Part shown: positions 1-39,127 of the stretch, piece by piece
How the letters are laid out: every line of letters starts with the position of its first letter
How positions within the stretch are numbered: position 1 is the first letter of the stretch
From: Promethearchaeota archaeon
GTDB taxonomy: Archaea > Asgardarchaeota > Hermodarchaeia > Hermodarchaeales > Hermodarchaeaceae
Assembly (NCBI GenBank): GCA_048939245.1
Contig: JBHLPR010000018.1
Coordinates: 1 to 39,127 of the forward strand
Reading direction: 5' to 3'
DNA length: 39,127 bases
The notes under the pieces: generated by a model
The model's input: only the letters and a program-made list of their open reading frames with translations
What the model was told of the DNA's origin: nothing
Database searches by the model: none
Position numbers and translations under genes: made by a program

Positions 1-1
1 C

Positions 2-70
2 GACCCCCGCTATCGAGAAGTTCTCTACAAAATCATCCTAGGTGCCGTCGCAGAAGCCACTACAGATTAA
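2..70 (+). CDS. 3' end of an unidentified gene entering from the left edge
   Basis: Frame from position 2 reads DPRYREVLYKIILGAVAEATTD to TAA at 68-70; protein-like but too short to identify. Confidence 0.45.
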   Translation, partial: DPRYREVLYKIILGAVAEATTD

Positions 71-165
71 CCATCCTCCTCTTAGAACATTTCATAATGC
101 TGCTGAAATAACAGCCTTTTTATCACTTCCACAACAAAATTACTCAGAGTTGGAGGGTTAAACTC

Positions 166-1770
166 CTGCAAAAAGAACTACTTCTCTTCTTTCTTTTATC
201 CTGGAGTCTCTATTTACCAATTCTCCAAGATTCCTATAATGTAGGAACTTGTTATCCACTGATAGAAGATGATGCTCATCTAGCGCCAGCTATTATTTGG
301 GAAAAGTCCTTCTCCCATCAATGGGGTTCTTGGGGGTGGATTGGCCATGAACTTCAAGATGGCAGCTTTGTTATTGCAGGAATTCATCCACCTGGGGGTT
401 GTTATGATTGGTGTGTGTATCCTGGTTGGATAATGCGAATCACCAATGACGGAAGCTTACGATGGTATCAATTGATAGAGAACTATTCTTCATTTTATTC
501 AACACGGTTACTCAGCATAGATTCATCTTCTTTTCTTCTAGCAGGTGTGGGGCAAATATACGGATTATTTCCCGAACTTGATCAATTTATTTCGCTTCAT
601 TGGATAGACAATGAAGGAAACTGGTTCAGAAACGTTACTTTCAACTGTTGGGATAATTGCTGGCTCGGAGATATTATTCCACTCCAAAATGGAAGCTTAA
701 TCGTTATACTATCTGGGTGGAAAGCAAATCGCGCTCTTTGGTTAGGTGCGGATGGTTCCTTGCTATCGAATCACACCTATGCTCCAATTCGCCTTAATTT
801 TAGATGTGCCCATGGCTGTCAGGATGGAGGATTTGTCGTGGTCGGTGAAAATCATACCTCTCAACCAGTCTCTCTCTCAATAATACGTGTAAACGGATCA
901 GGTTCACTGCTATGGAAATGTGATTATACAACTGAATTTAACTTACAAGCTCGTCATGTTTGCGAAGACGGTGAAAGCGGTTTTCTCGTAGTCGGAGAGA
1001 TGGGTAATGAAACTACAAGTCCTCCAACCTCTCTTTGGTTAAAACGAGTTGATGCTTTTGGAAACACTATTTGGACTCTTCCTCTCCAAACCTCTTCAAT
1101 TGACAGTGTATCCGGTATTACAAAGACGATAAGTGGGGATTATGTTATCTCTGGTAATCGAAACGGAATTGCATACTGCTGGCGAGTAAATAATCTGGGT
1201 GACATTGTATGGGAATCAGATTTTGGGGGTGACAAAAATGTGGTCTTTGCTGACATCATCACATGCCAGAATGGTGATTACGTAGCTATCGGGACTGATA
1301 ACACCCTTTCCTCTAATCCGATGTCCTTGGTGCGTCGCTTTGATGAACAAATGGCTCCGACATCCCCTACGCTTTTCAACGTTTACCTTCCGCATCCTTT
1401 CCCTCACTTTCTCCTCACCTGGTCTACTTCTTCTGATATTGACGGAACTGTTGTTGGTTACCGCCTTCAGATATCACCTTCGGCTACTTTTTCTAACAAT
1501 GTTACCAGCCTATACCTAACTTCGAATTCCACCTCTATTCTGCCTTCAGATCATCACTTGTTATATTATCGCGTCGCAGCTATAGATGATCGAGGAACAT
1601 TTAGTTACTGGAGCAATATCCTTCTCATCAACTTTGATGAGCTAATCCTGTTGTACAATGTAATACTCGCCACCACAATAGGCATTCTAGTCGTTGTCAT
1701 CATATTAACGAGTTTTATTTTTGTGCGGTACAAACAAAAGAACAAACATCAAACTAGGCGAAATCTATGA
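166..1770 (+). CDS. Cell-surface/secreted protein: signal peptide, beta-propeller-like repeats, FN3-like domain, C-terminal membrane anchor
   Basis: Repeats of the type DGGFVVVG / SGDYVISG / NGDYVAIG followed by RVDAFGNTIW. FN3-like segment LTWSTSSDIDGTVVGYRLQIS...YYRVAAIDDRGTFSYWS. Hydrophobic C-terminal helix with basic tail. The frame is open from 112; a CTG at 166 after GGAGG (152-156) adds a signal-like N-terminus. The ORF track start is 415. Confidence 0.7.
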   Translation: MQKELLLFFLLSWSLYLPILQDSYNVGTCYPLIEDDAHLAPAIIWEKSFSHQWGSWGWIGHELQDGSFVIAGIHPPGGCYDWCVYPGWIMRITNDGSLRWYQLIENYSSFYSTRLLSIDSSSFLLAGVGQIYGLFPELDQFISLHWIDNEGNWFRNVTFNCWDNCWLGDIIPLQNGSLIVILSGWKANRALWLGADGSLLSNHTYAPIRLNFRCAHGCQDGGFVVVGENHTSQPVSLSIIRVNGSGSLLWKCDYTTEFNLQARHVCEDGESGFLVVGEMGNETTSPPTSLWLKRVDAFGNTIWTLPLQTSSIDSVSGITKTISGDYVISGNRNGIAYCWRVNNLGDIVWESDFGGDKNVVFADIITCQNGDYVAIGTDNTLSSNPMSLVRRFDEQMAPTSPTLFNVYLPHPFPHFLLTWSTSSDIDGTVVGYRLQISPSATFSNNVTSLYLTSNSTSILPSDHHLLYYRVAAIDDRGTFSYWSNILLINFDELILLYNVILATTIGILVVVIILTSFIFVRYKQKNKHQTRRNL

Positions 1771-1945
1771 GGTACTCAATTTTCTTGCGAAAAAAATGCA
1801 GAAAGCCACAACAATCGACTATTCAACAGGGGAACCGGCAAACAAGTTAAATACCCTTAACCAGATAGTCAAAACCAAGTGCCGACAGGTCACTTTAAAA
1901 CCCAAAGCTACAGAAATCATTTGAATAAATGGGAGGCTAATTATA

Positions 1946-3493
1946 TTGCCAAAAGGTTTAAGTGTATGCCGTTGGGACGACAAGGTAGGTCTACGTGTTG
2001 TGGGCGTTTATCCGCGTAACCTTGAAGTCTCTGAGGACGATATGCTCCGTGTCTTCACAGCCCATGCTATGGGTAAACCTGAAGCCGGTTTTCTCACCAT
2101 GACCCTCGAAGGGACGAACCTGGCAGTGAGTAGTTTCTATACGGGAATTCTTCGTGGGCGTGATCAGTTTTGTATCATGTTGTTTATGGATTTGGAGGAG
2201 GAGCCTCGGGCGTATGAAGAGGGGTTGACGCTTGCATCGAGTGAGATTGTGGAAAATATTGGTGAACCAGAATTTGTGGAGTATCTGGGTGAGGTCTTTG
2301 AGAAGCTGAAGCGGATGGTGGAGCTGTCTGTGGAGCAGCGGCTTGCCAAAGTGTTCGTGGATCAGGAAACTCGGTTACTCATGCATAAATTGGCTCGGGG
2401 AGGGATTCCAGCCGAGGAGTTGCGGGAGTGGCTTGAGTTGCAAACGGGAAAGCATTACCCAGATTTGGGACTTGTGACCTTGCCACTTTTACGTAGTGGA
2501 CTTGTGGAAGAAGACTGGATTAATGCAGTGTCCGATAACTGCGTATTTTTGGTCAATGATCTCTTGGGTGCGCGGTTTCCACCAGAACAATCGCTGAAAT
2601 TAGCAAAGGGTGGCGGGTTGAACAAGGAACAGTTCCGTGAATATGAAAACCGTGTAAAAAGTTTCTTTGAAGACTATCAGTGGACCGAAGAAGACACGAC
2701 TATGATTGGTCAATTGCTTCTCGATCCTGATATTTACGATGTGACAAAGACGCTACGTCGGAAGATTGCGCATAAATCCGAATTAGTTGGAGTGGTGGAA
2801 AAGGAAGCATCATTGGATAATGTACTGCGGCGTTTGGAGCAGTCGCAAGTCATTACGAAGATGGGTGCAGATTCTGTTGAGGTTTCTGCCCAAGATGATC
2901 CGTTGATTGTGCTTTCCTCGGATGTGCATTTTGAATCCTTCTTTCCGGAGTTCTTGGTGCTGCGGATCCAAGAGCGTTTAGAGGCTAAGGATATCCACCC
3001 AGATATTGCCAAGCGGCACTTAGAGCTTCTTAGTGAGACCTATATGCGTATGCGGGAGAAGATGAAGGAACGTAAGAAGCGGAAGAAGGAAGAGGGTGAA
3101 GAAGAGCTTCCTGAAGTTGAAGCGGAAATGCCAGCTCCTCCTGAAGTCACGGAAGCTGAACCTCCAGAAACCGCTGAACTGCCTGCTGTTGACGAAAAAG
3201 AGGCTAAACGAATCCAGAAGGAAGAGGAGAAGAAGCGGAAGGAAGAAGAAAAACGCCTTAAAGAGGAAGAAAAACAGAAGAAGAAGGGAGAGGAGAAAAA
3301 GCATAAGGAAGAGGAGAAGAAGCGGAAGGAAGAGGAGAAGCAGAAGAAGAAGGAAGAGGAACAAAAACGCAAAGAAGAAGAGAAGCGACTAAAAGAAGAG
3401 GAGAAGAAGCGGAAGGAAGAGGAGAAGCAGAAGAAGAAGGAAGAAGAAAAGAAAGAAACTGCGAAGAAAAAGAAAGAAAAGGACTCCTCTTAG
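1946..3493 (+). CDS. Asgard-type uDENN/longin-like protein with probable winged-helix domains and a charged E/K helical tail
   Basis: The N-terminus GLSVCRWDDKVGLRVVGVYP resembles the uDENN/longin beta1-beta2 start. Two wHTH-like segments end in LLRSGLVEE and LEQSQVITK. C-terminal KEEEKKR repeats. GGAGG at 1932-1936 lies 9 nt before the TTG start. Confidence 0.65.
   Translation: MPKGLSVCRWDDKVGLRVVGVYPRNLEVSEDDMLRVFTAHAMGKPEAGFLTMTLEGTNLAVSSFYTGILRGRDQFCIMLFMDLEEEPRAYEEGLTLASSEIVENIGEPEFVEYLGEVFEKLKRMVELSVEQRLAKVFVDQETRLLMHKLARGGIPAEELREWLELQTGKHYPDLGLVTLPLLRSGLVEEDWINAVSDNCVFLVNDLLGARFPPEQSLKLAKGGGLNKEQFREYENRVKSFFEDYQWTEEDTTMIGQLLLDPDIYDVTKTLRRKIAHKSELVGVVEKEASLDNVLRRLEQSQVITKMGADSVEVSAQDDPLIVLSSDVHFESFFPEFLVLRIQERLEAKDIHPDIAKRHLELLSETYMRMREKMKERKKRKKEEGEEELPEVEAEMPAPPEVTEAEPPETAELPAVDEKEAKRIQKEEEKKRKEEEKRLKEEEKQKKKGEEKKHKEEEKKRKEEEKQKKKEEEQKRKEEEKRLKEEEKKRKEEEKQKKKEEEKKETAKKKKEKDSS
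3217..3480 (+). repeat. Intragenic purine-rich tandem repeat encoding (KEEEKKR)n
   Basis: Exact 50-nt duplication at 3308-3357 and 3395-3444 (period 87 nt), plus shorter copies of gaagaggagaagaagcggaag. Confidence 0.9.
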
Positions 3494-3513
3494 CTAGTTT
3501 CGAATGCTGTTCC

Positions 3514-4182
3514 TCACTTGTTCAAGGTTTGCTGACGGTTTGCTGCACTAATATCCCGAGCCGTTTCCCAGGTTTTTCGAACAATATCCGGAAACGTTTG
3601 ATGTGTTTGAATCCAAGTGCTTAGAAATCGTCGCGTTTTTGGATCGCTAGGGTATCCACTTCCAAAGTCTCCATAGCGCTGATGATATTCGCTGATTCGT
3701 CGATCACGATGTACTTTGGCAACGATTGATGCGGCGCCAACAATGGGGTAGGTTGAATCTGCTTTATGCTCACTGATAACCGTTTTTGGTGTGTTTAACT
3801 GTGCTGAGATTGTGCGACCATACCGTGCAGCATTTACATCAGAGGCATCGACATAAGCAATATCCCACCGTAAACGATTCAAAACCTGTGCCATCCATTT
3901 TGCCTCTAAAACATTGAGGCTGTGCTTTTTCTGCCGTTCCTCGTCAATTGTTTTTGCACTTACTTCTAACACTTCAATTTTGGAAGCCAGTTGGCGAATT
4001 CGGTGTGCAAGCAATTCACGACGTCGAGGAGTTAGTTGTTTTGAGTCTCGGACTCCCCATTCACTAAGTGCATCTTCTTGAGAAGCAGTTATCACAACCC
4101 CTACGATTACTAGCGGGCCTATAACGGGTCCTCGTCCAGCCTCGTCAACACCAGCAATTTGTTGCGTCAATCCTAACACCAA
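3514..4182 (-). CDS. rnhB: Ribonuclease HII
   Basis: GVDEAGRGPVIGPLV, DSKQL, KAD..YP.V.AASIVAKV and DFGSGYPSDPKT motifs. Confidence 0.97.
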   Translation of the reverse strand: MVLGLTQQIAGVDEAGRGPVIGPLVIVGVVITASQEDALSEWGVRDSKQLTPRRRELLAHRIRQLASKIEVLEVSAKTIDEERQKKHSLNVLEAKWMAQVLNRLRWDIAYVDASDVNAARYGRTISAQLNTPKTVISEHKADSTYPIVGAASIVAKVHRDRRISEYHQRYGDFGSGYPSDPKTRRFLSTWIQTHQTFPDIVRKTWETARDISAANRQQTLNK

Positions 4183-4265
4183 CTTCGATAATTCAACTGT
4201 TCCGAAACCATTAACTGGTGCTCAACCTTATTAGTTCCTACCTAGTTTGCTTGCTTGTGGCATAC

Positions 4266-4550
4266 ATGACAGAATGTAAATACCCAGAAATATGGCTTAG
4301 CATCCTCGATGGTAAGTTTCGTGTCTCTTCGCGACTTCCTCCACCAGCACAAGTTCCAGAGGATTTTAGTTGTCTTACTCCTGAGGGTGAAACCATGCCG
4401 ATTTGTGTTTCGCCACTCTATGAATCGATTCACGATGCTAAGGGTCGTGCAGCAACGCTCCAAGCGGATCTCCAAGAACAGGGGTGCAAGGTGCTCTTTT
4501 TCTTCGAACTACGCCCGGCAATTGTCGGTGATCCTCACGCAAACCGCTAG
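4266..4550 (+). CDS. Small hypothetical protein (94 aa)
   Basis: ATG at 4266 and globular-looking sequence, filling the gap divergent from rnhB; overlaps the DedA ORF end by 113 nt. Confidence 0.45.
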   Translation: MTECKYPEIWLSILDGKFRVSSRLPPPAQVPEDFSCLTPEGETMPICVSPLYESIHDAKGRAATLQADLQEQGCKVLFFFELRPAIVGDPHANR

Positions 4551-5304
4551 GTTCCTCATTAGCTTCTGTTAATTCATCGTTTCCTGCATTCTGTTCTTTT
4601 CGAGCACGCCGACGAATAATAATGCGATATAAAATAAAGACGACCAGAAAAATGATGAGGAGGATTAAAATTAGAGTTTCTAACAAATCAATCATTTCAG
4701 CTAAATTTACGAATCCTACACCAATTATCCAGCCTAAGAGGCCTAGGACCAGATAACGAGGTAAAGTACCAAGGAATGTGAATACTGCAAATTTTTTTAC
4801 ATCTGCTCGAATCGCACCATACAGAAGCGAGACGACAGAAAGTGGGATAATGGGGATGGCACGTGCGGTGAACAGGTAAATTTCATCGCGTGAAGATTTC
4901 TCCATGTTCTTGCGCATATATTCAATTTCTTCTAGTGATGTTCCAAGGTATTTACCATATCGCTCGATAATCGGATACCCGCCAAAAAATGCAATTCCGT
5001 ACCCAAAAAAGGAACCAACTGTGGCGGCAAGAGCTCCAACAAACATTACACTGAATAGGATAACTAAGATTGCCTGCAGTGGGTCCAATCCTAAGGTTAG
5101 AATGAATCCTGCCGCCATTGGAACAAGTGGGGAGGGAAGTGGGGCAATGAATGTTTCAATCATGACACCAAGAAACACGCCGAGTGGTCCTAAGGCTACA
5201 ACCCATGAAATTAGGAGCGCAATAATGCCATCTATCCATGCATCAAAGGCTTGTAACCAGGCGATAATCGTATCAATGATCAATGGAGGTTCCCTCAGAA
5301 GCAA
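4438..5304 (-). CDS. DedA/VTT-domain membrane protein
   Basis: ETFIAPLPSPLVPMAAG, G...GYGIAFFGGYPIIERYGKYLG, ARAIPIIP and F..FTFLGTLPR motifs. The true start may be the TTG at 5283. Confidence 0.9.
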   Translation of the reverse strand: MLLREPPLIIDTIIAWLQAFDAWIDGIIALLISWVVALGPLGVFLGVMIETFIAPLPSPLVPMAAGFILTLGLDPLQAILVILFSVMFVGALAATVGSFFGYGIAFFGGYPIIERYGKYLGTSLEEIEYMRKNMEKSSRDEIYLFTARAIPIIPLSVVSLLYGAIRADVKKFAVFTFLGTLPRYLVLGLLGWIIGVGFVNLAEMIDLLETLILILLIIFLVVFILYRIIIRRRARKEQNAGNDELTEANEEPSGLREDHRQLPGVVRRKRAPCTPVLGDPLGALLHDP

Positions 5305-5330
5305 ATGACTGAAACTCGCTTTGACTTATT

Positions 5331-5678
5331 CTATTCTCCTGGATATTTCTTCATGATTTCTTCCAGTGATGGAAACTCGGGGTCATCGACAATGGCAATG
5401 GTTCCATAACGACCGGCAGATAATTCCATCTCACCACGAAACGTCTTGACGAACCCATTTTCAACCTCGACGACTACTCCTTCATCCACTTTGTCAATGT
5501 CGTCATTCCAAAGGGATAATTTGATAGTACCCGTATCATCACCTGCCTGGGCGGTGGTTACACGGGCTTTACCATAACGTGTTTGTACGTCCCGAACGGG
5601 CTCTAAGGAAAGGATGCGTAACCGGATATTAACACTCCGGGATGCAGAGGATAATTCGTGAACTTTCATTTCAAACAA
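5331..5678 (-). CDS. Single OB-fold ssDNA-binding protein (archaeal SSB/RPA-like)
   Basis: GDDTGTIKLSLWND, VVEVENGFVKTFRGEMELSAGRYG. Confidence 0.9.
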   Translation of the reverse strand: MFEMKVHELSSASRSVNIRLRILSLEPVRDVQTRYGKARVTTAQAGDDTGTIKLSLWNDDIDKVDEGVVVEVENGFVKTFRGEMELSAGRYGTIAIVDDPEFPSLEEIMKKYPGE

Positions 5679-5772
5679 CCTACATAATAAAAGAGATTTA
5701 CCAAGGATGTATTAAAGCACACTTTTAAAACTTGTAGGAACGCTGGATTTTCAGAAACAGAAGGGTTCAGTT

Positions 5773-7500
5773 ATGCCGGTAACAGCTGCGACCCCATTTC
5801 AAACCCTCAGTGAGGTTTCTGAGGCGATTATGGGGACCACTAAGCGCTTAGAAAAAATGGATATCGGCGGGATTTTCCTTTCAAAACTTTCTTCTGAGGA
5901 GATAGAAGTCGCTGCCTTACTTCTTATCGGTCAGCCTTTTCCTCGAACTAGTCAACGCTCCCTTGCACTTGACTGGAAGGCACTTCATCAGATACTTCAA
6001 GAATTGTTACAACCATCTCCGAAATTATTACGTGATTTATTTGCACAATCTGGTGACATCGGCGAAGTCGTATATCAGCTGTACCTGCAATCCGGAACTA
6101 TTAAACAATCAACTTTATTCACAACAGCTCTAACCATCCGCGGTGTGCATACAACATTTTCCGAAATCGCTGATGCTCAAGGTCCTGGATCGCGAAAACG
6201 AAAAACCAGTCTTCTCCGGGCATTATTTACGCGTGCAACGCCGCTGGAGGCCAAATATCTTGCTAAGCTTCTTGTCGGGGATCAACGCATCGGGTTCAGC
6301 GAAGGCATGCTTGAAAGCACGATTGCCCGAACACTCGAATTACCTCTTGATCTCGTTCGCCGCGCTAATATGCTCACCGGAAATATCGGGAAAGTAGCAC
6401 GCATCGCTTTCAGTGAAGGGGTAAAGGGACTTAAGAAGGTGAAATTACAGGTATTCATTCCCCTACTACCAATGCTGGCAGCACAGGCGGAAGACGTTGA
6501 GGATGCATTGACTATTCATGATGGGCGTTCAGCATTTGAAATGAAGCTGGATGGTGCCCGTGTCCAAATCCATCTGCAGCATCAGAATGGACAAACATTA
6601 ATCCGAATCTATAGTCGACGTCTTACAGATGTGACAACTAGTTTACCTGATGTTGTTACAATGATTGATGACCAAATTGAAGCCCAAAGCGGCATTCTTG
6701 AAGGGGAGGTCCTAGCAGAGGGGCCCGATGGACGTCCCTATCCTTTTCAACATCTTATGCGACGTTTCCGTCGGGTTCGTAATATTGAGGAAATGGTTCG
6801 TAAAATTCCAGTTAAATTGTATCTCTTTGACTTGCTTATGCATGATGGTGAAATACTAATTGATGAATCCTACGAAAAACGAAGACAGCGTCTAAATATG
6901 GTTCGGGGTCAAATTCCCCTCGTTGAGCAATTAGTGAGTTCAAATTCCGGAGAAGTCACTGCATTTTTTGAGAAGGCGATTGAATCGGGGCATGAAGGGC
7001 TTGTCGCCAAAAGACTAGATAGCCCCTACCAACCCGGTATACGCGGAAAAGCATGGTTGAAAATTAAACAGAGCATGGAAACCCTGGACCTGGTCATCAT
7101 TGCCGCTGAATGGGGAACAGGTCGACGACATAAATGGCTCAGTGACTATCATCTCGCTGCACAGGATCCAGATACAGGCGAATATCACATGCTTGGAAAA
7201 ACTTTCAAGGGGCTAACGGATGCAGAATTCGAGGATATTACCCAACGCCTACTTGAACATAAAATCGAACAGCATCGTGGAATTGTCACCGTCCATCCGC
7301 GGCTTGTCGTCGAAGTCGAATATGATGAGATTCAGCGGAGTCCAACATATAAGTCTGGGATGGCACTGCGGTTTGCCCGAATCAAACGTTTAAGATATGA
7401 TAAGACTCCACAAGACGCTGATACAATTCAACGTGTTCAGGAACTTTATGACACCCAATTTGATCGCAAGGCTTCAACCAACCAGGTGGGTTGCAGCTAG
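5773..7500 (+). CDS. lig: ATP-dependent DNA ligase
   Basis: Motif I EMKLDGARVQIH, EGEV, LFDLL, EGLVAK, WLKIK and ALRFARIKRLRYDK. Confidence 0.97.
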   Translation: MPVTAATPFQTLSEVSEAIMGTTKRLEKMDIGGIFLSKLSSEEIEVAALLLIGQPFPRTSQRSLALDWKALHQILQELLQPSPKLLRDLFAQSGDIGEVVYQLYLQSGTIKQSTLFTTALTIRGVHTTFSEIADAQGPGSRKRKTSLLRALFTRATPLEAKYLAKLLVGDQRIGFSEGMLESTIARTLELPLDLVRRANMLTGNIGKVARIAFSEGVKGLKKVKLQVFIPLLPMLAAQAEDVEDALTIHDGRSAFEMKLDGARVQIHLQHQNGQTLIRIYSRRLTDVTTSLPDVVTMIDDQIEAQSGILEGEVLAEGPDGRPYPFQHLMRRFRRVRNIEEMVRKIPVKLYLFDLLMHDGEILIDESYEKRRQRLNMVRGQIPLVEQLVSSNSGEVTAFFEKAIESGHEGLVAKRLDSPYQPGIRGKAWLKIKQSMETLDLVIIAAEWGTGRRHKWLSDYHLAAQDPDTGEYHMLGKTFKGLTDAEFEDITQRLLEHKIEQHRGIVTVHPRLVVEVEYDEIQRSPTYKSGMALRFARIKRLRYDKTPQDADTIQRVQELYDTQFDRKASTNQVGCS

Positions 7501-7528
7501 GTACTGTGCTCTTTCGAAATTCTATTTT

Positions 7529-10500
7529 CTAGCTGCGAAGCCGAATTTCATTTGACGCTGAGATCCATCGGGGTCCGAGGGTTTGATTGAATAAGGCAAT
7601 GTAACTAGCTTGGTCACTGACTACGGCAACAATTTCGCCTTGATTTCCGTAGGTGGGCGCGATAAGAACCTCTTCTCCATCACGCGAGCCACCATAAAAC
7701 TCCATTTTCGGATTATTCCAAATCCGAATATTTCCTTGTTTTAAGAGCTTTTGAGCACTGGCTAATTGTTTTTCCCCATCAAGTGTGGTAATGATATGAA
7801 TCCGATTTTGAGGTTGTACTTCACTCAATTCAGCAACAGGAACTTCGTCAAATGTAGGATAGACTAAAGTTATGGTCTCACCGATTCTTCGAAACATATC
7901 TAAAAGATGGTTCTGGATTCCTTCACAAGTCACAATCCGCCATGTTCGCTCTGCCTCTGCGGGTTCCATTTTGGTAAGAGTATTCCACAAGCCGATAAGA
8001 ATTTCTTCGGTTTGACCTGCTTGGGTTCTGAGACGGTTCAGGGTAGGTTCTGTCTGAGCGGAGAACAGTTGCAAAGAATTAACAGCAGTTGTTTCAGCAG
8101 TTTTCGCTCTGGCTGTGACTTCTTTTGTCAAAGTCTGATACTCTGATTTGAATGTTTGGCGTTCTTTGCTTAAGGTTCGGCTAATCCGTCGACCCGTTTG
8201 TTGTGTTTGAGTGGTCAATCCATCTTTAGCATTATCTAGAATTTGGGTAATGCTAGCAACTAGTTTGTCATTTTTTTGTTTGAGATTGGTGACTGCGGTT
8301 CCCTTGAAGCTTTGGAGCCTTTCTTCCGTTCGCCGTAAACCATCCTGAATGGCGCGATTTAATCGGGTCTCGGTTAAACTCAGTGTCTTGGTTTGATCTT
8401 GTAGTACATTTTCAACTTGCTCTTCTATTGCTGTTTGAAAGTTTTTCTTGTTCTCTTCTATCCCCGCGATGATGTTTGATAAGAGCTTGGAGATATCACC
8501 TTGTGAACTCTTCAACGTTGAGATAAGTGACTCTGAGAGCTGATCTGAGGATGCTGAAATTCGTTCTCCAAGAGTTGATAGATTTTCTCCTAATTGGCCA
8601 ATGATGGTCTGTGTTTTAATTTTGAGTGTTTCGAGTAGTGTTTGATAAGAAGTATCATTCTTTGTAAGCGTTGTATTTAGGGTAGCATTTATGGCGGTAT
8701 CAATCTCGCTCATCTGCTGTTCAAGCTCTTCTTTACCTTCATTAGTGACGCGTTCTAACTCATCAAATAGTTGGTTTTGTATTTCTCTAGATTGTTCGGC
8801 AAGGGATTGGAAAGTTGAAGAAGTCTCTTTGCTTAATGCTATTTGTTGAGTATTGATTGTGTTGAGCAGATTTACCTTATTCAATTCGATTTGTTCAACT
8901 AGTTCAGTGTCAATCTTTTCGCTGGTTTCTCCAATTCTTTCTATTAGCTTTGAAGTCACTGTTTGTAATTGGACTAGCTCTTGTTGTAGGGTGGAGATAT
9001 AATCCTCTACTTCTCCAGAAAGAGAGCTAGCAAATTTTTCTAAGAGCTGATTCATTGCCGTTCTTTGTTCGTCCATACGTATGGCACAAGTTTGCCCGAC
9101 TTCTTCAATTATGGACTGAGATTTCGGAATCTGCTTTTCAGAAAAGGCTACTAATTTCGTTTGGATATTGTTTATTTCTGCAATTATTATGGTCCCCTGC
9201 TTTTGTATCAAATCTTGGACATTTTTCTTCAAGTTATTGACTCGATCTTCTTGTGTTTGCAATTCGGTTTCTATATTTTCCACAAAAGTATTCGCGGATT
9301 CACGAATAGTTACAAGATTTTTGGTCGTAGCCTTTTCGATTTCCTCTGCCATTGTCTCTATTTTCTGTGTCGTTGAAGTTTTTTGAGTACTTATATCAGT
9401 CCACAGCGAATCGAACAGAGTTTGGGTTTCTTCAAGTTGTGCAAAACAGTCCTCTTGCATTTCGGTAATACTTTGAGAGACTTGCTCGTAGATTCCACTT
9501 TTTTCACGGTCAAATTCCTGAACAGCTGTAGTTAATAGGTTACTTGTATCGTCTTCAAAATTCGTCAGGTTTGTTTTTACATTCACTATGGCTTGGTCGA
9601 CCGCAGTATCCGTGGCGGTATTTAAGGCTGTTAAATTACCCACTACTGCTGAGGAATAGTCATCAATGGTTTTGGTGACTGGTAACCAATATTTTTCAAC
9701 CAGAGTGCGCGTATTCGCATCAAATTTTTTCACTGTGTCGCTGAGTTTCTTGGCCAGTTCTTCTGTGGAGTCTTTAATTGGGGGGCTTTGTGTAGTTGAA
9801 AACTCCCGGAGTTTTGGTGGAAGCTGAGTTCGAAGTTGTTTCTCTAATATAGATTGAAACGCCGCCTCTGCCTGAACCTGTGGTGATATTTGATCATCTG
9901 CGACTCTCCTTTGATATTTTTCTAACATCTCTTCGCCTGAATTTTTCAGCAGACTAGTAAGTTCGGGTTTCAAAGAGTTCGAATAATTCGTTTGCAGGGG
10001 CGTCTTCAATAAGGACTCAAATTCAGTGGTTATTTCTTTTATGTTGCGTTTGTGCTGACGGTCGAGCGCTGATTGATATTCATTAAAGATTTTCAAAAGA
10101 TTCATGGGTTGTTTGTTTAAGTACTGTTCAGATAGTTTTGAGAGAAAGGCGTTGGGTAAAGTTTCAAGATTTTGATCGCTGGATTGAAAAATCTTCGATA
10201 TTTGCTTCTCTCGGTTAGTTTGTTTTGTGAGCCTCATCTTGAAACTTTGTAAAACAGTTTCCAGCTCTTTTGTGGTTTTTTCGCGAACAGGTTTGGTTTG
10301 TTTGGATAAAGCAGTTTTTAAAAGTGCACGGAGTTTGTCAAACGTGGTTTGCAGTATATCATTGATTTGTTTCTCCCGCTTTGCTTGCCGCATCACTTTT
10401 GTTTTGCAGCTACGCAAAATTGGTTTCATTTGAGTAATAAATGATTTAGCGATTAGCTCATTGTGTTTCGTGATTTGTTGGTTGTAGACGTTAACAAATT

Positions 10501-12922
10501 CATCTCGAGCGAGATTAAGTGCTGTATCAGATTGTGTTTTCTGTAGATCCTGGCGAGCTCCAAGGAATTCAATAAAACTTGTTGAGATATCACCTAATTG
10601 TTTCTCCAAGGTGTTTATAATCACTGAATTAACATCATTGAGTTTAGAAGAAGTTAGGCTCTTTTGTATAATGGATGCAGCGGTGCTAGCTACTCTTGAT
10701 TTAAGCGCGGCTTTTTTCTTTTCGAAGGTTGTTTGATATCCATTGAGGGCTGCAAGCCCATATACGGGAATATCTTCTTGCAGAATTTTATTCAAATTCG
10801 TAATAATTGTTTGATCCCGTTTTGTCAGTTGAGATTTCCAGCTCTTAATTATCCTCTCTACAGCTTTATCTCGGCTGGTTTGGGCTTCAGTAATTGCAGG
10901 TTGATAATTGCTGATTGCGGTTTCGATTTTGAGTATTTGCTCAGCGCGGAGTTTGTCTGCGGTACTTTCTATTCCCTCAGAATATTCCTTTATTATTCTT
11001 TCAAGTTTTGTTAGTTCTTTGTTTAGTCCTGAAGCTGTTTCTCCGACTATTCTTTTCAGTGCTGCCTCGAAGGCACGGACTTTCTTTTCAATGCCTTTTT
11101 GCTCTTTGGTAGCTTTAGCTAGGTTTTCTTTGCCAGACTGCCTTATGGTGCTTTGTGCTTGAGTTAATCGGGTTTCACTATACTCTCTTAGTTGGTTTTC
11201 TGTTGTTTCAAGCGCTTTGATTGCAGTGGAGGCTTCTGATTTTAGGAGTTTTTGCATTTGTTTATTTAGAGAACGATGTTGTTCTTCTTGTGAATTCATT
11301 TTTGTTTGAAAGTCTGAGATAAAGGATTCCGCAGTTTTTTGTACGGTTTTTAATCGGCGTTTGAGTCGTCTTCCGACTTGATCAGCGATGGACTTGAAAT
11401 TGGTAGCAAGATTTGTTTGTTGCGTGTTGCTTTCTTCGATTAAGGTCTGAAGAAGAGTCTGCACTTCTAGGAGCTGTGCTAAATACTTGTCACGCATTTC
11501 AATGCCTATGCCTTGCTTTGCCTCTTCGAGCAGTTTTTCATGTTCTGTTTTTACTTGTTCTATCAGGGTGGATAACGAAGTCTGAATTTTGGAAAATTGT
11601 GAAAAACTCAGGGATGAGGGAGGCCATTCTGTTATAGTAGTTTCGGCTTCTTTGTGTAGACTTTGTATCTCTGAACTATTTTGCGCGTGAGCTTCTTTTA
11701 ATTTTTCAAAAAGGCTTTCGACGATTTGTACCGAGGTATCACGGCTGGATTTGATTGTGGAATCCATGGTTGTTGCGGCATTATCCGTGTGCGAAACAAG
11801 TCGGCGATTTTCTTTTTGTATCGTTTTATCTAACTGTGTGAGAATGTCTTCCAATACCTGGGTTCGTTGTGTCCAGGTGTCACGGAGTTGAGTCGAAAAA
11901 CTTTGAGTATGTTTTGTTAAATTTTGTCTTGTTTCTTTTTGTAATGTGTCTAACGCTTTTTGTGTCTCTTGATTGAAGGAGGTGATATCATCTGTGAGGG
12001 TTATAGCGGTTTCTTCAGTAATTTCAGATATTCCCTCTTTTTGTGATGTACTTTCAGAAGTTATGGATTTTATTCCTGAATCTATATTACTTTGAATACG
12101 AGAATTAGCATTCTGTAGTTGAGTTTGGACCTGTTGGATGTTGGTGACCACTTCTGCTGAAATTTGATTTGCTGTAGCGCTAGCCCATTGTTCTGTTTCT
12201 TCTTGGTATCCGTTGATTGCTTTAATTGTATCATCTAACACCTGCTTTTGAGCCTCATCTAGCTGAGTGGCTCCTTCATCAATGAGATTACTGAGAGCTT
12301 CTTGAATTGATGTAATCTGGTCTGAAATTTCGTTGACACTGGATGATGCAACTTCACTCAAGGCTTTCTGTAAGTTTTCCGCTACGTTACTCAATACAAT
12401 ATTAGTTGCCATGGCTGCCTCGTTTAAAGCGATTCCCTGTCTTTCGTTTAGGTTTTCCAAGGCATTCCGAGTCTGCCGAATCATTAACTGCAATTCATCA
12501 TGTATTTCGCCTAATGCTTTAGTTTGGATTTGCTGCAGTTCCTTCCAAGATTTCTGAGTGTCTTTTGTGAAAGCTTGGACTTCCTTGGCCAATTCCTTGT
12601 AAGGTGCAAATGCTCGATAACGAGAAACAACACCGGGTAAGGCTTTAATGAGTTGTTGTTTCTCAAGGTATTCGATAGTGCTTCTAGCCTTGACCATGGG
12701 AATTCCCGAATAATTACTAATCTCATCCGCAGTAAGCTGACCCATTACCAATAATACGGTATATACTCGGCTCTGAGATTCACTTAATTTGAACCGGCTT
12801 TGTAATGCGGTTAACAACTCAGCTGGAATCTCCATCGGGATGGCGCATTGAGCGGTATTCTCTTGCCCTGCTGAAGCAGGGGGAAACTCGGGATTACCTT
12901 CTTTTGGAGTCATTTTTGTCAC
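7529..12922 (-). CDS. Giant TrmB-like protein: N-terminal wHTH, about 1500-aa coiled-coil/helical region, C-terminal PLD-fold TrmB effector-like domain
   Basis: LSESQSRVYTVLLVMGQLTADEISNYSGIPMVKARSTIEYLEKQQLI is a TrmB-type HTH. The middle is Q/E/K/T/S/L/I-rich and nearly free of Pro/Gly. The C-terminus WRIVTCEGIQNHLLDMFRR...SRDGEEVLIAP...YIALFNQ resembles the TrmB middle domain. Confidence 0.8.
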   Translation of the reverse strand: MTKMTPKEGNPEFPPASAGQENTAQCAIPMEIPAELLTALQSRFKLSESQSRVYTVLLVMGQLTADEISNYSGIPMVKARSTIEYLEKQQLIKALPGVVSRYRAFAPYKELAKEVQAFTKDTQKSWKELQQIQTKALGEIHDELQLMIRQTRNALENLNERQGIALNEAAMATNIVLSNVAENLQKALSEVASSSVNEISDQITSIQEALSNLIDEGATQLDEAQKQVLDDTIKAINGYQEETEQWASATANQISAEVVTNIQQVQTQLQNANSRIQSNIDSGIKSITSESTSQKEGISEITEETAITLTDDITSFNQETQKALDTLQKETRQNLTKHTQSFSTQLRDTWTQRTQVLEDILTQLDKTIQKENRRLVSHTDNAATTMDSTIKSSRDTSVQIVESLFEKLKEAHAQNSSEIQSLHKEAETTITEWPPSSLSFSQFSKIQTSLSTLIEQVKTEHEKLLEEAKQGIGIEMRDKYLAQLLEVQTLLQTLIEESNTQQTNLATNFKSIADQVGRRLKRRLKTVQKTAESFISDFQTKMNSQEEQHRSLNKQMQKLLKSEASTAIKALETTENQLREYSETRLTQAQSTIRQSGKENLAKATKEQKGIEKKVRAFEAALKRIVGETASGLNKELTKLERIIKEYSEGIESTADKLRAEQILKIETAISNYQPAITEAQTSRDKAVERIIKSWKSQLTKRDQTIITNLNKILQEDIPVYGLAALNGYQTTFEKKKAALKSRVASTAASIIQKSLTSSKLNDVNSVIINTLEKQLGDISTSFIEFLGARQDLQKTQSDTALNLARDEFVNVYNQQITKHNELIAKSFITQMKPILRSCKTKVMRQAKREKQINDILQTTFDKLRALLKTALSKQTKPVREKTTKELETVLQSFKMRLTKQTNREKQISKIFQSSDQNLETLPNAFLSKLSEQYLNKQPMNLLKIFNEYQSALDRQHKRNIKEITTEFESLLKTPLQTNYSNSLKPELTSLLKNSGEEMLEKYQRRVADDQISPQVQAEAAFQSILEKQLRTQLPPKLREFSTTQSPPIKDSTEELAKKLSDTVKKFDANTRTLVEKYWLPVTKTIDDYSSAVVGNLTALNTATDTAVDQAIVNVKTNLTNFEDDTSNLLTTAVQEFDREKSGIYEQVSQSITEMQEDCFAQLEETQTLFDSLWTDISTQKTSTTQKIETMAEEIEKATTKNLVTIRESANTFVENIETELQTQEDRVNNLKKNVQDLIQKQGTIIIAEINNIQTKLVAFSEKQIPKSQSIIEEVGQTCAIRMDEQRTAMNQLLEKFASSLSGEVEDYISTLQQELVQLQTVTSKLIERIGETSEKIDTELVEQIELNKVNLLNTINTQQIALSKETSSTFQSLAEQSREIQNQLFDELERVTNEGKEELEQQMSEIDTAINATLNTTLTKNDTSYQTLLETLKIKTQTIIGQLGENLSTLGERISASSDQLSESLISTLKSSQGDISKLLSNIIAGIEENKKNFQTAIEEQVENVLQDQTKTLSLTETRLNRAIQDGLRRTEERLQSFKGTAVTNLKQKNDKLVASITQILDNAKDGLTTQTQQTGRRISRTLSKERQTFKSEYQTLTKEVTARAKTAETTAVNSLQLFSAQTEPTLNRLRTQAGQTEEILIGLWNTLTKMEPAEAERTWRIVTCEGIQNHLLDMFRRIGETITLVYPTFDEVPVAELSEVQPQNRIHIITTLDGEKQLASAQKLLKQGNIRIWNNPKMEFYGGSRDGEEVLIAPTYGNQGEIVAVVSDQASYIALFNQTLGPRWISASNEIRLRS

Positions 12923-13034
12923 TCAACTTCAATATTGGTTACTCATGTAGGATTTCTACCATCTACTAATATCTGAGACGCTAATTGTTTCTCTCCACCT
13001 GCTATAAGGGTGACGTGTCGAAAAATGCGTGTCC

Positions 13035-14198
13035 TTAGATATTTTCTTTGAGCAACTGTTCTTGAGCTGCTAATACACCTGATCCAAGAGGGAACTCAAA
13101 GCCCATCCGTTTTAACACGATTTCAATAATTGTGATAGTTGCTAGTACATCACGTTCTGTGCAAATATTCATGTGGTTGGTTCGCCAGATTTTGCCTTTA
13201 ACAGGTCCCTGTCCACCTGCAATTAATATGCCTAAGTCTCGAACCTGTTTTCGAAATTCCTTATCAGTTATTCCTGAAGGGTATTTAACAGCGGTTACTG
13301 TGTTTGAATAATGTGCTGGGTCCGCTAGTAAATCCAGTCCCATACCAAGATATCCTGCACGAGTGATACGTCCGAGCCGATGATGGCGTTCAACGCGATT
13401 TTCATATCCTTCTTCAAACATGATTGTGAGAGATTCATGAAGTCCATACATTAGGCTTACTGCTGATGTGAAAGGTGAATCACCAAATCCATCATAGCGT
13501 TTCTTAGCTTTCGTTAGGTTAAGATAAAATGTAGGGTTGGGGTGTTTTCGTTTCTCAATTTTTTGCCACGCACGTTTTCCAACCCAAATTGCACTAAGGC
13601 CTGGGGGGACTCCTAGGCATTTCTGGCTTCCGGTTACCAACATGTCAAAATTCCATTTATCCGGAAATACATAATCGCCTCCTACGGAGGTTATCCCGTC
13701 TACTAGGAAAAGTCGATCATAGTCTCGGACAATTTGACCAATCTCTTTAGCGGGATTCAATACACCGGTAGAGGTCTCGTTATGACAAAGTGTGACGATG
13801 CGAATTGAAGCATCAGAAGCAAGAGCTTCCCGAACTCTTTCCGGATCCACTGCTTGCCCATAGGTATATTCTTGTACAACCGGATTTCCGCCAAAAGCGG
13901 TAGTAAGTTCGTTCCATCTTTCGCTAAACTTACCGTTGACAAGGTTAAGGACTTTCTCACCTGGCTCTAGTGTATTTGCAATTGCAGCTTCCATTGCTGC
14001 GGTTCCAGACCCTGCAAAGATTAACACATCCTGTTCTGTTTGTAGTAATCGCTGAAGCAGCGCCACGGTTTCTTTGTAGGTGTTCTGATATTCGGGAGTT
14101 CGGTGACCATATAAAACCCGAGACATCGCCCGGTAAACTCGCGGATGAACTGGCACAGGACCAGGAATCATCAAACTGGTAAGCTCTTCGTCATACAT
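13035..14198 (-). CDS. Class V PLP aminotransferase (alanine-glyoxylate/serine-pyruvate family)
   Basis: MIPGPVPV, GSGTAAMEAA, HNETSTGV, VDGITS, and the PLP lysine in GSQKCLGVPPGL. Confidence 0.93.
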   Translation of the reverse strand: MYDEELTSLMIPGPVPVHPRVYRAMSRVLYGHRTPEYQNTYKETVALLQRLLQTEQDVLIFAGSGTAAMEAAIANTLEPGEKVLNLVNGKFSERWNELTTAFGGNPVVQEYTYGQAVDPERVREALASDASIRIVTLCHNETSTGVLNPAKEIGQIVRDYDRLFLVDGITSVGGDYVFPDKWNFDMLVTGSQKCLGVPPGLSAIWVGKRAWQKIEKRKHPNPTFYLNLTKAKKRYDGFGDSPFTSAVSLMYGLHESLTIMFEEGYENRVERHHRLGRITRAGYLGMGLDLLADPAHYSNTVTAVKYPSGITDKEFRKQVRDLGILIAGGQGPVKGKIWRTNHMNICTERDVLATITIIEIVLKRMGFEFPLGSGVLAAQEQLLKENI

Positions 14199-14279
14199 CT
14201 ATAACCAGCACCAAATAGCTCTGTGAGTCTGCAGAACGTTTTAGGTTAAAAGCCTTTCACATAACATTACTGTAGTGGG

Positions 14280-15962
14280 TCACGCAGGGAAGTGACGGTA
14301 CTTCATATATGTTAACACTTCGTAGAAGTATTTGCCCCCGAACACACCACTTGTCTTCAATCCACCTAAATGTGGGTAATAGTCATCAAAATGAAGGTGG
14401 TCAGTATTGATGGCAACTCCGGGGGCCTCGATTTCATCAAAAAATTGCTGCCAAATCTCAGGAGTATTAGTATACACCGAGGTCCTTAATCCATAGGGGG
14501 AGTTGTTCGCCTGCGCAATAGCCTGTTCAATGCTTCGGACTTTCATAATTGGGAGAATTGGGCCAAAGGTTTCATGGTACCACATCTGGCAATCGAGGCC
14601 AACATCGCTAAGAATGGTGGGTTTGTAGAAGAGGCCGGCTTCATCTTTTTCTCCATCGACATTTATTCTGTACCCGCCTGAATGCAGCTTTGCCCCTTTT
14701 TTCAGGGCTTCTCGTGTCATGTCAATGACTTGATACAAAGGACGAGCACCAACAATCGGCAAATCTGTTGTTCGGTTTTCCGGTAGACCGGGCTTGAGTT
14801 GTTCGCTTTTTTCCACTAGCATCTCGATGAATGTATCGTGAATTGCCTCATGGAGGAATAATCGTTTTGCAGCAAGGCAGATTTGACCGGATCCAAAGAA
14901 TCGGGCGTGAGTTATGAATTCAGCAACTTTGTCGATATCCACATCTTTCCAAACTAAACTAGCACCACTCCCTGCTAGCTCTGGAACGAAATGAAGCCCA
15001 CGATGAATAGCTTGAGCCATCAACTGGAGCCCGATATCCGAATCCCCATAATAGACCATCGCGTTCAACGGTGCGTCGTTTACCATGTACTGTGCAATTG
15101 GTCGAGCGGGTCCAATGACCGCTTGGAAAGCACTTAATGGAAAATCTAATTCGTCCATGAGATCTCGAAGAACATAAGACAATTCCATATTCGTTAAAGG
15201 CATCTTTGAGGGAGTGCGGATGACAGTTGCGTTTCCCGCCCAATAAGACGAAATTATTGCCATACCACCCAACCCGATGGCTGCATTATAAGGGGGAAAA
15301 ATCCCGACGACCCCAAAGGGATAGCGCGAGATAATTGTTTTTTCTCCATCTGTGGCAGAGGGTATTTCTTTGGGTGCAATTTTAGAACTAGCGTAATCAA
15401 TGTGTTCGCGATAAAGTGTATTGAATACACCCTTGGTTTGCCATTCGAAGAGTTTGAGTGGTGTCCCTTCCGCTAGCCCAATTTCCTTGAATGTCTCATA
15501 GTGTTTCCAAAGCAATTCCTGCATTCTGAGAAGACTATCTGCTCGTTGTTGAAGCGTTAATCCTTTGCTCTTAACATTAGTTTCTCGATGCATTTGATGT
15601 CGGATTTTCGCAGCTTCTTCACAGGCTACCTTTATTTCAGACACTCCTCCAATAGCATAGGTAGCAAATTGAATATCTGCGATTTCATCCTTTGATGCTT
15701 GGGGGTATCCATGTACTCGTATGTAATCTTTGAGCATTCGGATTTCTGGGACTTTTTCTGGTAAGATTCCACTGAAATATCGTGCAGCAAATCGTTTCAA
15801 AGAACTCTGACTCTGTAATGCCATTGCAAACATAATTCGCGGATCTTCAATCACCTTACTCATATTAGGAAAACTGAGTACCCTTCCGGATTGAGGCGAA
15901 GAAATTTCGCCCTTGATTAGATGCCCAAAAAATCGCATTTCACCACGTCTTCTAAGAATCAA
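14280..15962 (-). CDS. Aldehyde dehydrogenase family protein, divergent, with N-terminal extension
   Basis: Catalytic Cys in GQICLA, Glu in ELAGSG, ETFGPILP, AN.SPYGL. Start position uncertain. Confidence 0.88.
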   Translation of the reverse strand: MILRRRGEMRFFGHLIKGEISSPQSGRVLSFPNMSKVIEDPRIMFAMALQSQSSLKRFAARYFSGILPEKVPEIRMLKDYIRVHGYPQASKDEIADIQFATYAIGGVSEIKVACEEAAKIRHQMHRETNVKSKGLTLQQRADSLLRMQELLWKHYETFKEIGLAEGTPLKLFEWQTKGVFNTLYREHIDYASSKIAPKEIPSATDGEKTIISRYPFGVVGIFPPYNAAIGLGGMAIISSYWAGNATVIRTPSKMPLTNMELSYVLRDLMDELDFPLSAFQAVIGPARPIAQYMVNDAPLNAMVYYGDSDIGLQLMAQAIHRGLHFVPELAGSGASLVWKDVDIDKVAEFITHARFFGSGQICLAAKRLFLHEAIHDTFIEMLVEKSEQLKPGLPENRTTDLPIVGARPLYQVIDMTREALKKGAKLHSGGYRINVDGEKDEAGLFYKPTILSDVGLDCQMWYHETFGPILPIMKVRSIEQAIAQANNSPYGLRTSVYTNTPEIWQQFFDEIEAPGVAINTDHLHFDDYYPHLGGLKTSGVFGGKYFYEVLTYMKYRHFPA

Positions 15963-16098
15963 TATACCTGTTCAAGATTTAATGAAGACCCATGTATTCC
16001 TTACGCTTATTCATATCCTTGGGACAAAAATCATAGAACAAGATTAACCCTAAATATACTCTAATCCTTTCATTAATCGTACTGGTGGGAACCTTTTC

Positions 16099-18126
16099 AT
16101 GACTCTTATCAATGATGACGAAATCCTCTATACTCCTGATGAATTAGCATTTCGTAAGCAAGTAAGGGAATTTGTTGATAGAGAAATCAAACCAATAAAC
16201 ACTCAGATTGAAGAACGAACATTCAGTCATCGTCAGCTATTTAAGAAACTTGCCGATGCAGGTTTGTCCGGCTTATTAATCCCTGAAGCATACGGTGGAT
16301 CCCAACAACCCTTTGTTTACCAATTAATTGCAGGTGAAGAAATTTCTGTTATTTCTCCCTCGACTACGATGATGTTTGGTGCCAGCTGTACGCTCAGTGC
16401 GATTCCCATACTCCGGTTTGGCACTGAAGAGCAAAAACAGAAGTATCTTGTTCCTTTAGCAAAAGGTGAGAAAATTGGGGCTTTAGCGATTACTGAACCC
16501 GCTGTGGGCAGTGATACAGCTGGTATGGAAACACAAGCTGTTTGGAATAAGAAAAAAGGGTGTTGGATTCTAAATGGGGAAAAACGCTACATCTCCAATG
16601 GTAGCATTGCAGACCAAATAGTGGTTTTTGCCATTACCGATCCTACAGTAGATAGCAAGAGTGGGATGTCTGCTTTCATCATCGAAACATCATGGAAAGG
16701 CTTCTCTGTTGAACGTGATTTCACGCTAATGGGGCGCTCTGGTGCTACCGTCTCTCATATCAAATTCGATAACATGAAGATTCCGAAAGAAAATCTCCTT
16801 GGAAAAATCAATCAAGGATTTCTCATCCTCATGGATGAGCTAGATTCAGAACGAATTGGAATTGCGGCAGAAGCATTAGGTTGCATGCGGACCCCATTCC
16901 AAATCGCTGTAGATTATTCTCAGCAACGCATCCAATTTCACAGACCCATCTCTCGCTTTGAAGGTGTATCTTTCAAGATTGCCGATATGGCCTTGAAGAT
17001 GAGGGCCGCTCGGTTATTGACCTTATCTGCAGGAAGAATGGTTGACAAGGGGCTTCCCTGCACAAAGGAAGCGACCATGGCTAAACTCTTCGCTACAGAA
17101 GCAGCAGTTGAAGTATGTGATCTAGCAATCCAAATCTGTGGTGGAGCTGGATATGTGAAAGACTACTATCCCTTGGAACAATACTATCGTGATGCTCGCC
17201 TAGGAACCATCGGTGGTGGGACTTCGGAAATTTTACGATACTTGATACAGCGGGAGGTCTTCATTGAACAGAAACGTGAAAAAGCTCAAGACACAGTTTC
17301 AACTGATCTAAGTTCAATTGCCTTCACCACGCTTATGTCTGCGGTTCCCAATGGTTTTCGTCCCGATCGTGCTGAAGGTGTTTCAGCAAAAATCCAATTC
17401 CTTTTCACCGATGAAACCCCTTGGCTACTAACCATCAAGAATCAGAAATGTAGTATCGATCAAACGGAAATCAAAAATCCCATGATGACTGTAAAAACCG
17501 ACTCAACTACATGGCGACGTGTTCTCCTTGGACAAACTGACGCCATGCAGGCGTTAATGGCTAAGCAAGTCACGATTGATACTGATGATATGGATTTGTT
17601 AATGAAATTTGCTCGGATGTTTCGATTTACTCCTCAAATATTCGAAAGGGTTCGTCCAGAATCCAAAGTCCCTAAGAAAGAGAAGAAAGGTCAAACTAAA
17701 TTCATTTTGGGGAAAAGCTTAGATGAAATTAGAATTGGTGAAAAAGCGGAAGGGTCAATGAAAGTCACCAAAGATCATATTGAATGGTATGCAAAGATGT
17801 CTGGTGACTATAACCCCTTACATATGGACGACGAGTATGCCGCAACGACGATGTTTGGCCGTCGCATTGCCCATGGACCCGTTGGCGGTGCATTGGTCGC
17901 ACGAGTAATTGGGATGCAATTACCAGGATTGGGGACACTCGCATATAATATGAAGGTGAATTTTACAGCTCCTGTCTTTCCTGGTGATGAAATAAAAGCG
18001 ATTATTAAAGTGACAGAAAAGGTTCCTGAAAAGAACCTTCTCAAGCTTAGCTTCACCGTAATTAATCAAAAAGGGCTAGAAGTCATGAACGGGTATGCTA
18101 ACGTACTACCCCCCATTAAAGACTAA
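16099..18126 (+). CDS. Fusion protein: acyl-CoA dehydrogenase + SCP2 lipid-binding domain + MaoC (R)-specific enoyl-CoA hydratase
   Basis: ACAD motifs AITEPAVGSD, LNGEKRYISNG, QICGGAGY, YRDARLGTIGGGTSEI. SCP2-like region FRPDRAEGVSAKIQF...DAMQALM...LLMKFARMF. MaoC motif SGDYNPLHMD...FGRRIAHG...FTAPVFPGD. Confidence 0.9.
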   Translation: MTLINDDEILYTPDELAFRKQVREFVDREIKPINTQIEERTFSHRQLFKKLADAGLSGLLIPEAYGGSQQPFVYQLIAGEEISVISPSTTMMFGASCTLSAIPILRFGTEEQKQKYLVPLAKGEKIGALAITEPAVGSDTAGMETQAVWNKKKGCWILNGEKRYISNGSIADQIVVFAITDPTVDSKSGMSAFIIETSWKGFSVERDFTLMGRSGATVSHIKFDNMKIPKENLLGKINQGFLILMDELDSERIGIAAEALGCMRTPFQIAVDYSQQRIQFHRPISRFEGVSFKIADMALKMRAARLLTLSAGRMVDKGLPCTKEATMAKLFATEAAVEVCDLAIQICGGAGYVKDYYPLEQYYRDARLGTIGGGTSEILRYLIQREVFIEQKREKAQDTVSTDLSSIAFTTLMSAVPNGFRPDRAEGVSAKIQFLFTDETPWLLTIKNQKCSIDQTEIKNPMMTVKTDSTTWRRVLLGQTDAMQALMAKQVTIDTDDMDLLMKFARMFRFTPQIFERVRPESKVPKKEKKGQTKFILGKSLDEIRIGEKAEGSMKVTKDHIEWYAKMSGDYNPLHMDDEYAATTMFGRRIAHGPVGGALVARVIGMQLPGLGTLAYNMKVNFTAPVFPGDEIKAIIKVTEKVPEKNLLKLSFTVINQKGLEVMNGYANVLPPIKD

Positions 18127-18218
18127 GTTCACGTGTGTAATTGTTTTTAACTTACATACCTTAATGTACGAATAGGGGTTAGTGAATCACAAGATAACAT
18201 ATCATTACGGAGCGCCAC

Positions 18219-19421
18219 GTGATGGTATATGATGTAATTGTCATTGGGGCAGGTCCTGCGGGATCGATTGCCGCTTATCATTGTGTCAACGCAGGACTAA
18301 ACACGCTACTCCTTGAAAAAACAAAATTTCCTAGAGTGAAACCATGTGGTGGCGCAGTGTCGGTCCGATCCTTGAAGGCATTAGCTCACGTGGGACTACA
18401 GGTACCATCATCAGTTATTGAACAGAAGATTTTTGGTTTCCATTTGATGGGACCTGAAATGAAACCTTTTGAATATCGTTCTAATCGACTTCTCGCTTAC
18501 ACAGTACAACGGGCGAAATTCGACAATTATCTGGCTAATCAGGCAACCAAGGCAGGAGCAGAGTTTATCCAAGAATGTGCTTTGACTGGGCTCGAACAGC
18601 ATCAAAACTATGTTCGATGTGAGACGGAAAAAGGATCCTTCGAAGGCCAATTGGTTATTGGTGCTGATGGTGCGACATCCACGGTTGGAAGCTTAGTTAA
18701 ACTCCGCCATGCAAGAAAACCGAATGAATTCGGGATTGCAGTTGAGGTTGATGTACCGATTGCTGCAAATCTTTGGAGTAAAGGTCTAGACCCTTCACTA
18801 CTCCTGATTTGGTTTCTCAATATTCCGAATGGTTATTTCTGGGTATTCCCACGAAGACATAGTCTTTCATTAGGTGTTGGCGGAATTGCTGGTAAACTTG
18901 GTAATGTTCCTCGTTTGCTTAGAGGATTCTCGAATATGTTTTGTGAGCAGTATGACCTACCACAACTAAATTTACAGAAGCTTCGAGGTCATTTGCTACC
19001 AGTATTTCAATCACTAATTCCCCTAACAGCTCACCGAGTCCTTTTAGTTGGCGATGCAGCTGGATTTATTGACGCCTTTAGTGGTCAAGGTATCTGTTAT
19101 GCACTTGAAAGTGGTATAATTGGCGCACAAACCGCTTTTCGTATAATAAAGCAATCTCAGAATCTTTCCACTGCCTTATTACAATACCGAACTCAGATCT
19201 TGCAGCGCTTTGGTGAAGAACTGCGTTGTAGTTGGTCAGTAATGCGGCACATTCATGCTCATTCTTATGGCGTATTTCGTGTTGCCCGACTCTGGAAATG
19301 GCCAGGCCAAATTCTATTTGATATTGCAAGAGGAAATACCGATTACTACCGAATTTGGCGCAATCCTCTTAGCCTCATCTTTTCACTCTTCATTTCCAAA
19401 CTTCAACTGCGCCTAGGATAG
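18219..19421 (+). CDS. Geranylgeranyl reductase family FAD-dependent oxidoreductase
   Basis: YDVIVIGAGPAGS, FPRVKPCGG, IGADG, GYFWVFP, VGDAAG..DAFSGQGI. Confidence 0.9.
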   Translation: MMVYDVIVIGAGPAGSIAAYHCVNAGLNTLLLEKTKFPRVKPCGGAVSVRSLKALAHVGLQVPSSVIEQKIFGFHLMGPEMKPFEYRSNRLLAYTVQRAKFDNYLANQATKAGAEFIQECALTGLEQHQNYVRCETEKGSFEGQLVIGADGATSTVGSLVKLRHARKPNEFGIAVEVDVPIAANLWSKGLDPSLLLIWFLNIPNGYFWVFPRRHSLSLGVGGIAGKLGNVPRLLRGFSNMFCEQYDLPQLNLQKLRGHLLPVFQSLIPLTAHRVLLVGDAAGFIDAFSGQGICYALESGIIGAQTAFRIIKQSQNLSTALLQYRTQILQRFGEELRCSWSVMRHIHAHSYGVFRVARLWKWPGQILFDIARGNTDYYRIWRNPLSLIFSLFISKLQLRLG

Positions 19422-19464
19422 TCCTTTTAATTTCACGTAATACTGCCCATGTAGGTTACAGTTA

Positions 19465-21378
19465 TTATGTAGAATAGACACCCTGTGATTGTAGATCTTT
19501 AGCTATCTCTGCTAATCCTAAGGTTCGCAGGGTTTCTTCCTTTGGGATTCCAGTTGTCACATCCCATCCATACAACTGATAATACTCATCGAGCATAGGC
19601 TCCAAATTCACGGTTTGACCTTTACTTGGTCCTTTAGCTAAGGGTTCATGGGTGAAACGACGAGGAAGCCGGTCATCTTTTCTTCGAATCCCCTCTCGGA
19701 CATTGAATGCGCGTTTCATTGTAACCAATCGGGCTCCGATATGCATTAGCTCTTCAACATTGTCAAAAGCTGATTCGCCAGTTACCGATGCTAGAAGGGG
19801 TGCAAAATCTTCAACCCAAAATATTGGTGGCCACGAGCACGTATACCAACACACAATTAGGCTATCTCGAATGGTGTAGACTTTCTCCGTTACCACTGTT
19901 GCTAGGGCTTTATGAGTTTCAACGTACGGATCGCAAATATCAGGGAGTTTATCTTCTCCAAATCGTTCTTTCGCCACCTCCTTATACGCCAATTGATCCA
20001 TGGTGACCAAATTACGAAGATGGTCCGCTCCTCGAGCTGCCACCGCATGACCCAACGCCATGGATCGGTGGGCTCGTCCATCTTGCCCTGAGATTTCCAT
20101 AGCCTTTACAGTCATGTCAAAGTGTTCAGCAGCCTTACCTTTTTGTTTCGCAATACGGTGACTACCTTCTGCTGCCAACTTACCCAGACTTTTACGCTGG
20201 GCAATTTGGTGCATCAATTCAATTAAGGCGTCGGTGTTGCCCCATTGTAAGTCTAATTGTGCACGTTCTTCTTTGGTCAATAATCCGTTTTCAGCTAACT
20301 CCATAAGAAACGCTGCTGTGGCGCCTGCACTAATAACATCCATTCCATATTCATTACACAAATGCTGCGCGGCAAGTATGGTGGGAACATCGTCAATTCC
20401 CACATTACTACCCATAGCCATTATTCCCTCATATTCGGGACCCTCAGTGATAAGGCCTTTATGCGGTCCCTCATTCACTTTGAAGGCTTTTTTGCAGGCA
20501 AGACGGCAGGTTCCGCAGGCACGCGTGGTATGATAGTAATGATCATGAAAAGTCTCTGCTGATATTCGATCCCATCCCTCAAACACACCTTCGCGATGAT
20601 TATGAGTGGGTAATTCACCAATACTCTGTTTGGTGGCTACGAGAATTCCCGTGCCATATTTCCGCATTTCAAGAGCTTGGGGATTCGTCTGTACGCGCTC
20701 ATGGGCATCGTGCCACAGGCGTTGGAATTTTTCCGAGTCCGCAACGGAAACCTTTCCTGTTCCTCGCACGAGAAGCGCTTTCAACTTTTTCTGCCCCATG
20801 ACTGCCCCTAATCCTGTACGACCAGCAGCTCGTGCGCCATCGATCATGATTGATGCGAATCGAACCTTGTTTTCTCCCGCAGGTCCAATAAGAGCTACAT
20901 GTCCATGGGGCTGTTTCAAATTACGACGAATCGACTTTGAAGCCATTAGCGTTCTTTGACCCCAATATGGTGATCCTTTATGAAACTGGATTTCTTCATC
21001 CACAATTGATACCACTGTCGGCTGCTTTGCCTCTCCCTCAATGATAATGAAATCGTAGCCCGCGTATTTCACCTCCGGTCCCAAATGCCCACCTACGTGA
21101 CTTTCCGCCCAAATACCAGTCAGTGGTGATTTACTCACCACTGCCATCCGCCCCGCTGTCGGCCAAGCTGTTCCGGTGGCAGGTCCGGTGCAAAATATGA
21201 CTTTATTTTCCTTTCCTAAAGGATCAATCCCCGGTGCCAACTCCTGGTATAAAAGATGGCTAGCATATCCAGTCCCCCCAATGAAACGCCGGGCAATATC
21301 CTTTGACGTCACCTCAACACGAACTTGTTCATCACCCAAGTTAATTCGAAGAATTTTGCCAGTATACCCCTGATACAT
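19465..21378 (-). CDS. aor: Tungsten aldehyde:ferredoxin oxidoreductase family protein
   Basis: GYTGKILRINL, KSPLTG, GPAGENKVRFA, GRTGLGAVMGQKKLKA, CGTCRLAC, EYE, CNEYGMD, EYYQLYGWD. ATG at 21378 follows an AGGTGA ribosome-binding motif. Confidence 0.93.
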   Translation of the reverse strand: MYQGYTGKILRINLGDEQVRVEVTSKDIARRFIGGTGYASHLLYQELAPGIDPLGKENKVIFCTGPATGTAWPTAGRMAVVSKSPLTGIWAESHVGGHLGPEVKYAGYDFIIIEGEAKQPTVVSIVDEEIQFHKGSPYWGQRTLMASKSIRRNLKQPHGHVALIGPAGENKVRFASIMIDGARAAGRTGLGAVMGQKKLKALLVRGTGKVSVADSEKFQRLWHDAHERVQTNPQALEMRKYGTGILVATKQSIGELPTHNHREGVFEGWDRISAETFHDHYYHTTRACGTCRLACKKAFKVNEGPHKGLITEGPEYEGIMAMGSNVGIDDVPTILAAQHLCNEYGMDVISAGATAAFLMELAENGLLTKEERAQLDLQWGNTDALIELMHQIAQRKSLGKLAAEGSHRIAKQKGKAAEHFDMTVKAMEISGQDGRAHRSMALGHAVAARGADHLRNLVTMDQLAYKEVAKERFGEDKLPDICDPYVETHKALATVVTEKVYTIRDSLIVCWYTCSWPPIFWVEDFAPLLASVTGESAFDNVEELMHIGARLVTMKRAFNVREGIRRKDDRLPRRFTHEPLAKGPSKGQTVNLEPMLDEYYQLYGWDVTTGIPKEETLRTLGLAEIAKDLQSQGVYST

Positions 21379-21379
21379 T

Positions 21380-21916
21380 CTAGTCACCTTCCTGCTTTGA
21401 TAGTGCTGGCTCAGTCTGTTTTATAAAATGTTTAAGGGCTACCATCAACTCATCAACTAAAAATTCGCCTTCAACAGTCCCATCAGTCAACACCAACGCA
21501 TCGGTTGGACAAAACTTGACACATTGTGGGTCTCCACCACAAAGATCACATTTCAATGGCATTTCTTTCTCATCATCGAGTCGAATCGCTAACTTATCCA
21601 CTGGATCAACCTGATCACGGCCGATCACACATGCCCGAACACAAGCCCCGCACTGAATACACAACTCACGGTCCACAACAACCGCCGCCGTCTTTGGATC
21701 ACGTGAAATTGCATCCTGCGGGCATGCCTCCAAACAAGGCGCATCCTCACACTGCTGGCACACAATCGGCACATCCTGCACCGTCTCATCAAAGGACAGC
21801 ACATGAATCCGTGCCTTACTTGGCTGAAATACGTCCTCATGAGCATCGCTACAGACCAATTCACACACACGACACCCAGTACACCGACTCGGTATCACGG
21901 CAACATGCAACACCAT
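21380..21916 (-). CDS. Four-[4Fe-4S] electron-transfer subunit co-transcribed with AOR
   Basis: CTGCRVCELVC, CQQCEDAPCLEACP, CIQCGACVRAC, KCDLCGGDPQCVKFCP. Likely start is the ATG at 21916 (MVLHVAV) rather than 22051. Confidence 0.92.
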   Translation of the reverse strand: MVLHVAVIPSRCTGCRVCELVCSDAHEDVFQPSKARIHVLSFDETVQDVPIVCQQCEDAPCLEACPQDAISRDPKTAAVVVDRELCIQCGACVRACVIGRDQVDPVDKLAIRLDDEKEMPLKCDLCGGDPQCVKFCPTDALVLTDGTVEGEFLVDELMVALKHFIKQTEPALSKQEGD

Positions 21917-22077
21917 CACACACCACACACTGCTTTCCTTACAAGCAGAAACCCAGCCAAAAAACTTGTGAATCAACCTTGATAAAAACGCGAAAAGAAT
22001 GAACTCACCGAACAGTTTTTTTATTCTCACACTTATCTGACAAGTGAACAAAAAGAACCAAGTGGAAGCGCAACAAA

Positions 22078-22623
22078 GTGGAAACCGAAGACATAATGCT
22101 CAAACTCGTCGTGGCAGGCGAAGGCGGCGTCGGCAAAACCACATTTGTGCGAAGATATGTCGAAGGTGTATACCATGACAGCCTTTTAACTGTTGGAACC
22201 GCCTTTGCCGCAAAAAGTCTGATAGTCAACGATGGGCATGGACCAACTGCCATCAAACTCCAAATTTGGGACATGGGGGGTGAGAAACGGTTTCGGTTTT
22301 TGTTGCCGAAGTTTTGTTTTGGTGCGCGTGGGGCGATGTTGTGTTTCGATTTGAATCGGTTTAGTACGTTTTTGAAACTTGATGAATGGTTACGACTAAT
22401 CCGTGAAAGCACAGATAATATTCCGATTGTGTTGATTGGGATGAAAGCGGATTTGCATCGGGCGGTGGATCAGAAGGAAGTTATCCAGTTTGCGAAGGCG
22501 AATGGATTTAGGGCGTATTTTGAGACGAGTTCGAAAGATGATTTTAACGTGACACCAGCGTTCGAGTACATTGGCAAAGAGATGCTTGATTACATTCGTC
22601 GGCGTGTAACGCAACCCTCTTAA
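22078..22623 (+). CDS. Ras-superfamily small GTPase, Rab-like (Asgard type)
   Basis: G1 GEGGVGKT, G2 TVG, KLQIWDMGGE (G3), GMKADL (G4), ETSSK (G5). No C-terminal Cys. Confidence 0.93.
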   Translation: METEDIMLKLVVAGEGGVGKTTFVRRYVEGVYHDSLLTVGTAFAAKSLIVNDGHGPTAIKLQIWDMGGEKRFRFLLPKFCFGARGAMLCFDLNRFSTFLKLDEWLRLIRESTDNIPIVLIGMKADLHRAVDQKEVIQFAKANGFRAYFETSSKDDFNVTPAFEYIGKEMLDYIRRRVTQPS

Positions 22624-22675
22624 CTACTTCCTGCTATTCTGATTTTATTGGTCTCAATGTCTGGTGTGACGAAAG

Positions 22676-23986
22676 TTGACAGATAAAATGCTGAAAACGT
22701 TTGGGAAAACCCACTATGTGTCCGAGCTCGGAGCGTCAATGGAGGGGCAATCGGTCACTTTGACGGGGTGGGTACACCGTAAGCGTGAGCATGGAGGCGT
22801 GATCTTTGTAATTGTACGTGATCCAACCGGGCTTATCCAGGTGGCAGGCCATCGGGAACAGGCACCAAGTGCCTTTCAGGCGATGGAAGAGGTGACATTG
22901 GAGTCTTCAATCGTTGTTTCTGGCAAAATTACGGTTGATAAGCGTGCACCTACAGGCATTGAACTACAGGTGACGGAGTTTGAGGTGGTTAATCTAGCTG
23001 ATGCGGAGTGGCCTTTGGAGAAGGATGCAGGAGATGCCTTCCTATTTGATAAACGTCACCTCTACTTACGAAGTCCTAGCCAAATTGCGATTATGCAAAT
23101 TAAAGCCGGAATTAGTCGAGCCGCTCATCAGTTCTTTGATGATGAAGGGTTTACCGAAATTTTTCCTCCAGTTATGGTTGGAGCTAGTGTCGAGGGAGGT
23201 GCAACCCTCTTTCCCTTCAAGTATTTTGATAGAACAGCCTATTTGAGTCAAAGTGCGCAATTATATGAGGAGGCAGCGATTTGTGGACTGGAAAAAGTCT
23301 ATCTGCTGTCTCCCAGCTTTCGTGCAGAAAAGCATCGAACACGACGGCATTTAACTGAGTATTGGCATCTTGAATCTGAAATTCTCTTTGGAACACATGA
23401 CGATATCATGGGCGTCCAAGAACGATTAACTCATGCGATGGTTGGCTATGTGGAAGCGAATTTCCAGTCTCAACTGGAGATTCTCAAAGTGAAGATAAGG
23501 GTGCCCAAGTTGCCCTTTAAACGAGTGTCCTATGATAAGGCGCTGGAAATTGCTAAAAAGCAGGGATTTAAGGTACCATGGGGCCAAGATTTAGGAACTG
23601 AAGCAGAACGAGCCGTTTCCAAGGCCTTCAAAGATCCTTTCTTCATTACTGGTTATCCAACTTCCGCCCGCTCGTTTTATCATATGCCAGACCCGGAGCG
23701 CCCAGAGATAACCCTCAGTAGCGATCTTATTGCCCCTGGTGGCTATGGAGAATTAACAAGTGGGGGGCAACGGATTCACGACTTAGATCTCTTACTCCAA
23801 CGAATCAAGAATGAAAAACTCGATCCGTCTGCCTACGACTGGTACCTAGAACTCCGAAAATTTGGACTCCCCCCGCATTCCGGTTTTGGTATGGGATTAG
23901 AGCGATTTTTGGTTTGGCTACTTAAACTGAAGCACATCCGTGAAGCGTGTCTCTTCCCGCGCACACCCACTCGAATTCATCCGTGA
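22676..23986 (+). CDS. asnS: Asparagine--tRNA ligase (archaeal type)
   Basis: OB-fold N-terminus (GWVHRKR), YLSQSAQLY, PSFRAEKHRTRRHLTEYWHLE, GGQRI, PPHSGFGMGLER. Closer to the archaeal AsnRS pattern than to AspRS. Confidence 0.88.
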   Translation: MTDKMLKTFGKTHYVSELGASMEGQSVTLTGWVHRKREHGGVIFVIVRDPTGLIQVAGHREQAPSAFQAMEEVTLESSIVVSGKITVDKRAPTGIELQVTEFEVVNLADAEWPLEKDAGDAFLFDKRHLYLRSPSQIAIMQIKAGISRAAHQFFDDEGFTEIFPPVMVGASVEGGATLFPFKYFDRTAYLSQSAQLYEEAAICGLEKVYLLSPSFRAEKHRTRRHLTEYWHLESEILFGTHDDIMGVQERLTHAMVGYVEANFQSQLEILKVKIRVPKLPFKRVSYDKALEIAKKQGFKVPWGQDLGTEAERAVSKAFKDPFFITGYPTSARSFYHMPDPERPEITLSSDLIAPGGYGELTSGGQRIHDLDLLLQRIKNEKLDPSAYDWYLELRKFGLPPHSGFGMGLERFLVWLLKLKHIREACLFPRTPTRIHP

Positions 23987-24079
23987 GATGCTGACTAAAA
24001 AACCCTTATTCATGAAAATTTGGTGTCGGGGCAAGCTTAAAGACAAGTAATCGTTCTAGTAATCCGCTCGGATATCCAG

Positions 24080-24763
24080 GTGCCGTTCATGGTAGTACAT
24101 GCAGTTTGGGTCATTGATACCAGCGGAATTCCCCTATACCATAAAGCCTATTCACCCCTCGAATTTGATCCAACCCTGTTTAGCAGCTTTTTTTCATCAC
24201 TCGTACACTTTCAAACTGAAATGATGGGGCGCCAACTCCAAGATATCACTTTTGAAGACCTTTCTTTCAGCTATATTGTTGATACTGGTTTGGTCTTTTT
24301 AGCTTGTGTAAAAAAGGATGCTTCCACTGGGAAGTTGCTCGAATCGCTACGAGATGTTTTCTTTCAATACTTCAAAGATGATTTAATCCTTCTTAGCTCG
24401 TTACTTCGAACTAGCCCCCGCGCTCGGCAGCTCCTTCGGGAATTCGAAGTTGAAGTTGATAAAATTGTAGGTTTCGAACCACAAAAAGAACCTCTTCCCG
24501 TCCGAATCACAGCGGTTCCACGATTACTCCATAAGGATTCGCCTGTTCGACAAGATCTTCTTCGACGTTTTGGTATGAATTCTATTCTTGTCATTATTCT
24601 TTCAGATGGAGAACATCGTATCAGCGATATCGCTGAAGCACTAGATCTTCCCTCAAAAGAGATTGAAGAAATTATTCGCCACGCTCAACGCCGTGGTTAC
24701 CTGAAAGTCGTATCTGCCTATGACTCAATTGAACCTAGTCCCGAATCCTATTTTCCCGATTAG
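24080..24763 (+). CDS. Longin-fold protein with C-terminal winged helix
   Basis: AVWVIDTSGIPLYHKAY...DPTLFSSFFSSL...GLVFLACV...LLESLRDVFFQYF is the longin pattern. DGEHRISDIAEALDLPSKEIEEIIRHAQRRGYLKV is a wHTH. Confidence 0.8.
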   Translation: MPFMVVHAVWVIDTSGIPLYHKAYSPLEFDPTLFSSFFSSLVHFQTEMMGRQLQDITFEDLSFSYIVDTGLVFLACVKKDASTGKLLESLRDVFFQYFKDDLILLSSLLRTSPRARQLLREFEVEVDKIVGFEPQKEPLPVRITAVPRLLHKDSPVRQDLLRRFGMNSILVIILSDGEHRISDIAEALDLPSKEIEEIIRHAQRRGYLKVVSAYDSIEPSPESYFPD

Positions 24764-25584
24764 GTTGGTTTCTCCTCATAGGTTCGGCGTGGGTCCTCGG
24801 CCTTGAATTTCGATAAACAAGTTTTTTCATAGCATTGTGAACAAGTCAAATCACTTTGTTCCCATCGAGAACGGAATAAATCAAGATATACAGCCTTCAG
24901 CCATTGTGCTGTCGAATACTCGGCGATATCATCTAATCCTGCTAATCCCTTTTCTGTCAGGGGAGCGGTTCCGCGCCATACGCCGGCATCATCAATTAAG
25001 ACACCATTGAAATGGAGGTGGGAACAGAGTTTAAACTCCACTCCACTACTTGCCAAATTCTGCAACGCATCAGCCTGCTTCCACCTTTCTACTCCCTCGA
25101 TGAGTGCTGGAGGTGTTGTGAGAATTCGAATTTTAACTCCTGCCTCGTGTAATTCTTTTAATATGGTCAATAGGTTCATTGCTGGCTTTTGCGCTTCAGG
25201 GTCAACTAAATCGACATCATGGAGCTGATGAGTAGCAATTAAAACGCGATATTGGGCTGATTGTAACATTCGGAGCAGTTGTGATGCCAGATGAGGTCCT
25301 CGAAGAATTTGTACCTCCGCCACGCCCTCTTGGTCGGCCGTTTCATCAACGTCACCTGCAAGGTATTGGCGTTTGAGTTGGGTAGCATTATTGGCATACT
25401 CGAGACTACGTTGCATCAGAACTCCACGTAATGAGGAGGTATTTGCCTTATCCGCAAGTGCTCGTAGCTCTTGAGATAACTGCATTAGGAGATCCACGGC
25501 TTCACCGATTTTTCCTTCTTCTTCTAGGTTTTTTGCCTCGCTAGTTCGAATTCCAATGTCGCGAAGTTCCTTATCCAAAGACAC
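24760..25584 (-). CDS. MIT-domain + degenerate PLD-fold protein
   Basis: The three-helix N-terminus EAKNLEEEGKIGEAVDLL...SLEYANNATQLK fits the MIT consensus. The C-terminal region LQSAQYRVLIAT, GVKIRILT, LHFNGVLIDD..VWRGTAPLT, F..RW is PLD-fold. GGAGG lies 8 nt before the GTG start. Confidence 0.78.
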   Translation of the reverse strand: MSLDKELRDIGIRTSEAKNLEEEGKIGEAVDLLMQLSQELRALADKANTSSLRGVLMQRSLEYANNATQLKRQYLAGDVDETADQEGVAEVQILRGPHLASQLLRMLQSAQYRVLIATHQLHDVDLVDPEAQKPAMNLLTILKELHEAGVKIRILTTPPALIEGVERWKQADALQNLASSGVEFKLCSHLHFNGVLIDDAGVWRGTAPLTEKGLAGLDDIAEYSTAQWLKAVYLDLFRSRWEQSDLTCSQCYEKTCLSKFKAEDPRRTYEEKPT

Positions 25585-25795
25585 GAATCTTGCCTCCCAC
25601 GATCAAGCCTAAGAATCGCTTATCACTGAGGCATTTAATGCTTTTCTTCAATGGTCACCCATCTCTGCCGATTCACTTTAAGCCCACTCTGTAGAAAGAG
25701 GGTTGAAACATACGCGCATTCGAACAATATTAAGGAGGCACTAGCCGATCCCGCAGATTATTCGAAAAAGTTCACCATATTTTGAAATCACTAAG

Positions 25796-27385
25796 ATGGA
25801 TCGCGAAACCATCCATCGGCTTAGTCAAATTGCTGAACGACTAACTGTTGATGAGGATAATGCTGTCATTCGTTTCAAACTGCAATTTGACAAGGCGGCA
25901 AAACTGCCTCTAGATGAGTTAAATCAATTATTTGCTAAGGTCGATTATGAAGTATCACCAAGCCTGCAAAAAGCGATTCTGAAAAAACAAGAGATAGCGA
26001 AATTTGCGGAACTGCGCCTGCGAAAAACCGATTTAATACTGAAACCCACAGGCTTCTTAGAACTCGAGGAAATCAAATCGATTCTCACCTATAATGCCAA
26101 GGAAAAACTCTTCCATGCACGCATCATGGACTACTATACTATCCTCAACTTCCTCGTCACAAAGGGCTATCCAGTAATCAGTCATTTTTCCCTTAATTTT
26201 AGATTACCAGAACGCTGGCAAGAACAGTTACAACTAGATATGGCGCTTCGTGGATATCAACAAGATGCCCTTCGTCGGTGGCAAGGGGCAAAGAACCAAG
26301 GTGTTGTAGTCTTACCAACTGGCGGAGGAAAAACCATTGTGGGTCTCGAAGCCATCCGTCGTCTCGTTGAAACCACCCTCATCGTTGTTCCCACACTTGA
26401 TCTGTTGAGCCAATGGCGCGAGGCACTCGAAGTTCTCCTTCATGTCCCCGAAGTTGGCATCTTGGGTGGTGGGGCTAAAGCCATCAAACCAATTACTGTG
26501 GCAACCTATGACTCTGCATCGCTCTTAGCTCCACGACTTGTTACATCTTTTGGACTCTTAATCTTCGATGAAGTCCACCATCTTCCTAGCACCACATATC
26601 GATTAGCTGCTGAGCTCTCTCTAGCCCCACATAGACTGGGATTAACTGCCACGCCGGAACGCTATGATGAACTACACCAGGATCTTGACCGCCTTGTAGG
26701 ACCAATTGTTTATCGGATTGCTCCACGCCTTTTGGAAAAGAAAGGTTACCTCGCTCCATATTCAATTCACCAGATTCAGGTTTCTCTGAAAGCTGAAGAG
26801 AAAGCACGATACGAGTCCCATATGCTGGTCTTCCGAAATTACACCCGTCGTCTTGATGAAATTAGTCCCGGTTGGCAATTTGAGACCATCGTAAAACGCA
26901 CCGTATTTGACCCCGAAGCACGTGAGGCTTTATCGAACTTAGAAAAAGCGCGAAGAGTTGCGCTTGAAGCATCGGGGAAAATTGATGAAGTTGAAAACTT
27001 GCTACAAAAATTTCGAGAAGAGAAAGTAATCATTTTTTCTCGTTATACAAGGATCGTGGAACGAGTGTCTGATCTTTTTGGCCTTCCTCTAATTACTCAT
27101 AAAACAAAGGTGTCTGAGCGAGAAAGAATCCTTAAGCGATTCAAAACAGGAGAGCTAACCAAAATCGTAACCGGACAAGTCCTCGATGAGGGCGTTGATG
27201 TGCCAGACGCATCGGTTGGTATAATTATTTCCGGAACAGGGAGTAAACGCGAATTTATCCAACGTCTGGGGCGCCTTCTTCGACCGCAAAAGGAACAAGC
27301 TGTGCTTTATGAATTGGTCACTGAATCAACACTTGAAGATGGTTTATCTCGTCGAAGACAATTGGAAGAAGAAATAGAAGATTAG
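25796..27385 (+). CDS. xpb: XPB/Rad25-like SF2 DNA helicase
   Basis: LRGYQ, LPTGGGKT, DEVHH, GLTATPER, LDEGVDVPDA, QRLGRLLRP. May start at 25748. Confidence 0.92.
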   Translation: MDRETIHRLSQIAERLTVDEDNAVIRFKLQFDKAAKLPLDELNQLFAKVDYEVSPSLQKAILKKQEIAKFAELRLRKTDLILKPTGFLELEEIKSILTYNAKEKLFHARIMDYYTILNFLVTKGYPVISHFSLNFRLPERWQEQLQLDMALRGYQQDALRRWQGAKNQGVVVLPTGGGKTIVGLEAIRRLVETTLIVVPTLDLLSQWREALEVLLHVPEVGILGGGAKAIKPITVATYDSASLLAPRLVTSFGLLIFDEVHHLPSTTYRLAAELSLAPHRLGLTATPERYDELHQDLDRLVGPIVYRIAPRLLEKKGYLAPYSIHQIQVSLKAEEKARYESHMLVFRNYTRRLDEISPGWQFETIVKRTVFDPEAREALSNLEKARRVALEASGKIDEVENLLQKFREEKVIIFSRYTRIVERVSDLFGLPLITHKTKVSERERILKRFKTGELTKIVTGQVLDEGVDVPDASVGIIISGTGSKREFIQRLGRLLRPQKEQAVLYELVTESTLEDGLSRRRQLEEEIED

Positions 27386-27405
27386 GCTCTTGTACTCTTC
27401 TTCTG

Positions 27406-27759
27406 TTAGTATCCTTTACCTTGTCCGCCCATAATGAAAACGAGTCCTAATAGGATTAGAACTCCGGCACCCAAAGAGATGAGTGAGGAAATTAGTAATG
27501 TTCCTCCACTGGTTAAATAAAACCATCCGACGAACCCTACAGCCACAGCAATACAAATTCCACCAATTGCTAATTCAGCGTAATGGGCTTCTTCACCTAC
27601 CGTTCCAGCAAGAAACAATCCAGCAATAAAGAAAAGGCCAGGAATGACAGCCAACTGCCAAGTCACCGGGGCTAAGAAGAAAATCACAAATACTTCAAGC
27701 CATGCTGCTGCCCCAATCATGATGCCGCCAAAAAGCGAAGGACCTGCCATCAACATCAC
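27406..27759 (-). CDS. Small membrane protein, about 4 TM helices
   Basis: Almost entirely hydrophobic, Gly-rich helices; fills the gap between two + strand genes. Confidence 0.7.
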   Translation of the reverse strand: MMLMAGPSLFGGIMIGAAAWLEVFVIFFLAPVTWQLAVIPGLFFIAGLFLAGTVGEEAHYAELAIGGICIAVAVGFVGWFYLTSGGTLLISSLISLGAGVLILLGLVFIMGGQGKGY

Positions 27760-27852
27760 CGTTTATATTCAGTGAACTAGACACACAAAACTGACTATTT
27801 ATCTTTTCAGGTAACTAGTGTATGATAAGTAAGAAATCAAGGAGTTCTGACC

Positions 27853-29799
27853 TTGTCAAAAACTACTTCTCGTAAAAAGGCGCCTAAAGGGTCTAAAATT
27901 CAGAAACCGAAACGGGCGGTATCCACTAAAAAGGGAGCTCCATCAAAAACTTGGTCTCGAGTTGCAGTTGATGCTAACTTTTTCATTCTTGCGTTTGCTC
28001 AGAATCCGGGGAATGTAAAACGATTCAAAGAAATTACAGACCACGTTTCGTTTAAGCTTTACACCTCCACTCAGGTTCTAAACGAGTTACGTGGTCAACT
28101 TCGTCGAGAAGTTCAGAAGGTCATTGAAGTTATCGATGTGAGTCAAAAGGAATTGGATGCCTATATTAAAAAAGCCAAAGATGTCGTTGAACGCATTCCT
28201 CAAGCTCCTGATCTTTCTCTCTTGATTGTATTAAAGAAACTTAAAGAAAATCGGCTCATTAGCTCCGATTTTCAGCTACTCCAATCTCTTCGCAATCTTG
28301 AGCCTGAAATCGAAGGGCTGATGGGTAGCGCCTTTCTGTTGCATCTACTTGAACGGAGTCATGGTATCCCTGAAGACATGACAATTCTAGAAGAAATCCG
28401 CGAAAGAGTACTGCACACGGAAATTAAATACAGTATCACAAGGCGAAGCGTTTATGATCCCACCACGCGTATCAAACTCATCGAAAACCAGGCTTTTCAG
28501 GTGGTCCGTTCGCTCAGAGGTCCTCGTATCGCTGAAGAAGACCTTATCGGAATGACGGACCAAGAAGCATTAGGGCTTCTAAACTTTCTGCAGGAACTGC
28601 GACGAAATTATGCCAGCTACGTCAATAGAATTCAAGAACAAAATTATCGCGAAGCCTTACAAGAAATCGGAGCTGCTCGTGATGAACTCTATAGCCATCT
28701 AGTTCTTCTATCCTGGGAATTGTCAGCAACGGCTCATCGCAGGTTAACCCGCCAAATATCCCCTGATTTGATTCTTCTTAACTACCTTACTGCACTATGT
28801 TACCTTTATCTCGGCGAAAGGGAGGATTTAGAGAAATCTAAACAAGCAATCGATGAAGCCAATCGAACACTTCTCTGTGTCCGACCTGATGCAGCAAATT
28901 ATCAACGACTAATGATAATGACTCACATTCTCCGTATCACTATTAATTTGGTCTTGGAGGATTTCGAGTCCGCAACCATGTATTTTACGATTTTTGCACG
29001 GAAAACCCAAGAATGGGGGTTCGTTCATGAACAGGCTACTGCTCAAGCACTCTACCTCGCCCTCTTAGTTATCCGTGGAGAAATAATGTCCACGGAATTT
29101 CCTTCAATCTCTGATCCAGAAGAAGTGATTCGGTTTCTCATTGATCTCTCTTCGATCTATTTTGCTCTGCGACGCTTTGAAGAAGCGTGGAAATTACTCA
29201 ATCAAGTGTTGCTCATCATTCAATATTTTGGTCTACACGAATTGCTTGATCCCGTTCTTCAGCGAATGATACTCGTCTATTATGCCGAAGGGCGTCAACG
29301 AAAAGAAGAATTCGAAGAAATCTCTACTCAACTTCTTCACTGGTTAAAAGAGCAAGAATCTGACACCTCATCAATAGAAGCCTTACGGGCTGAATTGGAT
29401 GAAACAGAGGCACCTCCCACAGAATATTTCACAGAAACGAGTCTAGTCGCTGAGAAGTTGCATGCTGATCTACAAGATTGGTTAACTGTAATTGATCGGG
29501 TGGACACTGTTCTCCTCCACGGAAGTCTCCTCATTTGCCGGAGCCGCAAGCTTACTTGGAATATTGCTCTGCTAATTCAAGGGGTTCTTCAAGAAGAAAA
29601 GGCTAAGGGTGGAGAACAGGTCAAATTAGGCGAAGGAAAATTCCGAGTTACTGATCCTCCCCCGAGTTTAAAGGATCGCTATCGAATCTTCGCGCTAATC
29701 CATTCAGATCCCACCGGAAGTAGCCGTATATTCGTTCGTGGAGGACGAGGGCTTCGACTACTCGAACTAGGCACAATCCTAGAGGAAAGCACTCCCTAA
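27853..29799 (+). CDS. PIN-domain protein with TPR-like helical region and C-terminal beta-rich domain
   Basis: PIN acidic residues in VAVDANFF, VLNEL, PDLSL and SSDFQL. TPR-like helices such as LSSIYFALRRFEEAWKLLNQVL. Lys-rich N-terminal tail. Confidence 0.75.
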   Translation: MSKTTSRKKAPKGSKIQKPKRAVSTKKGAPSKTWSRVAVDANFFILAFAQNPGNVKRFKEITDHVSFKLYTSTQVLNELRGQLRREVQKVIEVIDVSQKELDAYIKKAKDVVERIPQAPDLSLLIVLKKLKENRLISSDFQLLQSLRNLEPEIEGLMGSAFLLHLLERSHGIPEDMTILEEIRERVLHTEIKYSITRRSVYDPTTRIKLIENQAFQVVRSLRGPRIAEEDLIGMTDQEALGLLNFLQELRRNYASYVNRIQEQNYREALQEIGAARDELYSHLVLLSWELSATAHRRLTRQISPDLILLNYLTALCYLYLGEREDLEKSKQAIDEANRTLLCVRPDAANYQRLMIMTHILRITINLVLEDFESATMYFTIFARKTQEWGFVHEQATAQALYLALLVIRGEIMSTEFPSISDPEEVIRFLIDLSSIYFALRRFEEAWKLLNQVLLIIQYFGLHELLDPVLQRMILVYYAEGRQRKEEFEEISTQLLHWLKEQESDTSSIEALRAELDETEAPPTEYFTETSLVAEKLHADLQDWLTVIDRVDTVLLHGSLLICRSRKLTWNIALLIQGVLQEEKAKGGEQVKLGEGKFRVTDPPPSLKDRYRIFALIHSDPTGSSRIFVRGGRGLRLLELGTILEESTP

Positions 29800-29822
29800 C
29801 AACTTCTCTGGGGATATAACCT

Positions 29823-31103
29823 GTGGTGTTACGACTACAATATCTCAAATATCAAATTCGTGGCTCATCGTTACTTCCATATTTCCTGAATTACCCCAAA
29901 GATCAGGCCCTACCCCGACGATTAATCAAATATCTTGAAGCCCATCTGGATGAAGTTAAGGGGCAAATCGATCTTGATACTCCACTAACATGGGCACCTG
30001 ATAACCGAGTGGTTCGAGCGCTCCTTGTCACCCTTTTCAGTCGATTTTACTCTTTTTCACCTCAACTACTGCCTGACCTAATCGACGATTCTCACCTCAC
30101 CTCGCTTCGAAGACACGGTATCGGTTCTCTCGAAGATTTCCGCCTTTGGTTTTGGCAATATATTCAAAATCACTATGATGGTTTTCTTCTCCGGAGTCAA
30201 CGAGGCGAAGCCTCAAAGAAAGTTGCTCACACACTTGGGTTATCCCCCGAAGATGTAAACCATCTACTTATCGTCCATCGTGAAGATGAAACATTATTGC
30301 AAAGACGTAATTCCTCTCCCTCCCCCAAAGATCTGATCGGAGGCTATAATTATGAAGTACTAGAAACGCTGCTTTACAATACCGATTCAGTAACACTCCT
30401 AATTAGTGGGGCAAGCCTCGGAGCCACTGCTCGCGTATTACTCAAATATACCAAACGGTATGGCGTCTTGGTTGACCTCGAATCCACTAACCAAGGGTTA
30501 CGTGCCACTATTGCTGGACCTCGAGTATTTTTTGGTCGGGCCTCATCATTTGGTTGGAATATCGCACAAGTAATCAGTTGTCTTTTACGAGATGCCCCAA
30601 ATCTTGGGATCCACTTGGATACCGTATCGATTGCAGTAATCCTAAGAGACCGCGATTATCTCGTTGAGCTAGATGCTAATACATTACCCCTTATCATTTC
30701 ACCATTTTCGACCCGCGAAGGCGAAGCCTTCCTTGACTCAAAGGTGGAAAAACAATTCTATTGGAGTTGGCATAACAACAAGTTTCGTGGCTGGAAAATA
30801 ATTCGAGAACCTGATGTCTTCACCTTTGGCTCGGCTCTTATAATTCCTGATTTTGCCCTTGTCAAAGGTGATAATCGAGTATTAATCGAAATCATCGGGT
30901 ATTGGAGAGAAGAATATACCCAGAAGAAATTGACTCAATTATCACTCTTAAAGCAACAAGGACTTCAACAAATGATTCTTCTTGTAGACAGCAAACATCG
31001 AAAAATATTCAAAAACTCTCCTTATCCAGTGGTTTTCTATAAATCTCGAGCAAAACGCTATGAAATCCCTTATGGGAAAATCCTGAAAGCACTCCCTTCA
31101 TGA
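29823..31103 (+). CDS. DUF790 family / Bax1-like endonuclease
   Basis: LIGGYNYEVLETLLY, DSKVEKQF, GWKIIREP, IPDF, EIIGYW.EEY..KKL (PD-(D/E)xK-type C-terminal nuclease). Confidence 0.88.
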   Translation: MVLRLQYLKYQIRGSSLLPYFLNYPKDQALPRRLIKYLEAHLDEVKGQIDLDTPLTWAPDNRVVRALLVTLFSRFYSFSPQLLPDLIDDSHLTSLRRHGIGSLEDFRLWFWQYIQNHYDGFLLRSQRGEASKKVAHTLGLSPEDVNHLLIVHREDETLLQRRNSSPSPKDLIGGYNYEVLETLLYNTDSVTLLISGASLGATARVLLKYTKRYGVLVDLESTNQGLRATIAGPRVFFGRASSFGWNIAQVISCLLRDAPNLGIHLDTVSIAVILRDRDYLVELDANTLPLIISPFSTREGEAFLDSKVEKQFYWSWHNNKFRGWKIIREPDVFTFGSALIIPDFALVKGDNRVLIEIIGYWREEYTQKKLTQLSLLKQQGLQQMILLVDSKHRKIFKNSPYPVVFYKSRAKRYEIPYGKILKALPS

Positions 31104-31160
31104 ATCCCTACACTTCTTCCTTCTGGATAAAGATTGATTTTCTTCAGGAACTTAAACGGA

Positions 31161-31170
31161 TATTTTAAAT
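31161..31170 (+). promoter_or_regulatory. Possible BRE/TATA promoter for the pheS-pheT operon
   Basis: TTTTAAAT preceded by purine-rich AAACGGA in the 223-nt intergenic region. Confidence 0.35.
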
Positions 31171-31326
31171 AGTGAATCGGGCACTGGATGGTTCAGCGAG
31201 AAAACGGATGGGCTGATGCCTTGGAATTTCATCAATCATAAAGCAGCGTTATTTCTTCTTTGCCCCTAGTTTTATCCCTTCTTCAGCCCCTAACATTCTC
31301 TTTGTTCAATACTGGATGGAGAATAG

Positions 31327-32868
31327 ATGAAATACAAAATATCAGTAAAAGCTCGACAAATCTTAGAGTACCTTAACTCAACAGCACGTCCTTTGGCTCC
31401 CAGAACGATTGCTCAAGCCTTAGAGTTAAATGAGGACACAGTGCAGAGTCTTTTGATGAGCCTCCGCACACAAAACCTCATTGAAGACCATGAAACCTCC
31501 ACAACCCAATATTTTCAGCTTTCCTCAGAAGGACAACGCTTCGCTACAGAAGGACTACCGGAAGTTCGATTAATCAACTATCTCTCAAAAGAGGGTGGGA
31601 ACGCCTCAGTAAGCTCACTTGAAAAGAACCAAGTTTTGACTCCAACGGAGCAAAAACTCGCGCTTGGCTGGGCGCGCCAAAATGGTTGGATAACCATCTC
31701 CAAACGAGAAAATGAAACCTGGATACAACTATCACCTCAAGCATTAGAGGAGGTTACCAAGCATCCACTCCAAATTGCATTAAACGCCGCAGCAGAATCC
31801 GGAAAATTACACTTAAACCAAATTGATTTTGATTCAAAGACGTGGAAAAGACTCAAACAAACCTTTGAAAAACGCCAACTTGCTGCACTCCTGACACAGC
31901 AAACGTATACTGTAAAAATTACTCATAAAGGTAGCCGTGCCCTCGAAGCCTCTCTTGACCAACAAGATATGATACAGGATATGACTCCTGATATTTTAAA
32001 ATCGGGGGAATGGAAAGACCGATCATTTCTTCCGTATAATCTTCAAGCTCCAATTTCGCCGCTTTATCCAGGAAAAAAGCATCCATATATTGAATTTATC
32101 GATCGAGTTCGCAAGATTCTCATCGGATTGGGATTTCAGGAAGCAACAGGACCACTTGTAGAATTAGAGTTTTGGAATAACGACGCACTCTTCATGCCCC
32201 AAGACCATGTGGCCCGTGAAGTACATGATATGTATCATGTCAAAAGTCCAAAGGAACCTGGCACTATTCTGAATGAAACTATATTAAAACGAGTTGCTAA
32301 AACACATGAAAATGGCTGGAAGACGGAATCCACAGGTTGGAAATACAAATACAGTTTTGATGTTGCTCGTCGATTAGTACTGCGCAGTCAAACAACAGCA
32401 GTCTCGGTCCGTTATCTTGCTGAGCATCAACAGGCCCCCCTTCGAATGTTTAGTATCGATCGGAATTTCCGTCCTGAGAAGTTCGACGCTACACATTCTG
32501 CGGAGTTTCTTCAGTGTGAAGGCATCATTGGAGGGGAAGGACTTACCCTCCGAGATCTCATAGGATATCTCCGTGTGATAGCTGAAGCTGTTGGAATCAA
32601 GGAATTAAAATTCAAACCTGGGTTCTTTCCTTTCACCGAGCCCTCAATTGAAGGCTTCATATTTATTCCTGGATTGGGATGGAAAGAAGCATTACCTGGG
32701 GGTATTTTCCGTCCAGAAGTTACATTGCCATTGGGTGTTGATTTCCCTGTACTTGCGTGGGGGATTGGTATCGATCGATTGGCAATGGCTGCCTTAGGGA
32801 TTAATGACATTCGCGAACTTGTTACCCGTGATCTTGGATGGCTCCGGAGGGCTTCCCTAAGATTTTGA
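31327..32868 (+). CDS. pheS: Phenylalanine--tRNA ligase alpha subunit (archaeal/eukaryotic type)
   Basis: GLPE, FWNNDALFMPQDHVARE, LRSQTT, FRPEKFDATH, FPFTEPS, GGIFRPE, AWGIGIDRLAM. Confidence 0.97.
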   Translation: MKYKISVKARQILEYLNSTARPLAPRTIAQALELNEDTVQSLLMSLRTQNLIEDHETSTTQYFQLSSEGQRFATEGLPEVRLINYLSKEGGNASVSSLEKNQVLTPTEQKLALGWARQNGWITISKRENETWIQLSPQALEEVTKHPLQIALNAAAESGKLHLNQIDFDSKTWKRLKQTFEKRQLAALLTQQTYTVKITHKGSRALEASLDQQDMIQDMTPDILKSGEWKDRSFLPYNLQAPISPLYPGKKHPYIEFIDRVRKILIGLGFQEATGPLVELEFWNNDALFMPQDHVAREVHDMYHVKSPKEPGTILNETILKRVAKTHENGWKTESTGWKYKYSFDVARRLVLRSQTTAVSVRYLAEHQQAPLRMFSIDRNFRPEKFDATHSAEFLQCEGIIGGEGLTLRDLIGYLRVIAEAVGIKELKFKPGFFPFTEPSIEGFIFIPGLGWKEALPGGIFRPEVTLPLGVDFPVLAWGIGIDRLAMAALGINDIRELVTRDLGWLRRASLRF

Positions 32869-32872
32869 AGAG

Positions 32873-34549
32873 GTGAACAGAATGAACGTAGAAGTTCGAA
32901 TATCAGATCTCTTGGGCCTGATCGGAAAAGATCTTTCAATGGAAGAACTTGAGGAGAACTTGTTCCTCATCAAATGTGAAATTGACCGAGTAGTTGATGG
33001 GGTTGCTACAATAGAGGTAAATCCTGATCGAGTGGATATGCTTTCAACGGAAGGCATCGCTCGGGCATTAAAAGGATTTTTAGAAATCGAAACCGGTGCT
33101 CCCAGATTATCAGTAAAGTCATCCACCTGGCAAGCTATTGTTGATAAATCCGTGGCAAAGGTTCGACCCTATCTCGCCTGTGGAATTGTTCGAGGATTAA
33201 CTTTGGATGATGATCTCATCGCCGAATTTATGCAACTTCAAGAACGTCTCACTGGAACCTTTGGTCGGAATCGTAAACGGACAAGCATTGGCTTATACGT
33301 TTTAGACCTCATTTCACCGCCTATTCATTATCGAACTGCCCCACCCGAAGCGATTAAGTTCATCCCACTTGAATTTCATGAAGAACTCAACGCAAAACAG
33401 ATTCTTCGGAATCACCCTAAAGGTCAAGAATTTGGTGGTATCATCGCTTCTTTTCCACGATATCCAGTTCTGGTGGATGCTGAGAATAAGGTTCTAAGTT
33501 TACCTCCTGTAATTAATAGCAATGACCTTGGACGCCTCTTAGTTACAACAAAAGATGTCTTTATCGAAGTAACCGGCACGCACAAACAGACAACGCTGCA
33601 ATCTCTCAATATTATCATCACTGCTCTAGCTGAACGCGGAGGCTCCATTGAAGAGGTTGAGACAATCTATCCTACTCATTCTGAACGGTTACCTGACCTT
33701 TCGCTATCACAGCGAGAGATGTCCTTGAATCGAATCAACTCCATTATTGGTTATGAGTTTGGAGGTGCTGCAGTAGTTCGGGCACTTAGGCGGATGCGGA
33801 TGGATGCGAAGGCTGATCGCAAGAGGGTACACGTCGGTATTCCACCGTATCGGGTCGATATCCTACATGATGTTGATATTGTTGAAGATGTTGCCATTGG
33901 TTATGGGTATAATCGTATCGAGCCCAAATTACCAAAGACTATGACTGTTGGGCAAGAGTTACCAATGACAACAATGCTGCGGACCTTCCGTGATCTAATG
34001 GTCGGTCTTGGGTATCAAGAAGTAGTCAATTACGTCTTGACAAATTCACGTATTTTATTCGATCAAATGAATCGACCCAAAGAAAAGATAGTTGAAATCG
34101 CTAATCCCAAGTCGATGGAGTATCACCTTGTACGAAACAGTTTGCTTCCCGGGTTGCTAAACTTCTTAGGTGAAAATACAGCTCAAGAGCTTCCACATCG
34201 AATTTTCGAATTGGGCACGGTTGTTACGGTGGACCCGAAAGCGGAATCCTGCACACATTCAGTTCCACATCTTGCTGCCACGATGGTGAATTCGCGTGTT
34301 GACATCACGACGATGAAAGCTGAATTGTTCACTCTTTTAGAGAATCTTGGGCTCAAAGGGGCGATTAGAAAAGTAACTAAAGTTTCATTTATTAAAGGAA
34401 GAGTGGGAAACCTCTACGTGAACGGTAAACGTCTTGGAATGTTAGGCGAAATCCATCCCGCTGTCCTACAAAATTTTGGAATTGAAGCTCCCTGTGTGGC
34501 TTTTGAATTTAAAATTCTTGCGGATTGGCTTCCCAAAATGGGTGAATGA
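32873..34549 (+). CDS. pheT: Phenylalanine--tRNA ligase beta subunit
   Basis: NPDRVDMLSTEGIAR, SLPPVINS, PPYRVDILHDVDIVEDVAIGYGYN, RNSLLPGLL, GEIHP. Confidence 0.97.
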   Translation: MNRMNVEVRISDLLGLIGKDLSMEELEENLFLIKCEIDRVVDGVATIEVNPDRVDMLSTEGIARALKGFLEIETGAPRLSVKSSTWQAIVDKSVAKVRPYLACGIVRGLTLDDDLIAEFMQLQERLTGTFGRNRKRTSIGLYVLDLISPPIHYRTAPPEAIKFIPLEFHEELNAKQILRNHPKGQEFGGIIASFPRYPVLVDAENKVLSLPPVINSNDLGRLLVTTKDVFIEVTGTHKQTTLQSLNIIITALAERGGSIEEVETIYPTHSERLPDLSLSQREMSLNRINSIIGYEFGGAAVVRALRRMRMDAKADRKRVHVGIPPYRVDILHDVDIVEDVAIGYGYNRIEPKLPKTMTVGQELPMTTMLRTFRDLMVGLGYQEVVNYVLTNSRILFDQMNRPKEKIVEIANPKSMEYHLVRNSLLPGLLNFLGENTAQELPHRIFELGTVVTVDPKAESCTHSVPHLAATMVNSRVDITTMKAELFTLLENLGLKGAIRKVTKVSFIKGRVGNLYVNGKRLGMLGEIHPAVLQNFGIEAPCVAFEFKILADWLPKMGE

Positions 34550-34669
34550 GGGCTCAGCCACTAAGATTATAATAGGAGATATCTTAAGTAATTGAAGGGC
34601 TCGGTCTCATCCTTTACACCGAACGAATAAGACTCCCTCACAAATCTTCATACCACGTGGTGCAATACA

Positions 34670-35503
34670 TTGGCAAAGCACACAAATCTCATCTCACGGC
34701 TTATCCAACTAACAGCACTCATCCTCTATGCCTTTGCAGGATATCGTCTTTATGTATACTTCACAGACTGGATTCAGCCACCAGAATACATGATCTATGC
34801 TATCTTTGCAGCTATCATCATAGGTACTGGCATTTTGGTTTTCGATTCTGTCTTTAAACCTGGAAAAGATTATGTTGGCTGGGCTTTTCTCTTTGGCATT
34901 GGAATACTATCTTTAATTTTTGGAATTTTGTTCTTCTATTTCTCTGGCTTCGATCTGGGGCATCCAATCTTTGCGGTTCAGGAAAGAGTCTTTGCTTTTC
35001 TCATCCTAGGTATAATCATACTCATTGAATCTTTACTCGTGAAACGTGAAGTGATTAAAGGCGAGCATGGAGTTAGCTCTGACACCATAGGTCCGCTTCT
35101 CCTCAAATTCACAGGGATCTTTAGTCTAGCATTTGGCGCTTACCAGATGTCTTGGGTGCTAGTTCCATTCCTCCGTAATGTAGACATCTTCATCCTTATG
35201 CCACTACTCTTTTCTGCACTTGGATTCGTACTCACTAGCGGTCTTCTGATAATTTATGTTGAAACTCAGAAACGTCGACCACACTTCCGAATGCGTCGAT
35301 TCCCCCTTCTGATGAGCTTCATTCTTCTGCTATTGATTTTACCAAATACAGCCATCTATCTTCAGATTTTCATCGCAAACCCAGATTTTGCAAATATTGT
35401 CCTGATGAATTTGTTCCTAAACGCCATTACCGCATTAGGACTCAGTCTAGCACTTCTATTAACATCATTCTACATTGTCTATCATCCGACCAAAGCACGC
35501 TAG
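34670..35503 (+). CDS. Polytopic membrane protein, about 8 TM helices, unknown function
   Basis: Eight hydrophobic segments separated by short charged loops. Confidence 0.8.
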   Translation: MAKHTNLISRLIQLTALILYAFAGYRLYVYFTDWIQPPEYMIYAIFAAIIIGTGILVFDSVFKPGKDYVGWAFLFGIGILSLIFGILFFYFSGFDLGHPIFAVQERVFAFLILGIIILIESLLVKREVIKGEHGVSSDTIGPLLLKFTGIFSLAFGAYQMSWVLVPFLRNVDIFILMPLLFSALGFVLTSGLLIIYVETQKRRPHFRMRRFPLLMSFILLLLILPNTAIYLQIFIANPDFANIVLMNLFLNAITALGLSLALLLTSFYIVYHPTKAR

Positions 35504-35521
35504 CTTTGGTCTCTTCATTCT

Positions 35522-36061
35522 TTACAGCCCAAGCAGACTCGTGATGGACTGGTACAGTTGGTTACGGGTTTCAGGAGTCAGAATCTTCAGAGTAACATCC
35601 TTTCGATTCTTCAGCTCGACGATTCGGGGCGTTTTTAGCCGTAATCCAATAGTCCCAAGGACAGGTATTGATGAGTCTAGCGCTTTTATAACGCTGGTTA
35701 GAAAATCCGGTGCGGCTATTTCCATTTTTCCGATTTCATCGATAACAATCAAATCGGCTTCGGTTACTGCCTGATTAATGGCAGTGACTCCCAGATTACG
35801 GATAACATCAAGATTAACGCCATAACGACCAACAGAAATAGGGCTAGATTGATCTACGGATGCCATGATCTGCTCCAAACCTGTTGCAAGGTTTTGAATG
35901 AGAAATCCTCCTCGTTTCCCTGTTGGTAAACGGAATTCAGGAGTGCTAATGCCCCCCACCTTGATATGTTTCTTACGTGCTGTTTCCACCAGACGGTTTA
36001 CAAGTGTGCTTTTTCCACAACCGGGACGTCCAGAGATCAGTATGTTGGCTTTTTTCAGCAA
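35522..36061 (-). CDS. Nucleoside-triphosphatase, THEP1/NTPase_1 family
   Basis: ISGRPGCGKST, VGGISTPE, VGRYGVN, VIDEIGKME. Confidence 0.93.
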   Translation of the reverse strand: MLKKANILISGRPGCGKSTLVNRLVETARKKHIKVGGISTPEFRLPTGKRGGFLIQNLATGLEQIMASVDQSSPISVGRYGVNLDVIRNLGVTAINQAVTEADLIVIDEIGKMEIAAPDFLTSVIKALDSSIPVLGTIGLRLKTPRIVELKNRKDVTLKILTPETRNQLYQSITSLLGL

Positions 36062-36064
36062 TAA

Positions 36065-36565
36065 CTAGCTCTCTCCCTGATAGGCTCCTGCGTATGCTTG
36101 GGTTTCTTGGAGGAGTTTGAAGAACACAAGATGAAGCAATCGGGCATTTGGTTTCGCGATGAATCCATTCAGATTATACACTGTTAGGAGTCCGCGTGAT
36201 CGACCTTCGTAACCAGCATCCCAGACAGCTGATTCAATTGTGGCTCCTGATCGGAGTAAAGACGAACGTGGTCGACCAATTGCTATCATGTCTGAGGGGA
36301 TACGCACGGTTTCATTATAAGTAACCAAATAAGTTCCTGGATTGAGTTTGTATTGCCCATTTTGTAAAGGTAACTCTTCGTACGCAGGAATCTGTCGCTC
36401 TTTATTAGAAAAATCAACCGCACCTGGGCCTTTGAAAGTGAAGATTTTGTGTAGTGTTAATTCCACTCCATTTGGTGAAATCTGAACTGATTGGTCTATC
36501 ATATTTGATACAAGCTGTTTTTGGGCAATCAATTCTTTGAGCGTTTTACGATCAACGACAACCAT
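36065..36565 (-). CDS. Archaeal dUTPase / dCTP deaminase superfamily
   Basis: QISPNGVELTL, RPRSSLLRSG, AVWDAGYEGR, YAGAYQGE. ATG at 36565 follows an AGGTGG ribosome-binding motif. Confidence 0.88.
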   Translation of the reverse strand: MVVVDRKTLKELIAQKQLVSNMIDQSVQISPNGVELTLHKIFTFKGPGAVDFSNKERQIPAYEELPLQNGQYKLNPGTYLVTYNETVRIPSDMIAIGRPRSSLLRSGATIESAVWDAGYEGRSRGLLTVYNLNGFIAKPNARLLHLVFFKLLQETQAYAGAYQGES

Positions 36566-36696
36566 TATTGTAATCCACCTTGCCATTGCTTGAGCCATTT
36601 AGGTCTTTAAGCTGTCGGGTATCGATAAACATCAATTGAAGTCAAGGGTCCGATAATGGAAAGCCTTTTCCTGCAGTCATCGTATGATGTGGAATT

Positions 36697-37389
36697 ATGG
36701 GGGATTCCATTCCATCCACCGAAATCGCGCAGAAACGGCCAATCATCGCCTGTCCACTTTGTGGACAACATTTGCCTAAGGCTTCCAAAGAACTTCTTCG
36801 CAATTGCCCTGCTTGTAACTTCGATCTTGACCTCTTGCGTTCTGATACGGAACGAACTGTTCCTCAAATTGAACCAGCCTATCTTCCTCAATCGATCTTT
36901 TGGTTTATAGGTCTCCAAATTATGGGTTCAGGATTATTTGCTACAGCCTTTCTCCTCTTTGCTGCTCCCACCTATTTTTGGATACCACATTTGATTGCTG
37001 CAATTCAATTATTGGCGATACTAGTTTCAGTGGTGTTTGCTGTCTTCCTACATCAACGAAAGGGGACTAATCTGATTCGAATTGGTCTAATTGTCGTGGG
37101 GCTTATTTCACTTCCCCCTGGAGTTTGTGCCATTGCAGCATCGTTATCCATAGCGCCTGTTAAGCGCAGCTGCGTAATATGTAGAAAACCAATTCGATGG
37201 GTGGCTCACATCGACTGTCCCCATTGTCAGGTTTCTATGCATAGGTGGGGATTATGTCGCAAGAAACGGATAGAAAAGGTTGCAAAGATGCTTGGAGTGG
37301 AAGTTCTGCCTGCTCGCATCGAATTCACTTGTCCCAATTGTTTCAAGAACATGCAGCCAAATCAGAAGGAGGGTAATTCTAATGGCTGA
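36697..37389 (+). CDS. Zinc ribbon + 3 TM + C4HC3 (PHD/RING-like) zinc-finger protein
   Basis: CPLC-x14-CPAC; three hydrophobic helices; C-x2-C-x11-C-x2-C-x4-H-x4-C-x24-C-x2-C. Confidence 0.75.
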   Translation: MGDSIPSTEIAQKRPIIACPLCGQHLPKASKELLRNCPACNFDLDLLRSDTERTVPQIEPAYLPQSIFWFIGLQIMGSGLFATAFLLFAAPTYFWIPHLIAAIQLLAILVSVVFAVFLHQRKGTNLIRIGLIVVGLISLPPGVCAIAASLSIAPVKRSCVICRKPIRWVAHIDCPHCQVSMHRWGLCRKKRIEKVAKMLGVEVLPARIEFTCPNCFKNMQPNQKEGNSNG

Positions 37390-38209
37390 GGTGCACTATA
37401 CTACACGATTCTGTCCCTACTGCGGGACCGTAATTACTACTCCCACGAAATATTGTGAAACGTGTGGTGCTGAAATAACTTGGTCAATTAGCGAAACCCA
37501 GCAACCACCCTGGCCTTGGACGCCTAAATCAACCTACTCACTCACCATAATAACCTATGGCGTTTATTTCCTCATCACGATTGTGCTTCTCTTATACTAT
37601 CTTGTCTTCTGGGGAATTCCTCTACTTGATCTCGTATTCATAACAGTTGACCCTGGTGTCATTGTTTTGCTGACCCTCACAGAGCTAGTCTTTGTCATCA
37701 TACCAATTGCATTTGTAAAACGTCTCAATCTTAACCTTACCAAACTTGGAGCTGTGACAGGTGGAATTCTCACACTAGCCAAGGATTTGCTACTTGGCAT
37801 AGCTATTGGTATCGCGATGGTGCCCCTAATTCTTGTTCTTGACCTTTATGAAATCTTAGTTCCGGGGGCAGCTCCTCCACCTACTCCTCCTACCCCTATT
37901 GATCTTTTTTGGGTAGGACTGCTTTGTGTATCTGTGATTCTGGTAATAGCGCCTACTGAGGAAGTTCTTTTTCGTGGCTTCGTCCAAAATTCCTTAGATG
38001 CGCACTATGGACGAATTGGCGGATTACTTGTTGCTTCTGTTATTTTCGGGCTTGCACATCTAAATCCGCTGATTGGTATCTTCCAAACGATTGGTGGGAT
38101 AATCCTCGGGCTACTCTTTCAATGGCGCGGGAACAGACTAGCCGGACCAATTGCCGCGCACGCAACTTTTGATTGTTTAGTCATATTATTCGATGCCTTT
38201 TTCATTTGA
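37382..38209 (+). CDS. CPBP/Abi (CAAX protease, Rce1-like) intramembrane glutamic protease with N-terminal zinc ribbon
   Basis: EEVLFRG, FGLAH and HATFD motifs; CPYC-x10-CETC ribbon. ATG at 37382 follows GGAGG and overlaps the upstream stop. Confidence 0.9.
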   Translation: MAEVHYTTRFCPYCGTVITTPTKYCETCGAEITWSISETQQPPWPWTPKSTYSLTIITYGVYFLITIVLLLYYLVFWGIPLLDLVFITVDPGVIVLLTLTELVFVIIPIAFVKRLNLNLTKLGAVTGGILTLAKDLLLGIAIGIAMVPLILVLDLYEILVPGAAPPPTPPTPIDLFWVGLLCVSVILVIAPTEEVLFRGFVQNSLDAHYGRIGGLLVASVIFGLAHLNPLIGIFQTIGGIILGLLFQWRGNRLAGPIAAHATFDCLVILFDAFFI

Positions 38210-38221
38210 GAATGCCTCTAG

Positions 38222-39127
38222 TCAAAAGAGGCTGGGGAATGGATTTCCACAGAGGCTATAACCTAACCAGCTATGGGGCGATGGTCCTCGATTCGCCATT
38301 TTTCGTCGCGTGTGCATTAGTGCTACAGCGATTGGATCTCCTTCGAAAAGTTGTCGGATAATTGCTTGAGTAAATGTGGGCTGAAGCTGTTCCTCTGGTT
38401 GCCAACGTGTAAACACAATAGAGGGGGAACCTGCTGTGACAAAGTGACGGAGAAATCCTGCTTGGTCTAATCCCTGTTCACTGGGCTCTGGACGCCTACA
38501 GTCATCCAAAATCAGAATCGGGGCTCCTGTGAAATACGTTGTGACACCGATTTCAATGATTCTTAGACTGTCTGGCTGTTGAAGTGGAATTTCACCCTTA
38601 CGATGGTGAATTGTTGTGGGGGTTGACAGAAACAGGAGAGACCGGGGTTGATCTGTATTTGATGTTAGAAGGTTACGAGTGAAATCCCGTCCGAAGAGCA
38701 CGATGGGTTCAGAAATCCCTTTACGTGTAGGAATCTGTGCTAGGAAGGATTTGGTGATTTCTTCTGCAAACTCTCTACGGGGCGTTCGGTCTTCTGAATC
38801 GACTTGGACTCCAAGAATGACTGAGGTAGGACCAGCTGTGGCGAGGGCTTTTGTCTTTAAAGTACTTTCAAAAAATTGAAAATCTGGCACCCATGCCATT
38901 GGATATTTCAAGCCCCAGTATTCTTTTCCGTCAAAAATAAGTTCAAAGGGGACATTGTTGAGAAAGTCGTCTGTGATGAACTGAAGGAAACCATATGTGT
39001 GATTTTCTAGCTCTCGTTCCAGACGGCTTGGAATTAAACTCCGGTATAGGAAGGACCCCATATCTTTCAAGTCTGCAATGGAGGGCAGCTCTTTCGAGCT
39101 TCGAATAACTTGTAATGCTTCCACAAC
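38222..39127 (-). CDS. CHAT-domain (caspase-fold) protein, C-terminal part; N-terminus lies outside the window
   Basis: G..LY..LIP, D..L..VPFEL..DG..Y, ILDDC, F..AG..S....RW, A.ALM..R and P.SW.GY...GNP follow the CHAT pattern. The frame is open to the window edge. Confidence 0.8.
   Translation of the reverse strand, partial: VVEALQVIRSSKELPSIADLKDMGSFLYRSLIPSRLERELENHTYGFLQFITDDFLNNVPFELIFDGKEYWGLKYPMAWVPDFQFFESTLKTKALATAGPTSVILGVQVDSEDRTPRREFAEEITKSFLAQIPTRKGISEPIVLFGRDFTRNLLTSNTDQPRSLLFLSTPTTIHHRKGEIPLQQPDSLRIIEIGVTTYFTGAPILILDDCRRPEPSEQGLDQAGFLRHFVTAGSPSIVFTRWQPEEQLQPTFTQAIIRQLFEGDPIAVALMHTRRKMANRGPSPHSWLGYSLCGNPFPSLF

What the first reader, a model, noticed from the sequence alone, without database searches (positions are those of the whole stretch)
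1946..3060. uDENN/longin + tandem winged-helix protein with a candidate FLCN/SMCR8/NPRL2-type arginine finger
Seen: N-terminus VCRWDDKVGLRVV and, between two predicted strands, VSSFYT-GILRGRD-QFCIMLFMD (R70 at nt 2153-2155, also R72), then two wHTH-like segments. Established: FLCN, SMCR8 and NPRL2 are longin-domain GAPs for small GTPases whose catalytic Arg sits in the beta4-beta5 loop; from memory the FLCN context is ARGFQRWYSII and the SMCR8 context is ARGFVRPFCM. Inference: this may be an archaeal longin GAP, a precursor-like form of GATOR1/FLCN-type regulators.
Basis: partly seen in the sequence, partly recalled or inferred. Interest (0 to 1): 0.7.

Follow-up and report, generated by a model that had tools for sequence, protein, structure and literature searches.

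The report
Asgard longin regulator beside its GTPase
An Asgard-archaeal protein built like the eukaryotic regulators NPRL2/NPRL3 (a longin domain plus two winged helices) lies in a conserved gene pair with its own small GTPase, which makes it a testable archaeal candidate for a GTPase regulator, although the proposed catalytic arginine is kept only in its own subfamily.

Summary
Window 1946-3493 (+) is a real 515-aa gene, longer than the stated end at 3060. It has a confident longin domain (residues 1-126), two winged helices (127-333), closing helices and a repetitive E/K tail. The closest solved fold is the NPRL2 longin domain (Z 13.2), but no sequence profile links it to any named family.

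R70 and R72 lie in the beta4-beta5 loop. R70 is kept in 15 of 19 members of the protein's own clade. Most of the wider Asgard family (114 of 151 genomes) has a short loop with no arginine, and R72 is not conserved. The family-wide motif is W10-D11-x3-G15 in the beta1-beta2 turn, with the same spacing as the C9orf72 W33-D34...G38 motif.

The main new evidence is gene context. A small GTPase with an N-terminal extension lies next to the gene in 15 of 15 Hermodarchaeota-type loci and 11 of 22 diverse loci. The two families co-occur in 109 of 151 genomes. In this genome the window begins with that GTPase's last 22 codons, and a strain-variable 1.7-kb insertion separates the two genes.

The protein is most likely the dedicated longin-type regulator of that GTPase. 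An R70-finger GAP is plausible (about 0.3) but untested. The complex predictor was unavailable.

The parts
2..70 (+). Last 22 codons plus the stop of the gene for the N-terminally extended small GTPase (P0189, 289 aa). The rest of the gene lies on contig C39 of the same assembly.
   Evidence: tblastn hit at C86:2-67. The end of C39 and the window start overlap exactly over 77 nt, and frame 2 reads DPRYREVLYKIILGAVAEATTD*. Contigs of runs X1 and X2 run on beyond the window start.
96..1790 (.). Strain-variable 1,695-nt segment carrying a surface-protein gene (ORF 415-1770, C-terminal membrane helix). It separates the GTPase gene from the longin gene in this strain.
   Evidence: A contig of run X3 joins 95 to 1791, while contigs of X1 and X2 cover 1-2202 and 1-2326 without a difference. 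In 15 of 15 related loci the gap between the two genes is 129-783 nt.
1894..1936 (+). Possible promoter and ribosome-binding elements read by eye: TTTAAAA at 1894-1900 and GGGAGG at 1931-1936, 9 nt before the TTG start.
   Evidence: Read from the sequence. Not tested against chance.
1946..3493 (+). Whole gene: 515 aa, TTG start, stop at 3491-3493.
1946..2323 (+). Longin domain, residues 1-126 (beta-beta-alpha-beta-beta-beta-alpha-alpha).
   Evidence: Model pLDDT 94.6. VIA-align Z 13.2 to NPRL2 and 12.8 to a Lokiarchaeota longin domain.
1973..1990 (+). W10-D11-D12-K13-V14-G15, the family-wide motif in the beta1-beta2 turn.
   Evidence: W in 59, D in 53 and G in 65 of 69 sequences. The spacing equals that of C9orf72 W33-D34...G38-P39 given in PMC12290439 section 2.4.
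2141..2167 (+). Beta4-beta5 loop, residues 66-74 (TGILRGRDQ), with R70 (2153-2155) and R72 (2159-2161).
   Evidence: Secondary structure. Loop comparison. Clade.
2324..2581 (+). Winged helix 1, residues 127-212.
   Evidence: Four helices and a beta-hairpin wing. MarR/RosR/PadR-type matches, Z 7.2-7.7, rmsd 1.9-2.4 A over 62-75 residues. Profile match to the Mnd1 winged helix, E 0.0029.
2582..2677 (+). Two linker helices, residues 213-244.
2678..2944 (+). Winged helix 2, residues 245-333.
   Evidence: ArsR/SmtB-type matches, Z 7.6-8.3 (rmsd 1.9-3.0 A over 75-80 residues for CzrA, PagR, SmtB, CadC and TubR). Profile match to PH1932, E 1e-4.
2945..3070 (+). Closing helices, residues 334-375, which end the conserved core.
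3071..3490 (+). E/K-rich low-complexity tail, residues 376-515 (53 K+R, 51 D+E). It is a 21-nt (7-residue) repeat and its length varies among orthologues.
   Evidence: Orthologue lengths are 415-553 aa. Assemblies break inside it.

Best explanation
The gene encodes the dedicated longin-type regulatory partner of the small GTPase encoded beside it. The protein has a longin domain, two acidic winged helices that most likely bind protein rather than DNA, and a charged repeat tail. I infer that it contacts the GTPase through one end of the longin sheet. The family-wide W10-D11-x3-G15 turn (beta1-beta2) and the beta4-beta5 loop should lie side by side there, as the GP motif and the arginine finger do in the eukaryotic longin GAPs. 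In the subfamily to which this protein belongs, that loop carries a conserved arginine (R70). GTPase activation by an arginine finger, as in NPRL2, FLCN and SMCR8, is therefore the single most likely catalytic mode. Shown here: the fold, the architecture, the conservation patterns, the gene pairing and the co-occurrence. Inferred: the binding, the interface and the catalytic role. My odds are about 0.8 that it binds or regulates the neighbouring GTPase. Given that, the odds are about 0.4 that it is an R70-finger GAP. The remainder goes to a non-catalytic holding subunit, an exchange factor or an effector.
For: Fold: longin, with NPRL2 chains on top (Z 13.2, 13.0 and 12.3; rmsd 2.5-2.6 A; 123 of 126 residues aligned). 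Foldseek's best whole-model hits are GATOR1 NPRL3/NPRL2 chains (E 1.8e-4 to 4.6e-4). Architecture: longin plus two four-helix winged helices, which is what Levine 2013 describes for NPRL2/3. Gene pairing: a GTPase with a ~125-residue N-terminal extension lies upstream on the same strand in 15 of 15 Hermodarchaeota-type loci that hold upstream DNA (gap 129-783 nt). It lies within 1 kb in 11 of 22 diverse loci (0.226 hits per kb near the gene against 0.026 per kb elsewhere in the same loci). In 4 of 5 genomes of one GTDB family only four codons separate the two genes. By my reading of the printed coordinates, 27 of the 31 best GTPase matches lie within 1 kb of a family match listed. Co-occurrence in 151 Asgard genomes: both families in 109, longin family only in 5, GTPase family only in 3, neither in 34. 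The neighbouring GTPases are orthologous to each other and keep G137, G140, G142, K143, T162, G187, Q188 and N240-x-D243, that is, a Ras-like P-loop and a switch-II glutamine. R70 is kept in 15 of 19 rows of its clade, which spans GTDB families f1, f6, f12 and f26. The W-D-x3-G motif has the spacing of the C9orf72 motif, whose W33G/D34K double mutant almost abolishes ARF1 GAP activity (PMC8213707 passages; PMC12290439 section 2.4). Selection is strong: 91-95% identity where DNA ligase shows 74-79%.
Against: No binding or activity was tested, because the complex predictor was unavailable. R70 is absent from the two other large clades. These have a 4-5 residue turn without arginine, yet they include members directly followed by orthologous GTPases (L031, L032, L038, L040, L045). 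The family's common function therefore cannot depend on this arginine. R72 varies (K, M, E, G). The proline of the GP motif is present in only 14 of 69 sequences and is L16 here. No sequence profile connects the protein with NPR2 or any other Pfam family, or with any PDB chain. NPRL2 leads the other longin matches by only about 0-2 Z units: a Lokiarchaeota longin scores 12.8, and Lst4, FNIP2 and VAMP7 score 11.2-11.7. The NPRL2/3 C-terminal domains are not among the 50 best matches of the C-terminal model. Half of the diverse loci (11 of 22) have no GTPase within 1 kb. Related genomes are not independent samples.
Confidence: 0.6

Rival explanations
1. One reading: an archaeal arginine-finger GAP of the FLCN/SMCR8/NPRL2 type, with R70 (or R72) as the catalytic residue, representing a precursor-like form of GATOR1/FLCN regulators.
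For: The fold is longin and is closest to NPRL2. R70 sits in the beta4-beta5 loop and is kept in 15 of 19 clade members across four GTDB families. The partner GTPase keeps the switch-II glutamine and a Ras-like P-loop. Asgard longins with a GP motif and an arginine finger have already been proposed as relatives of the GAP longins (PMC12290439 section 2.6).
Against: R72 is not conserved. R70 is missing in most of the family, including GTPase-linked members. No residue-level superposition was possible and no activity was measured. The GP proline is missing here.
Confidence: 0.3
2. A non-catalytic longin subunit, like C9orf72, NPRL3 or FNIP. It holds or scaffolds the GTPase, or acts as an exchange factor or effector platform. 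Any catalytic residue would come from another protein, such as the paralogous longin protein encoded two genes upstream in Hermodarchaeota.
For: The only family-wide polar motif is W-D-x3-G, the C9orf72-type holding motif. Most members lack a loop arginine. In 14 of 15 Hermodarchaeota-type loci a paralogous longin protein sits upstream of the GTPase gene, and it has its own arginine-rich beta4-beta5 loop. Longin and roadblock dimers act mainly as exchange factors (PMC10933270 introduction).
Against: R70 is conserved in this protein's own clade, which a purely passive loop would not predict. No heterodimer was tested.
Confidence: 0.3
3. A DNA-binding transcription regulator whose two winged helices bind DNA, with the longin domain acting as a sensor or GTPase-receiver domain.
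For: Both C-terminal domains match ArsR/SmtB and MarR-type DNA-binding regulators. The Hermodarchaeota paralogue carries a weak TFIIB-repeat match (E 0.0012, below the cut-off).
Against: The winged helices are acidic here (net charge -4 and -8; family medians -1 and -3). In 9 of 9 N-terminally extended forms examined, the module is the cytoplasmic end of a single-pass surface protein. NPRL2/3 use such repeats for protein contacts (recalled, not from a call).
Confidence: 0.07
4. A longin-domain adaptor unrelated to GTPase control, like the SNARE or coat-subunit longins. The GTPase linkage would then be only a genomic neighbourhood effect.
For: VAMP7, Ykt6, Sec22b and sigma/zeta coat longins also match at Z 9-11.
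Against: The pairing and co-occurrence with one GTPase family hold across many GTDB families. There is no SNARE motif or transmembrane anchor in the ORF.
Confidence: 0.05

Closest known systems
NPRL2/NPRL3 of GATOR1 (yeast Npr2/Npr3 of SEACIT)
   Same: Both have an N-terminal longin domain, and NPRL2 is the best solved structural match (Z 13.2, rmsd 2.5 A, 123 residues). Both follow it with repeated four-helix winged helices (Levine 2013). An arginine sits in the loop before beta5. Both are linked to a small GTPase that itself carries a longin- or roadblock-type domain.
   Different: No sequence-profile relation was found: Pfam NPR2 finds nothing in this genome, and the protein has no hit. The arginine is conserved only in a subfamily. 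The partner GTPase has its extra domain at the N-terminus and is encoded next door. No DEPDC5-like third subunit is known. The C-terminal similarity to the NPRL2/3 C-terminal domain is not specifically detectable.
C9orf72-SMCR8 (ARF GAP) and FLCN-FNIP
   Same: All have longin domains that cup a small GTPase. The W-D-x3-G motif here has the same spacing as C9orf72 W33-D34...G38. The arginine lies in the loop of the SMCR8/FLCN finger by topology.
   Different: Those proteins carry a DENN domain after the longin domain, whereas this one has two winged helices. Here the WD motif and the arginine are on one chain, while in the CSW complex they are on different subunits. The structural match is weaker (7o2w_A Z 9.6; FNIP2 chains 11.2).
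Asgard 'NPRL2-like longin' asCOGs (Liu et al. 2020 preprint) and Asgard GP-motif/arginine-finger longins (PMC12290439)
   Same: The phylum, the fold class and the evolutionary idea are the same. [quoted passage not shown] The 2025 paper proposes Asgard longins as relatives of the GAP longins.
   Different: I could not establish that those are this family. The bioRxiv supplements are closed and the sequence archive of PMC12290439 was too large to read. Neither text, as far as I read it, reports the pairing with one GTPase family, the W-D motif in archaeal proteins or the fusions to surface proteins. The family here is wider (114 of 151 genomes).
MglB-MglA (bacterial roadblock GAP with its Ras-like GTPase)
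   Same: Both are prokaryotic two-gene modules in which a roadblock/longin-superfamily protein regulates the adjacent small GTPase.
   Different: MglB is a roadblock homodimer without winged helices and works without an arginine finger of its own (recalled, not from a call). No MglB chain was among the 50 best matches.

Membership tests
Longin domain superfamily | Five-stranded sheet with the order beta-beta-alpha-beta-beta-beta-alpha(-alpha), and structural matches to solved longin domains | tested here: met
   Secondary structure and pLDDT 94.6. Of the 50 best VIA-align rows, 47 are longin-domain proteins, 2 are roadblock-type relatives (Gse1p 3lgo, Ego3 4ftx) and 1 matches the second winged helix. 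The top Z values are 13.2-11.2 over 108-125 residues.
Longin GAPs (NPRL2, FLCN, SMCR8) | Conserved catalytic arginine in the loop before beta5 | tested here: inconclusive
   R70 and R72 are in the beta4-beta5 loop. R70 is kept in 15 of 19 rows of its clade, but the column is a gap in 57 of 69 family sequences, and R72 is not conserved. That the eukaryotic fingers lie in the same loop is recalled. The papers I read say only that they align structurally.
Longin GAPs (NPRL2, FLCN, SMCR8, C9orf72) | GP motif at the end of the beta1-beta2 loop (PMC12290439) | tested here: inconclusive
   G15 is present in 65 of 69 sequences. The following residue is P in only 14 of 69 and is L16 in this protein.
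Longin GAPs | The arginine superposes on NPRL2 R78, FLCN R164 or SMCR8 R147 | not testable with these tools
   The fold searches return ranges only, not residue pairs or coordinates.
Longin GAPs | Heterodimer of two longin subunits that binds the GTPase, with measurable GAP activity | not testable with these tools
There is no biochemistry.
NPRL2/NPRL3 family (Pfam NPR2/NPR3) | Match to the family's sequence profile | tested here: not met
   The protein has no Pfam hit at E<=1. The 27 longin domains have none at E<=10. PF06218 finds nothing in the whole genome at E<=1.
NPRL2/NPRL3 architecture | N-terminal longin domain followed by two or more alpha4-beta2 winged helix-turn-helix repeats (Levine 2013) | tested here: met
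   and the passage. This is a match of architecture only.
DENN proteins (uDENN-cDENN-dDENN) | Central and downstream DENN domains after the longin (uDENN) domain | tested here: not met
   Residues 127-375 form two winged helices plus connecting helices. No DENN Pfam hit.
C9orf72-type holding motif | W-D followed three residues later by G(P) in the beta1-beta2 turn | tested here: met
   W10 in 59, D11 in 53 and G15 in 65 of 69 sequences. This is a match of motif and position only. Its function here is untested.

The most novel reading that the evidence does not exclude
This family may be a one-chain form of the eukaryotic longin GAP heterodimers. The C9orf72-type W-D 'holding' turn and, in this subfamily, an SMCR8/NPRL2-type arginine loop would sit side by side on the same longin domain. 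The protein would work as a homodimer or with a paralogue on a dedicated longin-fused GTPase encoded in the same cassette. In some lineages the whole module is the cytoplasmic end of giant single-pass surface proteins with the GTPase gene directly downstream. That arrangement would make it a receptor-coupled small-GTPase switch in archaea.
Probability: 0.2. Interest if true: 0.8.

Novelty: new variant of a known kind. Interest (0 to 1): 0.55.

Why it matters
Asgard genomes hold dozens of small GTPases and longin or roadblock proteins. Tran et al. 2024 state that in the one genome they examined these genes are generally not in operons, which makes it hard to match a GTPase to its regulator (PMC10933270 discussion). 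This family is an exception. It offers one defined longin protein and one defined GTPase, conserved side by side across many Asgard families, which can be expressed and assayed directly. If R70 acts as a finger, arginine-finger longin GAPs predate eukaryotes. The short-loop clades would then serve as natural controls. If R70 does not act as a finger, the family shows what the non-catalytic longin partner looked like before the eukaryotic heterodimers arose.

Tried and rejected
- **Sequence libraries.** Pfam and NCBIfam give no family for the protein. Pfam gives none for 27 longin domains scanned singly at E<=10. PDB searches with the single protein, the whole-family profile and the longin-only profile find no longin protein. 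Only the winged helices match weakly.
- **NPR2 profile.** Pfam NPR2 searched against the whole genome found nothing.
- **ESM Atlas.** For the protein it returned only unnamed Asgard clusters. For the GTPase N-terminus it gave a weak lead (score 0.76) to Asgard 'first longin domain of FUZ/MON1/HPS1' clusters. I treat this as a lead only.
- **Profile comparison.** hhalign of the longin family against the GTPase family was not significant (probability 0.8, E 0.074). The longin nature of the GTPase extension is therefore not shown here.
- **C-terminal model.** NPRL2/3 C-terminal domains are not among the 50 rows shown by Foldseek or by the wide VIA-align search.
- **Sequencing runs.** No RNA holder is listed among the runs.
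- **Locus search.** The search for related loci with the diverse alignment A2 failed for lack of a conserved stretch. I repeated it with A1.
- **Direct fusions.** I looked for a fusion of the family to a GTPase and found none among 15 and 17 longer representatives.
- **Inserted surface protein.** It shows no similarity (E<=0.1) to the extracellular parts of the fused giants.
- **Papers and supplements.** PMC10050129 and PMC6393612 are not held. One supplement of PMC12290439 was too large to read, and a word search of the others found nothing, with one file left unsearched.
- **Literature on the pairing.** Searches found no paper describing this gene pair or a longin plus tandem winged-helix family in Asgard beyond the statements quoted in the report.
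- **Tree.** The careful tree search did not finish, so the clade statement rests on the quick IQ-TREE run.
Full report
**The gene**

Window 1946-3493 on the + strand is one ORF of 515 residues with a TTG start.

The gene is real and under strong constraint. A word-indexed search found 38 homologues at E<=1e-3 among 4827 candidates. All of those that carry a name are 'hypothetical protein' from MAGs with Asgard labels. An exhaustive search of 1.84 billion representatives found 261 clusters at E<=1e-3, 137 at E<=1e-10 and 48 at E<=1e-30.

In 13 related loci, the core is 91-95% identical where DNA ligase is 74-79%, RNase HII 59-79% and the SSB-like protein 79-93%. In the more distant relatives L017, L018 and L021 the core is about 78% identical against about 63-65% for ligase. 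The record titles of the close loci name Hermodarchaeota.

**Fold**

AlphaFold2 on a 69-sequence alignment gave pLDDT 94.6 and pTM 0.89 for residues 1-375. Residues 1-126 form a longin domain.

VIA-align ranks the following at the top:
- NPRL2 chains: 9o5d_D Z 13.2, 9o5a_H 13.0, 7t3b_B 12.3, each at rmsd 2.5-2.6 A over 123 residues.
- A Lokiarchaeota longin domain: 8yqg_A Z 12.8.
- Yeast Npr2, Lst4, FNIP2 and VAMP7: Z 11.2-11.7.
- DENND1 at 9.9 and C9orf72-SMCR8 at 9.6.

NPRL2 is therefore the best match but is not clearly separated from the other longins. Foldseek's best whole-model hits are GATOR1 NPRL3/NPRL2 chains (E 1.8e-4 to 4.6e-4).

I modelled residues 127-375 separately (pLDDT 95.5). 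They form two four-helix winged helices joined by two helices and closed by two more. The second winged helix matches ArsR/SmtB-type domains (Z 7.6-8.3). The first matches MarR/RosR/PadR-type domains (Z 7.2-7.7). The family profile also hits PH1932 (E 1e-4) and Mnd1 (E 0.0029) over these two segments.

Levine et al. 2013 describe NPRL2 and NPRL3 as an N-terminal longin domain followed by two or more alpha4-beta2 winged HTH repeats (PMC3747258, passages read). The architecture is therefore the same. The NPRL2/3 C-terminal domains themselves are not among the 50 rows listed for the C-terminal model.

Both winged helices are acidic here (net charge -4 and -8; family medians -1 and -3). This argues against DNA binding.

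The tail (residues 376-515) is an E/K repeat with a 21-nt period. It is missing from most of the family.

**No named family by sequence**

- Pfam and NCBIfam give nothing.
- 27 longin domains scanned one by one give no consistent Pfam hit at E<=10.
- PDB sequence and profile searches find no longin protein.
- Pfam NPR2 finds nothing in this genome.

**The arginine**

R70 and R72 lie in the beta4-beta5 loop (strands 59-65 and 75-82).

In the 69-sequence family alignment, the R70 column is a gap in 57 sequences and R in 4. The R72 column is E in 21, D in 10, K in 7 and R in 6. Most members have a 4-5 residue turn such as SYYTG-PETNYY with no arginine.

A model-based alignment of 26 genomic family members shows a second loop type of the form YTG-h-x-R-[G/E]-x-x-Q. 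This type is found in Hermodarchaeota, Atabeyarchaeia and the f6 and f26 members.

In a quick maximum-likelihood tree of 104 rows, these sequences fall in one group of 19 rows (SH-aLRT 89). Of the 19:
- 15 have the arginine.
- P0026 has H.
- P0041 has KK.
- P0059 and P0060 have neither.

The tree needs 5 changes of the label against 12.4 in shuffles (the careful search did not finish).

R70 is thus conserved at about 30% identity within the protein's own subfamily, while R72 is not. The short-loop clades include members whose next gene is an orthologous GTPase (L031, L032, L038, L040, L045), and they have no arginine in the loop. Whatever the whole family does, it does not need this arginine.

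I recall from the eukaryotic sequences, not from any call, that the eukaryotic fingers sit in the topologically equivalent loop. The papers I read say only that the three fingers align structurally and that SMCR8 R147 points at the BeF3 group in the ARF1 complex.

**The family-wide motif**

The conserved polar features of the longin domain are as follows:

| Residue | Conserved in (of 69) |
|---|---|
| W10 | 59 |
| D11 | 53 |
| G15 | 65 |
| P23 | 68 |
| H40 | 60 |
| S63 | 62 |
| G67 | 54 |
| E85 | 57 |

W10-D11-x3-G15 lies at the beta1-beta2 turn. PMC12290439 (section 2.4) describes a GP motif at this place in C9orf72, SMCR8, FLCN and NPRL2. In C9orf72 it is preceded by the essential W33-D34, with G38-P39 following, which is the same spacing. 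The W33G/D34K mutant almost abolishes ARF1 GAP activity (PMC8213707).

In this protein the residue after the glycine is L16, and it is proline in only 14 of 69 sequences.

From the usual longin strand order, the beta1-beta2 and beta4-beta5 turns should lie at the same end of the sheet. The same paper says the GP motif neighbours the finger. I could not measure this on the model, so it is an inference.

**The partner**

In all 15 Hermodarchaeota-type loci that hold upstream DNA, the gene is preceded on the same strand by a 287-289-aa protein, at a gap of 129-783 nt. The other two of the 17 loci start at the gene. In 14 of the 15, a paralogous longin protein precedes that 287-289-aa protein in turn.

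The 289-aa protein has a small-GTPase domain from about residue 130 (Pfam Roc 1e-20, Arf 6.8e-20, Ras 2.4e-17, Gtr1_RagA 5e-6) after a ~125-residue extension.

In this assembly the same pair ends contig C39. The last 77 nt of C39 are identical to the first 77 nt of the window, so window nt 2-67 encode the last 22 residues of that GTPase.

Laying public contigs confirms the join. Contigs of runs X1 (possibly the source sample) and X2 cover the window from nt 1 to 2202 and 2326 without a difference and run on upstream. A contig of X3 joins nt 95 to 1791. The 1,695 nt between, which carry a surface-protein gene (415-1770), are therefore a strain-variable insertion. Without them the spacing would be about 180 nt, as in the relatives.

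Outside Hermodarchaeota I chose 20 loci from the match table before seeing their context, and added L023 and L024.
- 11 of the 22 have a GTPase gene within 1 kb, often overlapping or 30-130 nt downstream.
- Two more have an N-terminally extended GTPase gene 1.4-2.8 kb away on the same strand (L033, L034).
- The hit density is 0.226 per kb in the 1-kb flanks against 0.026 per kb in the rest of the same loci.
- The density in the window's own genome is 0.012 per kb (31 places in 2.52 Mb).

These neighbours are orthologous to one another. They share M1, Y61, the P-loop G137/G140/G142/K143, T162, G187-Q188, N240-x-D243 and an AIDP motif. The exceptions are L023 and L024, whose extension looks different.

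In 4 of 5 genomes of GTDB family f18, the longin gene ends with TAG and the GTPase start follows four codons later in the same frame.

Across 151 Asgard genomes:
- The longin-winged-helix family is found in 114 (E<=1e-10).
- The extended-GTPase family is found in 112 (E<=1e-45, a threshold I chose to leave out plain GTPases).
- By my comparison of the two tables, both are present in 109, the longin family alone in 5, the GTPase family alone in 3, and neither in 34.
- Both are missing from families f4 (0 of 14), f13 (0 of 4) and f21 (0 of 7).
- 27 of the 31 best GTPase matches lie within 1 kb of a listed family match. Of the other four, two family places were not listed, one pair lies on two short contigs, and one is this genome.

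Caveats: related genomes are not independent. Seven of those loci and the Hermodarchaeota sequences were used to build the GTPase model. Half of the diverse loci show no linkage.

**Other contexts of the module**

In 9 of 9 representatives with a long N-terminal part, a hydrophobic segment lies 87-112 residues before the module. Five of the nine have Pfam matches to surface-protein domains such as Laminin_G_3, DUF2341 or CarboxypepD_reg, some of them below the curated cut-offs. In these proteins the module is therefore the cytoplasmic end of a giant single-pass protein. In L042, such a fusion (2,663-aa open frame) is followed within 497 nt by an extended GTPase gene.

Rare forms carry SIR2_2 plus TPR, TIR_2, TPR or HhH domains. 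None of the 32 longer representatives examined is fused to a GTPase.

**What is already in print**

[quoted passage not shown] Rodrigues-Oliveira et al. list 'NPRL2-like longin domain' among the enriched ESPs (a figure legend).

None of the texts I read reports the gene pair, and my searches found no other paper on it.

The general idea is therefore known. The defined partner, the subfamily pattern of the arginine, the W-D motif and the receptor fusions appear to be additions.

**Verdict**

The protein is best read as the longin-type regulator of the GTPase encoded beside it. An R70-finger GAP is a live hypothesis for this subfamily (about 0.3) but is not the family's common mechanism. Binding and catalysis remain untested because the complex predictor was unavailable.

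Noticed in passing
window 1-77 and contig C39 of the same assembly (L025): The last 77 nt of contig C39 equal the first 77 nt of the window. The two contigs are therefore neighbours, and the window starts inside the 3' end of a GTPase gene.
   Followed up: yes
window 96-1790: This 1,695-nt segment carries a gene for a surface protein (weak beta-propeller and fn3 matches, C-terminal membrane helix). It is present in contigs of runs X1 and X2 and skipped in a contig of X3. The protein has distant paralogues on at least 9 other contigs and shows no similarity to the extracellular parts of the fused giants.
   Followed up: partly
L025:1492-2514 (own genome, contig C39), and upstream of the GTPase gene in 14 of 15 related loci: A paralogous longin protein starts PRGLVVSQWDTKEG. 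It has an arginine-rich beta4-beta5 loop, a Cys-rich stretch and a weak TFIIB-repeat match (E 0.0012, below the cut-off). Together with the GTPase gene and the gene studied here it forms a conserved three-gene cluster.
   Followed up: partly
L046-L049 (four genomes of GTDB family f18): The longin gene ends with TAG, and the GTPase start codon follows four codons later in the same frame, giving a 644-646-codon frame interrupted by one TAG. In L050 the two genes are in different frames. Whether the TAG is ever read through was not examined.
   Followed up: partly
proteins P0056, P0062, P0073, P0076, P0078, P0081, P0086, P0098, P0147; L042:7056-15044: In these proteins of up to 2,663 residues the module forms the cytoplasmic end. 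A single hydrophobic segment lies 87-112 residues before the module, followed by a conserved juxtamembrane stretch (SESLLYRDKE...KWDKIGLS). Five of them have Pfam matches to LamG_3, DUF2341 or CarboxypepD_reg domains, some below the curated cut-offs.
   Followed up: partly
proteins P0112, P0135, P0106, P0044, P0171: Rare fusions join the module, or parts of it, to SIR2_2 plus TPR, TIR_2, TPR or helix-hairpin-helix domains.
   Followed up: no
L029:8399-8902 and L030:8373-8822 (Atabeyarchaeia-type genomes): Short longin-only paralogues lie directly upstream of full-length family members. They carry the loop AVRGRPQ, which is close to the ILRGRDQ of the window protein.
   Followed up: no
L005:1498-2397 and 2394-2945 (own genome, contig C5): Another longin paralogue has the motif MDPKIGP and Cys-x2-Cys pairs. 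It lies convergent with, and overlaps, a 183-aa Rab-like GTPase gene.
   Followed up: no
window 3215-3454: The tail is an 11-copy 21-nt repeat nested in 66- and 87-nt units. Public assemblies break or loop back here, and orthologues differ in length (415-553 aa).
   Followed up: partly
window 3514-7500: The downstream block RNase HII, DedA/VTT membrane protein, SSB-like OB-fold protein and ATP-dependent DNA ligase is kept in the same order in 14 of the 19 related loci (13 of the 14 related loci that reach that far downstream). RNase HII is convergent with the gene studied here.
   Followed up: yes
window 7529-12922 (-): This 1,797-aa protein has an N-terminal TrmB-type winged helix followed by a very long helical stretch with apolipoprotein-like matches below the cut-off.
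   Followed up: no

Follow-up and report, generated by a model that had tools for sequence, protein, structure and literature searches.

What keeps the two halves of a TrmB-type DNA-binding protein ~1,540 residues apart? The question is raised by an open reading frame at positions 7,529–12,922 (minus strand) of contig JBHLPR010000018.1 from a Promethearchaeota archaeon (Hermodarchaeaceae, GCA_048939245.1); the whole stretch analyzed, positions 1–39,127, is referred to here as the window. The frame is single and uninterrupted, with 1,797 codons. GTG 12922 is its mechanical start, and translation likely begins at ATG 12913, three codons further in, where the orthologs begin; residues are counted from GTG 12922 throughout. 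Approximately 30 orthologs with 31–92% identity align with it, and only four indels, each of a single residue, were seen across the region between the end domains (hereafter, the rod). The frame is thus not due to chance, and the ORF is a genuine conserved gene. Its features are collected in Table 1.

Table 1. Features of the giant TrmBL2-like gene, with positions in the window and residues counted from GTG 12922.
Feature	Position	Strand	Remarks
Giant TrmBL2-like protein, CDS	7529–12913	minus	1794 aa from ATG 12913
TrmB-type wHTH (aa 37–110), DNA-binding half of head	12593–12814	minus	Pfam PF01978; profile match to TrmBL2 5bpd
N-arm (aa 115–715), hendecad helix	10778–12580	minus	Register continuous over 200–430 and 451–720
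W-P-P loop motif (aa 432–446), invariant	11585–11629	minus	Only clear break in N-arm; faces invariant C-arm block at ~aa 1301–1326
Internal repeat, copy A (aa 460–710)	10793–11545	minus	hhalign
Distal/apex part (aa 716–1039)	9806–10777	minus	Proline-punctuated; irregular register; lowest conservation; most multi-residue length changes among syntenic orthologs
Basic tip (aa 840–910), apex K877/P878 (10289–10294)	10193–10405	minus	Net charge in orthologs
Mirrored Q-x-x-REKQI motifs (aa 846–853; aa 901–908)	10364–10387; 10199–10222	minus	Positions sum to 1754
Internal repeat, copy B (aa 1139–1389)	8756–9508	minus	hhalign
C-arm (aa 1040–1640), hendecad helix	8003–9805	minus	Near-continuous register; length equals N-arm
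C-terminal PLD-fold domain, TrmB/TrmBL2 type (aa 1655–1797)	7532–7960	minus	Fold comparison; without HKD motif

Both termini proved to be TrmB domains, as a first-pass annotation of the sequence had proposed. Pfam TrmB (PF01978) matched aa 40–107 with 41.4 bits against a gathering score of 25.6. A profile of aa 4–340 matched TrmBL2 chains (5bpd, E = 7.7e-11) over the wHTH and the first helix; TrmBL2 was its best TrmB-family match, and only apolipoprotein A-IV chains, which matched the rod, ranked higher. Since the C-terminal domain (aa 1655–1797) had no match in Pfam or PDB sequence searches, its identity was established by fold comparison only. An AlphaFold model of aa 1650–1797 (pLDDT 83) retrieved TrmBL2 chains as its top seven Foldseek matches (best 5bpd, E = 1.8e-7), followed by PLD-fold proteins and TrmB. 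For the same domain in an ortholog model, the top VIA match was the PLD-like N-subdomain of the TrmB effector domain (2f5t, Z = 15.6, rmsd 2.4 Å over 128 residues), and the match to TrmBL2 had a Z of 13.3. The HKD motif (HxKx4D) of PLD superfamily catalysis is absent from the whole protein, and the PLD-fold domain is catalytically dead. Collectively, these comparisons show that the protein has a TrmBL2-like head made up of two halves, the wHTH and the dead PLD-fold domain.

TrmBL2 itself (PDB 5bpd, 5bpi, 5box, 5bqt) is likewise built from a wHTH, a helix, and one C-terminal PLD-fold domain, and it too has no sugar-binding subdomain. By contrast, TrmBL2 has ~264 aa and a linker of ~30 aa, while the giant protein has 1,794 aa and a linker of ~1,540 aa. 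The NCBIfam TrmBL2 equivalog (NF041141) scored 27.7 bits against a cut-off of 530, hence the giant protein is not a TrmBL2 ortholog. The best explanation is that the family derives from TrmB/TrmBL2-type DNA-binding proteins whose short linker helix has grown to ~1,540 residues.

A protein of this descent might simply be a conventional transcription factor that recognizes specific operators, for example those of the neighboring aminotransferase, ALDH, or acyl-CoA genes, with the rod only modulating its activity. Its membership of the TrmB family (the wHTH is of the same family as that of TrmB, PDB 3qph and 2f5t) speaks for this reading, as does the order of the aminotransferase and giant genes, which is kept in all syntenic orthologs examined. 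However, the second, sugar-binding subdomain of TrmB is missing: the C-domain ends after ~140 aa, and the structural matches cover TrmB residues 107–242 only. The NCBIfam TrmB/TrmBL1 equivalogs (NF040851 and NF047390) scored 33.2 and 16.4 bits against cut-offs of 600 and 650. Nor is the gene order specific, since synteny covers a whole block of ~20 kb in which metabolic and replication genes are mixed, and therefore indicates no specific functional link. The gene stands alone in the window, with housekeeping genes on both sides, and its paralogs lie in unrelated gene neighborhoods. Furthermore, a linker role hardly explains a 1,540-aa rod whose length is preserved to the residue. We consider a conventional regulator unlikely.

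What, then, is the rod made of? AlphaFold predicted the middle region of an ortholog to be helical throughout. We found no Walker A or B pattern in the protein, no SMC Pfam match, and no membrane segment (maximum 19-residue hydropathy of 1.05), which bears out the earlier description of a helical linker of ~1550 aa devoid of Walker motifs and TM segments. That description had also called the linker a coiled coil; the helical rod stands, but a heptad or generic coiled coil does not. The periodicity is 3.67 (11/3, hendecad), with a power of 7.0 versus a shuffle maximum of 1.5 and almost none at 3.5, and it recurs in 12 other family members. The hydrophobic core occupies positions a, d/e, and h, i.e. 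~3 of every 11, and forms a narrow seam rich in Leu and Ile. The rod is a hendecad helix, not a classical heptad coiled coil.

The hendecad register is continuous over aa 200–430, 451–720, and 1045–1640 and irregular only over 720–1045, which leaves two arms of equal length. Conservation along the N-arm is a mirror image of that along the C-arm (r = 0.63–0.73 raw, 0.52–0.62 detrended), with the mirror peak at i + j = 1753–1755 (rank 1 of 1216 positions, half-width ~10 aa). For the paralog groups, the expected position of the peak was fixed beforehand from the domain boundaries. The global mirror maximum lay no more than three residues from prediction in two of them (961 vs 964; 893 vs 892), two further groups had strong local peaks, and the 1812-, 1339-, and 800-aa groups, each represented by few or very similar sequences, had no peak where one was expected. 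In the 1339-, 1812-, 963-, and 1050-aa groups, conserved Gly/Lys loop motifs sit precisely halfway along the rod, so the arms have grown in lockstep (by +231/+241 and +44/+44 residues between groups). When 28 syntenic orthologs were compared, all indels of more than one residue fell within aa 588–1266, mostly 656–1043.

In the AlphaFold model of a 1122-aa syntenic ortholog, the helix breaks at 531–534, inside a low-confidence zone (521–549) that includes the predicted apex at 535.5. Two more breaks, at 345–347 and 722–724, mirror each other. Confidence in this model is low (pLDDT 59, pTM 0.33); structural alignments to it reach both its ends. A complex prediction for aa 4–340 with aa 1420–1797 (score 0.12, mark 0.32) spoke neither for nor against a hairpin. 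From the register, the mirrored conservation, the midpoint loops, the placement of indels, and the helix breaks we strongly infer that the helix folds back on itself, residue i packing on ~1754 − i, and we regard the overall architecture, a TrmBL2-like head carrying a fold-back hendecad rod, as highly probable.

The first-pass annotation had offered two geometries, a very long extended rod and an antiparallel hairpin. Mirror conservation, midpoint loops, equal arms, and the AlphaFold apex break favor the latter and disfavor the former. An extended rod would be a parallel dimer, in which two chains run side by side without folding back for ~225 nm and hold the DNA-binding and PLD-like domains at opposite ends. 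In TrmB and TrmBL2 (PDB 3qph, 5bpd), the dimer interface is formed by the helix after the wHTH, which is consistent with such an arrangement, and so is the low confidence of the full-length ortholog model. Nevertheless, a parallel dimer leaves unexplained the mirror conservation at i + j = 1754, which recurs in other groups, the conserved loops at the exact midpoint with lockstep growth of the arms, the central confinement of indels, and the helix break at the predicted apex. We consider it very unlikely.

We also noted an internal repeat within the fold-back rod: copies A and B align without gaps (hhalign, E = 2.5e-17) at an offset of 679, and exactly this 679-aa spacing is missing in one syntenic ortholog. 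P0039 has a single module, the first half of which is slightly nearer to copy A and the second half slightly nearer to copy B, a pattern that fits unequal crossover in either direction, be it duplication or deletion. As to ortholog P0207, an interpretation as two mirror-symmetric deletions was dropped; this sequence is P0204 with a ~54-aa tandem duplication at the tip.

The probable topology of the giant protein resembles that of SMC, Rad50, and MukB, whose two ends combine into a DNA-binding head while the intervening region doubles back as a long antiparallel rod of two helices with conserved arm length. Among the Foldseek matches of the full-length ortholog model were chains of MukB, JetC, and condensin, with poor TM-scores. 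Unlike these proteins, the giant protein has no Walker A/B ATPase, hinge, or zinc hook, and its rod is hendecad instead of heptad; it is not homologous to them.

The hendecad periodicity and profile similarity are, on the other hand, shared with exchangeable apolipoproteins (A-I, A-IV, E, apoLp-III) and phasins. The 11-residue amphipathic helices might open onto lipid or another hydrophobic surface while the wHTH ties the resulting body to DNA, in the manner in which bacterial PhaF and PhaM tie PHA granules to DNA. Apart from the periodicity itself, sub-threshold matches to Pfam Apolipoprotein and Phasin, profile matches to apolipoprotein A-IV and A-I chains, and a Pfam Apolipoprotein score above the cut-off in some paralogs are consistent with such a coat. 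However, the window protein scored 55.4 bits against a cut-off of 90 for Apolipoprotein (PF01442), its seam covers only ~3/11 positions, mostly Leu/Ile, and its charge arrangement is unlike that of class A lipid-binding helices. Its length is constant to the residue at 31–92% identity, whereas repeat-based coats usually vary; it carries DNA-binding end domains, and the mirror-image conservation implies helix–helix packing. The narrow seam, the fixed length, and the sub-threshold Pfam score thus weaken the earlier suggestion of apolipoprotein-like lipid binding, and we hold a lipid coat to be quite improbable.

The tail of ZorA from the Zorya anti-phage system is also long, helical, and of similar composition, but the giant protein lacks the MotA/ExbB channel domain, a membrane segment, and ZorB–D neighbors, and scored 25 bits against the NCBIfam ZorA cut-off of 190. 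That the rod transmits signals in a multi-gene defense or signaling system, as a ZorA-like tail partnered by a STAND-type ATPase and another rod protein, is highly improbable: Freya- and Jord-archaeal paralogs do occupy third place in a tight operon whose other genes encode an AAA_16/nSTAND1 ATPase and an apolipoprotein-like protein of 770 aa, and PADLOC ZorA models do match aa 110–467 (E = 4e-15), but only through their tail part and not the MotA-like channel, single-protein queries found neither operon partner in the window's genome (88% complete), and the window gene has only housekeeping neighbors.

What might a fold-back rod on a TrmBL2-like head do? The wHTH and the PLD-fold domain would sit together at the rod base as the head, from which two arms of ~600 residues (115–715 and 1040–1640) and a proline-punctuated distal part would extend to a tip at K877/P878, giving a hairpin rod of ~90–115 nm with a positive tip and an acidic shaft. 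Judging from kinship and anatomy, the head would sit on DNA as TrmBL2 does, DNA binding being predicted from homology. The rod may serve as an ATP-independent strut or tether of fixed length, the basic tip may contact a second polyanionic surface (membrane or another DNA segment), and the protein would organize or position the nucleoid with no sugar sensing. TrmBL2 is a nucleoid-associated chromatin protein that stalls SMC (PMC11840125), and the proposed role in chromosome organization or tethering draws on the head's kinship to TrmBL2 and on the basic tip. Function as a DNA-anchored nucleoid strut or tether is tentative. Taken as a whole, a fold-back rod on a TrmBL2-like head acting as such a strut is the best explanation, and we regard it as an evenly balanced call.

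The net charge of the tip (aa 840–909) was +5 to +12 in 23 of 23 orthologs, and the rod is net-negative. The distal part, basic tip included, is the least conserved and is missing from some of the syntenic orthologs of 1122–1575 aa, which renders a conserved tip function doubtful for the whole orthologous lineage. Among the paralogs, a basic tip occurs in some groups only, and P0039, P0087, P0092, P0100, and others have none at their predicted apex; in Lokiarchaeia, the tip loop is also aromatic.

Eukaryotes have no closer known relatives than the Asgard archaea, whose DNA is organized within large, complex-shaped cells. Of the 301 Asgard genomes sampled, 249 encoded the family (82 of the 90 high-quality ones), and its named members are all from Asgard archaea. 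Near-universal, multi-paralog rods of ~100 nm on a chromatin-protein head would constitute a new architectural class of the nucleoid, with SMC-like topology and no motor. It is possible, if rather unlikely, that the family as a whole consists of fixed-length, ATP-independent struts that reach from a DNA anchor across 50–130 nm to the membrane or cytoskeleton via the basic tip loop and so set nucleoid spacing or position; if true, the lineage from which eukaryotes arose would possess a prokaryotic equivalent of chromatin-to-envelope tethers. The lockstep lengthening of the arms around a conserved tip would also offer a clean natural case of fold-back rod growth.

Literature searches found no description of the giant TrmBL2-like family, in agreement with the first-pass annotation, which knew of no functional description. 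Both cultured species have members of the family, with QEE17539.1 (963 aa) in P. syntrophicum and UYP44989.1 (1050 aa) in L. ossiferum. In the P. syntrophicum proteome, DSAG12_03376, annotated as a "TrmB family transcriptional regulator," was among the top ten proteins by identification score (PMC11284389); we found no mention of it in any other paper. DSAG12_03376 is a candidate for the 963-aa family member, as a lead only. Separately, its NSAF is low for its score, which fits a long protein.

The giant gene is a single uninterrupted frame of 1797 codons, and we numbered residues from the GTG that is its first codon. Since the orthologues begin at a Met equal to codon 4 of this frame, sequence comparison makes the ATG at 12913 the most likely true start, giving a product of 1794 aa. 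About 30 orthologues, full-length or partial and 31–92% identical to the giant protein, were found in public data, in MAGs of Promethearchaeota, Thor-, Hod- and Hermodarchaeota. Their database names go no further than 'helix-turn-helix domain-containing protein' or 'sugar-specific transcriptional regulator TrmB'. Full-text searches turned up no published account of this family. We also noted that the AT skew of the plus strand is strongly negative over the gene (−0.22 to −0.37), which is the footprint of an A-rich minus coding strand (Lys, Glu, Gln, Thr and Asn codons) and not a replication signal.

Recognisable TrmB-type domains at both ends, together with a linker free of Walker motifs and membrane segments, had been claimed in the first-pass annotation, and both claims held. 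A Pfam TrmB winged helix spans aa 40–107 (41.4 bits against a gathering score of 25.6), and a profile of aa 4–340 matched TrmBL2 chains across the winged helix and the next helix (E = 7.7e-11), and TrmB at 2e-6. Pfam and PDB sequence searches returned no match for the last 140 aa; the C-domain was recognised by fold comparison. The AlphaFold model of aa 1650–1797 (pLDDT 83) had TrmBL2 chains as its top seven Foldseek matches, and further matches were PLD-fold proteins (FAM83, Nuc/NucT, Zucchini, PLD3) and TrmB. In the model of an orthologue, the C-domain aligned with TrmB 2f5t (VIA Z 15.6, rmsd 2.4 Å, 128 residues) and with TrmBL2 (Z 13.3). The HKD motif is absent from the giant protein. Unlike TrmB, it has no second, sugar-binding subdomain, and it scored far under every cut-off of the NCBIfam equivalogs TrmB, TrmBL1 and TrmBL2. 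Collectively, these domain matches, the missing subdomain and the low equivalog scores point to a TrmB-family head whose layout is nearest to TrmBL2 and which is the orthologue of no named member. That the protein is a specific regulator is unlikely in our view.

A profile search with the C-domain returned 407 clusters at 50% identity. Nearly all of the 150 proteins listed from these (93 to 1907 aa, truncated fragments included) carry the domain at the C-terminus, and the named ones are all from Asgard archaea. Of ten sampled proteins, eight matched the TrmB winged helix, four of them with scores above the gathering score; apolipoprotein-like helices were present in seven. The giant family occurs in 249 of 301 sampled genomes of the phylum and in 82 of the 90 high-quality ones, mostly with one to five matches per genome; there is a single match in the window's genome, which is 88% complete. 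In a P. syntrophicum proteome, a 'TrmB family transcriptional regulator' is among the ten best-identified proteins, at low NSAF (PMC11284389). The 963-aa family member bears the same product name and is a candidate for this entry.

The middle of the giant protein, with neither Walker A/B nor a membrane segment, is rich in Thr, Leu, Glu, Gln and Ser. Its hydrophobic periodicity is 3.67 residues (11/3) and is common to 12 other family members; the global power reaches 7.0, where 200 shuffles gave 1.5 at most. Power at 3.5 residues is almost nil; hence, of the two repeats that the first-pass annotation had left to be distinguished, the 11-residue one stands and the heptad falls. When the sequence is folded with a period of 11, large hydrophobic residues make up ~70% of two positions and ~30% of one or two others, a seam (a-d/e-h) of ~3 in 11. 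A seam this narrow fits the packing of two helices better than the binding of lipid, and an apolipoprotein- or phasin-like coat, which the apolipoprotein-like helices of the sampled proteins would recall, appears improbable. The repeat phase is unbroken across aa 200–430, 451–720, 1045–1170 and 1177–1640 and irregular only in the proline-containing aa 720–1045, which gives two arms of ~600 residues each.

The same annotation had offered two geometries, an extended rod and an antiparallel hairpin; six observations favour the second, and the rod very probably folds back on itself. First, equal arms flank an irregular centre. Second, the smoothed conservation profile of aa 125–715 is the mirror image of the C-arm profile (Pearson r 0.63–0.73 raw, 0.52–0.62 with the long-range trend removed). 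The peak, at i+j = 1753–1755, ranks first among the 1216 positions tried; its half-width is ~10 residues. It thus sets the invariant W-P-P loop (432–446) opposite the most conserved C-arm block (~1301–1326). Third, the mirror recurs in paralogue groups, for which the expected sum is (wHTH end) + (C-domain start) − 6: the global maximum was 961 (expected 964) in an 11-sequence group of ~1000 aa and 893 (expected 892) in the Lokiarchaeal group, two small groups had strong local peaks at the expected position, and three other groups gave no signal. Fourth, proteins that differ in length have conserved loop motifs exactly midway along the rod. For the loop D-K-x-G-D-K-K-K-F-S-L-G, the first residue is 637 in a 1339-aa group, whose predicted apex is 640, and 868 in an 1812-aa group, whose predicted apex is 876. 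The centre of the K-R-G-S-A-W-K loop falls on residue 447 in the 963-aa protein, against a prediction of 446, and on 490 in 1050-aa proteins, against 489. The two arms thus grew by +231/+241 and +44/+44 residues. Fifth, 23 orthologues of 1788–1814 aa have only four rod indels, each of a single residue, and in every shorter syntenic orthologue a single block is missing from the centre (758–1031, 656–1043 or 588–1266). Sixth, the AlphaFold model of the 1122-aa syntenic orthologue, which is of low confidence (pLDDT 59, pTM 0.33), breaks its helix at 531–534, within a low-confidence zone (521–549), where the mirror rule puts the apex at 535.5; a second pair of breaks, 345–347 and 722–724, has a sum of 1069, where 1071 is expected. 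Structural alignments of this model to MarR-like and PLD-fold chains cover residues 28..970 and 96..1114, which brings the termini together in that low-confidence model. An extended parallel dimer, in which the rod would not fold back, has about as small a chance as the coat. With a rise of 0.15 nm per residue, a hairpin of the regular arms would measure ~90 nm; adding the distal part could bring the rod to ~115 nm.

The arms contain an internal repeat, with aa 460–710 (copy A) homologous to aa 1139–1389 (copy B); the two copies align without gaps, 679 residues apart (E 2.5e-17 in hhalign, z 5.3 in a profile dot-plot). The 1122-aa orthologue, in the same gene order as the window, lacks exactly 679 residues. 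In the one module that it has, the first half is a little closer to copy A and the second to copy B, a pattern that fits unequal crossover, in either direction. We also noted a tandem duplication of ~54 aa (~five hendecads) at about residues 730–815 of the 1575-aa protein P0207, relative to the 1522-aa P0204; it sits at the predicted rod tip, the same central spot as the blocks missing from other orthologues.

The geometric apex is K877/P878. Around it, aa 840–909 carry a net charge of +5 to +12 in 23/23 orthologues, in a rod that is net negative as a whole, and aa 865–904 are the rod's most basic 40-residue window in the window protein. Two Q-x-x-REKQI motifs (846–853 and 901–908), whose positions sum to 1754, would oppose each other in the hairpin. 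Basic tips recur in Lokiarchaeal, Hel- and Jord-type groups, but not in every group. Conservation is lowest in the distal part, which the shorter orthologues lack; any claim that the tip has a conserved function must be moderated accordingly. The N-arm has a second conserved basic patch, which in several orthologues competes with the tip for the highest basicity in the rod.

Given the TrmBL2-like head, the residue-exact rod, the charged tip and the near-universal occurrence of the family, in several length classes per genome, we tentatively regard the giant protein as a putative ATP-independent, DNA-anchored strut or tether.

In this lineage, the giant gene lies between an aminotransferase gene and a convergent DNA ligase gene, past which come genes for SSB-like OB, VTT-domain and RNase HII proteins. 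Conservation of the order extends down to 31% identity; the whole 20-kb block is syntenic, however, so it says little on the giant gene. The stop codons of the giant and ligase genes are 28 nt apart in the window, and the two genes overlap in the related locus L017. At the position equivalent to the 515-aa ORF, proteins of 497–565 aa with no Pfam family on record adjoin RNase HII in related loci, in four of them next to an Arf/Ras-like GTPase gene. The fusion of acyl-CoA dehydrogenase, SCP2 and MaoC domains is retained in most related loci, the MaoC part being missing in L019.

Features and their locations (L-numbers are loci in related genomes, in their own coordinates)
Feature	Location	Remark
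Giant gene	window 7529..12922, minus strand	
Negative AT skew	window 8000–13000	
Basic patch G-R-R-L-K-R-R-L	aa 517–524 (window 11357–11378, aa 516–522 region)	N-arm
DNA ligase + SSB-like OB/VTT-domain/RNase HII region	window 5331–7500 and 3514–5304	order kept in every syntenic orthologue examined
515-aa ORF	window 1946–3493	no Pfam match
Acyl-CoA dehydrogenase + SCP2 + MaoC dehydratase domains	window 16099–18126	one ORF
Three-gene operons	L022:1949–9507; L023:1966–11439	giant TrmB-like gene last, genes 1–8 nt apart
VTT-domain gene	L029:282–1031	~6 kb from P. syntrophicum paralogue

Freya- and Jord-archaeal paralogues belong to compact operons of three genes, whose other two products are a STAND-type ATPase and a 770-aa apolipoprotein-like protein. 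In L022 and L023, the first gene encodes an AAA_16/nSTAND1 ATPase with TPR (571–577 aa) and the second a protein of 769–770 aa above the Pfam Apolipoprotein and ApoLp-III thresholds; the operon looks like a candidate three-part system. Single-protein queries of the window's 88%-complete genome did not find these partners. A defence or signalling rod, which such an operon might suggest, is very improbable for the giant protein. In the two cultured Lokiarchaeia, the family member stands alone near aIF5B (adjacent in P. syntrophicum, one gene off in L. ossiferum), and ribosomal-protein genes lie beside it in both.
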